This document shows positions 1 to 64,000 of a stretch of 64,000 nucleotides of DNA, piece by piece. Position numbers and translations under genes: made by a program. Each line of letters starts with the position of its first letter. Within the stretch, counting starts at the first letter, position 1. Under the pieces are notes generated by a model. The model was not told the origin of the DNA. It did not search any database and saw nothing but the letters and a program-made list of their open reading frames with translations. Source of the stretch: an uncultured Chloroflexia bacterium. GTDB taxonomy: Bacteria > Chloroflexota > Dehalococcoidia > DSTF01 > JACRBR01. The stretch is taken from contig CAVTNG010000004.1 of assembly GCA_963736015.1 (NCBI GenBank), positions 39,920-103,919 of the forward strand. The letters run 5' to 3'.

Positions 1-939
1 AAGAGCCACGCCGCCGCCTTCGCCTTCCTCGCCTATCAGTCGGCGTGGCTCCGCCGCTACTACACCGTCGAGTTCACGACCGCCCTGCTCAACGCCCAGC
101 CCATGGGCTTCTACCCGCCGCACGTCCTCGTGCACGATGCCATCCGCCACGGCGTCAGCATCCTCCCGCCCGACATCAACGCCAGCAACGCCGCCTGCGT
201 CGTCGAGCAGGGATCGCTGCGCGTCGGCTTCGGCTACGTGAAGAGCATCGGCGAAGATGTCGCGCAGCAGATCGCGGGCGAGCGCGCCGAGCACGGCGAC
301 TTCGGTTCGCTCGCCGACTTCGTCCGTCGCATGGGGCGCCTCGCGTCATGTCCGCTGCATCAGGAGCCGATCGAGAACCTGGTGCAGGTGGGTGCGTTCG
401 ACGGCTTCGGCCTCAACCGTCGCGAATTGCTCTGGCAGCTAGGTCTGCTCTACAGCCCGCCGAACATGCAGATGGCTCTCGCGCTGCCCGTCGAGCAGGA
501 CGTCGCCCGGCTCGAGGATATGAGCGCGTGGGAGCGCATGACCGCCGACTACCAGCTCCTCTCACTCTCGCCTGGCTATCACCCGATGCAGCTCATCCGC
601 CCGCACCTCGGTGAATCGCTGCCGTCGCTGCGCCACCTTCTCCGCATGCCCGACGGCACGCGCGTGCACGTGCCCGGCATGGTCGTCTGCCGCCAGCAAC
701 CCGGCACGGCGAAGGGCTTCGTGTTCCTGCTGCTCGAAGACGAGTTCGGCATGGTCAACGTCATCGTCCCGCCCTGGCTCCACGAGCGTCAGCGCGCGCT
801 CGTCCGGGGCGAGGCCTTCGTCATCATCCACGGCGAGCTGCAGCGCAAGGAAGGAACCATCAACGTCCTCGCCGAGCGCTTCGAGCTGCTCCCCATCCCG
901 CACGCCATGCAGGCACCAGAGTCCCATAACTTCGGCTAG
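1..939 (+). CDS. dnaE2: Error-prone DNA polymerase III alpha DnaE2, C-terminal part (5' truncated)
   Basis: Frame 1 is open from base 1: [18 protein letters not shown]...[10 protein letters not shown]; OB-fold motif [20 protein letters not shown]; C-terminal SHNFG resembles the DnaE2 SRDF tail. Confidence 0.93.
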
Positions 940-952
940 ATATCCTGACAGC

Positions 953-2051
953 ATGGCGCGCACGATCCTCCACGCCGATCTCGATGCCTTCTACGCCTCC
1001 GTCGAGCAGCTCGACAACCCGGAGCTGCGCGGCAAGCCCGTCGTCGTCGGCGGCTCGCCGGAAGGCCGCGGTGTTGTCGCCGCTGCGTCATACGAGGCTC
1101 GGGCGTTCGGCGTGCGCTCCGCCATGCCGATGTCACGCGCGTTCCGGCTCTGTCCCGATGCGATCCGAGTGTCGCCGCGCTTCAGCCGCTACGGCGAGCT
1201 TTCGCACGAGGTCATGGCCATCTTCCGCGCTCTTACGCCGCTCGTAGAGCCGCTCTCGCTCGATGAGGCGTTCCTCGACGTCACCGGCTGGGTCGATGAC
1301 GGCGCAGACGCGCGCGATGTCAGCGTGCTCCCTCAAGGACGAGGTGAAGACAAAGACGCAGCTCAACGTCTCCATCGGCGTCGCCACGAACAAGACCGTT
1401 GCCAAGATCGCCTCTGACGCCGGCAAACCCGACGGCCTGGTCGTCGTCCCGCCCGGCGAAGAAGCGGCGTTCCTCGCGCCGCTTCCGGTGCGCGCGCTCT
1501 TCGGCATCGGCCCCAAGACCGAAGCGCGCATCCGTCCCGCCGGCATCCGCACCATCGGCGACCTGGCCCGCCTGAGCGATGCGAGCGCGGCGCGGCTGCT
1601 CGGCTCCGGCGGGACGTTCCTCCGCGACCTCGCCCTCGGCATCGATGACCGCGCCGTCGAGCCGGAGCACGAGCGCAAGTCCGTCGGCGCCGAGACGACG
1701 TTCGCGCGCGACCTTCCCGATGGCCCCGAGCTGCGCGCCGCGCTTTCGCGCATTACGGCGGAGGTGGCGCAGCGCATGCGACGCGCGGGCGTGCGGGCGC
1801 ACACCGTCGCGCTCAAGCTCCGGTACGAGGACTTCCGCACCATCTCGCGCCAGTCCAGCGTGAAGCAGCCCATCGACGACGAGCGCGAGATCCGCCGTAT
1901 GGCTGGTCACCTCCTCGACGCCGTCGTCGAAAGCGGCGACCACTTCCGGCTTGTCGGCGTCCACTGCTCGCGCCTCACCGAGAGCGCCGCCCAGGCCGAG
2001 CTCTGGCAGCCCGGCGAGACGACAGCAGTCGACGCCAGGATCGAGGTGTAG
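953..2051 (+). CDS. dinB: DNA polymerase IV (Y family), frameshift near 1325
   Basis: [31 protein letters not shown] in the first frame; [27 protein letters not shown] in the second. Confidence 0.92.
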
Positions 2052-2054
2052 CGC

Positions 2055-2687
2055 ATGGTGAGCTTCCGGCAGGAAGACCGCTCGCGAGTCATGGACGGCG
2101 AGATCACGGTCACCTTTCGCCTTTGGAAGACCGCGAAGGTGAAGGCCGGAAAGGCCTACCGCACGAACAGAGGGATGATCGACATCGAGCGCATCGATCT
2201 CATGCCTGCGGGCGCGATCTCGAGGCGCGACATCAAGCCGTCCGGCTGTCCCAGCATCGAGGCGATCTGGGCGCTGGCCGGCGAGCACACGAACACGCGT
2301 GTCGATGCAGACACGCTGCTATATCGCGTCCAGTTCCGTTACCTCGGCGAGGTCGACCACGCAGTGCGTCCGCCTCCAACCACCGACCTCGACGCCATCG
2401 CGCTGCGCCTCGAGCGCATGGATGCGCGGTCGCGCCGCGGCCCGTGGACCATGCAGATGCTGCAGATGATCGAGTCCGCACCCGAGGTACCCGCGCGCAT
2501 CCTCGCTGCCGACCTCGGCTGGGAAACGCTGGACTTCAAGGCACATGTGCGCCGCCTCAAAGGCCTCGGCCTGACCATCAGCCACGAGGTCGGCTATGAG
2601 CTGTCCGACCTGGGCCGCGACTATCTCGCATCGATGAGCGTCGCCCCGAAGAAGAAGGCGAAACGACGCGCCGGGCATCGGCGCTGA
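2055..2687 (+). CDS. ASCH/PUA-like domain protein with C-terminal winged HTH
   Basis: GEITVTFRLW resembles the ASCH GxKxxTxR motif; C-terminal LAADLGWETLDFKAHVRRLKGLGLTISHEVGYELSDLG is wHTH-like. Confidence 0.65.
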   Translation: MVSFRQEDRSRVMDGEITVTFRLWKTAKVKAGKAYRTNRGMIDIERIDLMPAGAISRRDIKPSGCPSIEAIWALAGEHTNTRVDADTLLYRVQFRYLGEVDHAVRPPPTTDLDAIALRLERMDARSRRGPWTMQMLQMIESAPEVPARILAADLGWETLDFKAHVRRLKGLGLTISHEVGYELSDLGRDYLASMSVAPKKKAKRRAGHRR

Positions 2688-2717
2688 ACCGGGTAGCCGC
2701 CTCACCGGAAACGAACG

Positions 2718-3569
2718 CTAGCCCGCAGCCTCCAGGCGCCGCTGCGCGATCTCCGCGTACTCCGGCACGTTCTCGATCAGCAACCAGTCCCGTCCGTGCT
2801 TCGACGCGGCGAGCGCCAGTGTCCCCGCGCCGCCGAATGGATCGAGCACCAACTCGCCCGGCTGCGACGCGAGCAACACCGCTCGCTCCAGCAGCGCAAG
2901 CGGCTTCTGCGACGGGTGCTTCCCGGCAGCGCGCTCGCTGCGCGACGTCACGGGGAACTCCCACAGGTTGCGCATCTGCTTGCCGCCGTTCATCTCCTTG
3001 GCGTCCCAGTAGTTGAACGTCCAGCCCGTCGCCTTCGCCGGCGTCCCGTTCACTGCCCAGATGATCTGCTCGGTGCTCTCGGTGAGTGTCCGCGCGGTGA
3101 TGTTCGGCTGCGCGTTCGGCTTGAACCATACGACCGAGTTCAACACGCGTCGCTCCAAGACATGCTGCAGGATGAACCCGAGCTGGTAGATGTTGTGATA
3201 CGTGCCGAACACCAGGATGTTCCCGTTCGGCTTGACGACGCGCGACACCTCGCGCAGCCACGCGCAGTTGAAGGCGAAGAATTCGTCCTTCGTAAAGGCG
3301 TCCCATGTCTCGTCCATGGTCACGTGCGACGAGAACGCCCACCCGAGTCCGTTCTTGCTCTTCCGCCCGCTGCCTGAGCCGATGTTGAATGGCGGGTCGA
3401 CGATGCAGTGGTCGATGCATCCGTCCGGCCAGCCGCGCATCACCTCCAGGCAGTCGCCGGTGATGATCCGGTTGGGCGCCGGACGTGCGGCGCTCACCGA
3501 AATCGGCGTGACCGCAGCGGCGCCACTCCCGCGCGAGCTGCGTTTGCTCGTAGTCACCATGGGGCTCAT
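2718..3569 (-). CDS. Solitary beta-class amino-DNA methyltransferase (DpnA/CcrM/M.HinfI-like)
   Basis: Catalytic DPPF precedes SAM motif LDPFGGAGT; NGGKQM and GKHPSQKP; start at 3569 or 3560. Confidence 0.9.
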   Translation of the reverse strand: MSPMVTTSKRSSRGSGAAAVTPISVSAARPAPNRIITGDCLEVMRGWPDGCIDHCIVDPPFNIGSGSGRKSKNGLGWAFSSHVTMDETWDAFTKDEFFAFNCAWLREVSRVVKPNGNILVFGTYHNIYQLGFILQHVLERRVLNSVVWFKPNAQPNITARTLTESTEQIIWAVNGTPAKATGWTFNYWDAKEMNGGKQMRNLWEFPVTSRSERAAGKHPSQKPLALLERAVLLASQPGELVLDPFGGAGTLALAASKHGRDWLLIENVPEYAEIAQRRLEAAG

Positions 3570-3670
3570 TAGATCAGCGTCGTGATCGATCGCCCATAGG
3601 GGAATACCCGCACTTCCGGGCTGCTCGGCGGCATCTGCGTATTGCCGGCGGCCCGATACACTGGCGCGCG

Positions 3671-3988
3671 ATGGCACCTACGTTCACGGAACAGATCGCC
3701 GAAGTGCGAGCCGCGCTCATCTGCGAGCGCTGCGGCCGCTATGTCGGCAGCCTCGCCGAATCGCGCTACCGCCCCGCCCCTTACCCCGTCGCCGTCGACC
3801 GCATTGGCGCCGACGACGAGGCGCTGACCCTCATCGCGTTCGAGCGCCACATGATCGGCCTCCTTCGCTCCGGAAACTTCGTGATCCGCCATCCTGAACG
3901 AGACGGACGCTGCATCAGCATCCGCGAGTGGCTCGCCGGGGACGAGGATGAGGACGAAGACGACGACGGTCGTGCTTCCGTCGATTGA
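3671..3988 (+). CDS. Hypothetical protein with CxxC, possibly zinc-binding, acidic tail
   Basis: 105-aa ORF with CERC and a later H/C; TACACT -10 element 8 nt before the ATG. Confidence 0.6.
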   Translation: MAPTFTEQIAEVRAALICERCGRYVGSLAESRYRPAPYPVAVDRIGADDEALTLIAFERHMIGLLRSGNFVIRHPERDGRCISIREWLAGDEDEDEDDDGRASVD

Positions 3989-4188
3989 CTCGGCGGTGTC
4001 AGTATGACGCGGCGCGCTTAGAGGTCGTCGGCCCAAGGCGTACGCTGCCCCCGCGAGGGCGCGCCTGCCTTGGATCGTCCCGAAGCATGATCAGGCCAGC
4101 GCGTGACCGTGCGGCTGAAACTGCAGAACGAAATCGAGATCAGATTCAAGACACCCGGTCAGTGGCGGGAGGTGTCAGCAGCTCGGCG

Positions 4189-4887
4189 TTACGCCGCCGC
4201 GTCGATGCTCTGCAGCGGGTTGGGGCCGCGCCCGGTGAGTTGGTTCACGCGTACCATGCTCACGAATGACTTGACGAGGTATGGGTCGAACTGTTGGCCC
4301 GCATTGTTCTCCAACTCGCGCAGCGCCAGGTCCTCGCCGCGCTTGGCGCGGTAAGGCGTGTCCATGATCATCGCGGCGTATGCATCGGCAACGGTCATGA
4401 TGCGAGCCGCCAGCGGGATGTCTTTCCCAGCCATGCCCTTCGGGTAGCCGTGGCCATCCCAGCGCTCGTGGTGGAAGAGCACCACCTCGAGCACACCCTG
4501 CGAGAGCCACCGGGGGCTCACCTTCAGGACATCCCAGTCTCGCAGCAGGTCGTATCCCGTCGAGACGTGGTTCCGCATCATCATCGTCTCGGCCGTCGAG
4601 AGGGGACCTTCCTTTGTCAGGACGTTCTCGGGAACGGAGATCTTCCCCAGGTCGTAGACGTGGCCCGCCACCCAGAGGGCGGCGATGCTGTCGTACGACA
4701 TGTCCTGCCGGTTCGCCAGCTGGAGCGCGTACTCGGTCGCCAAACCGGAGTGGTGGCCCGAGTAGTTATCTCGGCTATCCAGCTTCTCACGCCACGATGC
4801 CAGCAGCCCATGAACGTGCGCCCAGGTGTCCTGCGGATACAGCGATATCAGCAGGTCGACGACCGAAGACATCTCGAGGACGGACAA
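4189..4887 (-). CDS. HD-GYP domain protein with HD changed to YD
   Basis: HVYDLGK, HHERWDGHGYP, ARIMTVADAYAAM; TTG start after GGAGGGAG. Confidence 0.88.
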   Translation of the reverse strand: MSVLEMSSVVDLLISLYPQDTWAHVHGLLASWREKLDSRDNYSGHHSGLATEYALQLANRQDMSYDSIAALWVAGHVYDLGKISVPENVLTKEGPLSTAETMMMRNHVSTGYDLLRDWDVLKVSPRWLSQGVLEVVLFHHERWDGHGYPKGMAGKDIPLAARIMTVADAYAAMIMDTPYRAKRGEDLALRELENNAGQQFDPYLVKSFVSMVRVNQLTGRGPNPLQSIDAAA

Positions 4888-5093
4888 GCGGACTCCCTCC
4901 GAGCATTCTCCCCGGAATGTATCGGCACGAGGCCCTATCCGCGCCACTGCTAGATTCGCGATGCGCCCGCGTCAATATCATCCGATGCGTACCATAGAAG
5001 GATGGGCAAAACGGGTGTACAATGGCTTCGGAGAGCTGCATGAACGCCCGTGAAGTCAGGGACGACCGTTCCGCGCCGGCCCGCGAGGTGCGT

Positions 5094-5219
5094 ATGGGCG
5101 AATCTGAATGCCCCCGCTGCCGCAAGTACTTTACGGCCAGCTATTGGAGCGGCGGCGTGATGATCCAGGCCCGTTGTCTCAGCTGTGACTTAAAGTGGCC
5201 CCTTCCGGACGTGGTCTGA
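5094..5219 (+). CDS. Small zinc-ribbon protein (41 aa)
   Basis: CPRC...CLSC pairs; GAGGTG SD before the ATG; alternative start 5040. Confidence 0.5.
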   Translation: MGESECPRCRKYFTASYWSGGVMIQARCLSCDLKWPLPDVV

Positions 5220-5290
5220 AGCTAAACCACTCCTCCTGCGAACTAAGGCTGGACCGACTGTGTATACGTGTGTAGATGTGCTGGTGAACG

Positions 5291-6676
5291 ATGGTAAAGG
5301 CTAAAGAGCGTGAGCTGGTAACCCCGATCCGCCCGGGCGAGGAGGCCGACGGCACACGCCCGAACCCAATCCCGACCGTGCGGCCCGAGGCGGAAGAGCC
5401 GGTCGGCGAAACGCCCGATTCCGTTGAGCTGTATCTCAACGAGATAGCGCGCTACAAGCTGCTGCGTCCGGATGAAGAGGTCTCGCTCGCGAAGGAAATC
5501 GAGAACGGCCGCATCCTCGACGAGCTGAGCGATGCCTTCATGGAAGAGCACCTCACCGCGCCCAGCATCGAGCAGCTCACGGTGCGCCTTCTGCAGGACG
5601 TGCACGACGGCCTGGCGATGGTTCGACGTTCGAAGGTCATCAAGGGCTTTCCGCAGCGCGGGTCCTACACCGACCAGCTCTTCTTCGAGGGACTGCGCGA
5701 GGGCATTCAGGACCATCTCGAGGAGCCGTTCGAGGAGGCCATCGCCACCGCGACGAAGAGACAGCTGCCGCAAGTACGCGGACCGCTCATCACGCTGGCA
5801 GTGGCCCAGCGGATCTTCCCGGAGTCATCGTGGAAGGCGCTCGACGAGGCCATCCGCATCATCCACAACGGCACCACCCGCGCGACTGACCGCTCGCTGG
5901 CCGCGCGACTGCGCGTACTCGTGCCGCACATCCGCACCGCCCGGCAGATCGCGCAGCGAGCCGAAGAGCACATGGTCAACGCAAACCTGCGCCTCGTGGT
6001 AAGCGTGGCGAAGAAATACGCAGGCCGTGGCATGCCGCTGATGGACTTGATCCAGGAAGGCAACGGCGGCCTCATGCGCGCCGTCGAGAAGTTCGAGCAT
6101 CGGCGCGGCTTCCGCTTCAGCACGTACGCCACCTGGTGGATCCGCCAGGCCGTAGGCCGCGCGATCGCCGACAAGGGCCGCACCATCCGTCTGCCGATTC
6201 ACATCACGGAGCTCATCTCCAAGTACTCGCAGGCACGCGAGCGCCTGTTCCAGCGCCTCGGCCGTGAGCCGAAGACATCGGAGCTGTCGAAGATGATGGG
6301 CATGCCGCCCGACAAAGTGCGCGAGGCGGCGCGGGCACTGCGCCAGTCCGTCGTGTCCCTCGAAACACCGGTCGGCGAGGAAGAGGAAGGCACGCTGGGT
6401 AGCGTGCTCGAGGACGTGATGGCGCCCTCGCCGGAGGAAGAGGCCTCACGCCAGCTCCTCCGCGAGCGCGTGCGCAGCGCCCTCGACGTTCTGACGCCCC
6501 GCGAGCGCACCGTCATCGAGCTTCGATTCGGCATCAAGGATGGCCGTCCGCGGACGCTGGATATCGTCGGTAACGAGCTCGGCGTCACGCGCGAGCGCGC
6601 TCGCCAGATCGAGGCGCAGGCGCTCGAGAAGCTCCGGCGTTCGAACGGCAACCTCCGCGGCGAAGGCGACTTCTAG
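5291..6676 (+). CDS. Sigma-70 factor, RpoD/SigA family (group-2-like, no region 1.1)
   Basis: Region 1.2 [10 protein letters not shown]; region 2 [25 protein letters not shown]; region 4 [11 protein letters not shown]. Confidence 0.93.
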
Positions 6677-6918
6677 GGCGAGCCGTACCACCTTCGCGAA
6701 GATAGTTCATTCGTACCTGCCACGCGGTCTGGGCGCGTGCCTAGCATGCCGCGCAAGCGCGCCGTGGTGCCGTGCAAGTAGACAGAACGTATGTGCCACA
6801 ATTGCGGCCTCGCGCCTATACTACGCCCGCCACGCCGTGAGCAGCGCACGCCGTAGCTCGCCGGTCAGGTAACAGCGTTCGAAGCAGTGGCCCCGCAGGC
6901 CAGGGAGATGTACGCACG

Positions 6919-8842
6919 ATGGTTCTGGGAAAGCTCCGCATTCTGGGGGCCGCCGACGAAGCCGAAACATCGTCGCGGGACACTGAGGACGGTCCGCTCA
7001 CCTTCGCCGAGTTGCTCGACGAGAACCGGCGCGCCTGGGGTGACCGCACCGCGTTCCAGCAGAAATCGCGCCGCGAGTGGAAGCGCATCTCGCACCACGA
7101 CGTGTACCGCCGCTCCTATGACATCGCAGCCGGCCTGATCTCGCTGGGCGTGAAGCGCGGCGACCGCGTAGCTCTTGTCTTTGAAAACAGCATCGACTGG
7201 GTCTGCGCCTATTACGGAACCGTCATCACCGGCGCGATCGGCGTCCCGATCTATTACGACCTGAAGTCCGCCGAGATCAAGGAAATGCTCGATCGCAGCC
7301 AGGCGAAGGTGCTCTTCACTACGCCGAAGGTCCTCGGGCAACTCTCGCAGGACGCCGCGCTTCACGTCGGGCACGTCGTACTCGCCGACAGCGGCGAGCG
7401 AGCGGGTGCGCCGCCCGTCCAGCTGACGCGCAGCGGAGCGAAATGCCCGGACGATCGACGAGCTCATCGCCGGCGCCACGCCGGAGTCGCGCATAGCGCT
7501 CGCGGAGACCATCGTCGCGCCAGACGACCTCGCGTCGATCGTCTTCACATCCGGGACCACGGGCGGCATGAAGGGCGTCACGCTCACACACCGCAACTTC
7601 ATGGCCAACATGCGGTCGATCCGCGCATCGATACCGTTCACGGAGCGCGACCGCCTCGTGATGGTACTGCCGATGCACCACGCCTTTCCATTCACTGTAG
7701 GCGCCGTAGTGTGTCCCTCTGTCGGCGGCGTGATGACGATCGAGAACGACCTACGCCGCATCCGCGACCGCATGGCAGAAGTGAAGCCCACGCTGTTCCT
7801 TGGCGTGCCGGCGCTCTTCGACGTCATGTACCGCAACATCGTCCACGGCATCGAGGCCCAGGGCCGCCTCGAGAACTTCGAACGCGGCCTCCGCATCGTC
7901 GAAGCAACGAAGCAGCGAACCGGCGTCAACCTCGGGCGCATCGTCTTCCGCGAGCTGCACAAGCGCCTTGGCGGCAGCCTGCGCTTCATGGTGAGCGGCG
8001 GCGCGGCGCTGAATCCGCAGACCGCACTAAACTTCTCGAGCCTGGGCGTCTGCATCATCCAGGGCTGGGGCCTGACCGAGGCCTCGCCCGTGCTCAGCGC
8101 GCAGCGCTGGAACCCCCGCAAGTTTTACATGTCCAACTACTACGAGGAGCACGTCGGCACCGTCGGGCCCGCCCTCGAAGGCGTCGAGATCGGCCTCATC
8201 GACGTGCCCGAAAAGGAGCTGTACGTGCACCTCCATGGCGAGGGTGAGCTCGTCGCGCGTGGCGACAACATCACCCCCGGATACTGGCTGGCAGACGACG
8301 CCACGAAGGCCGTGAAGGTGGGCGGCTGGCTACGGACCGGTGATGTCGGATACCTCGACGACGAGGGCAACGTCTGGATCACCGGCCGCAGCAAGTTCGT
8401 CATCGTTCTCGATTCAGGCGAGAAGGTGCATCCGGATGAGGTAGAGGAGAAGCTCGATCGCAGCGCTGCCATTCAGGACGTCACCGTCGTCGGACGCAAG
8501 GTGCGGGGCAAGACGCAGGTGTGGGCCGTCATCTATCCAAACCGCGACGAAGTCGTCGCGCGCCTCGGGACAGATCTCTCGGTCGAGGCCGTCCGCACGC
8601 TCCTCAAGGCTGAGGTCGATGCCAACGAATCGGACATCGCGCCGTACAAGCGGATCGTCGACTTCATGCTGACCGACATGCCGCTGCCGCGCACAGTGCC
8701 GTTGCGTAAGATCGCGCGCGGGCAGATCGCCGATAACTACGGTTTCGAGCTTGACCGCTGGGAGCGGAGCTGGGACGAGCTACAGTCCTCCCTGGCCACA
8801 CCGGCGGCACCGGAGGAGAGCGAAGAACTGGTCTCCGCGTAG
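6919..8842 (+). CDS. Long-chain acyl-CoA synthetase (AMP-binding), frameshift near 7440
   Basis: IVFTSGTTGGMKG P-loop, QGWGLTE, WLRTGD, ITGRSK. Confidence 0.88.
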
Positions 8843-8867
8843 CACGCCAGCCGAGAAGCACACAACG

Positions 8868-8895
8868 ACAAGAGGCCCCGATCGGGGCCTCTTGT
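8868..8895. terminator. Perfect 28-bp palindrome between convergent genes, probable bidirectional terminator
   Basis: ACAAGAGGCCCCGA|TCGGGGCCTCTTGT. Confidence 0.8.
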
Positions 8896-8915
8896 TCCTG
8901 TCTGTGGCGCGACGA

Positions 8916-11177
8916 TTACTTCGATATGAACAGCGGGGCCAGCACGAGCGAGATCGTCGCCAACAGCTTCACGAGCACGTGCAGTGACGGACCGGCCGTG
9001 TCCTTGAACGGATCGCCGATCGTGTCACCGACGACGGCCGCCTTGTGGGCCTCGCTGCCCTTCCCCTGCACGACGCCGTTCTCGTCCACTAGCCCACCGG
9101 ACTCGATGAACTTCTTGGCGTTATCCCAGGCGCCGCCGCCGTTGTTCAACACGGTCGCCATGAGGATGCCGCCGATAGTACCGACGATGAGCAGCCCCGC
9201 GACCGCCTGCCACCCCGATCCGTGCGCATATGAAACGCCGGCAATCTCGATCGACTGGTCGCGCGCGTAGCGGAAGATGAGCCCGACCGCGACAGGCATA
9301 CCAACGGCGAGTATGCCCGGGGCAACCATCTGGCGAAGCGCCGAGCGCGCGGTGATGTCGACGGCGCGACCATAGTCCGGGCGCGAGGTGCCCGCGAGGA
9401 TGCCAGGATCCGCTCGGAACTGTCGCCGCACTTCCTCGATGATGTCGCCACCGGCGTTGCCCACGGCACGGATGGCGAGCGAGCTGAAGAGGAACACAAG
9501 CATGACGCCCATCAGCCCACCAACAAAGACGTCGACGTTCGCGATGTTCACTGGTAACTCGGTGGTGAGGGGTATCCGGAGGTTCTCTTTGACCGCGTCA
9601 AGGTAGGCGGAGAACAAGAGGAACGCGGCAAGACCGGCCGATGCAACCGCGTAGCCCTTCGTGAGAGCCTTCGTCGTATTCCCGACAGCGTCGAGGCGGT
9701 CGGTGATCTCACGGGCGCTCGCCGGCGCGCCGGACATCTCCGTGATGCCGCCGGCGTTGTCCGTAATCGGCCCGAACGTGTCCATGCTCAGGATGTACGC
9801 GGCCGACATGAGCATGCCCATCGTCGCTACGGCAGTGCCATAGATGCCGGTCGTGAACGAGGGCAGGGCGTCGTTGATTTCCGCCTGCGTGCCGAGGGCG
9901 AACGCGCTCACCAGCGCCAGCCCGATCGCGATGGCCGTGAGCGCCGTCGTCTCGAATCCAACGGCCGTACCGATGATGACGTTTGTCGCCGGGCCCGTAC
10001 GGGACGCCCGCGCGATCTCCTGAACCGGGCGCCACGAACCCGCCGTGTAGTACTGCGTGATGTAGACGAACACGATGCCCGTGGCGATTCCAACGAGCCC
10101 ACAGAAGAAGAACCAGTACCAGGCGTCGCCAAGCATCACCTTCGTTGAGATGAGCAGCCCGAGCACGGACAGCGCTGAGACGACGTAAAAGCCGTAGTTC
10201 AACGGGGTCATGGGGTCTTGCTTCGACTCCGCCTCGCGGTCGGTGAAGAACGGCACCGACACGATGCCGATGATCGTCGCGATGATTCCGAAGGATCGAA
10301 GCACGAGCGGGAACATGATCCACTCGATATCGCCCGTCGCGACGTAAATGGCCACGCCCAGAATCATCGCGCCGATGTTCTCGGCCGACATCGATTCGAA
10401 CAGATCCGCGCCACGGCCCGCGCAGTCGCCCACGTTGTCACCGACCAGATCGGCCACGACTGCGGCGTTCCGCGGGTCGTCCTCGGGGATACCAGCCTCA
10501 ACCTTGCCGACGAGGTCGGCGCCGACATCGGCGGCCTTCGTGTAGATTCCACCACCGAGCTGGGCAAAGAGCGCGACGAAGCTGGCACCGAAGCCGAACC
10601 CGACGATGAGGAACGGCGTGATCTCAGGCGGGTTGTCGAGGACGTAGCTGTAGACGAAGAAGATGCCCGACACGCCGAGGAGGCTCAACGCAACCACCAG
10701 GAAGCCCGACACGGCGCCGCCACGCAGGGCGACCGTCACGGCGTCACGCAGGCTGTTCTGGGCAGCAGCCGCTGTGCGGACGTTCGACCGCACGGCGATG
10801 AACATGCCGATGTACCCGGCGAGCGCCGAGCAGGCGGCGCCCACGAGGAATGCGATGCCCGTGAGGCAGCCCAATTCCCAGTTGTCCACGACGACCCTGG
10901 GGCCGTAGTCGACGCGGCCGTCAACGAACAGGACGGGATGGACACCTTCCGAAATAGCGCCGACAATCACGGCCACGGCGACCGCTGTCAGCACGGCGAG
11001 AATTGCGATAGTTCGATATTGACGTCTGAGGAACGCCATTGCGCCCTCGAAGATCATGCCCGCGATCTCTTGCATCGCCGGTGTGCCCGTGTCGCGACTG
11101 AGCACGTCACGCGCCAGCCACAGTGAGAACAGCACCGCCGCGGCGCCGGTGACCGGCACCATCCATACAAGTTCCAT
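8916..11177 (-). CDS. hppA: Membrane-bound H+-translocating pyrophosphatase, K+-independent type
   Basis: GGIYTKAADVGADLVGKVE, DNVGDCAG, GDTIGDPFKDT; the K in GNTTKA marks the K+-independent clade. Confidence 0.95.
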   Translation of the reverse strand: MELVWMVPVTGAAAVLFSLWLARDVLSRDTGTPAMQEIAGMIFEGAMAFLRRQYRTIAILAVLTAVAVAVIVGAISEGVHPVLFVDGRVDYGPRVVVDNWELGCLTGIAFLVGAACSALAGYIGMFIAVRSNVRTAAAAQNSLRDAVTVALRGGAVSGFLVVALSLLGVSGIFFVYSYVLDNPPEITPFLIVGFGFGASFVALFAQLGGGIYTKAADVGADLVGKVEAGIPEDDPRNAAVVADLVGDNVGDCAGRGADLFESMSAENIGAMILGVAIYVATGDIEWIMFPLVLRSFGIIATIIGIVSVPFFTDREAESKQDPMTPLNYGFYVVSALSVLGLLISTKVMLGDAWYWFFFCGLVGIATGIVFVYITQYYTAGSWRPVQEIARASRTGPATNVIIGTAVGFETTALTAIAIGLALVSAFALGTQAEINDALPSFTTGIYGTAVATMGMLMSAAYILSMDTFGPITDNAGGITEMSGAPASAREITDRLDAVGNTTKALTKGYAVASAGLAAFLLFSAYLDAVKENLRIPLTTELPVNIANVDVFVGGLMGVMLVFLFSSLAIRAVGNAGGDIIEEVRRQFRADPGILAGTSRPDYGRAVDITARSALRQMVAPGILAVGMPVAVGLIFRYARDQSIEIAGVSYAHGSGWQAVAGLLIVGTIGGILMATVLNNGGGAWDNAKKFIESGGLVDENGVVQGKGSEAHKAAVVGDTIGDPFKDTAGPSLHVLVKLLATISLVLAPLFISK

Positions 11178-11265
11178 TCCGCGTCTCCCTCCCCTGCCCG
11201 CGAGATCGCGGCAAAATCCGGGCACACAAAAGGAGGCGCCACGGCACCTCCGTCAAAGCGCGGCA

Positions 11266-11294
11266 AGTCTAACGCGCGACCCTACCTCGATCAA
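11266..11294 (-). promoter_or_regulatory. Sigma70-type promoter of hppA
   Basis: TTGATC-N17-TAGACT on the minus strand. Confidence 0.6.
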
Positions 11295-11407
11295 GAATTC
11301 GCGACGCTACTGCCAGGTCTTACGTCAAGCCGTTGCCTTTGGCCGCAGTGGGCGCGAATGCGCGAGCCCGGCTGGCGTGGCCAACACTCCACGCCCGCCG
11401 GGCGTTG

Positions 11408-12970
11408 CTACTTGTGGCAGCGCTGTCCCACCTGCCTTGCTGCCTCCATGACGTCCAGCATGTTGACGTGGCCATCGCCGTTGAGGTCGAAGCGAGCGTC
11501 GTAGGCCTTCTTGCCTCGATGCTGGGCCACCATCAGCACGTCGAGCCAGGTAACCACGCCGTCACCCGACAGGTCGGCGCACGCGTGGCGGTCCTTCTTC
11601 TTCTTCGGCGTGGGCGTCGCCAATGCAGTCTTCGTAGACGTCGGAACCGCAGTGTTCGTCGCCGTCGAAACAGGCGTGCGCGTCGCCGTCGGTGGCACCG
11701 CCGTGCTGGTCGACGTGCGCGTCGCCGTCGGTGGTATCGGCGTGCTGGTCGACGTCCGCGTCGCCGTCGGTGGCACCGGCGTGCTGGTCGAAGTCCACGT
11801 CGCCGTCGGAGGCACCGGCGTGCTGGTCGACGTCCGCGTCGCCGTCGGTGGCACCGCCGTGCTGGTCGACGTTCGCGTCGCCGTCGGCGGCACCGGCGTG
11901 CTGGTCGACGTGCGCGTCGACGTCGGCGGCACCGGCGTGCTGGTCGACGTCCGCGTCGCCGTCGGCGGCATCGGCGTGCTGGTCGACGTGCGGGTCGCCG
12001 TCGGCGGCACCGGCGTGGTGGTCGACGTCCACGTCGCCGTCGGCGGCACCGGCGTGCTCGTTGCCGTCGCGGTCGACGTGGACGTCGGCGTCTCCGTTGG
12101 TGCGACGCCAGCCGTGAAACTCGTATCGTGGGACAACGTGACGGCAGCGCCTGAGGCTACGGTCCGATCCCAGTTGATGGCGATGCCGGCCGGTAGCAGC
12201 GTCGTGCATACGCAAGTGTCGGGCAGGTTCCCGTGCAGTGCGATAGCCGACCAGACATCGCGATACCACGCCTCGATGCGGTGATCTGCGGGGGTGATCG
12301 GAGCGAACGCCAGCGTCCGCCCGCCGGGCACGTTGTTTGCGTTCTCCGCGCAGCCGGCGCCGTTCGACGTCGTGGCCACCCCGAAGCTGGTGAATGCGTC
12401 GGCCAGGTAGCACTGTGCGCCGCGGTACAGGTACGCGTGGGCCGGCGCCACGCCATTGTTCTGGACGGTGATATCGGTGCGATAGGAGAGGTCGCCCGCG
12501 ATGTAAGAGTCGGTCTGCGTCAGCGTGAGTCCCGTGGTTCCCGCGCCCACCGTTGTCGTCACACGATACGGGTCACCGGACGTGCCGCTGCCCGTCACTC
12601 CTGACTGGCTGATCGGTGTGAACACAGTGTAGGAGCCGAGGAACAGCGTGCTCGTGCCGTCGTGGCTGAAGAAGTCAGGCGCGTACAGTACGCCGTTGAC
12701 GGCGAGCATCGTCCCACAATCTGCGGGTGTGATCGACGAAGGGTAGATGCTCATGCCCTCATCGCCGCCGACGGCAACCTGGCACGACAGGTCGTTGCTG
12801 ACATACACATGGTCGAGTGGACCGGCACCGATGTCGAGGATGACCGGTGGCGCTCCGCTCGCATCGCGCGCTGACAGCGCGGCGAGAGAAAACGCTATGG
12901 CCGCAATAGCGACGACGAGAAGCAGGACGCGGGCGGATCGAACGTGGGTGGCGAACTGGTGCAGGCGCAT
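11408..12970 (-). CDS. Secreted protein with Pro/Thr repeat linker and C-terminal dockerin/EF-hand-like domain
   Basis: Signal peptide; TRTSTSTPVPPTA repeats; twin ADLSGDGVVTWLD and DLNGDGHVNMLD loops. Confidence 0.8.
   Translation of the reverse strand: MRLHQFATHVRSARVLLLVVAIAAIAFSLAALSARDASGAPPVILDIGAGPLDHVYVSNDLSCQVAVGGDEGMSIYPSSITPADCGTMLAVNGVLYAPDFFSHDGTSTLFLGSYTVFTPISQSGVTGSGTSGDPYRVTTTVGAGTTGLTLTQTDSYIAGDLSYRTDITVQNNGVAPAHAYLYRGAQCYLADAFTSFGVATTSNGAGCAENANNVPGGRTLAFAPITPADHRIEAWYRDVWSAIALHGNLPDTCVCTTLLPAGIAINWDRTVASGAAVTLSHDTSFTAGVAPTETPTSTSTATATSTPVPPTATWTSTTTPVPPTATRTSTSTPMPPTATRTSTSTPVPPTSTRTSTSTPVPPTATRTSTSTAVPPTATRTSTSTPVPPTATWTSTSTPVPPTATRTSTSTPIPPTATRTSTSTAVPPTATRTPVSTATNTAVPTSTKTALATPTPKKKKDRHACADLSGDGVVTWLDVLMVAQHRGKKAYDARFDLNGDGHVNMLDVMEAARQVGQRCHK
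11675..12060 (-). repeat. About nine tandem 39-bp coding repeats (13-aa PT unit)
   Basis: Unit gtcgccgtcggtggcaccggcgtgctggtcgacgtccgc, contiguous, no unique spacers. Confidence 0.9.
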
Positions 12971-13105
12971 GGCGTAGGTCCTCTGGTCAACGGATTTGGC
13001 ATGGTTCAGACCCCCTCCAACCCTTACCGACATACTCGGCTATCCCGGGATGTTCTGAGCGAGGAGCGGCCATACGCTGCGTACCGTCGCGTCGGCACGG
13101 GCGCG

Positions 13106-13134
13106 TTGACACTCAACAGAACGGGTTGTATTCT
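13106..13134 (+). promoter_or_regulatory. Sigma70 promoter of the MaoC/SDR operon
   Basis: TTGACA-N17-TATTCT; near-palindrome TGACGTGCACGTGA at 13150-13163 may be an operator. Confidence 0.7.
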
Positions 13135-13185
13135 CGTGACCTGCAAACCTGACGTGCACGTGAGACTTGGCCAAAGAGGTGCTGC

Positions 13186-13683
13186 ATGACTCAGGCGCCC
13201 AATTCAGTTATCACCGATGAAATGCGAGCCGCTATCGGGGTCGAGGGGCCTCCCGTGACGCTCGAGGTCGAGAAGACGAACTGCCGCATGTTCGCCCGCT
13301 CGGTCGGCCACACGGATCCCGTCTTCTACGACGAGGCGGAGGCGAAGGCGCGCGGCTATCGCGGCATCCTCGCCGCCCCGGGCTTCATGGGCACGCCCGC
13401 GTTCCGTCCGGGCGGCGGTGGCGGCGCGCCAGGAGAGATGGGCGGGCGCGGCTTCTCGATCCCGTACAAGCGCGTCCTGAATGGCGGGACGGACTATGAG
13501 TACTTCCCCGATGAGGACGTGATCTGCGCCGGCGACACGATCACCGCGCGGTCGCGCATTGCCGGATTCGAGGAGACCGAAGGCAGCCTCGGTCCAATGC
13601 TCATCACGAAGCGCGAGACGACGTACACCAACCAGAACGGTAAGGTCGTCGCCAGGATGTACGGAACGACAATTCAGTACTAA
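13186..13683 (+). CDS. MaoC/FAS1-like dehydratase N-terminal subunit (HadA-like)
   Basis: FARSVGHTDPVFYDEAEAKARGYRGILAAP; LNGGTDYEY. Confidence 0.85.
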   Translation: MTQAPNSVITDEMRAAIGVEGPPVTLEVEKTNCRMFARSVGHTDPVFYDEAEAKARGYRGILAAPGFMGTPAFRPGGGGGAPGEMGGRGFSIPYKRVLNGGTDYEYFPDEDVICAGDTITARSRIAGFEETEGSLGPMLITKRETTYTNQNGKVVARMYGTTIQY

Positions 13684-13702
13684 CGCCCGGACGAGGTGCG
13701 CG

Positions 13703-14134
13703 ATGGCAAACCAGATCTACTTCGAGGACGTTCGCGAGGGCGAGGAGATCCCGCAGCTCAAGAAGAACTGCAGCACGCAACAGCTCGTCCTGTGGGCAGC
13801 GGGTTCGGGCGACTTCTACCAGATTCACTACGACAAGGACTTCGCACAGCGGACCGGGCTCAAGGGGCTGATCGTGCACGGCGCGCTGAAGAATGCCTTC
13901 CTCGGCCAGTTGCTTCACGACTGGATAGGTGAAAAGGGACAGCTTCGAAAGTTCGGCTGCTCGTATCGGGGCATGGACGAACCGGACCAGGACATCCTCT
14001 GCCGCGGCATCGTGACAAAGAAGTACAGCGAGAACGGCAAGAACTTCGTCGAGCTGGACGTCTGGACCGAGAAGCCGGACGGCAAGAAGACGTCGCCCGG
14101 TACGGCGGTCGTCACGCTTCCGGCGCGCTCCTGA
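13703..14134 (+). CDS. MaoC-family (R)-hydratase catalytic subunit (HadB-like)
   Basis: SGDFYQIHYD hydratase-2 motif; IVHG. Confidence 0.87.
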   Translation: MANQIYFEDVREGEEIPQLKKNCSTQQLVLWAAGSGDFYQIHYDKDFAQRTGLKGLIVHGALKNAFLGQLLHDWIGEKGQLRKFGCSYRGMDEPDQDILCRGIVTKKYSENGKNFVELDVWTEKPDGKKTSPGTAVVTLPARS

Positions 14135-14233
14135 GACTGGCTGAAGCGCACCTTACTGGCGCCTAGCATCGCCGAGCGCAACAATCTCCAACCGCAAAGC
14201 ATCGCGCAGTCCAGACGAAGAAACGAGGACACG

Positions 14234-14728
14234 TTGGCCGAACCCTTCGAGATCACCGACGAGATGCGGGCGCAGTACGGCGTCGACAGCGAGCCGTGGA
14301 CGTACGAGGTCACGACGACGAGCGTGCGCATGTACGCCCGCGGCATCGGCTCGGACGACCCGATCCACTACGACGTGGAGTTCGCGAAGTCGCAGGGCTT
14401 CCGCAGCATCGTCGCGCCCATGGGATACCTGGGGACACCCGTGTTCCTGCCCGGCAAGAACGACCCCACGTTCGGATTCCCTCGGCGGGAGGGCGGGCCG
14501 CGGCTGAACATCCCCTTCAGGGGGCTGCTCGACGGCGGCACCGAGACGGAGTACCTCGACTACATCTGTGCGGGCGACGTGCTCGAGGAGACGTCGCACC
14601 TCGCGGACCTCAAGTTGCGGGATCGCCCGGGCGGGCAGATGCTCTTCGTCACGAATGAGGCGGTGTACAAGAACAAGCAGACCGGCAAGGTCGTCGCGAA
14701 ACAGCGGCTGACCTCGATCCACATGTGA
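14234..14728 (+). CDS. Second MaoC/FAS1-like N-terminal subunit
   Basis: YARGIGSDDPIHYD; LDGGTETEY; paralog of 13186. Confidence 0.85.
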   Translation: MAEPFEITDEMRAQYGVDSEPWTYEVTTTSVRMYARGIGSDDPIHYDVEFAKSQGFRSIVAPMGYLGTPVFLPGKNDPTFGFPRREGGPRLNIPFRGLLDGGTETEYLDYICAGDVLEETSHLADLKLRDRPGGQMLFVTNEAVYKNKQTGKVVAKQRLTSIHM

Positions 14729-14740
14729 TAGCGGTACCGG

Positions 14741-14763
14741 GTAGGGGCGCAGCCTGCTGCGCC
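14741..14763 (+). repeat. GTAG-type REP-like palindrome
   Basis: GTAG followed by GGGCGCAGC-CT-GCTGCGCC; single copy seen. Confidence 0.5.
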
Positions 14764-14782
14764 GGACCAAAGGAACGACGTA

Positions 14783-15220
14783 ATGGCTGACCAGACCTAC
14801 TTTGAGGACGTGAAGGAAGGGCAGGAATTGCCCGAGATCAAGATCCTCCCGGACAAATCGCAACTCGTGAAGTTCGCTGCCGGCAGCGGCGACTTCAACC
14901 CGCTGCACTTCGACGAGAACTTCCCGATGCTGAAGGCCATGGGCCTCAACGACAACATCGTGCACGGTCGATTCAAGTACGCGCAGGTTGGGCGCGTCGC
15001 CTTCACTCTCGCGGGCTACAAGGGCCGCGTGAAGCAGTTCGGTGTCAGCTACCGCGGCATGGACATCATCGGAAAACCGGTTACCGCGGGCGGCGCCATC
15101 ACGGCGAAGCGCCAGGAGAACGGCGAGAATCTCGTCGACGTCGACGTCTGGACGATGGACGGCGACGGTAAGAAGACCACGCCCGGCACCGCCACGATTG
15201 CGCTGCCGTCGCGCGGCTAA
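14783..15220 (+). CDS. Second MaoC-family catalytic subunit
   Basis: SGDFNPLHFD; IVHG; paralog of 13703. Confidence 0.87.
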   Translation: MADQTYFEDVKEGQELPEIKILPDKSQLVKFAAGSGDFNPLHFDENFPMLKAMGLNDNIVHGRFKYAQVGRVAFTLAGYKGRVKQFGVSYRGMDIIGKPVTAGGAITAKRQENGENLVDVDVWTMDGDGKKTTPGTATIALPSRG

Positions 15221-15235
15221 GGCTTACGAATCGCG

Positions 15236-16226
15236 ATGGGCGCGCTCGAAGGTAAGATGGCGGTCGTCACGGGCTCCGGCCGCGGCATCGGCCGCGGCAT
15301 CGCGATGCTGTTCGCGCGTGAGGGCGCGAAGGTCGTAGTGAACGACCCCGGCGTGAACATCGACGGCTCCGGCAACGACGCCGGCCCTGCCGACGGAGGT
15401 CGTGTACGAAATCAAGGCGCGCGGGCGGCGAGGCCGTCGCGAATCGCTGACGCGGTCGCCACGGTCGACGGCGGCGAGAACATCATCAAGACTGCCTCGA
15501 CAACTACGGGCCGCATCGACATCCTCGTCAACAACGCGGGCATCCTGCGCGACCGCATGGTGTTCAACATGGCCGAGGAAGAGTGGGACGCGGTCATCGA
15601 CGACGCACCTCAAGGGCCACTTCAACTGCACGTCAAGCCGGCAGCGATCCTCATGCGCCAGCAGCGCTACGGCCGCATCATCAACTTCACGTCGGGGTCA
15701 GGGCTTGATCGGCAACGCAGGGCAGGCGAACTACGCCGCCGCCAAGTCCGGCATCGCCGGCTTGACGCGCGTCGTCGCGAAGGACCTCGGCCGCTACGGC
15801 GTCACCTGCAATGCGATAGCGCCGGGCGCTGCGACGCGGCATGACGCAGCAGGTGCCGGACTCTGCCCGCGAGCTGCGGGCCCGCGCGGGCATCAGCGGC
15901 CCCGGCGGAGCGATGCGGGCGCCGGCGGCGCCGATGCTGCGCGATCCGGAGACGATCGCGCCGATGGCGGGCTACCTGGCGAGCGACGAGGCATGGAACA
16001 TCAACGGCCAGATCTTCCACGTCGCGGGCGGCACGGTCGGCCTCTGCGTGGCACCCGACGCCGTTCCGCACGGTCTGGAAGGCCGACATGTGGACGCTCG
16101 ACGAGTTGTGCGAGATCATCCCGCGCCAGCTGATGGCCGGCATCGCGAACCCGGCGCCGCCCCCGCCCGACCTCGAGGTCGCCGGCCGGCGAAGCTGCGG
16201 CTGCGCCCGCTGGAGGCGCATCATGA
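15236..16226 (+). CDS. SDR oxidoreductase (MFE-2-like hydroxyacyl-CoA dehydrogenase type), several frameshifts
   Basis: VTGSGRGIG, NNAGILRD, GQANYAAAK across frames. Confidence 0.8.
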
Positions 16227-17200
16227 GTGGGCGGCTCGACGGCCGGGTTGCCATCGTTACCGGCGGCGGGCGCGGCATCGGCCGCGGCGTGGCGATGCTG
16301 CTGGCGCAGGAAGGCGCGAGCGTCGTCGTCAACGACTACGGCGTGAACGTCGACGGCACGGCGCCGACGTCCGGACCGGCGAACGAAGTCGTCGAGGAGA
16401 TCCGCTCGGCGGGCGGCAAGGCCGGCGCCAACGCCGACACCGTCGCGACCGTCGAGGGCGGCGAGGACATGATCCAGCAGGCGCTCGACGAGTTCGGGCG
16501 GCTCGACATCCTGGTCAACGTCGCGGGGATCCTGCGCGACCGCATGATCTTCAACATGAGCGAGCAGGAGTGGGACGATGTCATCGCCGTGCACCTCAAG
16601 GGCCACTACTGCACGACGAAGCCGGCATCGATTGTCTTCCGGCAGCAGCGCTAGCGGCCGCATCGTCAACTTCTCGTCGATCTCGGGCCTGGGCGGCCTG
16701 CCCGGCCAGTCGAACTACGGCGCCGCGAAGGCCGGCATCGCCGGCTTCACGCGCGTCGTCGCGCGCGACCTCGGGCGCTACGGCGTGACCTGCAACGCGA
16801 TCGCGCCGGGAGCGGCGACACGCATGACGGCGACGGTGCCCCAGAACACGGCGCAGCTCCGCGCCCGTGCGGGCACCGCGCCCGGTGGTGCAGGCAGCGC
16901 CGCGCGCCATCGACGGTGCCGCCGATGCGCGAGCCCGAGTACGTCGCGCCGATGACGGTATTCCTCGCCTGCGACGAGGCCTGGAACATCAACGGCAAGA
17001 TCTTCTACGTCGCCGGCGGCCGCATCTCCCTGGCGCACGAGGAGGTGCCGATGCGCCAGATCATCAAGCAGGGCATGTGGACCATCGACGAGCTGCGCGA
17101 CCTTGTGCCGTCGCAGCTCATGTACGGAATGGTGAACCCGGCGCCGCCGCCGCCGGATCTGGATCTGCCGGGTCGGCCTGCTGTGCCCACAACAACTTGA
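16223..17200 (+). CDS. Second paralogous SDR oxidoreductase, frameshifted
   Basis: VTGGGRGIG, NVAGILRD, GQSNYGAAK; C-terminus NPAPPPPDL shared with the upstream paralog. Confidence 0.8.
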
Positions 17201-17210
17201 TCATGTCGGC

Positions 17211-17944
17211 GTGAGGCTCTCGGCAACGCTGGCTATTGCCTGCGCGGCGCTGTTCTTATTGCGTGCGGCGATGTCGCCAACAGGAAGACGAGTGCGAGCT
17301 CGCCGACGCCCGCAGTTGCGGTCGCCGAGCCCCTTTCTCAGGTCTTTACGGGAGCCTTCCGTTGCGTTGTGCTAGATACCCGACGGATGGACGGTGACGT
17401 CTTCTCACGGGCTGGGAGATGACTACCCCGCCGGTTGTCCTGGGTTCCCGAATTCCGACCGAGAGCGAGACCCAGGATGACTGTGAGCACCGAGCAGGCG
17501 ACGTTGTGAGTGGCGTGATCGCGCTGAGTGGACGAGGACGCGTCCCGCGGCAGCTCAACGGATCGGCGCCTGACGCAGGGATTTCACGGTGGCTCCAACG
17601 ATGCCCGACCATCGATCGGGATGTACAACTCCGCCTCAAGTACCAGGCGCATCCGACCGCGACGACGTGGCATCCTATCCCAGTAGCGTTGCAGGGCGCG
17701 CTGCAACGTGCGTCGAGTGGACCAATCCTGTCGAGGATGGGCGACCCGAGGCGACGCACTATCTTCAGTGTTTCTTCGAAGTCCAAGGCACTCTCTATTC
17801 GTTCGACGCGGGCGTCACTTAACGACGAGTGGTCAGATTTGTCCGCAACGTTCAAAGAGATGGGCACCAGCCTCGAAGTCAACGAGATTCCGCCATGCTC
17901 ATCCCCTGACTTCCCAACCGCCAGCACGCAACTACTGCAACTGA
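17211..17944 (+). CDS. Probable lipoprotein of unknown function, frameshifted, boundaries uncertain
   Basis: Hydrophobic start and IACG lipobox; later frames read VAGRAATCVEW...YLQCFFEVQGTLYSF...DEWSDLSATF; visibly less GC-rich than flanks. Confidence 0.4.
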
Positions 17945-18026
17945 CTGCGGTTGGGGAATCCCCCATAGGCGATCATGCACGTTACGTGCGAAGATCGCAC
18001 TATGAGCCCCCGCGCCGCCGCCGCGA

Positions 18027-19003
18027 ATGCCACTCGCCGGACCTGAGCCCGACGCCCTGCTCGCGCGCTATCTCGACGTGCTGGCGGCGGAGCGAAACCT
18101 CTCGCGGTTCACGGTGCGGAACTACGGTCAGCGACCTGCGTCACTACTTCGCCTGGCTCGAGGCTGAGTCGATCGAGTTGACGGCGGTCACGCGGCCGCT
18201 GTTCCGCGGGTACATCGCATCATTGCAAGACGACGGCGTGGCGCAGGGCAGCGTCATGCGGCGCGTCAGCACCGTGCGCTCGTTCTATCGCTGGCTGCGA
18301 CTAACCGACGTGATGCACGACGACCCGCTCGTGCTGGTTAGCGGCCCGAAGCAGGCGCGGCGGCTTCCGCACGTGCTGACGCTGGCCGACATCACGAATC
18401 TCATCGCCGCCGCCGACGGCGACCGGCCGGCCGACCTGCGCGACCGCGCCCTGCTCGAGCTGATGTACGCCTGCGGCCTGCGCGTCGTCCGAGGCCGCCA
18501 CGCTCGACACGAACGCCGTCGACCTCGAACAGCGGACGGTCATCGTCACCGGCAAGGGCAACAAGCAGCGCCTCACGGTGATGGGCGAGCCGGCACGCGC
18601 CGCGGTCGAGCGATATCTGCGCCGCGGACGGGGCGGCCTCGCGAGGCGGCAACGTCGAGCCGGCGCGAGTCGACCGCCGGCGCGTTCTTCCTCAACCGCA
18701 GCGGCGGGCGCGCTCTCGCAGCGCGCGATCCAGCTCATCGTGCGCAAGTACGCGCTCGCCGCCGGCATCGATGCGCGTGTGCACCCGCACCTCCTGCGCC
18801 ACACCTTCGCGACGCACCTGCTCGACGGCGGTGCGGAGCTGCGCGTCGTGCAGGAGCTGATGGGTCACAGCAACCCCAACACGACGCAGATCTACCTGCA
18901 CGTCACCGAGGAGCGGCAGCGCAAGGTGGTCGAGGGCTCGCTCGACGAGCTGGCGGCAGTCGAGCAGGCGCGCCGGACGCTCGCGCGGGAACGGCGCATG
19001 TAG
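18027..19003 (+). CDS. XerC/XerD-type tyrosine recombinase, frameshifted
   Basis: ERNLSRFTVRNY, RDRALLELMYACGLR, GKGNKQR, HPHLLRHTFATHLL, LMGH, TTQIY. Confidence 0.88.
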
Positions 19004-19087
19004 CCCGAACAGGGCCGGGCGGCCGTTGCCTCGCGCTGCTCGTCACGCAAGACTGAATGCAGGTCACACATATCAAGGGAGCCAGAC

Positions 19088-19378
19088 ATGCCACTCTACT
19101 TCGTCGAACACCGCCACACCGCCGAGACCTGCCCCACGAAGCAGCCCGAGATGATGCAGATGCTCGGCAAGCATGTCTCGCAGCCGAACGCCGACACCTA
19201 CGACATCACGATCCAGGCCGACGTCGTGCATCCCGGCGAGCACTGGATGAACATGGTGCTCGTGGCGCCGGAGCAGTCGAACGTCGACCGCTTCATGGAG
19301 CCGTTCAAGATGGTCGGCACCGTATCGGTGAAGGAAGTCACGACCTGTGAGAGCGTGGTCGCGACGGCGAAGTGCTAG
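19088..19378 (+). CDS. Small hypothetical protein (DUF3303-like alpha/beta barrel)
   Basis: 96-aa ORF with SD; HRHTAETCP motif. Confidence 0.65.
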   Translation: MPLYFVEHRHTAETCPTKQPEMMQMLGKHVSQPNADTYDITIQADVVHPGEHWMNMVLVAPEQSNVDRFMEPFKMVGTVSVKEVTTCESVVATAKC

Positions 19379-19501
19379 CCAAGCGGACATAGCGCCGCCG
19401 ATGCCGTCCAACCAGCTGGCATGACATAGTGCGGGTGAATCCGTCCGCGCAGTCGATGTGATACGCTTGGCTCCGACCGGGGCATCCGCGACACCACGGG
19501 G

Positions 19502-20285
19502 GTGGGCAGTATCAACCGGCAGGTCCGGAGGGCGTGGGAGCTTATCTATCTCCTCACGCTCCGTGAGCTGAAACTCCGCTACCAGGACACGTTCTTCGGG
19601 TTCCTCTGGTCGCTCATCCGCCCCCTCCTTCAGGGTGCCGTCCTCTTCGTCGTCCTGAAGCTCTTCATCCGCATCGATGTCGATGACTATGGCCTCGTGC
19701 TCCTGACGGGGTTGTTTCCCTGGACCTGGCTGCAGGTGTCGTTGATCCTGGCCGTGGCCTCGTTCGCCTCGAATGGCGCGCTCATCAAGAAGGTGTACTT
19801 CCCGCGCTTCGTCTTGCCGCTGGCGACCGTGCTCAACAACGGCGTCCAGTTCGCGCTGTCGGTCCCCGTGATCCTCATCCTTCTCGTGATCAGCGAGCTA
19901 CCGCCCGGACTGGACGTGGCTGATCGGCATCCCCTATCTGCTCGCGGTCGAGGCGCTGCTCATCATGGGCATCGTCCTGTTCATCGCGTCGCTCAACGTC
20001 TACTTCCGCGACCTGGAGCACCTCACGGACGTGTTCGTCGGGCTCATCTGGTTCTACCTGACCCCGGTCATCTACCCGCTCTCGATCGTGCCGGAGAAGT
20101 ACCAGGACTGGATTCTGCTGTTCAACCCGATGGCATCGCTGATTGAGGGGTGGCGGAACCTGTTCCTGCATAACCAGCTTCCCGGCGCCGACCTGGTCCC
20201 CGCGCTCCTTTTCGCCGCCGGCTTCGCGGTCCTCGGCTCGTTCTCCTTCCGCAAGCTCGAGGGAGGCTTCGCCGATGCGCTCTGA
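19502..20285 (+). CDS. ABC-2 polysaccharide export permease (Wzm/TagG-like), frameshifted
   Basis: RELKLRYQDTFFGFLWSL, IKKVYFPR, WFYLTPVIYP, NPM. Confidence 0.88.
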
Positions 20286-21096
20286 CCTCGAGTCGGATGT
20301 GGCGATCGCCTTCGACGACGTCTCGAAGCACTACTCACTCTCGTTGCAGCGGGAGGCCTCGGACTTCAAGACGATGGTTCTGCACCTGCCGCGCTTCGTG
20401 TCGAACGCGCGGCGCCCGTTCGTGGCGCTCGACCATGTCACCCTGCGGGTGAAGCGCGGCGAAAGCCTGGGCATCATCGGCCCGAACGGATCCGGCAAGA
20501 GCACGACGCTCCGCGTGATGTCGGGCATCACCCCGCCCACCGCTGGTACGGTCACCGCGAACGGCCGCATCTCGGCGCTGCTCGAGCTGGGATCGGGCTT
20601 CCATCCGCAGATCAGCGGCCGCGAGAATGCGATCCTGAACGCCGTGCTGCTGGGCCTGACGCTGTCCGAGGCCCGCGATGTACTTCCGCAGATCATCCAG
20701 TTCTCGGAACTGGGCGACTTCATCGACCAGCCGATGCGTACCTATTCGTCGGGCATGTTCTTCCGCCTGGGATTCTCGGTGGCCGTGCACGTCAAACCAG
20801 AGATCCTGCTGATCGACGAGGTGCTCGCCGTCGGCGACGCCGAGTTTCAGAAGAAGTGCATGGACCACATCCACGGCCTGCGCGCCAAGGGCGTAACGCT
20901 GGTCCTGGTAACCCATGACATGCTGAGCATGCCGAAATTCTGCGACCGCGGCATCCTCCTCGAACGGGGCCGCGTCACCGATGAGGGCACGCCGCAGCAG
21001 GTCGTGCACAACTACCTCGAGCGCGTCGAACGGCTACTCGCGCTCGCGGCCGTCGAACAGCAGGAGCTGAAGCTCGCGCAGGTGGCCTCGTCATGA
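20275..21096 (+). CDS. Polysaccharide export ATPase (Wzt/TagH-like)
   Basis: GPNGSGKST, YSSGM, IDEVLAVGD. Confidence 0.92.
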   Translation: MRSDLESDVAIAFDDVSKHYSLSLQREASDFKTMVLHLPRFVSNARRPFVALDHVTLRVKRGESLGIIGPNGSGKSTTLRVMSGITPPTAGTVTANGRISALLELGSGFHPQISGRENAILNAVLLGLTLSEARDVLPQIIQFSELGDFIDQPMRTYSSGMFFRLGFSVAVHVKPEILLIDEVLAVGDAEFQKKCMDHIHGLRAKGVTLVLVTHDMLSMPKFCDRGILLERGRVTDEGTPQQVVHNYLERVERLLALAAVEQQELKLAQVASS

Positions 21097-21747
21097 TGGT
21101 GCGGCTCGACTTCGACGCTCAAATGCGCGAGCCGGGGCGCGCCCTTCGCGTGGCGCCGCGGCCAGCACCCGGCGTCGCCATCATCGCAGAAGCATCGCCG
21201 CATATGCCGTTCGGGACCGGCACCGTCGATGAACTGTTCGTCGGCCGGGCGATCGCACATCGCACCGACATCGCAGGCACGCTCGACGAGCTGTGGCGCG
21301 TCGCCCGGCCGGGGGCGCTCGTGCATCTCACGCTGCCGCATGCGTCGTCTGTGATCGCGATGTCGCGCGACCCGCGTCCGCGTGCCGATGCTCACGCTGA
21401 ACACGTTCAACCACTATGACCCGCGGACGAAGCCCGCAGACGCGCCCGAGACAGCGTTCGTCATCGAGCGGGCGAGGCTCCGGGTCGCCGGCTTTCGCGG
21501 CGATGACGCAGGCCTCGCCCTGGCACGTGGCCCCTTCGCACAGATCATCGAGAAGCTGGCGAACGGCAGCCGCGGGAGCCAGTATCGGTTCGAGCGCTGG
21601 TTCGCCGCGCTCATCGGCGGCTTCGAGGAGTTCGATGTGGTGCTCTCGGTCGTGAAGGAGCGCGGGCCGATACAGGACGCGGATCACGCGCCCGCACATG
21701 CTATCGAGACAAGGGCGCAGCCAACGAGAGCGACTGAGCGATGGTGA
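21093..21747 (+). CDS. Degenerate methyltransferase-like protein, frameshifted
   Basis: LDELWRVARPGALVHLTLPH is type-11 MTase-like; no clear SAM motif I. Confidence 0.55.
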
Positions 21748-22515
21748 CCGCACCGTCTCCGCCCGAGCGTAGATCTTGACTATTCGATCAACGACTTCAT
21801 ACCCGGCACGAGCCGGGACTCGCGCTTCCTATACCGCGCGATCGAAGACACGATGGTCGATCTGGTTGCGGCCCGTCCGGGGATGCGCGTGCTCGACGTG
21901 GCCTGCGGCACCGGCAAGCAGCCGATGCGCATCGCCGAGCGCCGCTGCTCCGCCGTCGGCACCGAGGCATCGGCCGAGATGATCGGGCTCGGACGCTGGA
22001 TCCATCCGGAGAGCCGCGCGCAGATGGTGCGCTCGATCGCCGAAGCGCTGCCGTTCCGCAACGAGGCATTCGACGTCGTGATGTGCCAGGGCTCGCTCGA
22101 CCACTTCGCTGATCAGGCCGCGTTCATGTCGGAGGCGGCGCGCATCACGCGCACAGGCGGCAGCGTGGTCATTGCGCTGGCGAACTTCGAGAGCCTGTCG
22201 TGCCGTCTCGGCCGTAGCCTCGATGCGCTGAAGCGGCGCCTCAACCGCCCACGGCCACCATGGCGGCGGTACTGGCAGATCCCGGAAGACCACACCGTGA
22301 AGGGCGACTTACCCTACGTCCGTGGCCTCGGCGGCCCTGTGCTTCGCCTCGAGCGCGCGTTCGGCGTTTCGCTGCTCTGGAACGCGCCCGGCTACACCTG
22401 GCTCGCGGACCACGTCCCTCCGACGCTCGCGGACCGGACCTGCGGCGCGCTCGACCGCCTGGCGCGGTCACGTCCGCAGCACGCCGACACCATCATCTCA
22501 GTTTGGCGAAAGTGA
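21741..22515 (+). CDS. Class I SAM-dependent methyltransferase, frameshift near the 5' end
   Basis: VLDVACGTG, AEALPF..EAFDVV. Confidence 0.85.
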
Positions 22516-22521
22516 TCGACG

Positions 22522-23367
22522 ATGGCCGATGACTCGCTGACGCAGGACTACGGCGCCCATCTGCTCTTCACCTTCGCACAAGTGCCTGACTCACCCATAC
22601 TGTCCAACCGATACGCACGCCTGAAGCGGTGGTTCACGATCGCGTTCGCCGAGACCTGGCTCGCGGTCTGGCTCTATCGCACGAAAGTGCGACTCCGACA
22701 CGCACATATTCCGTTCCTGCCGGGACTATGCGACGCCGCATCGCGCGCGTTATTCGACGTGCAGATTGGCGATCGCGTCGACGCTGGTCCGGGGCTGATG
22801 CTCACGCATGGCCACGTCGTAATCGACGGCCAGACGCGCATCGGGAGCGACTGCCAGGTCAACCCGTGGGTGACGATCGGGCTTTCGAACAGCAAGAAGC
22901 TGGGCTTCAGCGTCGACGGTCCCTTCATCGGCGACCACGTCCACATCGGCACCGGCGCGAAGGTGCTCGGCCCGATCACGATCGGCGACTACGCGCGCAT
23001 CGGCGCCAATGCCGTCGTAGTTCATGATGTTCCGCCGAACACGACGGTCGTCGGAATGCCCGCCCATCCGATCGCCTCCGCTACGCTCTCAACTGCACCA
23101 GATGGCTCCGGCCGAGACGAGCGCCTCGTCGCACATATGCGCTCGTCGATCACCGACTACCGGCTGCGCCGCCAGTCGCTGCGCTCGCTCGTTGACGGCC
23201 TGCTGGGGTCATTCGAGATCGCATCGGACAGGATGACCGTCGTACAGGCGAACGTGAAAGACGACCTGATCTTCCTCGACGCGATCGCCGCGACAGGAGG
23301 CGAGGAGTCGCCGCAGGTGCTCTCGGCGGTCTTGGCGATCGACAACGCCCTCGCGGCGTTCGAATAG
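22522..23367 (+). CDS. Serine O-acetyltransferase-like hexapeptide-repeat acyltransferase with C-terminal extension
   Basis: IGDHVHIGTGAKVLGPITIGDYARIGANAVVVHDVP. Confidence 0.8.
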   Translation: MADDSLTQDYGAHLLFTFAQVPDSPILSNRYARLKRWFTIAFAETWLAVWLYRTKVRLRHAHIPFLPGLCDAASRALFDVQIGDRVDAGPGLMLTHGHVVIDGQTRIGSDCQVNPWVTIGLSNSKKLGFSVDGPFIGDHVHIGTGAKVLGPITIGDYARIGANAVVVHDVPPNTTVVGMPAHPIASATLSTAPDGSGRDERLVAHMRSSITDYRLRRQSLRSLVDGLLGSFEIASDRMTVVQANVKDDLIFLDAIAATGGEESPQVLSAVLAIDNALAAFE

Positions 23368-23369
23368 CG

Positions 23370-24209
23370 TCAGGCGCAGACGGCGTCCCAGACGGTCTTG
23401 CCGAGCCGCCCGAGCGTGACGTTTCCTTCGGCGTTGCGGCCCTCGCCTGGGCCCGTACCGCCCTCGCAGAACGCCGCCATCGAAACGAAACCACGTGGAG
23501 TGCGCATGACCGCACCGCTCGTACGGACCCCGTTGACCAGCGATCCGCCCTTCTCCGCCACCCAGTTCTCGCGCGGGTTGTCGAGCATGTTCATCTCGTT
23601 CCAGGGCAGCAGCCGCGATAGCTCGGCGCGGCCCTCAAGGCGGCGCATGATTTTGAGCATGTCGTCGCATCCGGCAGCGGAGACTGCTTCGCGCCGCGCG
23701 ATGAGCTCACACAGCTTCGCGGTGTCGCCCGCGGAACTGACCCAGGTCCGCCGCAGGTCCATGCCGGGCTTCCACTCTCCCCAGCGCTGGAAGAGCGTTG
23801 TGTTCAGGAGTGTCAGTTCGCGCATCTTCTCGTTGACACGATCGACGCCGATGAGGTCCAGGCACATGTTCGTGGCTGAGTTGTCTGAAATGACGATCAT
23901 CAGCGTCGCCGCGTCTCGCACGGTCATCTCCACGCCGAACTGCATCATCGACAACACGCCCGACCCCAAACACCGGTGCTGCTCCTCGTACCGGATGCGG
24001 TCCTCGAGTCGCACGCGGCCCTCATCGATGCCCTGATAGAGCGTCACGAGAACGGGCACCTTCGCCAACGACGCGGACGGCATTACATCGTCCTCCTCGA
24101 TGCCGATATGCGCACCGGTGTGGAGATCCGTGACCGCAACGGTACACTTTCCGCTGTACTCGGCCGCGATCGCTCGTAGCGCCGGTTCGATCGTCGCCAG
24201 ATCGGTCAT
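23370..24209 (-). CDS. Class A beta-lactamase-like serine hydrolase
   Basis: SLAK (SxxK), SDN, KGG in place of KTG. Confidence 0.85.
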   Translation of the reverse strand: MTDLATIEPALRAIAAEYSGKCTVAVTDLHTGAHIGIEEDDVMPSASLAKVPVLVTLYQGIDEGRVRLEDRIRYEEQHRCLGSGVLSMMQFGVEMTVRDAATLMIVISDNSATNMCLDLIGVDRVNEKMRELTLLNTTLFQRWGEWKPGMDLRRTWVSSAGDTAKLCELIARREAVSAAGCDDMLKIMRRLEGRAELSRLLPWNEMNMLDNPRENWVAEKGGSLVNGVRTSGAVMRTPRGFVSMAAFCEGGTGPGEGRNAEGNVTLGRLGKTVWDAVCA

Positions 24210-24246
24210 CGTGCGTGCACGATTATCAAGCGGCATACACGCGGCC

Positions 24247-24672
24247 TCACTTCACGACTCCGGCTTCGAGCTCCTGGAGCGTGTACTCGACCTGCTCGTC
24301 TTTGAGATCGGGGTCGTACGCCGGATCAGGGTAGTTTACGAGCCAAGCCTCTTCGTCTCCGACATTCTCGAGGCCAGTTGGCACGTTGGCAGGGATATAG
24401 AGTCGCTGCGGCTCGCGCGCATCGAGCAGGTGCTCCTCGCGCACACCGTTCACGTACAGGATGATCTTCATCTGGCCCTTCAGGCAGACATAGCGTGCCG
24501 CCCGGACGCGATGCAGATGGTAGCCCTTGAATGCGCCCACTGCGGCCGCAGTAAGGTAGCCCGTGGTCTTGCGGCCGTCCTTCCACAGCTCGATGAGCCA
24601 GCCGTTCTCGTTTCCGTCGGCGTCATACGTGACGACCTTCTTCGCCGGCTCTTCGGCCACGCGATCGATCAT
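24247..24672 (-). CDS. Cupin of the dTDP-4-dehydrorhamnose 3,5-epimerase (RmlC/WxcM-like) family
   Basis: GWLIEL, KGYHLH, LYIPANVPTG, YDP..DE. Confidence 0.7.
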   Translation of the reverse strand: MIDRVAEEPAKKVVTYDADGNENGWLIELWKDGRKTTGYLTAAAVGAFKGYHLHRVRAARYVCLKGQMKIILYVNGVREEHLLDAREPQRLYIPANVPTGLENVGDEEAWLVNYPDPAYDPDLKDEQVEYTLQELEAGVVK

Positions 24673-24714
24673 CGAGGTGCGTCCATGAGGGGATCAGAAC
24701 CCTTGCTCGCCGCG

Positions 24715-25230
24715 CTAGCGTCGCGAGGCCGCGAGTGCCGTCGGCTGTCGGGGAAGGACGTTCATCGTCGCGGCCGGGAACAGGCTGCGCACTGGCTTGA
24801 GGATGATGTTCGTTTCGGCTTTGAGGATGCCCTGGATGCCCGCGAGCGTCTGCGTCATGAAGTCGGTCAGTTCGTCGTTGCTCGGGAAGAACGCCAGCGC
24901 GATGATATCGGCGTTGCCCGTCGTGTAACCGACGTAGACGACACCCTCGACGCTTGCAATCCGCTCAGCAATATCCGTGATCCGCGCCAGCTCCGCCGAA
25001 ATGCTGATGACCGCCGCGGTGTTAAGCCCGAGCTTGGCCGGATTTGTAACGCCCACGATGCGTAGCACATCGTCGCGGATCAGACGCTCGATCCTGTTGC
25101 GGACGGTACCCTCGGACACTCCGACCGTCTCGGCAATCTCGCGGTTGGTCGCGCGCCCGTTGTTTTCTAGAATGCTGAGAATGTGCTGATCGACGGCGTC
25201 TGGTTTCTGAAACGGCAAAATACGCCTCAC
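24715..25230 (-). CDS. Lrp/AsnC transcriptional regulator
   Basis: D..D..IL..LE.NGR..NREIAETVGVSEGTVRNRIERL; TTG.AD. Confidence 0.9.
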   Translation of the reverse strand: MRRILPFQKPDAVDQHILSILENNGRATNREIAETVGVSEGTVRNRIERLIRDDVLRIVGVTNPAKLGLNTAAVISISAELARITDIAERIASVEGVVYVGYTTGNADIIALAFFPSNDELTDFMTQTLAGIQGILKAETNIILKPVRSLFPAATMNVLPRQPTALAASRR

Positions 25231-25253
25231 TCTTCCAGCGCTTTCGGTAACGC

Positions 25254-25282
25254 ACGATAGGCAGGGCTGATCGCAGTGTCAA
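25254..25282 (-). promoter_or_regulatory. Sigma70 promoter of the Lrp/AsnC gene
   Basis: TTGACA-N17-TATCGT. Confidence 0.65.
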
Positions 25283-25388
25283 GCGCCGACCGCCTCGTTC
25301 GAAGGTCAAAGGTTAACCTCGCGATCGATATTGCAACGCCGGTTGACGCTCCGCGCCGACGATGTGTGACGCTCTTCGGCGTCACTCG

Positions 25389-27036
25389 ATGACCGCAGCG
25401 CCGGATCCACGATCGCCGTTCCTCGCGGGTACGGTCTCGCGGCGGCAAATGCTCGGAGCCTGCGGCGCCACGGGCATCGCCGCTGGCCTCCTCGCGTCGG
25501 GTTGTGGTCGCGGCAAGACCCGAACAACCGCACGTTCTGGTGGAACACTGCGCGTAGCGACCGCGGTGCCCATCGCGTCTGGGCTCGATCCGCACATCGA
25601 GAGCGGCACCGGCCTGCGCATCTTCCCGCGCATCTACGGGTACACGCATCACATCAACCCCGACGACGACTCGCTACTCCTCGACCAGGCCGAAAGCGTC
25701 GAACAGCCCGATGGCACCACCATCGTCATCAAACTTCGCGGCGATGTGCGTTTCCACGACATAGCGCCGGTCAGCGGGCGCACCGTCAGGGCGTCCGACG
25801 TGGCCGCATCTGTCGAGCGCTATCGCGACAACCCGCTCGTCGTAAACAAGGCCTGGTATGCGCAGATCCTCGATCGTGTCGAGGCGCCCGACGACCGCAC
25901 CGTCATCGTTCGCACGAAGCAGCCGTATGCTTACTCACTACACGAGTTGGGCGCCGTCGGCTCCGGCGCGATCCTTCCGGCGGAACTCATCGCCGCGAAC
26001 ACCGATCTCTCGGCGTTCGGGATCGGCAGTGGCCCCTTCACGCTCGAAGAGACGTCCGGACTCGAACACGCACGCCTCGCACGCTATGCCGGCTACTTCC
26101 GCTCGGCACTGCCCTATCTCGATGCGATGGAGTGGCAGGTCTTCGACAGCAATGAAGCCAAGGTCGACGCGTTCCTCGCCGGCGACGCCGAGGAGATCAC
26201 GAACCGCGACCGAACCGAGCACGAGGAGGTACTGAGCGCGAGCGGTGATTCGCAGGCGTCCGCCGTGCCGGCGCTCGGCTATCTCTCGCTCGGCCTGCGC
26301 CTCGATCGGCCGCCGTTCAACGACGCTCGTGTGCGCGAGGCGGTGGAATGGGCGCTGGATCGCGACGAGCTCATCCGCGAGATGGTCGGCGGCGATGGCG
26401 ACGTACTCGGTCCGGTGAACGGACACCTGGCCGGTGGTTACTGGTCACTGAGCGACGACGAGATCGCTGCCGCACAGGGAACGGCAGCGCCGCCCGAGCA
26501 TCGTCGCGAGCAGGCACGCGCTGCGATCAGCGCCGCGGGAGCGGGCACGACTCCCGTAGCGCTACAGGTCGCTGATCATCCGCAGCTGATCGACGTGGCG
26601 ACGCTCGTCCGGGACCAGTTGGGTCGCGTCGGCCTCGACGTGCGTCTCGAACCGCACGATGAATTGACCTGGTATGTGAACTATCGCGGCGGCCATTTCG
26701 ACGCCACGCTGATCAGCCAACCGCCGTACGAGTGGCCCGATGCGCCGACGCGTCTTTATCACTCTGGCGGGCTCGACGGTACGGGCAGTCCGTTCGGCTT
26801 CAGTGACCCCGCGATCGACTGGCTCGTCGCGCGCTCATGGGGCGAAGCGGATCGCGATCAGCGCCGCGCGGACGCTCGTCGAAGCGCAGCGCTTGATGCT
26901 TACCGCTCGCCCAATGCTCCAACTCTTCACGACCACCGCCTACGCTGTGGCCGCGCGTAACGTGCGAAACTGGCGGCCCGAAGTGCCGGGCAGCATCGCG
27001 CAGTACAACTACGAGCAGTGGCTTGACCGCACGTAG
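25389..27036 (+). CDS. ABC transporter family-5 substrate-binding Tat lipoprotein, frameshift near the 3' end
   Basis: SRRQML Tat motif, LASGC lipobox, LRGDVRFHD, GSGPF, PPFNDARVR. Confidence 0.85.
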
Positions 27037-27046
27037 CACAACCAAA

Positions 27047-27075
27047 TTGACACCCTTCCGGGCCATCCCTAGAAT
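27047..27075 (+). promoter_or_regulatory. Consensus sigma70 promoter of tRNA-Asp
   Basis: TTGACA-N17-TAGAAT. Confidence 0.85.
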
Positions 27076-27120
27076 GAATCGCGCCCGAGGCCAAGGCTGA
27101 CGGTGCACCTCACCCGGCGC

Positions 27121-27197
27121 GGCCCCGTGGTGTAGCGGTCTAACATGCCACCCTGTCACGGTGGAGATCGAGGGTTCGAATCCCTTCGGGGTCGCCA
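27121..27197 (+). tRNA. tRNA-Asp(GTC)
   Basis: Acceptor GGCCCCG/CGGGGTC, anticodon arm CCACC-CTGTCAC-GGTGG, TTCGAAT loop, encoded CCA. Confidence 0.97.
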
Positions 27198-27209
27198 GAC
27201 TTCAATTAC

Positions 27210-27718
27210 ATGTCCACACACCGCACGCTCATCCCCTCGGCTATCGCCGTCCTCGCCTCAACGCCGTCCGTAATGCGAGCGATGCTCCAGACTCTACCCG
27301 ACGATCTCGTGACCGCGACGGGACGGGAAGGATAGTCGGCGCGAGATGTCGTTGCTCACCTCGCCGCGCGACAAGAACCGGCAATCGTCGCGCGCGTCAG
27401 CGCCATTCTGCGGAAGCCCGGCGCGCCGATACCGGATGTTCCGGCGATCTCATGGACGTCGAGCCATACCGCGACCGCCCCCTCGATGACCTCCTCGAGG
27501 AGTTCGCTCGGGGGCGTGAGTCCGCAGTAGAGCTACTCAATAGCGTGACAGCGGAGCAGTCGCAGCTTCGCGGTGTTCACTCGGCTGTCGGCGAGATCAC
27601 CGTCGCCGACATCATCCACCACGTCGCCTATCACGACCTCGTTCACATCGCGCAGATGGCGAACCTCGCGTACCGCCCACTCGAACCGTTGCGCGGTTCC
27701 ATGCGACCATTTCGATAG
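27210..27718 (+). pseudogene. DinB/YfiT-like four-helix protein with in-frame TAG and a frameshift
   Basis: EG*SARDVVAHL matches the WSxxDVxAHL motif (TGG to TAG); C-terminal HVAYHDLVHIAQ. Confidence 0.6.
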
Positions 27719-27733
27719 CACGCCACTGTCGAT

Positions 27734-27795
27734 GCCGTCGTACAGGAGCATGACCGGCGTGCGGTACTTGACGGCGATCCGCCAGGCTCGATGGC
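27734..27795 (-). pseudogene. Isolated fragment resembling 2-oxoacid:ferredoxin oxidoreductase alpha subunit
   Basis: Reads AIE(A)WRIAVKYRTPVMLLYDG with one base missing. Confidence 0.5.
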
Positions 27796-27946
27796 ACGTG
27801 GTAGGGCGTGGCGAACATGTTCGCGCTCGGCATCATGTGCACCTCGTGCTGCAGTCAGCCGCGAGGCTCGCAAGGCCTGACCCCCGCGGGCTTTGTCCGC
27901 TCCATGTCGATAGCTCCAATCCGTCGACTCGCCTACACTCGAGGCG

Positions 27947-28813
27947 ATGGCTCCGGCGAAGCGAGATCCCCTCGAACGGCTCCTGAAGCAGCTTGACCTC
28001 GAGCGGCTTGACCGCGACATGTTCCTCGGCGATCCCGGTGAGGGCATGTTTCGGCTCTTCGGCGGGCTCGTCGCAGCTCAGTCCGTCATCGCCGCCTATC
28101 GCACCGTTGAGAAGGGCACACTGCACTCGCTGCACGCCTACTTCCTACGGCCGGGGCGATACGACGTGCCGATCCGCTATGTCGTCTACCGCATCCGCGA
28201 CGGCCGCACGTTTACGACACGCGACGTCGTTGCGTATCAGTCGGGCGAAGCGATCTTCAACCTCTCGAGCAGCTTCGCAAGGCCTGAAGAAGGCGTCTCA
28301 CACCAGGAGATCGCGCCCGATGTGCCGCCGCCGGACGACCTGCCGCCCTGGGAGTTCGCGCGCCCGGACCGGCACGACGAGCAGGAGATGATGCGCCGCT
28401 TCGAGCGGGAGAGCCCCGTAGAGATGCGCGCCATCGATCCGGCGAGCATGCCGGACGACGACGACATCCCTCGCCGGCGCGTCTGGATGCGCGTGCGAGG
28501 CGAGTTGCCTGACGATCCCGCGATCCACGCCGGCATGCTCGCCTACGCAAGCGATCGCGGCCTGATCGCGACCGCGCGACTCCCGCACAACATCGCGCGC
28601 GGCCAGTGGTCGGGCGCCAGCCTCGACCACGCGATCTGGTTCCACCATGAGCCGCGTTTCGACGGCTGGATCCTGTTCACGAGCGAGAGCCCAATCGCCC
28701 ACGCCGCGCGCGCCCTCATCTTCGGGCAGATGTACTCGCCGGAGGGCGTGCGCGTCGCGTCCGTCGTGCAGGAAGGACTGATCCGCACGCCGCGCGCGGC
28801 ACCACCGAAGTGA
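27947..28813 (+). CDS. tesB: Acyl-CoA thioesterase II
   Basis: LFGG..AAQS, HSLHAYFLRPG, RDGRTF, AYASD, SLDHAIWFH, QEGL. Confidence 0.92.
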   Translation: MAPAKRDPLERLLKQLDLERLDRDMFLGDPGEGMFRLFGGLVAAQSVIAAYRTVEKGTLHSLHAYFLRPGRYDVPIRYVVYRIRDGRTFTTRDVVAYQSGEAIFNLSSSFARPEEGVSHQEIAPDVPPPDDLPPWEFARPDRHDEQEMMRRFERESPVEMRAIDPASMPDDDDIPRRRVWMRVRGELPDDPAIHAGMLAYASDRGLIATARLPHNIARGQWSGASLDHAIWFHHEPRFDGWILFTSESPIAHAARALIFGQMYSPEGVRVASVVQEGLIRTPRAAPPK

Positions 28814-29592
28814 CCTCCGTCGACGCCGCATCCCTCGACGCCGCCGCCGACGCTTTGTATGCCGCCCGATACGCCATCGCACTCGTCGGCGCGGGCATCA
28901 GCGTAGAGTCGGGGATCCCGCCGTTCCGCGGCCCCGGCGGCCTGTGGACGAAGCACGGCGAGCCGCCGATGGATGGCTACCAGCGCTTCCTGGCGAACCC
29001 CGAGGGCGCGTGGCGCGACATGCTCGCCCATCGCGAATCGAACGACGAGTTCGCTGTCGCGCTGCGGCAGGCCGTGCCGAACGAGGGCCACCTCGCGCTC
29101 GCGCGGCTCGAGTCGATCGGCGTGCTGAAACACACGATCACGCAGAACATCGACAACCTGCACTTCGATGCGGGGAGCGTCGCCGTCAGCGAAATCCATG
29201 GCAACCGCACGAAGCTGCGGTGCGTCGACTGCGAGCGGCGCAGGCCGGCCGCTGACGTCGACGTCTCGGTGTTGCCGCCGGTGTGCCCCGACTGCGGCGG
29301 CCTCATCAAGGGCGACACAGTGATGTTCGGGGAGCCGATCCCCAGATCGGTGCTGCGCGAATGCCAGACGCAGGCCGAGCGCGCGGATTGCATCCTCATC
29401 GCCGGCACGTCGGCGACGGTGACGCCGGCGGCGTGGTTCCCGGAGCTGGTCCTCGAACGTGGCGGCACGTTGATTGAGGTAAACCCGGATGCCACGCCGT
29501 TTTCCCGGCTGGCCGTGGCAGGGCTCCGTGCGCCCGCAGGGCAGGTGCTCCCCATGCTTGTTGCTGCGGTCGAAGCGCGATCGCAACAGTAG
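28810..29592 (+). CDS. NAD-dependent protein deacylase (sirtuin)
   Basis: GAGISVESGIPPFRG, TQNIDNLH, HG, two CxxC, GTS. Confidence 0.92.
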   Translation: MTSVDAASLDAAADALYAARYAIALVGAGISVESGIPPFRGPGGLWTKHGEPPMDGYQRFLANPEGAWRDMLAHRESNDEFAVALRQAVPNEGHLALARLESIGVLKHTITQNIDNLHFDAGSVAVSEIHGNRTKLRCVDCERRRPAADVDVSVLPPVCPDCGGLIKGDTVMFGEPIPRSVLRECQTQAERADCILIAGTSATVTPAAWFPELVLERGGTLIEVNPDATPFSRLAVAGLRAPAGQVLPMLVAAVEARSQQ

Positions 29593-29688
29593 GACGCATC
29601 CGCGCCTGCATAGCGGCGGTCGGGCGCCGCCCGACGCCCGGTTATACTGAGTGGCTGCGCCCGTCAATTACGGGCCCGTAGGAGCCGA

Positions 29689-30549
29689 ATGCGCGTCATC
29701 AAGGCCCGAGAGCTCGGATTCTGCATGGGCGTCCGCCGCGCCGTCGAGATGATGGAGGACGCCTCGGGGGAGCTGGGCCCGATTACCAGCCTGGGATCCG
29801 TTGTCCACAACCCGCAGGTCGTCGAAGGCCTGCGCGGGCGCGGCGTCGAAGTTATCGCCACGCTCGAGGCCGTCGACACGCGCCCGGTCGCCATCACAGC
29901 CCACGGCGTCGGACCGCAGGTCGTGCAGGAACTCGAACGCCGCGGCGCGACCGTCGTCGATACCACTTGCCCGATCGTCACCCGCGCGCAGCAGTGGGCG
30001 CGCAAGCTTGCGGACGAGGGCTTCGGCGTGATCGTCTTCGGAGATCCGGACCACAAGGAGGTTCGCGGCATCCTCGGCTGGGCCGAGGGCAAGGTCATCA
30101 CCATGAGGTCTGCGTCGGAGCTCCATGCGCCGTTCCCGGACTGGATGCCGTCGCGCATCGGCGTCCTGTCACAGACCACCGAGACCGAGGGGCACTTTGC
30201 GGACTTCGTGCAGACACTCCTGAGCGTCCACATGGACCGCATCAGCGAGCTTCGTGTGATCAATACGCTCTGCAACGCGACGACGAGCCAGCAGGCGGCC
30301 ACACAGGAGCTGGCGCGGGAGTGCAGCCTCGTGATCGTCGTCGGTGGGCGCGAGAGCGCGAATACGCGCCACCTCGCCGAAGTCGCGCGCGAACAGGGCG
30401 TTGAGACCTATCAGATCGAGTCGGCCGACGAGATCGAGCCGGCGTGGCTCAGCGGCCGCGGGACCGTCGGCGTTGCCGCAGGCGCATCGACGCCAGACGC
30501 TGTGATCGATGCAGTTGTCGGGAGACTCGAGGCGCTCGCGCCGGTTTGA
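29689..30549 (+). CDS. ispH: 4-hydroxy-3-methylbut-2-enyl diphosphate reductase
   Basis: GFCMGVRRA, VHN, AHG, DTTCP, SQTT, TLCNAT, SANT, AGASTP. Confidence 0.95.
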   Translation: MRVIKARELGFCMGVRRAVEMMEDASGELGPITSLGSVVHNPQVVEGLRGRGVEVIATLEAVDTRPVAITAHGVGPQVVQELERRGATVVDTTCPIVTRAQQWARKLADEGFGVIVFGDPDHKEVRGILGWAEGKVITMRSASELHAPFPDWMPSRIGVLSQTTETEGHFADFVQTLLSVHMDRISELRVINTLCNATTSQQAATQELARECSLVIVVGGRESANTRHLAEVAREQGVETYQIESADEIEPAWLSGRGTVGVAAGASTPDAVIDAVVGRLEALAPV

Positions 30550-30554
30550 GCCCG

Positions 30555-31010
30555 ATGATGACCCTTGACGACCGCGAAGCGATGCTGAGCCGAGGCGACG
30601 CGCGCTGGGAGCGTCTGCGCGCCGCGCTCGATGAGCGGATCGGCACGGGGGCGTACGCGACGCACGCCTGGACCGGCCACGACGTCTACGCACACTTCGG
30701 ACGCTGGCAAGCGCATGCGCAGGGTGAGCTCAGACGCGTACTCGCCGGCGAACGGCTGAGCCCGGTCGACGGCGACGAGAACGCCATCAACGACGCGTGG
30801 ATCGCGGAGGACCGCGCGCTCCCAACGAGCGTCGTCCGCGACCGCTGCCTGCGCACGAGGCAGGAGCTGCGCGATGCGCTGACGACGCTGACGCCGGAGC
30901 AGTGGGACCGCTTCGGCCGCCTCATCTCTCCGGACATCAACGGCTCTCCGGACATCAACGGCGAGCACTACGAAGCTCACCTTGCTGACCTCGTACCGGA
31001 GGCGACGTGA
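30555..31010 (+). CDS. DinB-superfamily (MDMPI-N/ClbS-like) protein
   Basis: WTGHDVYAHFGRW and C-terminal HYEAH. Confidence 0.7.
   Translation: MMTLDDREAMLSRGDARWERLRAALDERIGTGAYATHAWTGHDVYAHFGRWQAHAQGELRRVLAGERLSPVDGDENAINDAWIAEDRALPTSVVRDRCLRTRQELRDALTTLTPEQWDRFGRLISPDINGSPDINGEHYEAHLADLVPEAT
30926..30962 (+). repeat. Exact 18-bp tandem duplication (SPDING twice)
   Basis: CTCTCCGGACATCAACGG twice, in frame. Confidence 0.9.
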
Positions 31011-32470
31011 CGGAAGTACGACGTGGGCCGCGCACGCGCAAACCCAACGAGGGCGGCATCATAGAATCCGTCCAGCCATCGAGCATCGCCGAAGCGATCG
31101 GCCTGCGCGCGGGCGACGTGATCGTTGCGATCGACGGCTCGCCGGTGCGCGACTCGATCGACGTGCAATATTACGCTGCCGAGGATGCAATCTCCCTCGA
31201 GGTGATCCGCGACGGCTCCGCGCGGACACTTGAGATCGAAAAACATCCGGACCAGAACCTCGGCGTCGGCTTCCAGGATGACGCCTTCGACGGCGTGCGC
31301 ATTTGCAACAACTCATGCTTCTTCTGTTTCCTGAAGGGGAATCCGAAGGGCATGCGGAAGACTCTATACGTCAAGGACGACGACTATCGTTTGAGCTTCG
31401 CCCACGGGAATTTCGTGACGCTCACCAACCTCAGCGAGGCGGACTGGGAGCGGCTCGCGGAGCAGCGCCTGTCGCCGCTGAACGTCTCGGTGCACGCCAC
31501 CGAGCCCGAGCTGCGCCGTTACCTGCTCGGGAACAAGCACGCGCCGGATATCTGTGACCAGCTGCGACGCCTGGGCGAGCTGGGTATCCAGGCGAATACA
31601 CAGGTCGTACTTTGCCCGGGCGTGAACGACGGCGCGGCGCTGCGTCGAACGATCGACGATCTTTCCGCGCTCTGTCCGATCGTCCAAAACGTCTCCGTAG
31701 TTCCCGTCGGCGCTACGACAGTCGCCGAGGACCGCATCGCGCGTGGAGCCCACTCCAAGGAGGTCGAGGGCTGTACACCTGAGCACGCACGGGAGGTGAT
31801 CGAGCTCGGCAGCGCGTACCAACAGCGATTCCGCGACGAGCGCGGGCGCACGTTCGTGTATTTCGCGGACGAGTACTACCTGATCGCCGGTCTAGATCCA
31901 CCAACGGCGAAGCATTACGACGGCTTCCCGCAGTTCGAGAACGGCATCGGCATGGCACGCAGCCTCATTGGAGACTGGCGGTCCGTGCGGAGGAGACTCA
32001 CGGGCGCGACCGTGCACCCATCCTTCCGACGCATCACGTTCGTGTGCGGCACGCTTGTTGCACCCACGCTTACGCGCCTCGCCGGTGAGCTTCAGTCTGC
32101 AACCGGCGTGGCGGTAGCCGTCCGCGGGCTCGAGAACGGGTTCTTTGGCCCACGCGTGAACGTGTCCGGACTGCTAGTCGGCGCCGACATCGACCGCGGG
32201 TTGCGAGGCATCGATCTGGGCGACATCGCCTTTCTCCCGCGATACGCCCTCGACTACAGCGGTCGGCGCTTCCTCGACGACGTGACGCCCGAGGCGCTGC
32301 AGTCCACGCTTGCGGTGCCGCTCGCCTTTGCCTCGACGATGAGCGAGGTGTTGCGGATTCTCGGACAACCGTTAGAATCGACCATCACCGGCGCAACCAC
32401 CGCCGGAGTGACGAACGGCAAGATGTGGGTAGACGCCCAGGAAGGAGGTGCCATTACCGCGGCGAGGTAG
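31007..32470 (+). CDS. PDZ plus radical-SAM-like DUF512 protein
   Basis: N-terminal PDZ-like segment; CNNSCFFC; LYVKDDDYRLSF.HGNFVTLTN; QFENGIG. Confidence 0.9.
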   Translation: MTEVRRGPRTRKPNEGGIIESVQPSSIAEAIGLRAGDVIVAIDGSPVRDSIDVQYYAAEDAISLEVIRDGSARTLEIEKHPDQNLGVGFQDDAFDGVRICNNSCFFCFLKGNPKGMRKTLYVKDDDYRLSFAHGNFVTLTNLSEADWERLAEQRLSPLNVSVHATEPELRRYLLGNKHAPDICDQLRRLGELGIQANTQVVLCPGVNDGAALRRTIDDLSALCPIVQNVSVVPVGATTVAEDRIARGAHSKEVEGCTPEHAREVIELGSAYQQRFRDERGRTFVYFADEYYLIAGLDPPTAKHYDGFPQFENGIGMARSLIGDWRSVRRRLTGATVHPSFRRITFVCGTLVAPTLTRLAGELQSATGVAVAVRGLENGFFGPRVNVSGLLVGADIDRGLRGIDLGDIAFLPRYALDYSGRRFLDDVTPEALQSTLAVPLAFASTMSEVLRILGQPLESTITGATTAGVTNGKMWVDAQEGGAITAAR

Positions 32471-32486
32471 AACGACAACATTTCGA

Positions 32487-32621
32487 AGCGCCAGGCCCTT
32501 CCGGAGTTCGGAGGGGTGACGAGGTAGAGGTCGATCGAAGTACTCGGCGGATGGCCTCTCGGTTTGCACAGCCGTGATGGACGGAACAAAACGCGGCGGG
32601 TAACCGCCCGACAGAGACCGC
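32487..32621 (+). ncRNA. glmS ribozyme (GlcN6P-activated self-cleaving riboswitch)
   Basis: AGCGCC cleavage site, P1 CCCTTCCG/CGGAGGG, TGACGAGG, ATCGA..TCGGCGGATG, ACAAAAC..GTAAC..ACAGAG; upstream of glmS. Confidence 0.9.
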
Positions 32622-32832
32622 TCCAGCGTGCACTTCCTCACCGCAAACGACTTCCGCAGTTTCGATGCTCACAGTTGATGTGCGACCGGCCCGCGCGTAG
32701 CGGGCGACAGCGCCGTGCGTTCACGCGCGGAAAGGACACGATGCGACCTCATCCAAACCAGCATGTGGCTCCAAATCCCGGTCACCGTAATCCCCATGCA
32801 GCGCGCCTAACGTCACCGACGGAGGTCCACTG

Positions 32833-34677
32833 ATGTGCGGCATCATCGGTTATACGGGTGAGCGCGATGCGGCGCCGTTGCTGCTCGATGGACTGCAGCG
32901 CCTCGAGTATCGCGGCTACGATAGTGCGGGGATCGCCGTCATCGACGACGGCGTGATCCAGATCACAAAAGGCGCCGGTAAGCTGAGCGCACTGCGATCC
33001 GCCCTCGAGGGCGCGTATCCACCCGGCGTCACCGGCATCGGTCACACTCGCTGGGCAACGCATGGCAAGCCGACGGCTGACAACGCGCACCCGCACCAGG
33101 ACTGCGCGGGTGAAGTCGTCGTGATCCACAACGGCATAGTCGAGAACTATCTCGAGCTCCGCGCCGAGCTTCGTGACCGCGGCCACGAGCTGCGCTCCGA
33201 GACGGACACCGAAGTCCTGCCCCACCTGATCGAGGTGTACATGCGCTCCGGCGACGACTTCCCGACGGCGTTCGGGCGCACGCTGTCGCGCCTGCAAGGG
33301 GCGCACGCGATCCTCGCGATGTCGTCGCGCGAACCCGGGTTGATCCTCGCGGCCCGGATCGGGAACGCCGGTGGGGTTGTAGTAGGTTACGGGGCCGGCG
33401 AGATGTTCGTATCCAGCGATCTGCCGGCGCTGCTGCCCGAGACACAGCGCGTCGCCTTTCTCGAGGACGGCAGAGGTCGCGGCCGTCAGCCCGATCAGGC
33501 GCACGCTACTGCACAACCGCGGGCGAGGGGCTGACGAAGACACCGACAATCGTGCCGTTCGATCCCGGTTCGGCCGCCAAGGGCGCCTACAAGCACTTCA
33601 TGCTCAAGGAGATCATGGAGCAGCCAGAGTGCGTGATGGACACCTTCCGCGGCCGGGCGCAGTTCGAACAGCCGGACGTCGTCCTCGAGGATCTCGCGGC
33701 TGCCCGACGACGCCCTGCGCTCGGTGAGCCGCGCCGTGCTCATCGGCATGGGCACGAGCATGCACGCGGCGATGGTCGGGCGCGCGTACTTCGAGCGCAT
33801 CGCCGGCATACCGTCTGAGGTCGACAACTCATCGGAGTTCCGCTACCGCGACGCGCTGATCGGCCCTGACACGCTCGTCGTCTCGGTCGCGCAGTCAGGC
33901 GAGACCGTCGACACGCTCGAAGCCATGGCCGACGCAAAGAGCCGCGGCGCGCCCCAGCTCACGATCTGCAACGTTCCCGGGGCGCAGTCCACGCGTGTTG
34001 CCGACGGCTTTGTGCTCACCCGCTGCGGCCCCGAGGTCGCCGTCGCCAGCACGAAGACGATGGTGGCGTCGATGACCGCGCTCTACCTCCTCGCCTGCCG
34101 GGTCGGACGCGCCCGGGGAGCGCTGGACGGACGCGCACTCGGCGAGATGCTTGATGCGCTCGCCCATCTCCCGTCGCTCATCGGCCGAACGCTGAAGGTC
34201 GCACCCCAGCTCGAACGGATCGCAGCGCGCGTCGCTGGCAGCCACAACTTCCTATTTCTGGCCCGCGGCATCCAGTACCCCATGGCGATGGAGGGCGCGC
34301 TGAAGCTCAAGGAAGTGAGCTACATCCACGCCGAGGGCTATCCCGCCGGCGAAATGAAGCACGGTCCCATCGCCCTCATCGACCGCGAGATGCCCGTCGT
34401 CGCCATCGCGCTCGATGACGGCACGCGCGACAAGATGCTCTCGAACATCGAGCAGGTGCGGGCCCGCGACGGCATCGTCATCGGTCTGGTGTCTGAGGGC
34501 GATTCGCAGATCGGGACGAAGTGCGATGAAGTGGTCGAGCTCCCCCGGACGACGCCCTTGCTCTATCCCCTGCTCAGCGCCATCCCCATGCAGCTGCTCG
34601 CCTACCACATCGCCGTCCGCCGCGGATGCGACGTCGATCAGCCACGGAACCTCGCAAAGACGGTCACCGTAGAGTAG
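32833..34677 (+). CDS. glmS: Glutamine--fructose-6-phosphate aminotransferase, frameshifted
   Basis: MCGIIG, LEYRGYDSAG, GHTRWATHG, HNG, EMKHGP, DQPRNLAKTVTVE. Confidence 0.95.
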
Positions 34678-34698
34678 CCGCATCCATAGCTCGACTTA

Positions 34699-34725
34699 GG
34701 TGTCAGCCCCCGCGGGGCTGGCATC
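34699..34725 (+). terminator. Hairpin after glmS
   Basis: GGTGTCAGCCCC-CGC-GGGGCTGGCATC; weak U tract. Confidence 0.5.
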
Positions 34726-34815
34726 GCTTCGTGTCCCTGAGGCTCATGCGGAACCCGGCGGGCGATGCCGATGATCGATACGGAGGTAACGCAGCCTTCG
34801 GGCGCGTTTGGCGTT

Positions 34816-35548
34816 ATGTTGCGTAATGCTTCTAGTGAGCGCGGCGACAGTCTCGTCGGGACGCTCATCTTCGGCCTTGCAGCCGCCGCGATACTGGCTG
34901 GTGCCGCCTACGCCGTCGTCTGGGCGCGCGACCAAGGGGACCGCCAGCTTACCGAAGCGGAGCGCGCCTATGTATCGGCGGTGGCGACGCAGCAGGCCGA
35001 CGCTTATCTACGCGCGGTCGCGACGCAGGCGGCGGAGGCGCCTCCGCCGGCTTCCGCCCCGGTGCCGCCAGCACCGCCTCCGGTCGTGCAGTACGTCGTA
35101 GCCACGGCGACGCCCATCGTCATCTACGTCCCGGTGGCGCCGCCGCCATCGGCGCCTCCCGCCGCCCCTCCCGCCCCGGCACCCACAGTCCCGCCGGCGC
35201 CACCCGCGCCGCCACCGCCTGCCCCACCACCTCCGGCTCCCGCACCGCCGGCACCAACCAAGCCGCCCATGGCGGCGTGCGTGGGATACATGGTGGGGCT
35301 CACCGGAGAGGGCCTCAGCTCGTGCCAGCAGATCGCGCAGGGCGGAGGCGGCTCCTGGGCAGTCCAAGTACGGAACTGCGTGCGCGACGTGATCTCCAGG
35401 CGCCGGGATGACCGGCGCCGGCAAGGCCGACTGCCTCGGCGCGGCGGGCGCCGCCGGCGATGCGATCCTAGGTGATTGCTTCCTCGGCCTGTCGGACCAG
35501 TCGCTGTACGGCCGCACGTCGTGCCGGCAGTACTACGGCAACCACTGA
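34816..35548 (+). CDS. Membrane-anchored Pro-rich protein with Cys-rich C-terminal domain, frameshift near 35400
   Basis: N-terminal TM segment, PPAP-rich linker, about six Cys across frames. Confidence 0.6.
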
Positions 35549-35670
35549 CCCCCCGCATCGCGTTAACCCAATCTGGGCGTCCTCAGCGCTTCGCTTGGAT
35601 CATTGGCAATCGTCGTTCCCCGGGCGTTTCGTGCGGGGCTCGCACGCTTGACCCTCATGCGTCGGAGTAG

Positions 35671-35691
35671 TTAGTGTACAGGTGACACTAA
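35671..35691. promoter_or_regulatory. NrtR-type operator overlapping the nadB promoter
   Basis: 21-bp palindrome TTAGTGT-ACAGGTG-ACACTAA (GT-N7-AC core); TTGACC -35 at 35648. Confidence 0.75.
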
Positions 35692-35711
35692 GTCAGCCGC
35701 GAGAGTCCCCC

Positions 35712-37244
35712 ATGCCGCGCTTCGACTACATCATCGTTGGGTCAGGGATCGCTGGGCTTTACGCCGCACTGCTGGCCCGCCATCACGGCTCGGTGTGCGT
35801 CCTCACGAAGGGGTCGATCGACGAGTGCAACACCAAGTACGCGCAGGGCGGCATCGCCGCCGCTGTCGGCTCCGACGACGACTCTGAGCTGCATCTCCGC
35901 GACACCATCGCGGCCGGGGCTGGACTTGTTGACGAGGCCGCGGCGCGCATCCTAGTCGAATCCGCCGCCGATCGCATCGGGGACCTGATCGACTTCGGCG
36001 TCCCGTTCGACAGCGCAGACGGTGAGGTGTCGCTGGGCCGCGAGGCAGCACACAGCCGCAATCGCATCCTCCACGCTGGCGGCGATTCGACCGGCGCGCA
36101 CATCGAGATCTCGCTTGGCGGCGTAGCGCAGCTGTCCCGCATCACGATCAAGGAACACGTGCAGGTCGAGGAGATCGTCGTAGAGCACGGGCGCGCGATC
36201 GGCCTAATCGCGCTCGATGCACGGTCCAACACGACCGAACGTTTCGACGCCGGCGCCATCGTGCTGGCGACGGGAGGCTGCGGGCAGCTCTTTCGGGTCA
36301 GCACCAACCCGGACATCGCTACCGCCGATGGCGTCGCCCTCGCGTATCGTGCCGGGGCCGAGATTGCCGATATGGAGTTCATCCAGTTTCACCCGACGGC
36401 GCTCCGCCTCCCCGGGGTGCCGGTGTTCCTCATCTCCGAGGCCGTGCGCGGCGAAGGAGGCATTTTGCGCAACGCGGCCGAAGAGCGTTTCATGCCTGCC
36501 TACGACGAGCGCGCCGAGTTGGCGCCTCGCGACATCGTCGCACGCGCGATCGTCTCCGAGATGAACGCGTCGCGCACCGACCGCGTGTACCTCGACCTGC
36601 GCCACCTGCCGGCGTCACGCGTTACGGCGCGCTTCCCGCAGATATACCGGCACTGTCTCGATCACGGCGTCGACATCACGAAGGATCTCATCCCGGTGTC
36701 GCCGGCCGCCCACTACATGATGGGTGGGGTTCGCACGAACAGCTGGGGCGAGACGACGATCCCCGGACTCTACGCGTGCGGTGAGGTCGCCTGCACAGGC
36801 GTGCACGGCGCGAACCGGCTCGCAAGTAACTCTCTGCTCGAGACGGTGGTATTCGCGAAGCGCATCGTTCAGCGGGCCGAGGAAGGCACCCCGGAGGCCG
36901 CAACACTATCGGGGGAGACGATTGACTTGCCGCCGTTCGCTCACGAGGGCTCGGCGACACCCGACCGTGCTTCGCTACAGGCGTTGATGTGGGATAAGGT
37001 GGGCATCGTGCGAGACGGCAACGGCCTCCACGACGCCACACGCCGCCTCTCCGCGTGGCGAGATACGATTCCGCCGGCACTTGACCGGCCCTCGCACGAA
37101 CTGTCAAACATGGTGCTCGCCGGTGAGCTGATGGCGACTGCGGCGCTCATCCGCGAGGAAAGTCGGGGCGCGCACTTCCGCACCGACTTCCCGCAGACGC
37201 GTGAGCAGTGGCAACGGCACATCGTATTCAGACGTGAGGCGTAG
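35712..37244 (+). CDS. nadB: L-aspartate oxidase
   Basis: GSGIAG, AQGGIAAA, REAAHS, QFHPT, LAPRDIV, HYMMGG, GVHGANRLASNSLLE, ESRGAHFR. Confidence 0.95.
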   Translation: MPRFDYIIVGSGIAGLYAALLARHHGSVCVLTKGSIDECNTKYAQGGIAAAVGSDDDSELHLRDTIAAGAGLVDEAAARILVESAADRIGDLIDFGVPFDSADGEVSLGREAAHSRNRILHAGGDSTGAHIEISLGGVAQLSRITIKEHVQVEEIVVEHGRAIGLIALDARSNTTERFDAGAIVLATGGCGQLFRVSTNPDIATADGVALAYRAGAEIADMEFIQFHPTALRLPGVPVFLISEAVRGEGGILRNAAEERFMPAYDERAELAPRDIVARAIVSEMNASRTDRVYLDLRHLPASRVTARFPQIYRHCLDHGVDITKDLIPVSPAAHYMMGGVRTNSWGETTIPGLYACGEVACTGVHGANRLASNSLLETVVFAKRIVQRAEEGTPEAATLSGETIDLPPFAHEGSATPDRASLQALMWDKVGIVRDGNGLHDATRRLSAWRDTIPPALDRPSHELSNMVLAGELMATAALIREESRGAHFRTDFPQTREQWQRHIVFRREA

Positions 37245-37256
37245 CGAGGTCGTCCC

Positions 37257-38130
37257 TTGCCAGACATTCCGTACCCCATCCCTCCCGCCGTCATCGACGA
37301 CGCGGTAGCCGCCGCTCTCGACGAAGACGGCGCGTCCGACGACGTCACGACCCGTTCCGTCGTGGCGGCAGGTCAGTGGGGACAGGGTGGGTTCGTCGCC
37401 AAGGACGCCGGTATCATCGCCGGCCTGCCTGTGGCCGCGGCCGCGATGACAGCCCTGGACGAGGAGGTCTCGTTCGACACGCTTGTCTCGGACGGCGCGC
37501 GCGTATCGGCAGGGGAGCACCTCGCGGAGGTCGAGGGGCCACTGTGGGCGTTGCTGGCGTCGGAGCGGGTCGCCCTTAACTTCGTGCAGCGCATGTCAGG
37601 CATTGCCTCGCTCACGCGTGAGTTCGTCGATGCCGTCGCCGGGACGAAGGCGTGCATCCTCGATACGAGGAAGACGACGCCCGGGCTGCGGCAGTTCGAG
37701 CGTTACGCCGTGCGCGCCGGCGGCGGCATGAACCATCGCTTCAACCTCTCGTCGGGCGTGCTGATCAAAGACAACCACATCGCCGCAGCGCGCGCGGCCG
37801 GCATCGAGCGATCTCGACGACGTCATCGCCGCCGCTCGCCGCGGCGCTCCGCATACCATGCGCATCGAGATCGAAGTCACTGACGAAGCGCAGCTCCGGC
37901 AGGCTCTCCAGGGCGGTGCTGATGTGATCTTGCTCGACAACATGACGGTGGACGAGATCCGCTCGTGCGTCGCGCTGGTCGACGGACGTGCGCTCGTCGA
38001 GGCATCCGGAGGCATCACTCTCGAGACCGTGCGCGCGATCGCGGAGACCGGCGTGGACTTTATCTCGGTCGGGTGCCTCACGCACTCTGCGCCGGCGCTC
38101 GACATCAGCCTCGAGCTGGGCGAGGCCTGA
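37257..38130 (+). CDS. nadC: Quinolinate phosphoribosyltransferase, frameshift near 37810
   Basis: ERVALN, DTRKTTPGLR, NHR, IKDNH, LLDN, EASGG, LTHSA. Confidence 0.93.
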
Positions 38131-38666
38131 TGTCACAGATCGTCATCATCTCCGGACCACCTGGTGCTGGAAAGAGCACGGTCTGTGAGGCGCTGTGCGA
38201 GCGCTACGACCGCACGGTGCATCTCGAAACAGATGACATCTATGCATGGGTTCGCATGAGTTACGTCCCTCCGTGGAGGTCCGGGTCGGGGCCGCAGAAC
38301 ATCACTATCAGCCGAGCCGCCGCGCGCGCCGCTGTCGCCTTCGCGCGCGATCGCTACGGTGTGTTCATCGACGGCGTCATCGGCAAGATCCACTTGCCGT
38401 ACTACATCGAGGAGTTGCAGGCAGGCGGCGTGCCCGTACACTTTGCCGCACTCGTCCCGCCGCTGGCAGAGATCGAGCGGCGCGCCAACGAACGAGAGAA
38501 GCGGATCGACGCCCCGTCGGACATGTACGAACGCGTGCTAAAGCTGTTCGACGAGCCGTTCGCCGGCGTGACGATTGACAGCACGGGCATGACCGCGCTC
38601 GAGACGGCCGATGGCGTGATGGACGCATGCGGGCGGGGCGAAGCCCTTGTCTGGTCGCCGGCTTAG
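38130..38666 (+). CDS. P-loop kinase/AAA_33-like ATPase
   Basis: [12 protein letters not shown]. Confidence 0.8.
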
Positions 38667-39124
38667 GAGCGCGGCCGCTCGAGGTCAGCGCTGTCGAGCA
38701 CGACGGTCACCGGCCCATCATTCGCGAGCTCGACCTGCATGTGGGCCCCGAACCGCCCGGTCGCGACGCTGACGCCCGCGGAGCGCAACGCCTCCGCGAA
38801 GGCATCGACGAGCGGCTCCGCCTCGGCGGGTGGTGCGGCGGCGGTGAAACTCGGGCGCCGCCCGCGGCGGACATCGCCGAGAAGCGTGAACTGAGACACC
38901 ACGAGCGCCTCGCCGTCTACGTCGGCCAGCGAGCGGTCGAACCGGCCTGTGTCATCGGCGAAGATTCGAATTTCCGCGCACTTGTCAGCCAGCCGGCGGG
39001 CCGTCGCCGCGTCATCACCCTGGGCGATCCCGACGAGCAGTAACAGGCCGCGTGAGATGGAGCCGACGACTTCGCCCTGTACGGTGACGCGGGCGCTCGA
39101 GACGCGCTGAAGGACGACGCGCAT
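38663..39124 (-). CDS. dtd: D-aminoacyl-tRNA deacylase
   Basis: [25 protein letters not shown]. Confidence 0.95.
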
Positions 39125-39135
39125 ATTGCGCGCAC

Positions 39136-39474
39136 CTAGCCGGCCGCGGCCGCTTCCGACGCGCCCTTATCCGACTTGGACTGGGGCTTCGCTTTCGGTT
39201 GAGAGCCAGAGTCAGTGTCGGCTGTTTTGGTATCGGCGCGATCGCTATGGTCGCCGCCGCTCGAGGGCGCATCGTCGCTGGCGGCGGGCGCCGAGAGGCC
39301 GCGCGAGTCGGTCTTGTAGAATCCGCTTCCCTTGAACACCACGGGCGGCGCGAACAATACGCGGTTCGCCGTCTTACCGCAGAACTGGCACTTCTGGCGG
39401 GCGGGCGCGTCAAACCCCTCGCGCTTTTCGTAACGCTTTCCGCAGTCCTCGCACGCGTATTCGTAGGTCGGCAA
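39136..39474 (-). CDS. FmdB-family zinc ribbon protein
   Basis: [12 protein letters not shown]...CQFCG...[10 protein letters not shown]. Confidence 0.9.
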
Positions 39475-39558
39475 CTGATTCAGCCTCCGGCTCCAGTATC
39501 AGCAAAAGTTTAGCGATTTGGTCAGGAATCCGGCAAGAAGCAGCCTTTACGTACACTG

Positions 39559-40194
39559 ATGGAGATGCCCTCCAGTTCCGATCGCATAGTCAGCCTGCTC
39601 CAGCGCCCGATCGTCCGTCTGGCGCTAGCGGCTGTCGTCCTGACGCTGCTGGGCGGCCTCGCGTTCGCTGTTACGGCCGGCCGTAACGGCAAGTCCGCCA
39701 CAACTGAGCCGGTGTCGAACGATGCTCAACCGCCGGACGACGGCACCCCGACTGGCCCGATCGGCTCGGGCCCGCCACTGATCGGGCAGCCGGCGCCGGA
39801 CTTCGCGCTCCGCGACCGTGCCGGAAGCGTCGTGAAACTCAGCGACCTCCGCGGCAAGGTCGTATGGGTGAACTTCTGGGCCACGTGGTGTGAGCCGTGC
39901 AAGAAGGAACTGCCCGCGATCCAGAAGCTCTACGATGAGAAGCGGGCCGGTGGCCTCGAGGTGCTCGAGATCAACTACCAGGAGGGCCGCAAGGATGCTG
40001 ATGCATTCTTCGATGCGCGCGGCCTGAGCCTGCCGTTGCTCTACGACAGCGGCGGCGTGTACGACCAGTACCGCCTGCAGGGCCTGCCCGACAGCTTCTT
40101 CGTCGACCGCAACGGCAATATCGCCGCGCTCCAATTCGGCTACCTGACCGAAGACAAGATGCGGGAGAGGCTGGCGGCGGCTGGCCTACCCTAA
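39559..40194 (+). CDS. TlpA/ResA-like membrane thioredoxin
   Basis: TM anchor, APDF, NFWATWCEPC. Confidence 0.9.
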   Translation: MEMPSSSDRIVSLLQRPIVRLALAAVVLTLLGGLAFAVTAGRNGKSATTEPVSNDAQPPDDGTPTGPIGSGPPLIGQPAPDFALRDRAGSVVKLSDLRGKVVWVNFWATWCEPCKKELPAIQKLYDEKRAGGLEVLEINYQEGRKDADAFFDARGLSLPLLYDSGGVYDQYRLQGLPDSFFVDRNGNIAALQFGYLTEDKMRERLAAAGLP

Positions 40195-41417
40195 CCGGCC
40201 CCGATCAGGTCCCGGACCGGCTCGCCTGCCTTCAGCACCAGCTGCAGCCGCTCCGGCTGGACGAGGACGCCGATGTCCTCGAGCGGATCGCCATCGACAA
40301 GGAGCAGGTCCGCGTCCTTGCCCTCCTCGACGGTGCCGATCCGGTCCGCCATGCAGAACAGAGCGGCATTCGTCTTCGTCGCGCTGACGATCGCCTCCAT
40401 CGCGCCGAAGTGCTTCGCCTTCTCCACCAGCTCGCTTGCGCGCCGTCGCTGGCGCGGGCCGAGCAGATCCGAACCCGACCCGACGGCCACGCCGGCCGCC
40501 CGCACCAGCTCCATCCCGGGCGCGATGCGCTCGCGTACCGACTCAAGCTTCTGGCGGCTGAACTCCGGCACATTGCTCGCGCGGGCGAGGATCTCCAGGA
40601 TCGCCAGAGTAGGCACCAGGTACGCGCTCTCCCTCGCGATCCGAACCGCGACATCCTCGCTCATGATGCTTCCGTGTTCCAGTGAGCGGACTCCGGCATC
40701 GAGCGCATTGCTCATCGCACCTGGCGTGTGGCAATGCGCCATGACGTACTTACCGAAGGCCCGAGCCTCCTGCACTGCCGCAGACATCTCCTCGACGCTG
40801 AACTGCAGGCTGTCGATGGGGTCGTTGGGTGACATCACGCCGCCCGATGCCATCAGCTTCACCTGCGTGGCGCCGCGCCGGATCTGCTTGCGGGCCGCCT
40901 TGCGCACCTCGTCGACACCATCGCACAGCTCGGTGTGGGCAACGAGGCCCGCGATGGAGTGCTCCTCCTCGTCGCGCCAGCGGCTGCGCTGGTCGCCGTG
41001 GCCACCCGTGATCGAGAGAAACGAGCCGGACGGCAGGATCGTCGGGCCAGTGATCTGACCGGTCGCGACCGCCTCCGCATAGGCAGGATCGAGGCCACCG
41101 GCATCTCGGACGGTCGTGAAGCCCTCATCTAGCGCGATGCGGATGTTCTCGACGACTTTCAGCACGTAGCTCACGTGGCTCTGAGGCGGCTCGTTGGCGC
41201 CCGCCTCGGTGAGTCCGAAGTGGACGTGGGCATCGGTAAGCCCAGGCATCAGCGTGCGGCCCGCAGCATCGATCGTCCGCGCTCCCTCAGGCGTCGAGCC
41301 CGTCGTACCGATGCGAGAAATCAGTCCGTTCTCCACCGCCACTGTCACACGCCGGCGCGGATCGCCTCCGCTGCCATCGATTAGCGTGGCGTCGTGGATG
41401 ACGATCGCTCCGGACAT
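40191..41417 (-). CDS. Amidohydrolase (Xaa-Pro dipeptidase-like)
   Basis: PGLTDAHVH, GFTTVRDAG, GGHGD, SLEHG, GSD. Confidence 0.9.
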   Translation of the reverse strand: MSGAIVIHDATLIDGSGGDPRRRVTVAVENGLISRIGTTGSTPEGARTIDAAGRTLMPGLTDAHVHFGLTEAGANEPPQSHVSYVLKVVENIRIALDEGFTTVRDAGGLDPAYAEAVATGQITGPTILPSGSFLSITGGHGDQRSRWRDEEEHSIAGLVAHTELCDGVDEVRKAARKQIRRGATQVKLMASGGVMSPNDPIDSLQFSVEEMSAAVQEARAFGKYVMAHCHTPGAMSNALDAGVRSLEHGSIMSEDVAVRIARESAYLVPTLAILEILARASNVPEFSRQKLESVRERIAPGMELVRAAGVAVGSGSDLLGPRQRRRASELVEKAKHFGAMEAIVSATKTNAALFCMADRIGTVEEGKDADLLLVDGDPLEDIGVLVQPERLQLVLKAGEPVRDLIGAG

Positions 41418-41426
41418 ACCTGTCTC

Positions 41427-41798
41427 CTATGGCAGCGTCGGATCCGTGTACGTCGCGAAGCCGTCATCCTCGAGCGCGACGTAGAACTGGTAGCCCTGGA
41501 ACTCGCTGAATTGAAACTCGCGCTGGTACTGCGGCTCGCCACTCTCGCCGTGGACGCGCAGCGTCTGGGGGAACTGCGCCGCGCGGACGGGCACGGTTTG
41601 CTGCTGGTTGGGCTGCAACTCGACGTCGCGGTTGTTGATCGTCAGCACGAGCGTCTGGTCGCCGAAGTTCTTGAACACGAGGCCGCGCTCCTCGCCGGCG
41701 CCCTGTCCAGCGAACGCCCAGCCGATGACCGCCACAGCCGCGAGGCCGAAGAGCGTCATGCCGCCGATGAGGATGATGCCGGGCCCGGGCCTACGCAC
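41427..41798 (-). CDS. Hypothetical membrane-anchored protein
   Basis: 123-aa ORF with N-terminal TM segment, overlaps the upstream stop. Confidence 0.65.
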   Translation of the reverse strand: MRRPGPGIILIGGMTLFGLAAVAVIGWAFAGQGAGEERGLVFKNFGDQTLVLTINNRDVELQPNQQQTVPVRAAQFPQTLRVHGESGEPQYQREFQFSEFQGYQFYVALEDDGFATYTDPTLP

Positions 41799-42907
41799 GC
41801 TCGACCGCTTTCAGCCGCTCTTCGTCAAGCTCGACGCCGAGGCCAGGCTTATCCGGCACGTGGAGGTATCCCTCCTTATCGATCATCAGTGGCTCGGTGA
41901 GCATGAAGTCACGGTACTCCGGCACCCAGTTCGGCGGATCGTACGGAAATTCGATGAACGGGCAGTTCGACGCCGCTGCCGCCACCTGCAGATTGGCTGC
42001 CAGCCCGAGACCGTTCGTCCACGTGTGCGGCGCGAACAGCAGTCCCGCTGCTTCTGCCATGCCGGCGACTTTCCTCGCGACCGTAATCCCACCCGCAAAC
42101 GTGCAGTCCGGCTGGTAGACGTCCAGGCTCCCTTTGTCGAGGTACACTTGGAACTCGTGCAGCGCGGCGTTCAGTTCGCCGCCTGCAACGCGGACTGTCG
42201 TGTTTTCGCGTACCTCAGCGAGACCGTCGTAGTCATACGCGTACAGCGGTTCTTCGATCCAGAAGACGTCGTATCCCTCGATGGCGCGGCAGACGGCGCG
42301 GGCCGTCTTGCGGTCCCAAGCGCCGGTGCGAGTGTCACCCGGCAGGTACCACCCCCAGTTGCCGTCGACCATGATGGTCATCGTATCGCCGATGGCCTTG
42401 CGGACGGCGTCGAGCGTCTTCAGGTCGGTCCGCCAGTCGGGGCTATGGAACCGCAGCTTCACGGCCTTGAACCCCATCTCGCGGATGTGCAGTACGTCCT
42501 CGACGCGCTGCTCCAGGCCGTGGATCTCGCCGGTGGAGCAGTAGGCGAGCAGCTTCTCGTTCTTGCCGCCCAGCAATTTCGCGAGCGGGACCCCCGCCTT
42601 CTTCGCGGCGATGTCCCAGAGCGCGATTTCGAATCGGCCATGGCCGCCCCATGAAGTGCGCGATCCCCCGGAGCAGGTGCCAGTGCTCCTCAATCGCCAG
42701 CGGGTCCTTACCAACGAACAGCCCCGCCACGGTGTTGAGACGCGTGAGCACGCCGCCCGCCCCGATGCCCGTGATCCCCTCGTCCGTCTCGACCTGGACG
42801 ACGGTGACGTCCTGATGCCGCTCGGCAAACGGCCGCCACGTCGGGTGAAACGGATGGTCCTCGTGGTTGAAGACGAATCTGCGCGTGCGGACGTTGGTGA
42901 TCTTCAC
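41791..42907 (-). CDS. Mandelate racemase/muconate lactonizing enzyme family, frameshift near 42635
   Basis: VETDEGITGIG, EIALWD, KxR, MVDGN, WIEEP, GE, QPD. Confidence 0.88.
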
Positions 42908-42981
42908 GGCTAGCGGCCCTCCGGCATTGAGGGTATCGCGTGCCGCGCTGACGGGCGATGAAGTCAGGGGCCGACTGGAGC

Positions 42982-43815
42982 TCAGGCGATACGAGTCTCG
43001 GGCATCGGCACGCGCCGCCGTCGGAACGGATACAGGAGCTGCGGGATGAGCCCGCTCGGGACATCCTCGCCCAGCACACCGAACTCCTTCGGCAGCCGCG
43101 CCTTCGGCAGGTACAGCGTTCCGAAGACCACGTCGAACAGCGGGAACATGCCCGAGAAGTTGCGGTCGAGCCCTTCCTCTTCAGACGTGTGGTGCCAGCG
43201 GTGGAATACCGGGCTGGCGATGACGTAGCGCAGCGGCCCGTATGACCACGGCACGTTGGCGTGAAGGAAGATCGCGTACACCGTCAGCAGCGGCACGTAG
43301 GCGGCGATCACCTTCGCGTTGAAGCCAACGAGCACGAGCGGGACAGCCTGCACGATGCGGGTCCCGATCTCGTTGACGGGATGCACCCGGACGGACGAGA
43401 GCCAGTCGAGCTGGTTTGACGAGTGATGTACGGAGTGGTAGGCCCACAGCGTGTCCTGGCGATGAAAGGCTCGGTGCGACCAATAGCCGATGAGGTCCAG
43501 CAGGAAGAGCAGCTCGATCGACTGGAGTGCGACGGGCTGCGCGGAAATGAAGGTGTTTCGCGTCGCGAACGCGCGGATCGCCTCGCCGTCGAGCGGAACA
43601 CCGGCGAGGACGGCGACGCCGACGACTGCGAGAATCACGGCCGCCGACGCCAGGAAGCGGCTGATCGGGCTGAAGAAGTACCAGGCGACATCGGTGAGCC
43701 AGCCCTCGCGGAAACGTACCTGTCCCCGGCTCCCGGGCCACCGCGCCTCGACTACGCCGAACGCCACCGACGCCACGGCAAGCACCGCCACCATCGTGAG
43801 GAGCGTCGTGAACAC
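42982..43815 (-). CDS. Sterol desaturase/fatty acid hydroxylase family protein
   Basis: His boxes HRAFH, HSVHHS, HAN, HRWHH. Confidence 0.9.
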   Translation of the reverse strand: MFTTLLTMVAVLAVASVAFGVVEARWPGSRGQVRFREGWLTDVAWYFFSPISRFLASAAVILAVVGVAVLAGVPLDGEAIRAFATRNTFISAQPVALQSIELLFLLDLIGYWSHRAFHRQDTLWAYHSVHHSSNQLDWLSSVRVHPVNEIGTRIVQAVPLVLVGFNAKVIAAYVPLLTVYAIFLHANVPWSYGPLRYVIASPVFHRWHHTSEEEGLDRNFSGMFPLFDVVFGTLYLPKARLPKEFGVLGEDVPSGLIPQLLYPFRRRRVPMPETRIA

Positions 43816-43995
43816 CTGGCCACCCTCCCATTTCCTTCAGGCCTGGACAGCTTAGAGCAGCGTCCCCCTCGCTGCCCTGCGCTGCCCGTAAGAACTGCGT
43901 AAAATCGCAGCCCGCACCACCCGCCGGGCGCTCTTCGGCGACGCCTCAGCATGCCGATACTTCGTCGGGGAAGCCACACTGGCGGAGGGTCACGC

Positions 43996-44605
43996 ATGAA
44001 TTCAGATTCGAGGCGGTCGGGCCAGGACGCTCCCGGGACCGGGACGACGGTCGAGGCGCTTCTGCAGGCGATGATCGTCTGGGATCAGGACAACTACGGG
44101 CACTGTCGGAGGTCGGCAGAATACGCGGTGCTGATCGGGCGCGAGATGGGCTTTGGCGAGGAGGCCCTCGAGAACATCCGGATCGGGACTCTGCTTCACG
44201 ATATCGGCAAGATCGGGGTCGACCTCGCCCTGCTCCGAAAACCGGGCCGGCTCGACGCTGACGAACTGGAGCGCGTGCGCATGCATCCGGCAATGGGTGC
44301 CGACATCCTCGGCCGCGTGCTCCCCGCCGCCGTGGTGGAGATCGCGGCGGCGCACCACGAGCAGCCCGACGGCGGCGGCTATCCGGATGGCCTGCGCGGC
44401 GACGCCATCCCGGTGGGGGCGACAATTTGCCGTGTCGCCGACGTGCTGGACTCGCTGACCACGAATCAGACCTACCGCACGGCCATGAGCCTGGACGAGG
44501 CGCTTGATGAGCTTCGAATCGGGCGTCGGCAGCCGCTATGGCGAAGCCGCCGTCGCGGCCCTCGTAGCCGTGGCCCAGCGCCAGGCGCTTCAGACCGCGG
44601 CCTGA
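43996..44605 (+). CDS. HD-GYP phosphohydrolase with intact motifs, frameshift near the 3' end
   Basis: GH, LLHDIGK, HHEQPDGGGYP, VADVLD. Confidence 0.88.
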
Positions 44606-44629
44606 GACGGTCTGAGTCCGCGATGACTC

Positions 44630-44673
44630 TTACGGCTCGTTTAATACTTGGTTAATCGGTGCGGGGCTACGAT
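44630..44673 (+). promoter_or_regulatory. Promoter with 11-bp-spaced direct repeats
   Basis: TTAC-N7-TTAA-N7-TTAA then TACGAT -10 at 44668. Confidence 0.55.
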
Positions 44674-44679
44674 GCCGTT

Positions 44680-44823
44680 GTAACCAGTACCAAGGCAATA
44701 AACCTCCTGCACTTGGGAACTGCCGGGCCGGGACGCTCACAATACGTAGGGCCGTAGAATCAGCGCCCTGGCCCCGAATAGACCGGATATCGCGAGGGTA
44801 GCCAACCCTCGCGATTTTCTTTG
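44680..44823 (+). ncRNA. Candidate small regulatory RNA with anti-SD loop
   Basis: Three stem-loops between a promoter and an intrinsic terminator; no credible ORF. Confidence 0.6.
44789..44823 (+). terminator. Intrinsic terminator
   Basis: ATCGCGAGGGT-AGCCA-ACCCTCGCGAT followed by TTTCTTTG. Confidence 0.85.
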
Positions 44824-44849
44824 TTCCGCCCCGCGCCTAGAATCCACGC

Positions 44850-45632
44850 ATGCCATTCGCCCCGGTCAACGGCATCGAGCTGTACTACGAGTCGCACGGG
44901 AAGGGGCCGGCGGTCGTCTTCGCACACGGGGCGGGAGGGAATCACCTGTCGTGGTGGCAGCAGGTTCCGGCGTTCGCGAAACGCTTCCGCTGCATCACCT
45001 TCGACCATCGCGCTTTCGGGCGGACGCTCGATGGCAAGGGCGAGGCCGAGCTCGGCCGCCGCGGGTTCCACGACGACCTCCGCTCGCTGCTCGATCACCT
45101 CGAAATCGACCAGGCCCGCGTCGTCGCGCAATCGATGGGCGGGCGCACTGCGGTCGGCTTCGCGCTGCGCAATGCGGGGCGCTGCGCGGCGATGGTCCTC
45201 GCGGGCACGACGGGCGGCGCGGTCGACGACGAGGTACGCGAGATGCAGGATGCTTACCGCGAGACGGAGGTGGGGCAGCTGCCGCTGCTGAAGCGGGCAG
45301 TGTCGCCCGAGCTCAAGGAGCGGGCTGAGAATCTCGACTTCCTCTACCGCTCAATCTCACGCCTCAACCCGCCGCGTCCACGCGACTTTCTGGCACCGAT
45401 CCCTGGTTATCGTGGCAGTTCGGCGGAGCGGCTTTCGCAGGCCGGATTCCCGATCCTGTTCCTCGTCGGCGATCAGGACGCCGTCGTGCCGCGCGAGATC
45501 ATCGAGCGCTGCCATCGCGCGGTACCGGGATCACGCCTGGCGGTCATCAAGGACAGCGGCCACTCGACCTATTTCGAGCAGCCCCACGCCTTCAACGCGG
45601 CCGTGATGGAGTTCCTGGAGTCCACGCTCTGA
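44850..45632 (+). CDS. Alpha/beta hydrolase
   Basis: HGAGG, AQSMGG nucleophile elbow, GDQD, SGH. Confidence 0.9.
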   Translation: MPFAPVNGIELYYESHGKGPAVVFAHGAGGNHLSWWQQVPAFAKRFRCITFDHRAFGRTLDGKGEAELGRRGFHDDLRSLLDHLEIDQARVVAQSMGGRTAVGFALRNAGRCAAMVLAGTTGGAVDDEVREMQDAYRETEVGQLPLLKRAVSPELKERAENLDFLYRSISRLNPPRPRDFLAPIPGYRGSSAERLSQAGFPILFLVGDQDAVVPREIIERCHRAVPGSRLAVIKDSGHSTYFEQPHAFNAAVMEFLESTL

Positions 45633-45633
45633 C

Positions 45634-46626
45634 TCAGCCGACGCCGAGCAGCTCGACGTCGAACACCAGCTCCGCGTTCGGCGGGATCGCTCCGCCGGCG
45701 CCCCGTGCGCCGTAGCCCAGCTCCGGCGGGATCATGAGCTGGCGCTTTCCGCCCACCTTCATCGAGGCGACGCCCTCGTCCCAGCCCTTGATCACCTGTC
45801 CAACACCAATCACGAACTCGAACGGCTGGCCCCGGTCGACGGAGCTGTCGAACTTTTTTCCGTTCGTCAGGCGGCCCGTGTAGTGCACGGTCACTTTCTT
45901 TCCTGTGGTGGTGCGGCGCCGCGCCGATGGCCTCATCGACATACTTCAGTCCGCTCGGATGTCGTGGTTGCGTCGGGCATCGTGATTCCTTTCAGGCGTA
46001 TTGGTGGTGGTCGTGTCGGGTTCTTGACGTCGAGCAACTCGACGTCGAACACCAGCGTTGAGCCAGCCGGAATGCTGCGATTGCGCGACGGTGCCGTACC
46101 CCAAGGACGCAGGGATGATCAGGCGACGCTTGCCGCCCGTCTTCATGGTCCGAAGGCCTTCCTGCCAGCCCTTGATTACCTGGTTCAGCGGAAACGTCGC
46201 AGGCTGGCCGCGATCGACGGAGCTGTCGAACTTCGTGCCGTCTACGAGCCAGCCCGTGTAGTTCACGGTCACGTTCGACGTCAGGTCAGGCGAGGGACCG
46301 TCCCCTACCTTCTCGTCGATGTAGCGTAGCCCTGTCTCGGTCGTCTGGATCTGAGCCGCGTCGAGCGGCGGCGCGCCGGGCACGTTGCCGTCCGTCTGCT
46401 GCTGCGCGGCCGGATTGTCCGCCGGACGTGATGCCGGCACCGTAGCGGCCCCGGCGCCAGACGTCGCGGCGCCCGAGCCCGATGTCGCCGTCGTGGGCCG
46501 CACGCCGCCCGTCGTCTGCGTCGCCCCGCCACCCGATGCCGCGCTCTTCGCGGTGTTATCGTTGCTGTCGCTCCCGCACGCCGCGAGCAGCACCGCCGCG
46601 ACGAGCATGAGCCCCAGTACCCTCAT
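45634..46626 (-). CDS. Two-domain FKBP-type peptidyl-prolyl isomerase lipoprotein, frameshifted
   Basis: LAAC lipobox; two copies of YTG.L..G.KFDSS.DRGQP, VIKGW, LGYG. Confidence 0.85.
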
Positions 46627-46700
46627 CCAAACCTCCTTGATGCCACCCTGACCGGCGACTACCGGCGCCACCAGGCTCATCCCCGCAGGTGCGCCGCCCT

Positions 46701-47000
46701 TCAACCAGACTCTGGAGCGCCGCGATTCGCCCAGCGTTCGGCAAGCTGCATCCCGTAGTAGAACGGGATGGCCAGCAGGATGATCGGGATGCCGATGATG
46801 ACGCCCTTCATCCCCGCCAGCATGATGAACAGCCCGAACGAGATGCACAGCCCCATCCCCAGCACCGCGACAATGCGGATGATCGCGATCGACGATGAGA
46901 CCTGCGGAAGCGGCTCTGGCGGCTGCTCCGAGGGATACGTGACCTCGTCATCGTCATCATCGACGACGATGGGCGCCGGGGCATCGCGCTCGATATCCAC
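46701..47000 (-). CDS. Small two-TM hypothetical protein
   Basis: Acidic N-terminus, two hydrophobic helices; TACGCT 7 nt before the GTG. Confidence 0.65.
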
Positions 47001-47054
47001 GCCCGACAGCGTAGCAATCGCGCGAGTCGCCGAGAATCGATGTTGATTGGAATT

Positions 47055-47398
47055 GCCCCTGCCCGTCCACGGCCTCGTCTTACGGGTCCCTCGGCGCCGA
47101 AATCACACTAACCTTCCGCCTTGGCGCTCTTCGGGCGCTTAAGCATGAAGTAGCCGCTTTCCGGCCTCATCAGGGGGAGTAAGCCGGTCAATTCCCAGCC
47201 TTCCTCGCCAAGCTTGTCGAGGTAGCCGCGGACGAACCCGGTGCGGTGTTCACCGCCCTGTCGGATGTACTCCGCCCCTTCAGACGAGATCCTGCCTCGA
47301 AAATCAACGTACACGACCTTGTATTCCCAACCGTTCATCGGTGCTCCAGTCCAGCGGCGCTGAACGGGAACCGAAGCCGGGCCGTGCCGGGCAGGGGC
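47055..47398. repeat. About 45-bp imperfect inverted repeat flanking the DUF4177 gene
   Basis: Left arm 47055-47099 aligns with the reverse complement of 47355-47398. Confidence 0.75.
47108..47338 (-). CDS. DUF4177-like small protein (76 aa)
   Basis: WEYKVV...LDKLGEEGWEL...FMLKRP; GGAG SD. Confidence 0.8.
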   Translation of the reverse strand: MNGWEYKVVYVDFRGRISSEGAEYIRQGGEHRTGFVRGYLDKLGEEGWELTGLLPLMRPESGYFMLKRPKSAKAEG

Positions 47399-47461
47399 GC
47401 CTTCAGTCTGGCACAACGGCGCAATGTATAGCCCGAGGCGCACACTGCTGCTTTCGCAGCC

Positions 47462-48228
47462 TCAGGCGACGCCGACGCCCCCGTCGATGACGACGGTTTG
47501 GCCCGTCACCATGTCCGCGCCCTCGATGAGGCTCAGCACGAGCTGCGAGACCGTCTCCGGCGTGCACACCGCCTTCAGCGGCGCACGATGGCTCTCAGCC
47601 TTCCTCGCCATCTCGTACACCTCCTCCCCCAGCCCGTTGCGCAGCCAGCGCGTCTCGATGAACCCCGGCGCGACGCAGTTCACGCGGATGTCCGGCCCGA
47701 GCACGCGAGCGAGCGCGACCGTCATGTTGATCACGGCTGCCTTCGAGGCGGCGTATGCAATCGAGCTGCCTACGGCACGCACGCCCGCGACCGACGCCAC
47801 GTTTACGATCGTCCCGCCTCCCGCCTTGCGCATCGCCTTCGAGGCGGCGCGGGAGCAGAAGAAGACACCCTTCACGTTCACGGCGAAGATGTCGTCGAAG
47901 TACTCCTCCTTCATGCCTTCGAGGTCGGCGAACGCGACGAAGTGAGTCGTCGCCGCATTGTTGACGAGGATGTGCACGCCGCCGAACGCGGCCTCCGCCT
48001 CGTCGCACCATCTGCCGCACGTTGTCCTCGTTCGAAGACGTCCGCCCGCACCAGCAGCGCGCGCGCACCGGCCGCCTCGACCAGAGCGACCGCTTCACGG
48101 GCGTCGTCCTCCGACCGCGAGTAGTTGACGACGACGTTTGCGCCGCGCCGCGCCAGGTCTAGCGCCACCGCCCGCCCGACACCGACAGCTGACCCGGTCA
48201 CGATCGCGGTCTTGCCCTTGACTTCCAT
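47462..48228 (-). CDS. SDR oxidoreductase, frameshifted
   Basis: VTGSAVGVG, NNAA, YAASK, VAPG. Confidence 0.88.
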
Positions 48229-48311
48229 GGTCCCCGCCTCCTGTTTGCGCCGTATCTTGGCAACGATCGAGTTACCGGGCCAGCGAGAGACAGGATGATA
48301 CAATCGCGGCG

Positions 48312-49395
48312 ATGAAGCGCACGCTTAAGGGGCTAGTAATCAGCGGCGGCAAGGGAAGCCGCCTCCGTCCGCTCACCTACACCGGCGCAAAGCAGCTCGT
48401 CCCGATCGCCAACAAGCCGATCCTGTTCTACGGCATCGAACAGCTCGTTGAAGCCGGCGTGCGCGACATCACGATCGTCGTGTCCCCCGAGACCGGCGAC
48501 CAGGTCCGCGGCGCCGCCGGCGATGGCAGGGCGTGGGGAGCCAGTCTCGCTTATGTCACACAAACTCGGCCGCGCGGCATCGCAGACGCCATCCGCACAG
48601 CGCGCGAGGCCATGGCAGGTAGTCCGTTCGTCGCGTTTCTCGGCGACAACTTTCTGACACAGGGCATCGTCCCAAACGTGCGCGCGTTCGCTGATTCGGA
48701 CGACGAGGCCTGCATCTTCCTCAAGCGCGTGCCGGACGCGCGTGAGTTTGGCGTCGCCGAGTTCGAAGGCGAGCGACTGGTGCGGGTCGTCGAGAAGCCG
48801 GACGCACCCGCCGAGCGACCTCGCCGTGATTGGCATCTACATGTTCACCAGCCGTGTCTTCGACGCGATCGAAGGCATCGAGCCCTCGGCGCGAGGCGAG
48901 TACGAGATCACCGACACCATACAGTGGCTGCTCGACCACGACGCCCGCGTGCGTGCCGACGTCATCGACGGCCACTGGATTGATACCGGCAAGCACGACG
49001 ACCTGCTGGCCGCAAACCGGATCGTCTTAGAGTCGATCGCTGCCGACGCAACCGGCGGGGCCGTCGACGAGGCGTCGACCCTGCACGGGCGTGTCGTGCT
49101 GCAGGCGGGATGCGTCGTGAAGAACAGCATCATCAGCGGGCCGGCGATCATCGGCGAACGCACGCGGATCGAAGACGCCTATGTCGGGCCGTTCACGTCG
49201 ATCGGTCCCGACTGCCGGATCGTCGCGAGTGAGATCGCCGGGTCGGTCGTGATGGAGCACACGACGATCGAGCATCTCGACCACCGCCTCGAGCAGAGCC
49301 TGATCGGACGCAACGTCGTGCTGCAGGCCGATGGTCGCAAGCCGCGGGGGTACCAACTGGTACTGGGTGACTTCAGCCGCGTGCGCGTGCCGTGA
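48312..49395 (+). CDS. rfbA: Glucose-1-phosphate thymidylyltransferase, long form, frameshifted
   Basis: GGKGSRLRPLT..AKQLVP, EKP, SARGEYEITD, WIDTG, hexapeptide tail. Confidence 0.9.
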
Positions 49396-50426
49396 TGCAG
49401 CGCTTATTCGTTGCCGGCGGCGCCGGGTTCATCGGCAGCAACTTCATTCGCTACATGTTGCGCGAGCAGCACGAACTCCAGGTTGTGAACTTCGACGCCC
49501 TCACGTATGCCGGTAACGTCGAGAATCTCCGCGACGTGTCCGGCGACCCGCGGTATTCCTTCGTGCACGGCTCGGTCGTGGATGAGGCGTCGGTCGAAAC
49601 TGCTATGCGCGGATGTGACGCCGTCGTGAACTTCGCCGCGGAGTCGCACGTCGACCGCTCGATCCACGATGCTTCGGACTTCATCGAAACGAACGTGCGC
49701 GGCGCGTATAACGTCCTGTCGGCGGCGCGTGCTACCGGCGTCTCACGCGTGCTACATGTGTCGACCGACGAGGTGTACGGACCGGCCACGCGCGACAACC
49801 CACGGCGGGAATCCGATGCCTTCCAGCCCCGCAGCCCGTACGCCGTGAGTAAGGCGGCCGGGGACCTGATGTGCCGGGCATTCGCCGAGACGTACGGCAT
49901 GGAGACGATCGTCGCGCGCCCGGCGAACAACGTCGGACCGTTCCAGTACCCCGAGAAGGTCGTGCCGCTGTTCATCACGAACGCGCTCCGCAACGAGCCG
50001 CTGCCCCTGTACGGCAACGGCCTGCAGGAGCGCGACCGACTGCACGTCGGCGACTGCGTACGCGCGCTCCTACTCCTCCTGGAGCGCGGCGACGCTGGCG
50101 AGGCCTACAACATCCAGGCCGGTAACCACCGCACGAATCTCGCCGTCGCGCAGGCGATCCTGGACCTGCTCGACAAGCCACGCTCGCTGATCCGCTTCGT
50201 CGAGGACCGCGCCGGCCACGATCCCTGTTATTGGATGGACACGACGAAGATCACTGCCCTCGGATGGTCGCCGCAGCGCGACTTCGATACGGCGATCGAG
50301 GACACCGTCCGCTGGTACGCCGACAACCGATCGTGGTGGGAGCGCGCCCGTGACGCCGATTTCGAGCGCTTCTACGAGCGCCAGTACGGCTCGCGCCTCG
50401 CAGCGGCACAGGCGTACGACGCCTGA
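49395..50426 (+). CDS. rfbB: dTDP-glucose 4,6-dehydratase
   Basis: GGAGFIGSNF, LTYAGN, AAESHVDRSI, STDEVYG, YAVSK, DRAGHD. Confidence 0.95.
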   Translation: MQRLFVAGGAGFIGSNFIRYMLREQHELQVVNFDALTYAGNVENLRDVSGDPRYSFVHGSVVDEASVETAMRGCDAVVNFAAESHVDRSIHDASDFIETNVRGAYNVLSAARATGVSRVLHVSTDEVYGPATRDNPRRESDAFQPRSPYAVSKAAGDLMCRAFAETYGMETIVARPANNVGPFQYPEKVVPLFITNALRNEPLPLYGNGLQERDRLHVGDCVRALLLLLERGDAGEAYNIQAGNHRTNLAVAQAILDLLDKPRSLIRFVEDRAGHDPCYWMDTTKITALGWSPQRDFDTAIEDTVRWYADNRSWWERARDADFERFYERQYGSRLAAAQAYDA

Positions 50427-50463
50427 CCGGCGCTCCTACGCGGCAAGCTACACTGCCGCAGCG

Positions 50464-51331
50464 ATGAAGATCATGATCACGGGCGCCGGCGGCCAGCTCG
50501 GGCAGAGCCTCCAGCGGGCGCTTAGCCTGCACGAGGTCGAGGCGCTAACCCATGCGGACCTGGACGTCTCGGACGGTGACGCGGTCGCCAAAGCGATCAA
50601 GCGTGTAGGGCCCAGCCTCGTCATTAACTGCGCGGCGCTGACGGATACCACGCTCTGCGAGCGCGACCCCGGCCTGGCGCACCGAATAAACGCGACGGGC
50701 GCCGCAAACGTCGCACGCGTCTGCGCCCAAGATGACCATCTGGCCATCCTCATTAGCACCGATGAAGTCTTCGACGGCGCTAAAGCCTCGCCTTACCGTG
50801 AGGACGATGAGCCGGGGCCCGTGAACGCGTACGGGGCGTCTAAGCTGGCTGGTGAGCGTCTTGCCGGGCAGATGGGCGGAGGTTCGATCGTCATTCGGAC
50901 ATCGTGGCTCTATGGAGAAGGCGGAGATAACTTCCCCTCGAAGTTGCTGGCCGCAGCCCGAGCGGGCAAGCAGCTGCGTTTCGTCACCAACGAGGTGTCC
51001 GCCCCGACGTCGACCTGCGACCTGGCGGTGGCGATCCGCGAACTCATCGAAAGGGGCGGTGCTCACGGCGTCTATCACCTCGTTAGCGAAGGCCACGCCT
51101 CGCGGTTCGAGTGGGCGCGCGCAGATCCTCGACCTCGCTGGCTTGAGCGCAGTGCCGATCGAGCCCGTCACTATGCAGGAGTTGCGAGCCGGTGGTTACG
51201 CGGGTCCGAAGAAGCCTGAGTATTCGGTGCTCGTCAATGAACGGGCGCGCGCACTCGGCATCGTGCTCCCGCAATGGCGCGATGCCCTCGCACGCTACAT
51301 GACTGCGCAGACAGTTGCTGCGGATGGCTGA
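50464..51331 (+). CDS. rfbD: dTDP-4-dehydrorhamnose reductase, frameshifted
   Basis: TGAGGQLG, STDEVFDG, YGASKLAGE, RTSWLYG. Confidence 0.9.
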
Positions 51332-52244
51332 CGAACCGCTCGTTGGCGTGATTATCGTCAACTACAACAGCGCAGCGTTCATCGACGAGTTCTGCGAGTC
51401 GCTGCGGCCGGTTGTCGGTGCCAACGTCGATGTAATCGTTGTGGACTCCGCCTCGACCGACGGCTCGATGGGCGCGATCGAGCACGGACTCCCGGACGCG
51501 ACGGTGCGTCGGTGCAGCGAAAACATTGGCTTCGCGGCGGCGGCGAACATCGGCATCGCCGAGTGCATCGCTCGCGGCTACGACTACGCGCTGTTTCTCA
51601 ACAACGACGCCACCGTGACCCCGGACTTCCTCCAGCGGCTCGTAGGTGCGTCCGACGCAAGGACCGTTGTCGTGCCGAAGATCCTCTACTACTACGACCG
51701 GCGCCTGATCAGCACGCACGCAGGCGGCTTCGACTGGCGTCTCGGCCTGTTCCGGAACACCTACGGAGGCCGACCCGACGATGGCGAGACATCGCGCCGG
51801 CGCGATGGCCTCGAGACGGCAAGCTTCTGCTGCGCCCTCGTGCCGGTACAGGCGTTCCGCGACGCAGGGACGCTCGACGAGCGGTTCTTCATGTACTACG
51901 AGGAGACGGACTTCCTGCGTCGCGCGCAGGCGAAGGGGTACCGCCTTCGTTATGAGCCCTCGGCCGTGATCTACCATCGCGAGAGCGGATCGAGCGGTGG
52001 AGGCTGGATGACGCCGTTCAAGCAATACTACGCCACACGCAACCGCATCTACCTGGTGCGGAAGTATGCGACGTCGCCCCTGGCGTACGCCTACTTCACC
52101 GCGTACTTCTGGGCGACGCGCTTCGCGGTCACCGTCAGGCTGGCGTCAGGCCGAAAGTGGCGCCTGCTACGCGCGATGTGGCTGGGCACGCTCGACTATT
52201 ATCGCGGCCGCATGGGACGGACGATGCAGGTGTCCGACCTGTGA
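51324..52244 (+). CDS. Family 2 glycosyltransferase
   Basis: IIVNYN, N.GFA, LNND, FFMYYEETD. Confidence 0.9.
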   Translation: MADEPLVGVIIVNYNSAAFIDEFCESLRPVVGANVDVIVVDSASTDGSMGAIEHGLPDATVRRCSENIGFAAAANIGIAECIARGYDYALFLNNDATVTPDFLQRLVGASDARTVVVPKILYYYDRRLISTHAGGFDWRLGLFRNTYGGRPDDGETSRRRDGLETASFCCALVPVQAFRDAGTLDERFFMYYEETDFLRRAQAKGYRLRYEPSAVIYHRESGSSGGGWMTPFKQYYATRNRIYLVRKYATSPLAYAYFTAYFWATRFAVTVRLASGRKWRLLRAMWLGTLDYYRGRMGRTMQVSDL

Positions 52245-53376
52245 GGATCGCTATCGATGCGACCTCCGTGCCGCGACAACCCGCGGGCGCCGGTGTGTAT
52301 GCAATCGAGCTCGTCCGCGCGCTCGCCAAGATGCATGCGCAGGACGGATTCGCGCTGTTCACGGGTACCCACGCGTTCGACGGCGAGGTTGCGAGCCGGC
52401 GCAACTGGCGGATCGACCGCGTCGCGGCTCGCTCCCGCTCATGGCGTACGGTCTGGGAGCAGATCGCACTTCCGTGCCGCCTCTCGGACCTTGGCATCGA
52501 TGTGCTGCACTCGACGCACCACACGCTCCCCCTTCGCTCGACGCGCGCGCGTCGCGTCGTCACCATCCACGACGTCACCTTCTTCCTGACGCCGCAGCGA
52601 TACACGGCGGCGCGACGGCTATACATGCAGACGATGACGCGGCTGGCTGCGAAGGTCGCCGACGCGATCATCGTGCCGTCAGAGACCGTACGCGCGGACG
52701 TGTCAGCGTCGCCTCGGAATGAGCGCCGAGAAGATCACCACGATCTACGAAGCGGCCGGTGCGCGCTATCGCCCGGTGCCAGGGCCCGAAGCATCGGTCG
52801 CCGCGCGCAGGTATGGGCTCTCTTCACCGTACGTCCTCAGCGTCGGCAGCCTGGAGCCTGGCAAGAACCGGGCGCGGTTGATCCAGGCGATGGCGACGCT
52901 GCCTGATGCAGGTCTCGCCTACCAACTCGCCATCGTCGGACAACCCGCGTGGAAGTACGAGCAGGACTACGTGCTCGTCGAGCAACTCGGCATGCGTGAT
53001 CGGGTCCGCTTCCTGGGTTACGTGCCCGATGAGGACATGCCCGCGCTGTACAGCGCCGCGACCGTATTCGCATTCCCGTCGCTGCTACGAGGGCTTCGGC
53101 CTGCCCGTGCTCGAGGCGATGGCCTGCGGAACCCCCGTGGTCACATCAAGCGTTAGCGCAACCGCGGAGGTAGCAGGCGACGCGGCGATGCTCGTTGATC
53201 CCCGCTCAACTGACGCGATACGCGAAGGCCTGCGCACGCTGCTCTCCGACGCCGGGCGGCGCGAGACCCTGGCGACACGCGGCGTCGAGCGTGCAACGGA
53301 CTTCACGTGGGAACGCGCAGCCGGGGAGACGCACGCCGTGTACGAGCGACTCGTACGCCGGTCGAGCTCCTCGTGA
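52241..53376 (+). CDS. GT4 (group 1) glycosyltransferase, frameshifted
   Basis: VTIHD, VGSLEPGKN, YEGFGLPVLEAMACGTP. Confidence 0.88.
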
Positions 53377-54287
53377 CCGCTTCACTATCCGTCATCATCG
53401 TCACGTTCAACTCAGCGCAGGACATCGGCACATTGCTGTCGTCGCTGCACGAGCACTCAGGCGCCGCCGCAAGCGAGATTATCATCGTCGACAATGCCTC
53501 CAGTGACGACACGCGTGCGCTCATCGCGCAGCAATACCCGTCGGCGCAGGTAATCGCGCGCTCAAGTAACGCTGGCCTCTCGGCAGCCGTGAACGAGGGC
53601 GTCGCAGCCTCCAGCGGCCGCTGCGTCGCGGTCCTCAACCCGGACATCCGCTTCGCGCACGATGCGCTAACGCCACTCGTCGACTATCTCGCGGAGCATC
53701 CGGAAGCCGGCGTCGTCGCGCCCAAGCTGCTCGATGAGGACGGGGCGCTGCAGTTGAGCTGCCGCGCCTTCCCCGGTTATTCGACGGCGCTGTTCGGCCG
53801 CTATTCGCTCCTCAGCCGGATCTTCCCTTCGAACGCCAGCACGGCCCGTTACCTGATGTTGAACTTCGATCACACACACACGGCCGGCGTCGATTGGGTC
53901 AGTGGCGCCGCCATGGTGATCCGCCGTGACGTCTTCGACGCGGTCGGGGGATGGGATCCGGGCCTCTTCCTGTTCAGCGAGGACGTGGACTTCTGCCGCC
54001 GTGTACACGAAGCCGGCTACGGCGTCGTCTACCACCCGGCCGCGGTGCTGTATCACCGCATCGGCATCAGCAAGCACGCATCGAGCCGTGTGATCATCGA
54101 GCGCCACAAGAGCATGTGGCGGTACTACCGCAAGCACCTGGCGGGCTGGTGGCCCCGCGATGTCGCGACGGCCGCGGGTATCTCCGCGCGATGCGGATGG
54201 ATGCTCGCAGCGCATGGAGCGAGCGGCCTTCATCGACAACGCTTCGCGGGTGGAGTCAGTCGCGGGAGGTCGGTGACTCAGGCATGA
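53373..54287 (+). CDS. Family 2 glycosyltransferase (WbbL-like)
   Basis: VDNASSD, LNPD, DWVSGAAM, FLFSEDVD. Confidence 0.88.
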   Translation: MTASLSVIIVTFNSAQDIGTLLSSLHEHSGAAASEIIIVDNASSDDTRALIAQQYPSAQVIARSSNAGLSAAVNEGVAASSGRCVAVLNPDIRFAHDALTPLVDYLAEHPEAGVVAPKLLDEDGALQLSCRAFPGYSTALFGRYSLLSRIFPSNASTARYLMLNFDHTHTAGVDWVSGAAMVIRRDVFDAVGGWDPGLFLFSEDVDFCRRVHEAGYGVVYHPAAVLYHRIGISKHASSRVIIERHKSMWRYYRKHLAGWWPRDVATAAGISARCGWMLAAHGASGLHRQRFAGGVSRGRSVTQA

Positions 54288-55371
54288 ACACGCGCTGACG
54301 TATCCAGACGATGCCGTGGCTGTTCCAGAGCGTGACCACATAACCGAGCCGCAGGAGCACCAGCGCGACAGTGCCGATCATCGCCACGAAGACGGCAGCC
54401 TCGAGCGCGTTATTGTCGAGGTAGTGCAGCAGGATCGCGCCGCCGAGAAAAGATCGCGCAGATCGCGTAGATGATCACGAGCAGACCGCGCGGACCGGCG
54501 CCGTAGCGCTCGATGCGATGGTGGATGTGGTCCTCGTCGCGAACCGCCGGATGCTGTCCGTGCAGGAGGCGCCGCGTCGGGGCAAGGATCAGGTCGAGTA
54601 TTGGGTATCCGAGCGCAACGAGCGGGATGGCGATGAAGACGTCACCGGTCGGCCCGGTCGCCGCACGAATCGACAGGGACGCGAGCACGAACCCAAGCAC
54701 ATAGGCGCCGGAGTCGCCGACGTAGACGAAGCTTGGCGGCAGATTGAACGGCAAGAACCCCAGACCCGCCCCGGCCATCGCAACGAGCAGCAGCGCCACC
54801 GTCGGGTGCGACGAGTGCGCTGCGATCTGCGCCATCGTCGCGCACGCGAAGATCGCCACGCCGACGGCGACGCCGTCCCGTCCATCGACAAAGTTGATCG
54901 AGTTCGGTGACAGCGTAGATCCAGAGCACCGTCATAAGCAGGCCTGCGATGCCGAGATGTACGCTCCCGCCCCAGGGCAGGCCGATGTCATCGATGCGGT
55001 AGCCCGCCGCGTAGACCGCGACGCCGGCACCAACGAAGACGATCGAGCGTATGAGCGGCCGCACCAGGCGCACGTCGTCGAAGAAGCCAACGATGAAGAC
55101 GAGCGATGTAGCCGCAAGCAGCCCCAGGAAGCTGCCGGACTTCGGCGAGAAGAACTCGCTGGCGTGCTCGGACAGCGCCGACGCCACGAATGGGGTCAGC
55201 GCGAACGCTCCGAGGAATACGACGCCACCCCAGCGCGGCCGCTCGGCCGCGCCACGCACGTCGAACAGGCCCCGCAAGCGCGCAGTCCCGCGATGCCAGG
55301 AGCAGCGCGACGGACAGAGCGGCGCCGATGGCGATGGAGAGGGCGAGCGTCAGCAGGTAGATATCGAGCAT
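54256..55371 (-). CDS. MraY/WecA-family polyprenyl-phosphate sugar-1-phosphate transferase, frameshifted
   Basis: PRWGG, GFFDD, N.INFVDG, FNLPP..VYVGDSG, DHIHH. Confidence 0.85.
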
Positions 55372-55485
55372 ACAGGTCCGTGCGAATCGGCTCCGCGACA
55401 ATCTACCACCGGCGAGTGAGGCTGGACACAAACGCGTTGGCTTATGTTCACTCGCACCGCGGGCGGGCCGCCGATACGCTGGCGC

Positions 55486-56397
55486 ATGCCCGCACGCTTC
55501 ATCGCCGCCGTCGATCTCGGAGCGACGAACGCGCGTGTCGCCATCCTGAACGAGGACGGCGAGATCGAGGCGCGCCGAAGCGGGCCGCTCCCTGACGGCC
55601 CGCCCGATGCCGTGCTGAGGAGCATCGGCCGGACGATCGATGATCTCGTGCGCGGCGTGTGGGTCGGCGCGCGCGTCGCCGCCATCGGCGTCGCCCTCCC
55701 GGGCTCGGTCGACCCGCGCGTCGGCACCGTCGCCTCCGTCGCAAATATGCCGGGGTGGGACGACGTGCCTCTTGCGGAGGCGCTGGGTAGGCCCCGCGGC
55801 GTGAAGGTCGCCGATCGAGAACGACGCGAACTCCGCAGCCGTCGGCGAGGGCTGGCTGGGCGCCGCGAAAGGCCTCACGAGCTTCGTCTTCATCGCGCTG
55901 GGAACGGGCATCGGCGCCGGCATCGTGATCGACGGGCGTCTCGTGCGGGGCGCGCACGGACTGGCAGGAGAAGCTGGCGTACTTCCCGATGACGCGTGCG
56001 CAGGTGCGCCATCCGAGCTGGGACCGCTGCCTCGAGGCTGACGTCAGCGGTCGTGCGATGCGAGAAGCAGCGACACGGCTTCTGGGAGGCCGTGCATCGC
56101 CCGCAGACCTGTTCCAGGGCGCGGGGGACGACGGCGATGCCGCGGCATGGCTCGTCGGCGTGCAGGAGGAATTGGCAATGGCGGTCGCCGCGATCGGAGC
56201 GCTGCTCGATCCGGAGGTCGATCGTATTCGGCGGCGGGGTGGTGGCGGCGCAGGGCGAGCTGCTGCTTGGGCGCATTCGCGAGCTGGCGGGTCCGTGCAT
56301 ACCGGGAGGCACAAAGATCGTCCCATCGCAGCTGTCCGAGGACGCGCAGCTCATCGGCGCGGCACGGCTCGCTCTCGACTGCCTGGAGGACGGCTGA
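55486..56397 (+). CDS. ROK family sugar kinase/regulator, frameshifted
   Basis: AVDLGAT, ENDAN, LGTGIGAG, AGE. Confidence 0.85.
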
Positions 56398-56822
56398 TGG
56401 CCGCGCTACCGTCGCACATGCGCTGGACCCTCATCGCCATGCTCCTCGCTGCCACGCTTTTGATCGCTGCTTGCAGTCTCGGCGCGGGCAGAGCGCAGAA
56501 GTCAACAGCTCGTCCGTTCGTCGACGGCGAGACGCTCGGCGTCAGCACGACGGCGAATGCGGCGACGGCCGACCAGGTGCACACGCTGCTCTCGGTCACG
56601 TGCGAGAAGTCTTCTCTCATCATCCGCACAAGCGTCGAGAGCATCGTCGCGACATCCGACTGCACAAAGGCGCCCCTCGAGGCGGAGCTGGACCGCGCGC
56701 TCGGCCTGCCAGCGACCATCTCACGAATCGGCGACACGCTGCGCATCACGAATCCGTCCGGGATCAAGATCGAGGTGCAGGCGACCAACATCATGTTGAG
56801 CGAATCCCATGTCTCGCCCTGA
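56397..56822 (+). CDS. Hypothetical lipoprotein
   Basis: LLIAAC lipobox; coupled to neighbours. Confidence 0.6.
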   Translation: MAALPSHMRWTLIAMLLAATLLIAACSLGAGRAQKSTARPFVDGETLGVSTTANAATADQVHTLLSVTCEKSSLIIRTSVESIVATSDCTKAPLEAELDRALGLPATISRIGDTLRITNPSGIKIEVQATNIMLSESHVSP

Positions 56823-57359
56823 TCCAGACCGCTACTTCATGGGCATCGCGATGGCGGTGCGATCCCGCGCGAACTGCACCGGACGCCGCGTCGGCGCGAT
56901 CATCGTCCGCGATTACCGCATCCTCAGCACGGGCTATAACGGCACACCGACGCGGATGACGAACTGCGAGGAGGGCGGCTGCCACCGCTGCGCGCATCCG
57001 GAGTCTTACGCCTCCGGCGAGGGCTATGACGTCTGCATCTGCGTGCACGCGGAGCAGAACGCGCTCCTCGCGGCCGCACGCTTCGGCGTCGCGATCGAGG
57101 GCTGCACGCTTTACACGACGCTGCAGCCGTGCTTCGGCTGCCTCAAGGAGGCCATCCAGGCGAGCGTCAGGAGGTGTGCTTCCTGCACCCCTGGCCCTCG
57201 CGGTTCCGCGACCAGTACGACGCGCTCGTCGACCGGCTGGGTCCGCACCGATTCCGACAGGTGCAATCCACGGACCCCGACGCCGCCTGGGCCCTTGGCC
57301 CGCACGCCAGCGGCGAGCGCGGCCTCGGTCACGAGACGCTGGACCGACCGGCGACTTGA
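56809..57359 (+). CDS. dCMP deaminase family protein, frameshift near 57170
   Basis: VGA, GYNG, HAEQNA, PCFGC. Confidence 0.88.
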
Positions 57360-57390
57360 CCGCAACTGGTGCCCGGCATACAAGTCCGGC

Positions 57391-58731
57391 ATGACGTTCC
57401 GTGCCGGAGCCGCCCAGGTTGTGATCACTCCCCCTGTCGGCACGCCTCTCGAGGGCTACGGCGGTCGCCAAGGCGGCGCCGTGGGCGTGCACGACGATCT
57501 CCACGCTCGCGCGCTCGTCGTGGACGACGAGACCACCAGGGCAGCCGTCGTGGGCTGCGACGCCGTGGGCGTCGACCGCCGGCTCGTCGCCACCGTCAGA
57601 GAACGGGCCGCCGAGGCGACGGGCATTCCCACGGCGAACATCATGGTGTGCGCGACGCATACCCACGCCGGTCCGGCAGCTGCTGTGCGCCGCGACGATC
57701 CGGCGCTGACCGACGTCCTCGCTCGCACGATCGCCGGCGCCATCGAGGCGGCGTACCGTGACCTCCAGCCGGCGGTGCTGAAGGCCGGCGCGGGCTCTGT
57801 CGACAGCGTGAGCCAGAACAGGCGCGATCCAAACGGTCCATTCGATCCGGCCATGCGCGTGCTGCTGTTCGACGCGCCAGACCACCGCGAGGCGCCGCGC
57901 GGCGCGATAGTGAACTTCGCATGTCACCCGACAGTGCTGTACTCGACGAACATGCTCGTGTCGGCTGACTACCCCGGCCACGCTATGGCCGCCGTCCAAC
58001 GCGCGCTCGGCGGTGCTACGCCGCTGTTTGTGAACGGCGCCTGCGGCGATGTGAACCCGGCGTGGATTGAGCAGGAGCACGTAGAGGCGGAGCGCGTTGG
58101 CAGCATCGTCGGTGCGGAGGCGTCGCGGCGGCTGCTCGAACTCCGGCCGCTGGCCAACCAACACAAGGTCTGGAACATTCGATGGGACGAACTGCTGGAT
58201 AAGCCGGTGACATCCGGCGCCCTCATATCGTCGCCGTCGGTCAAGGTCCTTTCGCAGGACGTGTCCGTGCCGCTCCGGGCACTCGTGCCCCGCGAAACCT
58301 ACGATGCACGCCTCGCCCACCTGGAAGAGGAGCGGCAGGGGCTGCGGGATGACGACGTGGCGGGCCGCCGCCGCGTCATGGAGCAAATCACCCGGTTCCG
58401 CACTGAGCGCATCGTCGCGGAGCGCCTCCGGCCATCCGATGCGCAGCACCTGGCGCGCGCGGAGGTGCAGGTCATCCGGCTCGGTCCGGGGTGCGCCATT
58501 CTCGGGCTGCCGGGCGAGTTCTTCGTCGAGACCGCGAGCGCGATCCAGGAGGCAGTCGCCATACCGCATCTCCTCGTCGCCTGCTACGCAAACCACTACA
58601 TGGGGTACCTCGTGCCTCGGCATGCCTTCGATGACGGTGGCTACGAGCCCGGCGTCGCGGTCGTCGACGAGACGGCCGAAGAGACCGTTCGGCTCGCCGC
58701 GATCGACCTCGTACGCCGAGCCATGCGCTGA
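57391..58731 (+). CDS. Neutral/alkaline ceramidase-like N-terminal domain protein
   Basis: VHDDLHARA, ATHTHAGP, NFACHP, NGACGDVNP, PGE. Confidence 0.8.
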   Translation: MTFRAGAAQVVITPPVGTPLEGYGGRQGGAVGVHDDLHARALVVDDETTRAAVVGCDAVGVDRRLVATVRERAAEATGIPTANIMVCATHTHAGPAAAVRRDDPALTDVLARTIAGAIEAAYRDLQPAVLKAGAGSVDSVSQNRRDPNGPFDPAMRVLLFDAPDHREAPRGAIVNFACHPTVLYSTNMLVSADYPGHAMAAVQRALGGATPLFVNGACGDVNPAWIEQEHVEAERVGSIVGAEASRRLLELRPLANQHKVWNIRWDELLDKPVTSGALISSPSVKVLSQDVSVPLRALVPRETYDARLAHLEEERQGLRDDDVAGRRRVMEQITRFRTERIVAERLRPSDAQHLARAEVQVIRLGPGCAILGLPGEFFVETASAIQEAVAIPHLLVACYANHYMGYLVPRHAFDDGGYEPGVAVVDETAEETVRLAAIDLVRRAMR

Positions 58732-58787
58732 CGCGATGCCGGAGGTCCGGATGCCTCCGGACCGAGTTCGCGCCGTACAATGCGGCG

Positions 58788-59603
58788 ATGAAACGCGTAG
58801 CGGTATTCGAGGCACATGGCGACGACATGGAGTTCTTCGCCGGTGGCACGATCGCGAAGTTCGCCGCGCTCGGGCACGCCGTCACGCTCATCGTGGCAAC
58901 CGACAACGACAAGGGCTCCTTCGAACTGTCGGCCGAACAGCTGCGTGCCGCTCGAGATGGGGAGCTTCAGGGGGCGGCGCGTGTGCTGGGCATCGAACGG
59001 GTGATCCCGCTCGGCTACTCTGACGGCGAACTGGCGTTCCAGGCACCACCGGAGAAGCTGCGCGGTGAATTCATGCGCATCATCCGCGAGGTCAAACCCG
59101 ACATCATGATGACGTGGGATCCGTTCACTCCATATGAGGGCCACGCCGACCACCGCGCCGTCGCAGTTGCCGCGAGCGAGGCCGCGAGCTTCTCTCACTT
59201 TCCGCTGTACCATCCTGAGCAGCTGACAGACGGGCTCGAGACGCACTACGTCGGCGAACAGTGGTACTTCGCCAAGGCACCGCGCGACCAGAACCGCTTC
59301 GTCGACATCGACGGCTACATCGATGCGAAGGTTGCCGCGCTGCACTGCCACACCGCGCAGATGGTATTGACCATCGCCGATATGCAGCGCCACTTGCATG
59401 CGTCCGGCCTCGACGTGCCCTGGCTTGCCGAACTTGACCCGCACGACTACCACGCGGCAATCGACCGCCGCATGCGCTCGGCCGGCCGTGCCGTGGCCCG
59501 TCAGGCGGTTATGAGCTGCGAATACGCGGAAGCGTTTCGGCGCACGCGTTTCGGCGGCATTGAGTCGCTCGCACGTGACCAGGTGATACCGGAGGACGTA
59601 TAG
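58788..59603 (+). CDS. PIG-L family deacetylase
   Basis: AHGDD, HADH. Confidence 0.85.
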   Translation: MKRVAVFEAHGDDMEFFAGGTIAKFAALGHAVTLIVATDNDKGSFELSAEQLRAARDGELQGAARVLGIERVIPLGYSDGELAFQAPPEKLRGEFMRIIREVKPDIMMTWDPFTPYEGHADHRAVAVAASEAASFSHFPLYHPEQLTDGLETHYVGEQWYFAKAPRDQNRFVDIDGYIDAKVAALHCHTAQMVLTIADMQRHLHASGLDVPWLAELDPHDYHAAIDRRMRSAGRAVARQAVMSCEYAEAFRRTRFGGIESLARDQVIPEDV

Positions 59604-60549
59604 GTGAAGCTGGGATGCAGCTCTTGGTCCTACCATGCGGCCTTTCGTGCGGGCAGCCTCGATCTACGGGAATGGCTCCGCATCTGCGCCGAGGACCTGG
59701 ATGTCGATGGCATCGAGCTCGTCGATCAGCACTTTCCGACCAGCGATCCACTGTACCTGCGTGACTTGAAGAAACTCTGCACTGACCTCCAACTCACGAT
59801 CAGCGGAATCGCGGTGAGCAACGACTTCGGCGCTGACGACCGGCGCCAGGGGGAGATCGACAAGGTTCAGCGCTGGTGCGAGGTTGCCGCCTACATCGGC
59901 GCGCCGATCGTGCGCGTGTTCGCCGGCTGGGTGCCGCGGCCGCCGCGTCGAGCCTGATCCGGGCCGCATCGTCGGCACGCTCCGCCGTGTGCTCGGCCCG
60001 AAGCCGGTGAACATACTCCGCACTTGGTCCGACGCCACTGCAGCGATGCGCCAGTGCGCAGACTACGCCGCCGAGCGCGGTGTCGTCCTCGCCGTGCAGA
60101 ACAACAGCTCAGGAGGTGTCGTCGGCACGTCCGCGCAGCATCGAGCAGTGCCTGCGGGACGTCGGGTCGCCGTGGCTGCGCAGTCTGCCTCGATCTCGGC
60201 GACCTCGCGGGAGCGATCGACTTCGGCGCGATCGCGCCGCGCATTGTGCAGGCGCACGCCCGTGTGCGCGACGTGGCCGACGACGGCGGCGACGACCCGC
60301 GTCCACTGGCCGGAACTGCTGCGCACGCTGAAGCTCGCACGCTACCGTGGATTCGTGCACGTGGATTACGAGGGCGTCGAAGACCCGGCACTCGGCCGTG
60401 CCGCGCGCCACACGGTACCTACGCGGCCTCCTGCACCTGCTCGCAGGCAGCAGCTACTCGCGGCTCCGGCTGCGTCGGACGACCGCACCGACTTCGAGTC
60501 ACGGGAAGATGAAGAACGCGGCGGAGCGATGCCGGACGGCCAGCGTTGA
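59604..60549 (+). CDS. Sugar phosphate isomerase/epimerase TIM barrel, multiple frameshifts
   Basis: CSSWSY, DGIEL, VRVFAG, LDLG, YRG...DYEG. Confidence 0.7.
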
Positions 60550-61299
60550 GGACCCGCGCCGTCATATTCGACCTTGGCCACACGCTGTGGGACATCGGCG
60601 ATTCCGGCGATGCGCTGAGCGCACGCGTACGCTGGCATGCGGGCGACGCTCTGCGAGCGGCTCGAGCCGCGACGACATTCCGGACGCAGCGACGCTGCAG
60701 CAGCGCCGTGGGCGGCGCGTTGCGCGCGTCGGCGGAGACCTACTTCATGCAGTCCACCGAGCTCCGCCAGCCGCCCACGCACACGTGGGTCGCGGAGGGC
60801 TGCCGGGCCGCGGGCCTCGAGCTTCCGGACTACACTCATCCGCGAAGTGACGCCGCCGCTGTTCGCGACGGAGGTCGATCGCCTGATCTGTCATGACGGT
60901 ACGCTCGAGGCGGTCGAAGACCTCGAGGCACGTGGCTATCGCATCGGCTGCGTCACGAACACGCTGGCAGACCGCCCGACGATCGTGCTGATGCTCGAAC
61001 GACACCGGTTTGCGCCCTTCATGGCGTCCGTCGTGGTCTCGTCACAGGAGGGGTGGCGCAAGCCCCACGCTGCCTTGTTTGAGAAGGCGCTGAGCGAACT
61101 GGATACGCCGGCGCACGAAGCCGTCTTCGTTGGCGACAGTCCGTGGCACGACATCGGCGGGGCGAAGGCGGTGGGTATGCGCGCGATCCTCACGACCCAG
61201 TATGTCACCCGTGCCTACGACGGGTTCGAACCACCGCCCGATGCGGTGATCTCCCATGTGTCTGAGCTTCCCGCCGTGCTCGAGCGACTCGACCTCTAA
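60546..61299 (+). CDS. HAD-family hydrolase, frameshifted
   Basis: FDLGHTL, VTN, RKP, VGDS..HDIGGA. Confidence 0.85.
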
Positions 61300-62483
61300 C
61301 CGCGCAGCCGGTCGCTCGCCGCACGGGCTAGCGGGTTGACATTGCGCGTCTGCGTCGTGCGCGACGCTTCTTCGCGCTCCTTCTTGGCTTGGGCAAGATC
61401 CGCGGCGGCGCTCTCAAGCAGGTCCTTCGCCGACGTGCCGTCTTCCGGGAAGCAGACGATGGCGACGGACGCCTTCAGCGGTTCAGGACTGCCATCGTTG
61501 CCAAAGACCGACACCTGCGACATACTCGCGAGCAGTCTAGTCGTGACCGACACAGCGCCTGCGCGGTTTGTCTCAGGGAGCAGCACGGCGAACTCATCGT
61601 TCGTCAGCCGCGCTACCAGTTCCGGCGCCGAGATCGCCTCTGCAAGGCTCACGGCAGCGCTGCGCAACAGGCGGTCGCCCATCGTCTGGCCGTACTGCGC
61701 GTTAAAGTGGCCGAAGTCGTCCAGATCAATCACGACCACCGACAGCGGGCGTCCGTAGCGTCCGCAGCGGATCAGTTCGGCCTCGATCGCCTCGCTGATG
61801 TACCTGCGGTTGTACACCCACGTCACCGGGTCGATGTCGTTGAACCGCGCCGTATCTTCCTGCGTCGCGATGTCGCGCATCGCCAGTGTGAAGTGCCCGA
61901 CGAGCAGCTCGACGATCTCCGCATCGATGTCTGTGCGGTCGAAGCCAAAGGCGACAATCCCGTAGGGCTCGCCTTCGACGAGCATCGGGACGAACGCGAC
62001 CTTCTTTAGGCCCAGCTTCTCTTCGGCGGCTTTTATGACCTCATCCGCGATGCGGTCTCCCCAGAAGTCTCGCATCGAGTCGCGCATCGCTACTTCGCCG
62101 CCATCGATGATCAGGCGCCGGAAGTCACTCGCCGTGAGGTCGAGCTCGATAGCGGTGAGGTCCTCCTGGAACGCGTCCATCGCTCGCTCCAGATGCGGCT
62201 CGACGATGCCTTCCAGCGGCGCGCTGGTCAGCACGTCTCGCTTCTTGTCGAGGATCAGCGGGTAGACGAACATGGCTTCGGTTACGGCAGGCGACTGCTC
62301 CAGAAACGCTCCAACCATCTCCTGCGTGCTCCCGGCGCTGTGGAGAAACAATGAGAGGATCACGAGGTCGAAGAGCCTGCCTTCCCGTCCCTCGGGCCGC
62401 GCCGAGTCAAGCGACTCAATCGCCACCATCGGTTGCGGTGGCGCAGAATCGCGCGACTCCTTCTTCAGCGGCAGCCAGCGCAT
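61296..62483 (-). CDS. GAF-like plus degenerate GGDEF protein (TNDEF)
   Basis: DPVTWVYNRR, IDLDDF, GD.LL, ARLTNDEFAVLL. Confidence 0.85.
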   Translation of the reverse strand: MRWLPLKKESRDSAPPQPMVAIESLDSARPEGREGRLFDLVILSLFLHSAGSTQEMVGAFLEQSPAVTEAMFVYPLILDKKRDVLTSAPLEGIVEPHLERAMDAFQEDLTAIELDLTASDFRRLIIDGGEVAMRDSMRDFWGDRIADEVIKAAEEKLGLKKVAFVPMLVEGEPYGIVAFGFDRTDIDAEIVELLVGHFTLAMRDIATQEDTARFNDIDPVTWVYNRRYISEAIEAELIRCGRYGRPLSVVVIDLDDFGHFNAQYGQTMGDRLLRSAAVSLAEAISAPELVARLTNDEFAVLLPETNRAGAVSVTTRLLASMSQVSVFGNDGSPEPLKASVAIVCFPEDGTSAKDLLESAAADLAQAKKEREEASRTTQTRNVNPLARAASDRLRG

Positions 62484-62489
62484 TGTTCG

Positions 62490-63598
62490 CTACTCCTCCG
62501 CCAGCTTCACGACGAATGTGAACTCGTTGTGAGTCTCGACGCGGGCTGGCCGCGACATCGCGTGCGACACCGACTGTTCCAATGCGTGCGGGTCGAGCTC
62601 GTCTACCGTCTCCAGGGACACAATCGCCACGCCATTCGCGAAACTGAGCAGCGACATGTCGCGCACGTTCTCCATGCCCAGGAGCGCGCGATGGAGCGGC
62701 ACCAGGTCGACGCCTCGGCGCTTGTCTTCGACCGTAATCCTGTAGGTGCGCGGCAGCAGATCCAGGCCACGCTTCTGCTCGACCCGAATCGGCGGCGGTG
62801 GCTCGGGCAGTGGCCGCGTATCGATCTCGACGTCTCCCGCGTCGACGATTGGCTGCGGCTCGACGGGCGCGCGCGCGACCGCGTCACGGAAAATTGCCGG
62901 CCGGGGCGGTCCCGCCGGCATCGCGCGGAGCGCCGGAGTTTCTTCCCAGTCGTCGTCGCTTTCGTCCATCATCGGCGTGCCGCGGCCCGCGCCGCTCGGC
63001 GTAGTCAATCCGCCCTCGACCCGCGCGGTGAGGGCTGCCAGCGCGCCACGCAGATCGGCGACCTCTTCCTCGAGCCGGGCGAGCGCGGCCTGCCACGGCT
63101 GGGTGTCGACCACGCCCACGTCGTCGCGCACTCCCGCTGCTCCGGCGCGAATTGAGGTTGGAGCGCTTGGCGGCGGCGGTTCGATCGCGACGCTCGTAGG
63201 CTCGGGCTCGATCGGTGCCGCTGCGGCTACATGCGCCTCCGGGTCCGCTGCCTCGTTGGATTGTGGTGCCTCGGTATCGACTTCCGCCGCGGCCTGCGCG
63301 GCCTTGGCGGCCGCCACCCGGCGGATCGTCGCCTCGATAACATCGTCGTCGATTTCCGCGGGAGTCACGCCACGAACGTCGGCAGGGCCATCCTGCGGGT
63401 CGCTCGAACCGTCCGGAACACCGGTCTCCGCAGGCTCACTCTGTGCTCGATGGCGCAGCGGCCTCCAGCCGTGCCTTAGCCTCGGCCACGCGACGAATCG
63501 TCGCCTCGATCAGGTCATCCTGGGTCTCTTCAGTCATCGCCCACACCCATGTCGGGCAGCCCCTCAGCACCCCACATGTAGTGATCGGCATCAGCCAT
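62490..63598 (-). CDS. Hypothetical acidic/Pro-rich protein with repeated helix and coiled coil, frameshifted
   Basis: AAGGAGG SD before ATG 63598; two [16 protein letters not shown] copies; heptad segment; folded C-terminus. Confidence 0.6.
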
Positions 63599-63668
63599 CC
63601 CGAACCGCACCTCCTTACGCCAGCCTTCGCGCTGCCGCCAGAATCAACGCCCGTTACAATGGCCTCAG

Positions 63669-64000
63669 ATGCTCATCCTCCTGGTCAACGGGCCGAATCT
63701 GAATACGCTCGGTAGCCGCGAGCCCGAGATCTACGGCACCACGACGCTCCCTGAAATTGAGGAGATGGTCCGCCGTCGGGCTGCCGAGTTCGGCGCCGAG
63801 GTGAGGGCATTCCAGGCAAACAGCGAGGGCGCCATCATCGATTGGCTCCAACACGAGCAATCGGGCGCCGCTGGGCTGATCATCAACGCCGGCGCCCTTA
63901 CGCACTATGGGATGGCTCTGGCGGACGCTGTGGCCGCGACGAACATCCCCGCGATCGAGGTCCACGTCTCCAACGTATGGAAGCGCGAGGCCTTCCGCCA
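63669..64000 (+). CDS. aroQ: Type II 3-dehydroquinate dehydratase (3' truncated)
   Basis: [48 protein letters not shown]. Confidence 0.95.

Follow-up and report, generated by a model that had tools for sequence, protein, structure and literature searches.

[quoted passage not shown] According to the account of PhoS, nearly all known bacterial regulators of phosphorus metabolism are proteins (PMC11522486). Phosphate-regulated sRNAs are few, with PhoS of Bacillus and PsiR1 of Synechocystis as examples. PhoS is reported to be induced by phosphate starvation in dependence on the Pho response regulator and to derive from the 3' UTR of phoPR (PMC11522486). PsiR1 of Synechocystis sp. PCC 6803 is described as carrying putative pho boxes for the PhoB homologue SphR and as lying directly upstream of an enzyme gene; this RNA of approximately 500 nt shares its transcript with the downstream gene and possibly codes for two small peptides (PMC6596454). 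As for the boxes themselves, SphR is reported to bind at least three tandem 8-bp repeats with the consensus CTTAACCT that are separated by 3-bp linkers, and the Pho boxes of E. coli are placed 10 bp upstream of the -10 element (PMC1906773). In Chloroflexota, few regulatory RNAs are known, and no relevant paper on sRNAs of Chloroflexi or Dehalococcoidia was found among the literature matches listed.

The window, i.e. the whole stretch of 64,000 nucleotides that was analyzed, belongs to a genome of this phylum (referred to as G000). Positions 44680-44822 of its + strand very probably constitute a stand-alone structured small RNA gene of approximately 143 nt, one copy of an independently transcribed family. 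This copy is matched by the covariance model R1 described below with 100.5 bits (G000:C4:84599-84741). We infer the 5' end to be the G at position 44680 and the 3' end to lie in the U tract of the terminator; sequence conservation among relatives starts at a G that matches 44680, with GTAGGG in most of them and GTAACC in the window copy. Three stem-loops follow on the + strand. SL1 (44685-44722) was identified by folding and carries the apical loop AUAAACCUCC with CCUCC at 44703-44707. SL2 (44725-44774, likewise from the fold) consists of a 13-bp G+C-rich stem and a large apical loop, in which the window copy forms an inner UACG/CGUA hairpin of 4 bp. SL3 (44789-44825) was recognized by a terminator scan as an intrinsic terminator in which an 11-bp stem with a 5-nt loop (44789-44815) is followed by TTTTCTTTGTT. 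With its 11 bp, seven G-C pairs and a T tract on the + strand only, it is a strong terminator and the only terminator-like site that the scan detected within 44000-45500. The minimum free energy fold of positions 44675-44823 is composed of exactly SL1, SL2 and SL3 (-62.3 kcal/mol, z = -4.78), and a fold as good as this was not reached by any of 200 dinucleotide shuffles.

Upstream of the RNA, the direct repeats TTAC (44630-44633), TTAA (44641-44644) and TTAA (44652-44655) are arranged on the + strand with an 11-bp period (44630-44655), and the -10 hexamer TACGAT can be read at 44668-44673 of the same strand. A -35 hexamer is missing and the proximal repeat fills its position. A sigma-70 consensus scan did not report a full promoter at the sRNA, which is as expected for an activator-dependent promoter. 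The repeats are a candidate binding array for a response regulator of the PhoB/SphR type and resemble Pho boxes. The repeats, TACGAT and the three stems had been proposed in a first-pass annotation of the window and were indeed found at the positions given there, with the minimum free energy fold returning the same stems.

To what extent this arrangement is shared was analyzed by homology searches. A blastn search detected the core of the RNA (positions 44702-44774) in 12 of 24 genomes of the same taxonomic family, and inspection of these relatives revealed that the whole unit is kept, including repeats, -10 element, three stems and terminator. Homologues were used to build the covariance model R1, which comprises 162 positions and 32 base pairs. 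Within its own family (Dehalococcoidia-labelled Chloroflexota), R1 identified the RNA in 28 of 36 genomes and in 17 of 19 genera; one genome without a match (G021) is flagged as unpublished, and leaving it out gives 28 of 35. No match was obtained in the 57 genomes searched from four sister families of the same order, nor in a class-wide sample of 146 genomes outside the family. When 185,579 species genomes were scanned for an exact pattern, 105 loci were obtained, 100 of which were scored with R1 (L116-L120 were left out). Nineteen of these proved to be true members with 51.7-156 bits, all of them labelled as Dehalococcoidia, Chloroflexia or Chloroflexota metagenome-assembled genomes, and the best non-member among the scored loci reached 15.8 bits. 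A stricter pattern applied to metagenome contigs returned 11 loci, every one a true member. The RNA family has 43 members including the metagenome copies, and relatives from at least 17 genera have the stems, repeats, -10 element and CCUCC loop in common.

Several genomes contain more than one copy. In the genome of the window, a second, divergent copy is located at C4:211860-212004, beyond the window, and scores 44.9 bits; CCUCC in the loop and the sequence of SL2 are retained there, while the terminator is a different one. The window copy is itself an outlier of the family, as it scores 100.5 bits versus up to 156 bits for other members and has an atypical 5' end with GUAACC in place of GUAGGG. 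Its linker between SL2 and the terminator is short and lacks a second CU-rich motif that is found in this linker in 18 of 32 members. The predicted length of the sRNA varies from approximately 143 to 177 nt across the family, with 165-177 nt in most relatives. Comparison with Rfam 15 at gathering thresholds gave no match on the sRNA region. At E <= 10 the sole match was ASpks, located on the minus strand and further upstream, which scored 16.2 bits versus the 52 bits required and is attributed to chance. Nine other family members were searched at E <= 1, again without an sRNA match. The sRNA is therefore a new, previously uncatalogued RNA family, and the first-pass annotation was right in not recognizing it as an Rfam family. 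By its predicted properties it belongs to a known kind of molecule, namely the regulatory sRNAs that end in a terminator, carry an anti-SD motif rich in C and U and are controlled by two-component systems.

An alignment of 32 homologues to R1 was used to analyze the conservation of the structure. As this alignment was fitted to R1, it favours the modelled structure. In it, 94.7% of the cells are occupied by standard pairs, compared to 32.6-42.1% when the partners are slid by one to three columns, and none of 500 shuffles reached any of the observed measures. Changes on both sides of a pair, i.e. compensatory changes, were detected for 27 of the 32 modelled pairs and are distributed over SL1 (9/9), SL2 (10/13) and the terminator (8/10). 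An unconstrained RNAalifold prediction from the same alignment resulted in the same three helices. The SL2 stem is paired in 99.0% of its cells, and here the sequence is conserved in addition to the structure. Its apical loop spans approximately 16-26 nt and has a conserved CACAA at the start and AGA near the end. The first-pass annotation had included the inner UACG/CGUA hairpin as part of SL2; this hairpin is real in the window copy but is not conserved as a family feature, as just 13 of the 32 homologues have a hairpin of any kind in the apical part of SL2. In the SL1 loop, CCUCC is invariant (32 of 32 homologues, and 11 of 11 metagenome members) and the extended form ACCUCC is found in 29 of 32, whereas the remainder of the loop is variable. 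CCUCC, the complement of the SD core, is the only invariant unpaired run of at least 5 nt in the RNA. At the 5' end, the GUAGGG sequence is also conserved in the family, and the alignment fold did not reveal pairing between it and other parts of the RNA. Conservation of the loop and the stems in relatives, which had been named as a test of the sRNA proposal, was in this way confirmed for the motif in all 32 homologues and for most pairs.

The functional strand is the + strand, as judged from the T tract and the promoter on this strand, the presence of G-U in several of the pairs and the model scores: with R1, scores do not exceed 23.7 bits for the opposite strand but are 51.7-156 bits for the + strand. 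The compensatory changes also bear on the reading that there is no functional RNA and that the block acts in DNA, as a terminator combined with promoters of the genes on either side. An upstream gene might in principle make use of the terminator, but changes of this type in three helices preserve RNA pairing and not DNA sequence. Furthermore, the block has its own promoter and stays constant among relatives that differ in their upstream gene, and this reading is considered extremely improbable. A small protein encoded by the transcript was rejected as well: the window copy contains neither ATG nor GTG, no conserved reading frame was found, and the lengths of loop and linker vary by non-multiples of three.

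The genes next to the sRNA were compared across 30 family loci. Upstream, a gene for an HD-domain protein of the HD-GYP type (43951-44606, + strand; Pfam HD_5, E = 6e-26) provides context and is situated outside the sRNA unit. Homologues of the sRNA had been expected downstream of HD-GYP genes in related genomes; homologues were found, but such a gene precedes them in just 12 of the 30 loci. Comparison with five relatives indicated that the window's HD-GYP gene is frameshifted near 44514-44516, so that its C-terminal 33 residues are in another frame and end with the TGA at 44604-44606. Downstream, an alpha/beta hydrolase gene is located at 44850-45632 on the + strand (Pfam Abhydrolase_1, E = 9.6e-28). 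This gene follows the sRNA at a distance of approximately 30-270 nt in 27 of the 30 loci, and two convergent FKBP genes are found after the hydrolase gene in most relatives. The hydrolase gene shows a leaderless arrangement separate from the sRNA (44838-44852, + strand), in which its own TAGAAT -10 hexamer (44838-44843) is found six bases before the ATG and no SD sequence is present. A TAGAAT-like -10 element recurs in relatives 6-7 nt before the hydrolase start codon. Across the genome of the window, TAnn[AT]T hexamers peak 6-9 nt before the ATG of long open reading frames (30, 13, 13 and 10 occurrences versus a background of about 3), indicating that leaderless genes form a class in this organism.

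The close linkage to the hydrolase gene raises the alternative that the RNA forms the 5' portion of one transcription unit together with this gene and serves as a cis-acting leader or attenuator with conditional read-through of the terminator. There is a precedent in PsiR1, which is described as pho-box-driven and as accumulating in the form of an sRNA although it makes up a joint unit with the downstream gene sll1552 (PMC6596454). Several observations make such an arrangement distinctly unlikely for the RNA analyzed here. The hydrolase gene keeps its own -10 element and has no SD sequence, so that a read-through transcript would provide it with an unfit leader. The terminator is strong (11 bp, of which seven are G-C pairs, with a T tract), and the alignment fold contains no conserved alternative pairing that could act as an antiterminator. 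In G000 and in G050, the second copies occupy other contexts and are not followed by a hydrolase gene. Finally, synteny extends to the two FKBP genes beyond the hydrolase gene, so that the linkage may simply reflect synteny within the family; with the whole block being syntenic, linkage alone shows no functional tie. The features that would mark a riboswitch or a cis-leader of the hydrolase gene were thus not observed, given the conserved -10 element of this gene, the lack of alternative pairing and the second copies without the gene. The first-pass annotation had considered a standalone transcript more probable than a hydrolase leader, and this view is strengthened by the conserved promoter and terminator of the sRNA and the separate, conserved -10 element of the hydrolase gene. 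A promoter and an intrinsic terminator that are independent of the flanking genes characterize a trans-acting sRNA, and both are predicted here from the sequence.

At the sRNA promoter, the repeats take the form TTAAY-N6-TTAAY in 29 of the 32 homologues and in 11 of 11 metagenome members, and a third TTAN repeat is present 11 bp further upstream in 24 of those 29 homologues. Counted to +1, the proximal TTAA starts 27 nt upstream in 28 of the 29, compared to 28 nt in the window copy. At the expected place of the -10 element, TAnnnT was found in all 29 repeat-bearing homologues, and the proximal repeat ends 11 nt before it. This spacing is the geometry of class II activation of the PhoB type, and the repeats sit where activators of the OmpR/PhoB family bind, in line with the first-pass annotation. 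A palindrome (CCCTA-N11-TAGGG) that spans the -10 element and +1 was also considered as an operator, but it is only partly kept in relatives. The TTAAY-N6-TTAAY motif is rare, with 8, 7, 8 and 4 distinct loci in the genomes G000, G041, G009 and G018, respectively, while the reversed pattern used as a control gave 0-1 matches per genome in the same four genomes.

In all four genomes scanned, the few motif loci include the promoters of both the sRNA and the pst operon. Among the pstS homologues of the family, 23 places were found and 21 upstream regions were taken (L164 from the unpublished genome G021 and L179, the second piece of the L176 gene, were dropped). TTAA repeats were detected in 18 of these 21 loci, typically as an array of four repeats that starts with TTTACC and continues with three TTAAY. 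One locus (L172) has a variant array with TTTAC in the middle, and two loci without repeats belong to distant paralogues with 42-44% identity. At pstS and sRNA promoters alike, the proximal TTAA and the -10 element are offset by 15 nt. In the genome of the window, the operon has the order pstS-pstC-pstA-pstB-pstB-phoU, followed by genes for an OmpR-family response regulator and a PnpS/PhoR-like histidine kinase, of which the regulator gene is located at C12:6476-7156. PstS, PstC, PstA, PstB and PhoU all exceed their NCBIfam cut-offs, and the linked regulator and kinase remain below the curated cut-offs for PhoB (228.6 vs 296.2 bits) and PhoR (284.4 vs 334.2 bits). The top match to the PhoB model is located at the pst locus in each of the four genomes. 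Further motif loci neighbor a gene for a histidine phosphatase in G000 and G018 (71% identical), genes for glycosyltransferases and Methyltransf_23 proteins in G000 and G009, and genes for GFO_IDH_MocA oxidoreductases in G041 and G009. The second sRNA copy of G000 is arranged back to back with the gene for a secreted metallophosphoesterase.

The repeats at the two types of promoter are not identical. The flanks of the TTAA core differ between pstS sites (cgTTAAyc) and sRNA sites (ttTTAACA). A two-repeat matrix derived from 17 pstS sites assigned 5.1-17.6 bits to the 29 sRNA promoters with paired repeats, while the best genomic sites reached 20-28 bits; the low scores are explained by the flanks and a small pseudocount. 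The three sRNA promoters without paired repeats scored 7.2, -2.2 and -5.4 bits. With a three-repeat pstS matrix, the sRNA promoter is not detected owing to its different repeat spacing. As weight matrices performed poorly on the sRNA promoters, the plain TTAAY-N6-TTAAY pattern and its rarity were relied on.

These differences leave room for the same RNA being controlled by another regulator of the OmpR family, one that recognizes a similar half-site in the sRNA repeats and answers to a different signal. A paralogous regulator is conceivable because the flanks differ systematically and the sRNA sites score low on the pstS-trained matrix. In addition, the repeats are spaced by 11+11 at the sRNA compared to 11+10+11 at pstS, and OmpR-family paralogues are numerous, with 13 matches to the PhoB model in G000. 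The TTAA-N7-TTAA core is moreover used by unrelated regulators such as CtrA. We regard control by another regulator as unlikely, given that the motif occurs at only 4-8 loci per genome and these include both the sRNA and the pst promoters in four of four genomes, that the offset to the -10 element is identical, and that other motif neighbors are genes of the phosphatase type. An array of Pho boxes at the -35 position that is common to the pst operon of the same organism is what identifies a member of the Pho regulon, and such an array was found here, with the difference in flanks. Co-regulation of the sRNA with the pst operon is thus judged to be likely. Since the sRNA promoter bears the same rare repeat boxes as the operon for phosphate uptake, the sRNA is probably switched on by phosphate starvation. 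Two-component control had been put forward by the first-pass annotation in general terms; the boxes common to the sRNA and pst-phoU promoters narrow this down, and the pst-linked phosphate system is most likely the controlling one.

Taken together, the best overall explanation, in which we place roughly even confidence, is a trans-acting sRNA of the Pho regulon that pairs with SD sequences. Under phosphate limitation, the pst-linked response regulator would be activated, bind the two to three TTAA(C/T) repeats that replace the -35 element and recruit RNA polymerase to the TAnnnT -10 element. An RNA of approximately 143 nt would be produced and terminated at SL3. The exposed (A)CCUCC on the 3' side of the SL1 loop could then pair with the GGAGG SD sequences of target mRNAs and block translation initiation, while SL2 may serve stability or protein binding. 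A conserved unpaired seed is characteristic of trans-acting sRNAs, and CCUCC in the consensus SL1 loop, being invariant and unpaired, fits a seed. Translational repression through this anti-SD sequence is proposed tentatively, with somewhat less than even confidence, from the invariance of CCUCC, its unpaired state and the analogy with C-rich sRNAs such as RsaE/RoxS.

Target searches were carried out in the genome of the window. CCUCC is complementary to any strong SD sequence. Neither a count of loop complements in SD position in this single genome nor a ranking of duplexes over 7543 crude start sites gave an interpretable signal. Two genes downstream of the sRNA, the gene for an FKBP lipoprotein (45946-46626, - strand) carries GGAGGTTT, which is complementary to AAACCUCC of the window copy and amounts to an SD match over 8 nt. 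This gene was rejected as a specific target since its SD sequence does not follow the loop sequence in 21 relatives.

That the scans of mRNA targets gave none is compatible with an RNA that works by binding a protein or by sponging other RNAs, with SL2 as the functional module in place of pairing with ribosome binding sites. SL2 is conserved in both sequence and structure, also in the divergent second copy, and the loop ends CACAA ... AGA are kept. Repeated protein-binding motifs of a known kind are lacking, however, and the sole invariant unpaired stretch of at least 5 nt is the SD-core complement in SL1 and not a part of SL2, which renders this mode of action improbable. A different extension of SD pairing starts from the fact that CCUCC is the anti-SD core as in the 3' tail of 16S rRNA. 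The RNA might mimic this tail and, if produced in large amounts under phosphate starvation, compete with ribosomes for SD sequences transcriptome-wide, an idea that we consider very improbable. The 16S 3' end was not found in the assembly of the same genome in a search with a short motif. If the idea were true, translation would shift from SD-led mRNAs to the sizeable class of leaderless mRNAs, including that of the neighboring hydrolase gene. Instead of repressing specific targets, the sRNA would then switch the mode of translation globally, and it would be tied to the ribosome as the largest phosphorus sink of the cell.

Repression of mRNAs by SD pairing as part of the Pho response remains the preferred reading. 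The analysis also provides an initial outline of a Pho regulon in an uncultured lineage from soil, which comprises the pst operon together with genes for a histidine phosphatase, a secreted phosphoesterase and glycosyl- and methyltransferases. The new elements are the family-wide covariation, the narrow phylogenetic range and the link to the boxes of the pst promoter. With a covariance model, a predicted activator and a predicted inducing condition for this sRNA family, the phosphate hypothesis becomes testable. The impact is expected to be moderate, as the RNA is restricted to one family and as the analysis is sequence-based; the organism itself is known only from metagenome-assembled genomes.

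How the locus compares with the systems introduced above can now be specified. It shares with RsaE/RoxS the terminator at the 3' end, an unpaired C-rich motif with (here predicted) SD pairing and, likewise predicted for this RNA, control by an OmpR-family two-component system. In contrast, the Rfam model of RsaE gives no match, and CCUCC takes the place of the C runs of RsaE. One invariant motif, accompanied by a second CU-rich motif in 18 of 32 members, stands against four C-rich regions in RsaE. The phylum is another one and the signal is probably phosphate, compared to NO/redox. The sRNA is consequently not a member of the RsaE/RoxS family, but may work alike. PsiR1, as far as it can be compared by its description, resembles the locus in the TTAA-core repeats with an 11-bp period (PMC1906773) and in the enzyme gene downstream. 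It differs from an RNA of approximately 143-177 nt with a strong terminator and no conserved reading frame. PhoS, also compared by its description, originates from the 3' UTR of the regulator operon, whereas the sRNA analyzed here is placed at a separate locus under a Pho-box-like promoter of its own. The Pho boxes of SphR and PhoB, as they are described in PMC1906773, are matched in at least three tandem repeats, the 11-bp period, the TTAA(C) core and the replacement of the -35 element. Pho boxes end approximately 10 bp before the -10 element (PMC1906773), while the TTAN-N7-TTAA-N7-TTAA array ends 11 nt before it. The flanks of the sRNA and pstS repeats differ in this lineage, and the array is Pho-box-like as judged by its sequence.

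At gathering thresholds, Rfam returned no matches in the 64-kb window besides a glmS ribozyme (32476-32633; 77.5 bits) and one tRNA gene (27121-27194). A partial palindrome, GGCTAC...GTAACC, was found across the -10 element and start site of the predicted sRNA gene (window 44664-44685). It reads CCCTA-N11-TAGGG in many relatives, and both arms were changed together (CTCTA...TAGAG) in the relative G020. This palindrome might be an operator or might have arisen by chance.

Comparison of the upstream HD-GYP gene (43951-44606) with its counterparts in five relatives revealed a frameshift near 44514-44516 in this HD-domain gene, affecting the stretch 44505-44606. After ...DELR, the reading resumes in another frame as SGVGSRYGEAAVAAL...TAA*, and the true-frame end is the TGA at 44604-44606, while the mechanical ORF extends to 44655 in the wrong frame. 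The frameshift is either an assembly error or the mark of a pseudogene. On the other side of the sRNA, two tandem FKBP-type peptidyl-prolyl isomerase genes (45706-46626, minus strand) are convergent with the hydrolase gene, and most relatives keep this pair in synteny with the sRNA and hydrolase genes. The short gene occupies approximately 45706-45900 and the long, lipoprotein-like gene 45946-46626 (both minus strand); the latter is preceded in relatives by a conserved promoter-like TTGCG...CACAAT.

G020 carries three near-identical sRNA-hydrolase copies on three contigs of one MAG (loci L009/L149, L014 and L015/L129), which may represent real duplications or strain redundancy of the bin, whose contamination is approximately 5%. 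In the window's own genome (G000), a divergent second copy (44.9 bits against the covariance model) lies outside the window at C4:211860-212004 (L156:2861-3005). The CCUCC loop and the same SL2 stem sequence are kept, while the terminator differs; its promoter contains a CTACGAT -10 element and TTAA repeats spaced 22 nt. This copy and a secreted metallophosphoesterase/TSP3-repeat gene stand back to back, and four tRNA genes follow approximately 740 nt downstream of the copy.

The same genome contains a complete pstS-pstC-pstA-pstB-pstB-phoU-response regulator-histidine kinase cluster (C12:4500-13000, L245, minus strand) with three to four TTAA repeats upstream of pstS and a divergent glucose/sorbosone dehydrogenase gene. 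The remaining loci of the rare TTAAY-N6-TTAAY motif (C8:37857, C7:57313, C7:62047, C10:268225, C12:356982 and C12:362079) adjoin genes for a histidine phosphatase, a PHP-like protein, a cNMP-binding protein, a PPDK_N-domain protein, methyltransferases with an APH-type kinase and a GT2 glycosyltransferase. These six loci could constitute the rest of a phosphate-starvation regulon, the functions of which possibly include lipid remodelling.

Follow-up and report, generated by a model that had tools for sequence, protein, structure and literature searches.

Why is a small bacterial gene enclosed between two long complementary sequences, and does this complementarity act in the DNA or in the message transcribed from it? 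The question arises in a 64,000-nucleotide stretch of DNA from an uncultured Chloroflexia bacterium (hereafter the window), where a gapped 45-nt inverted repeat (47055-47099/47354-47398) brackets a DUF4177-like gene encoded on the minus strand (47108..47338; 76 aa; ATG at 47338, stop codon TAG at 47110..47108). The initial annotation had described complementary flanks of about 45 positions broken by bulges, and this was confirmed: global alignment of the left arm with the reverse complement of the right arm gave 38 matches, 5 mismatches and 6 gap columns, and the local inverted-repeat score of the arms (42; z = 11.1) was reached by 0/200 shuffles. A search for ungapped repeats detects just the perfect 11-nt outer part of the arms, because gaps are disallowed. 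In a genome-wide scan, the arm pair ranked ninth among inverted repeats spaced 150-1500 nt. Near-identical contigs assembled from RNA libraries (soil metatranscriptomes) are gap-free over 47056-47309 and 47202-47385, which makes assembly indels an unlikely source of the helix bulges in these segments; the check does not extend to the outermost 13 nt of the right arm (47386-47398). On the minus strand, 47354..47398 constitutes the 5' arm and 47055..47099 the 3' arm of a putative long-range helix, both delimited by alignment, shuffles and covariation.

The comparison was made with 79 unique orthologous cassettes from Chloroflexota 'Dehalococcoidia' MAGs. Under a stringent gapped alignment, flank complementarity exceeded that of all 100 shuffles in 64/79 cassettes and failed to do so in 15/79; it exceeded all 200 shuffles in 25/29 testable f1 loci and in 12/17 further loci. 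Arms score higher with their own partners than with those of other cassettes (median 29 for cognate vs 17 for non-cognate pairs), and such a repeat was found in 0/29 distant DUF4177 genes used as a negative control. The window's gene neighbours, an SDR gene and a small membrane-protein gene, recur in 23 loci alone (22 in the window's order and one, L027, inverted), while other clades have different neighbours and retain the arms. On this comparison, the arms travel with the DUF4177-like gene. Duplex folding of 100-140-nt flanks was also tried (median -97.6 for cognate pairs, -76.4 for shuffles and -82.8 for non-cognate pairs; sense above antisense in 53/79) and was dropped, because the energies are dominated by chance GC pairing.

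It is conceivable that two independent local structures, a protective hairpin at the 5' end and a terminator hairpin at the 3' end, merely look complementary. Each arm folded alone does reach -8 to -18 kcal/mol, and T-runs follow the 3' arm, if only in some lower-GC relatives. Nevertheless, we consider this explanation very improbable. The arms (median lengths 38 and 35 nt across the cassettes) are not palindromic within themselves, they score higher with cognate than with non-cognate partners, and trimmed-arm cofolding of the 79 cassettes favours inter-arm pairing over separate folds by a median of -32.8 kcal/mol, with 79/79 below -15; in the window the gain is 44 kcal/mol. Moreover, the covariation runs between the arms. 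RNAalifold recovers the long-range helix from whole-cassette alignments of two clades. In clade A1, 94.7% of cells are paired, with both-side changes in 12/25 pairs and the observed values reached by 0/500 shuffles; in clade A4 the respective figures are 93.2%, 9/16, and 0/500 on four measures with 16/500 on the fifth, although the genomes are related and these shuffle statistics overstate the significance. The slid controls reach 34-46% paired in A1, and 28-57% across both clades. The middle of the arms is poorly aligned. [quoted passage not shown] When the full transcript of the window is folded, the outer ~20 bp alone are retained, with a modest z of -2.48; cmscan of 46900-47600 against Rfam (E <= 10) returned only a chance miRNA match of 14.8 bits.

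A gene lying inside inverted repeats has the classic look of a mobile element, and the arms might therefore function in the DNA, as terminal inverted repeats of a mobile cassette, as an inversion or recombination site, or as a cruciform. The differing neighbours between clades and the L027 unit, inverted relative to both of its neighbours, would fit such a view, which we nonetheless regard as extremely improbable. None of the marks of a transposon or MITE (multiple copies, target-site duplication, transposase) was found at this locus. The cassette is single-copy per genome (one copy of the DUF4177-like gene in most relatives), and blastn-short found no further match of > 20 nt to either arm in the 2.7-Mb genome (51% complete), contrary to the multicopy repeat that the annotation had weighed as an alternative. 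Like the annotation, we saw no target duplication and no transposase; nor was there a direct repeat beside the arms or a recombinase. The L027 inversion includes the promoter and the upstream motif and is thus not an inversion between the arms, and the predicted promoter abuts the arm. Finally, the mismatches on the mRNA strand comprise 120 G.U vs 35 A.C; per locus, G.U exceeds A.C in 49 cases and A.C exceeds G.U in 11, with 19 ties. Such strand asymmetry is unexpected for DNA pairing or protein-bound repeats, and by this G.U excess the complementarity signal sits at the RNA level, on the mRNA strand. Taken with the conservation described above, the comparative data mark the repeat as a feature conserved at the RNA level, and neither a chance occurrence nor a mobile element. 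A candidate empty site was rejected: the gene is missing from G006 (81% complete), where a convergent GGDEF gene lies 45 nt from the SDR orthologue, and this is a rearranged context rather than an arm-precise empty site; in G031, a second genome checked, no close SDR orthologue was found.

Where would the transcript carrying this helix begin and end? The predicted promoter (47405..47415, minus strand) consists of a -10-like hexamer, CAGACT (47410..47405), after TGTGC (extended -10 TGn), and forms part of a conserved block, TGnGCCAGACT, in the f1 alignment; other clades have CATAAT, GATAAT or TACGCT at the -10 position. A generic sigma-70 scan found no promoter, so the -10 call is drawn from conservation. 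The TACATT (47423-47428) proposed earlier as the -10 is not the conserved element, and the start derived from it was misplaced; the annotation's further suggestion that a leading GUUG pairs with CAAC at 47042-47045 was likewise not borne out, as this extension lies outside the conserved helix and is unpaired in the fold. CAGACT is located 6 nt upstream of the first paired base (47398), and in 63/79 cassettes the last base of a NANNNT hexamer lies 4-9 nt ahead of the arm, vs 14.3 expected at random positions (55 vs 4.0 expected for a stricter -10 pattern). With this spacing, transcription probably begins at the helix base, that is, at or within 2 nt of 47398. At the other end, a scan of 46850-47650 for canonical intrinsic terminators returned 0 terminator-like sites. 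The downstream gene has a -10 of its own, TACGCT (47013..47008), 7 nt before its GTG start at 47000 (47000..47013, minus strand), which would mark the boundary of the unit; TACCAT or TACGCT followed by ATG/GTG recurs at the downstream gene of f1 relatives, and this suggests that the mRNA of that gene is leaderless.

RNA-library contigs from three studies give cover confined to about 47056-47385; such contigs carry no information on strand or on where a transcript starts and ends, and some DNA may be present in RNA libraries. On the 5'-arm side they extend to 47380, 47385 and, at the farthest, about 47389; on the 3'-arm side two studies yielded contigs whose first positions are 47056 and 47058, neither having a loose end. 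One contig (47056-47309) links the 3' arm with the CDS, and others (47202-47380, 47250-47385) link the CDS with the greater part of the 5' arm, while no single contig spans both arms. The regions without contig cover (46988-47044 and 47387-47500) are compatible with the proposed transcript ends and are not evidence by themselves.

The part of the helix proximal to the ORF is kept in sequence, whereas the distal arms share no sequence between clades and covary freely. Its 5' half, CCC-GU-UCAGCGCC with a GU bulge (47356..47368, minus strand), corresponds to (nearly) invariant columns of A1, and its 3' half, GGCGCCGAGGG (47098..47088, minus strand), is part of the 3' arm. The window's core has one A.C mismatch, specific to this genome. 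In all clades examined, the sequence of this GU-bulged core (CCGGUUC.../...UGACGG) beside the Shine-Dalgarno is conserved, and the motif CCGGUUCRYCGC is present. The Shine-Dalgarno GGAG (47344..47347, minus strand) lies outside the helix, 8 nt past its end and 5 nt before the ATG; in A1, GGAG is invariant and the full AAGGAG is the majority form. In the clades shown the Shine-Dalgarno starts about 2-10 nt after the helix, and in both clade alignments the Shine-Dalgarno block and the ATG are outside the conserved helix. A local hairpin over the ATG is specific to the window and absent from the consensus structure. At the distal end of the CDS, GGTTAG (47113..47108, minus strand) includes the stop codon, and GGUUAG is kept in 72/79 cassettes; in 28/79 cassettes vs 3.1 expected, each of the two remaining frames is closed by a stop no more than 22 nt from the stop codon. 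A regulon search of the genome with the core motif was uninformative, giving hundreds of matches, since the motif is too short and GC-rich.

Being conserved and situated 2-10 nt before the Shine-Dalgarno, the core is most likely a protein-recognition site. It might accordingly be asked whether the whole structure is an operator, in which translation is repressed or activated by a protein (the DUF4177 product or some other) bound to the GU-bulged core, while the distal helix just holds the two halves together. The retention of the core across clades with unrelated distal arms and its position would agree with this, as would the further RNA-level conservation (the GGUUAG motif and the constrained synonymous sites discussed below); in addition, the B. 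subtilis DUF4177 protein YjzH appears among RNA-captured proteins in one proteome study (bioRxiv 10.1101/2025.03.21.644579). Against it, a local hairpin would do the job more simply, and the predicted fold is unlike known RNA-binding domains. The AF2 model of the 76-aa protein (pLDDT 86.4) is a soluble beta-beta-beta-alpha-beta-beta domain; Foldseek and VIA-align gave as best matches the KCTD H1 domain and GFRP, with Z <= 6.5 (noise range), no RNA-binding fold was among the fold-search matches, and a PDB profile search gave no match at E < 0.5. We consider the operator an unlikely explanation, and one compatible with a closed-loop mRNA. A more specific form, in which helix and core are an autoregulatory operator for the DUF4177 product and the mRNA uses its 5' end as a strand of the helix that forms its 3' end, the entire ORF becoming the loop of a terminator or stabiliser, seems to us similarly doubtful. 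If such recognition by the DUF4177 product were confirmed, this widespread domain would represent a new family of structured-RNA-binding proteins, and the arrangement with the ORF as loop, if true, would make a long-lived stored mRNA possible in slow-growing soil Chloroflexota.

The reading that we prefer, and consider probable, is a single-gene mRNA closed end to end, whose helix would shield both ends from RNase J-type and 3' decay and whose core would be a protein-recognition site. The DUF4177-like gene would form a self-contained transcription unit, its mRNA running from the 5' arm's first base, about 47398, to the final base of the 3' arm, about 47055, or slightly beyond it. The arms would pair into an irregular helix of 35-45 bp, closing the whole message into a loop whose open part holds the Shine-Dalgarno, the start codon and the ORF. 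With the 5'-terminal nucleotides and the 3' end thus buried, 5'-end-dependent decay and 3' exonucleases would be denied entry, and we infer a long-lived message. Stop codons present in every frame directly ahead of the 3' arm would prevent ribosomes from opening the helix, and the loop-proximal core (5' CCG-GU-UC... / ...GA-CGG 3') may be recognised by a protein that tunes translation or cleavage; the DUF4177 product itself could be this protein. Genes for RNase III (PF14622), RNase J and RNase Y were found in 5/5 genomes searched, the PF14622 set including this genome, and RNase E/G in 0/5. It counts against the closed loop that the 5' arm must wait unpaired during transcription and translation of about 330 nt, and that either arm by itself can fold at -8 to -18 kcal/mol. 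The lack of a terminator-like site in the scan, the 15/79 cassettes that fail to exceed all shuffles, the A.C mismatch in the window's core and the modest full-transcript fold also weigh against it.

A helix of 35-45 bp is also a natural RNase III substrate and could therefore destabilise the message instead of protecting it. The helix may thus be mainly an RNase III site, at which cleavage of both strands trims the mRNA ends (maturation) or starts decay, and so sets turnover. The arms exceed the roughly two helical turns needed, the enzyme is encoded in all five genomes, and 5'/3'-UTR pairing in icaR makes an RNase III substrate (PMC3868564). In the present case, however, the bulges and mismatches are regular and themselves conserved (the GU bulge), and the RNA-library contigs still connect each arm to the CDS. 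Bulges and mismatches tend to lower RNase III cleavage. We regard this explanation as rather unlikely. RNase III stems flank 16S/23S rRNA and phage T7 mRNAs and are cut off during maturation; our helix resembles them in its length and in that its two strands flank a functional RNA, and differs in that its arms remain joined to the coding sequence in those contigs.

In hok/sok-type mRNAs, 5'-3' end pairing locks translation until 3' processing, the product is a small hydrophobic toxin and control is exerted by antisense RNA. The initial annotation had drawn this analogy, and a small mRNA paired end to end into a compact and stable molecule is indeed common to both. The analogy nonetheless fails, because the start region is free and the product, as modelled, is a soluble 76-aa alpha/beta protein, in whose sequence no hydrophobic segment was read.

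A closer parallel is the hbs mRNA of B. subtilis, in which pairing of the 5' and 3' UTRs limits attack by RNase Y and RNase J1 (Braun, Durand & Condon 2017, PMC5737220). As described there, and as predicted in our case, it is a small single-gene mRNA whose 5' UTR pairs with the 3' UTR just before the transcript end; a strong Shine-Dalgarno left free and a host with RNase J/RNase Y-type decay machinery are also common to both. The hbs pairing as reported is 14 bp long, lies within a structured leader and modulates a single RNase Y site, whereas the helix considered here has 35-45 bp and runs from the predicted +1 to the predicted 3' end, so that, unlike in hbs, both ends would be buried. It also has a sequence-conserved bulged core, belongs to an unrelated gene family and phylum, and is known from sequence comparison alone. 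Initiation on the S. aureus icaR mRNA is blocked by a short motif, UCCCCUG, that pairs with the Shine-Dalgarno region (Ruiz de los Mozos et al. 2013, PMC3868564). Our helix is several times longer and leaves the Shine-Dalgarno and AUG outside, and pairing of the 3' UTR with the Shine-Dalgarno or start region was seen in neither clade alignment.

Pairing of the 5' and 3' UTRs is thus already known (hbs, icaR); first and last segments of ~40 bases that have apparently co-evolved to stay paired are rare, and are here unusually well supported. To our knowledge, just a handful of natural bacterial mRNAs of this kind have been studied experimentally and, as far as could be found, none of them is an end-to-end closure backed by covariation across a whole order. 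The whole case is built on comparative evidence from uncultured organisms, which makes it testable. It offers a natural model for the effect of burying both ends on mRNA life in an RNase J/Y organism, a conserved bulged-helix motif for which a binding partner can be sought, a natural template for the design of stable closed-loop messages, and a first functional handle on this DUF4177 subfamily.

The protein encoded within the loop matches Pfam PF13783 (DUF4177) with 23.9-24.0 bits (E 4.5e-5; gathering cut-off 25 bits), and 20/23 aligned orthologues match at E <= 0.01 (best E 1.1e-5); its group is a divergent DUF4177 subfamily at the Pfam threshold. In NCBIfam, only a sub-threshold match to the 'Sp36 family' was obtained (25.4 vs a cut-off of 50 bits), and in the DUF4177 literature we found nothing on an RNA structure. 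Within f1, identity to the window at 4-fold sites is 0.748 for the DUF4177-like gene and 0.511 and 0.516 for the two neighbouring genes, and on this measure the synonymous sites of its CDS are constrained. Helices inside the CDS, hinted at by this conservation, were not retained as candidates: RNAalifold drew some on A1, nearly all from invariant columns, and across 51 diverse CDSs they were lost (8 pairs, -3.2 kcal/mol). The DUF4177 subfamily is nearly universal in this soil Chloroflexota lineage.

In the window, a 76-aa DUF4177-like ORF on the minus strand (ATG at 47338 to TAG at 47110-47108) is bracketed by two arms, one directly upstream of its Shine-Dalgarno sequence (47354-47398) and the other directly downstream of its stop codon (47055-47099), both read on the same strand. 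The ORF scores 23.9-24.0 bits against Pfam DUF4177, just under the gathering score of 25, and 20 of 23 aligned orthologues match the family at E <= 0.01. The inverted repeat described in the initial annotation was confirmed: the arms are mutual reverse complements (38 matches, 5 mismatches, 6 gap columns), and their local score of 42 (z = 11.1) was reached by none of 200 shuffles. Neither arm has a second copy in the genome (2.7 Mb, 13 contigs, 51% complete), so within it they do not form a multicopy repeat. Among 117 inverted repeats spaced 150-1500 nt and scoring at least 34 in this genome, the pair ranks ninth; the nameable ones of the eight ranked higher are an IS1595-like element, oppositely oriented paralogues, a REP-like palindrome and a small ORF with 27-nt arms.

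The gene is present, usually in single copy, in 49 of 61 genomes of the window organism's order (this genome included), distributed over families f1 to f5 as 33/35, 7/8, 1/8, 0/2 and 7/7, with 80-93% amino-acid identity within the family. Every relative with a named public record is a MAG; the labels read Chloroflexota, Chloroflexi, Chloroflexia, Dehalococcoidia, 'uncultured bacterium' (two) or 'Tepidiformaceae' (one). Species representatives yielded 126 confirmed relatives, of which the best 80 were retrieved. From 125 gene-bearing loci we retained 79 unique complete cassettes (ORF plus both arms), leaving out 6 for their short flanks, 1 that contained N, 37 duplicates of twice-retrieved contigs, a truncated gene (L049) and a 37%-identical paralogue (L050). 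One of these 79, from an unpublished genome (L024, G021), supplies a row each to alignments A1 (28 rows) and A2 (23 rows), and is the sole basis of no claim. The truncated locus, from genome G001, breaks off after about 47 residues with the ends of both arms still recognisable, and is probably a decaying copy.

Covariation between the flanks of orthologues, one of the checks proposed for the panhandle, was seen. Flank complementarity exceeded all 200 shuffles in 25 of the 29 f1 loci that could be tested and in 12 of 17 additional loci, and 64 of the 79 cassettes (15 did not) beat all of 100 shuffles. When all arms were compared with all others, the median score was 29 for cognate and 17 for non-cognate pairs; the cognate 3' arm ranked first as partner in 36 of 79 cassettes and within the top three in 57. 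Across the 79 cassettes there are 67 different versions of the 5' arm's outer 12 bases, which are 93% paired with their own partner versus 47.5% with a shuffled one, a comparison biased by the fact that the alignment itself defined the arm ends. RNAalifold, applied to whole cassettes including the ORF, predicted the long-range helix in two separate clades. In the f1 alignment (A1, 28 cassettes) the paired fraction of cells is 94.7%, and both sides have changed in 12 of 25 pairs; in that of the distant clade (A4, 24 cassettes) the values are 93.2% and 9 of 16. None of 500 shuffles reached any of five measures in A1, and in A4 four measures were reached by 0/500 and the fifth by 16/500, counts that overstate significance because the genomes are related. 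Two observations are independent of this kinship problem: slid registers paired only 34-46% (A1) and 28-57% (A4) of cells, and arm sequences turn over completely from one clade to another. We hold with high confidence that a conserved long-range helix joins the two flanks.

Could the repeat act at the level of DNA? Non-Watson-Crick positions in the aligned arms comprise 120 G.U on the mRNA strand versus 35 A.C (i.e. G.U on the opposite strand), next to 117 transversions and 2219 Watson-Crick positions; G.U outnumbers A.C at 49 loci, the reverse holds at 11, and 19 are tied. Since DNA that pairs strand-symmetrically, or repeats bound by protein, should show a ratio of about 1:1, the excess argues for an RNA helix on the mRNA strand, and a DNA-level repeat, for all the reverse complementarity of the arms, is extremely unlikely. 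Nor do the arms (median lengths 38 and 35 nt) seem to form independent terminal hairpins, a very unlikely alternative: folding them separately is possible, but pairing them with each other gains a median of 32.8 kcal/mol (44 kcal/mol in the window), with an energy difference below -15 in 79/79 cassettes versus 25/79 random non-cognate pairs.

The helix belongs to a subfamily of DUF4177-like genes and is neither a property of the locus nor a genome-wide habit, because the distant DUF4177 genes sampled are devoid of the repeat and the neighbours vary. At 29 other DUF4177 genes from a sample of 200 Chloroflexota genomes no flank complementarity was detected (0/29 beat all 200 shuffles; best z = 2.1). 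SDR and membrane-protein neighbours occur in 23 loci only, 22 of them with the gene order of the window, and other clades have different neighbours with the arms retained. At one locus (L027, genome G014) the whole unit of upstream motif, promoter, arms and ORF is inverted relative to both neighbours.

The distal part of the helix, reaching the predicted +1, covaries freely, whereas the loop-proximal core keeps its sequence throughout the clades examined: 5' CCG-GU-UC-RYCGCC pairs with GGCGRY-(U)-GA-CGG, and two bases of the 5' strand, GU, invariably bulge out. About 2-10 nt separate this bulged core, a candidate protein-recognition site, from the Shine-Dalgarno sequence, which lies outside the helix together with the AUG. 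The helix could be an operator for translational control, which is compatible with the shielding of the mRNA ends discussed below; we regard this as unlikely. The element differs from hok, a toxin whose start is locked. It likewise differs from icaR, in which, according to PMC3868564, the Shine-Dalgarno sequence is paired.

On the 3' side, 28 of 79 cassettes (3.1 expected) have stops in both other frames within 22 nt, just ahead of the 3' arm. The DUF4177 stop codon itself is TAG in 69/79 cassettes; the genome's own long open frames use TGA 1463, TAG 612 and TAA 242 times. GGTTAG is found in 72/79 cassettes (47108-47113 in the window): as GGUUAG, usually GAAGGUUAG, it overlaps the stop codon in 61, and in 11 others, where a different stop codon is used, it is kept 5-20 nt further downstream, which indicates conservation as RNA (loci listed for the motif: L042-L048, L101, L105, L107, L110, L114 and L127). 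The distant clade (L099-L130; A4 columns ~405-430) has an extra conserved 3' UTR block, UAGUCGAAGUGA or AGCUAGUUUGAC, between the stop codon and the 3' arm. Within the ORF (47108-47338), 4-fold degenerate sites in 22 f1 genomes are 0.748 identical to the window (663 sites) versus 0.511 (1826 sites) and 0.516 (548 sites) for the flanking genes. This synonymous conservation holds despite AGA/AGG and other non-GC3 codons, and no CDS-internal helix that would explain it was left in the wider alignment.

A conserved -10-like element immediately precedes the 5' arm. In the window it reads CAGACT (47410..47405), follows TGn and stands 6 nt ahead of the first paired base (47398); in lower-GC clades it reads CATAAT, GATAAT, TACGCT or TATGCT. 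A NANNNT hexamer whose end lies 4-9 nt ahead of the arm is present in 63/79 cassettes, versus 14.3 expected at random positions, and a stricter -10 pattern gave 55 versus 4.0. The TACATT at 47423-47428 that the initial annotation took for the -10 is not conserved, and the GUUG/CAAC extension it proposed for the stem is unpaired in the fold. Generic sigma-70 and terminator scans of the region gave no match; T-runs directly follow the 3' arm in some relatives and are absent in many. The downstream gene, encoding a 99-aa membrane-like protein (47000..46701, minus strand, GTG start at 47000), has a putative -10 of its own, TACGCT, 7 nt before the GTG (47000-47013), so the DUF4177 transcript is expected to end between 47055 and ~47014. 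In relatives the corresponding hexamer is TACCAT, 7 nt before GTG/ATG and conserved in f1; this spacing suggests that the downstream mRNA is leaderless. A palindromic motif, TGCGA-N4-YGCA (47447-47460, minus strand), immediately follows the SDR stop codon and precedes the predicted start of the DUF4177 transcript by about 55 nt. It is present in 15/30 f1-like loci versus 1.5% of random windows and 1/49 other loci, moved along with the cassette at the inverted locus, and may be an FNR/CRP-style operator for the DUF4177 promoter.

Six metatranscriptome runs contain about one fifth of the sampled words, and contigs from four of them (three studies) were placed on the window. They cover 47056-47385, with zero cover in 46988-47044 and 47387-47500, and join each arm to the coding sequence. 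X13 (254 nt) and X16 (83 nt) start at 47056 and 47058, neither with loose ends, and the 5'-side reach is 47380, 47385 and ~47389; as contigs are unable to prove ends, strand or RNA origin, the fit of these limits to the predicted transcript ends is a weak hint. The contigs are gap-free over the arms, save the outer 13 nt of the 5' arm (47386-47398), which makes it unlikely that the bulges in the covered stretches are assembly errors. This check matters because the assembly contains frameshifted genes. The upstream SDR gene (47462-48303) appears split between two frames near 47911-47977, an FKBP-type gene (45946-46848) appears frameshifted with its expected C-terminus lost, and the RNase J gene (G000:C10:201396-203026) lies in four frames; such breaks, in an assembly of only 13 contigs at 51% completeness, suggest indel errors rather than real pseudogenes. 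The FKBP-type peptidyl-prolyl isomerase genes form a tandem pair (45634-45942 and 45946-46600, minus strand).

RNase III, RNase J and RNase Y are encoded in all five genomes searched, and RNase E/G was found in none of the five. This set corresponds to the Bacillus-type decay machinery, which enters a message at a free single-stranded 5' end. According to PMC5737220, a 14-bp 5'/3'-UTR interaction in B. subtilis hbs restricts cleavage by RNase Y and, through it, the access of RNase J1, as confirmed by compensatory mutants; the DUF4177 element probably works in a similar way. Given this precedent and the RNase J/Y machinery, we infer that the helix most likely serves to protect the message: pairing of the arms would close the mRNA and shield both ends, while the stop cluster before the 3' arm would keep ribosomes off the helix, a reading we consider probable. 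The helix might instead be an RNase III processing or decay site, an alternative we consider unlikely.

The element matched no Rfam family in a scan of the region, and no paper describing it was found in the literature on DUF4177, bacterial mRNA panhandles and Chloroflexi structured RNAs. The protein itself gives no help on the mechanism: its AF2 model (pLDDT 86.4; beta-beta-beta-alpha-beta-beta) has weak fold matches only. One preprint (bioRxiv 10.1101/2025.03.21.644579) places the B. subtilis DUF4177 protein YjzH among RNA-captured proteins, and according to a synteny study in Streptomyces a DUF4177 gene lies close to CRP/FNR and WhiB regulators.

Two further high-scoring inverted-repeat pairs lie within coding regions of the window (45181-45237/45458-45512 and 57573-57621/58611-58657). 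Outside it, such repeats include an IS1595-like element with 54-nt terminal repeats and a REP-like double palindrome (G000:C7:215731-216817 and C7:93738-93995). A second small ORF (78 aa; G000:C7:139219-139588), also outside the window, lies between the 27-nt arms of an inverted repeat that is richer in AT and consists of GTTCAG units, and may represent another end-pairing mRNA.
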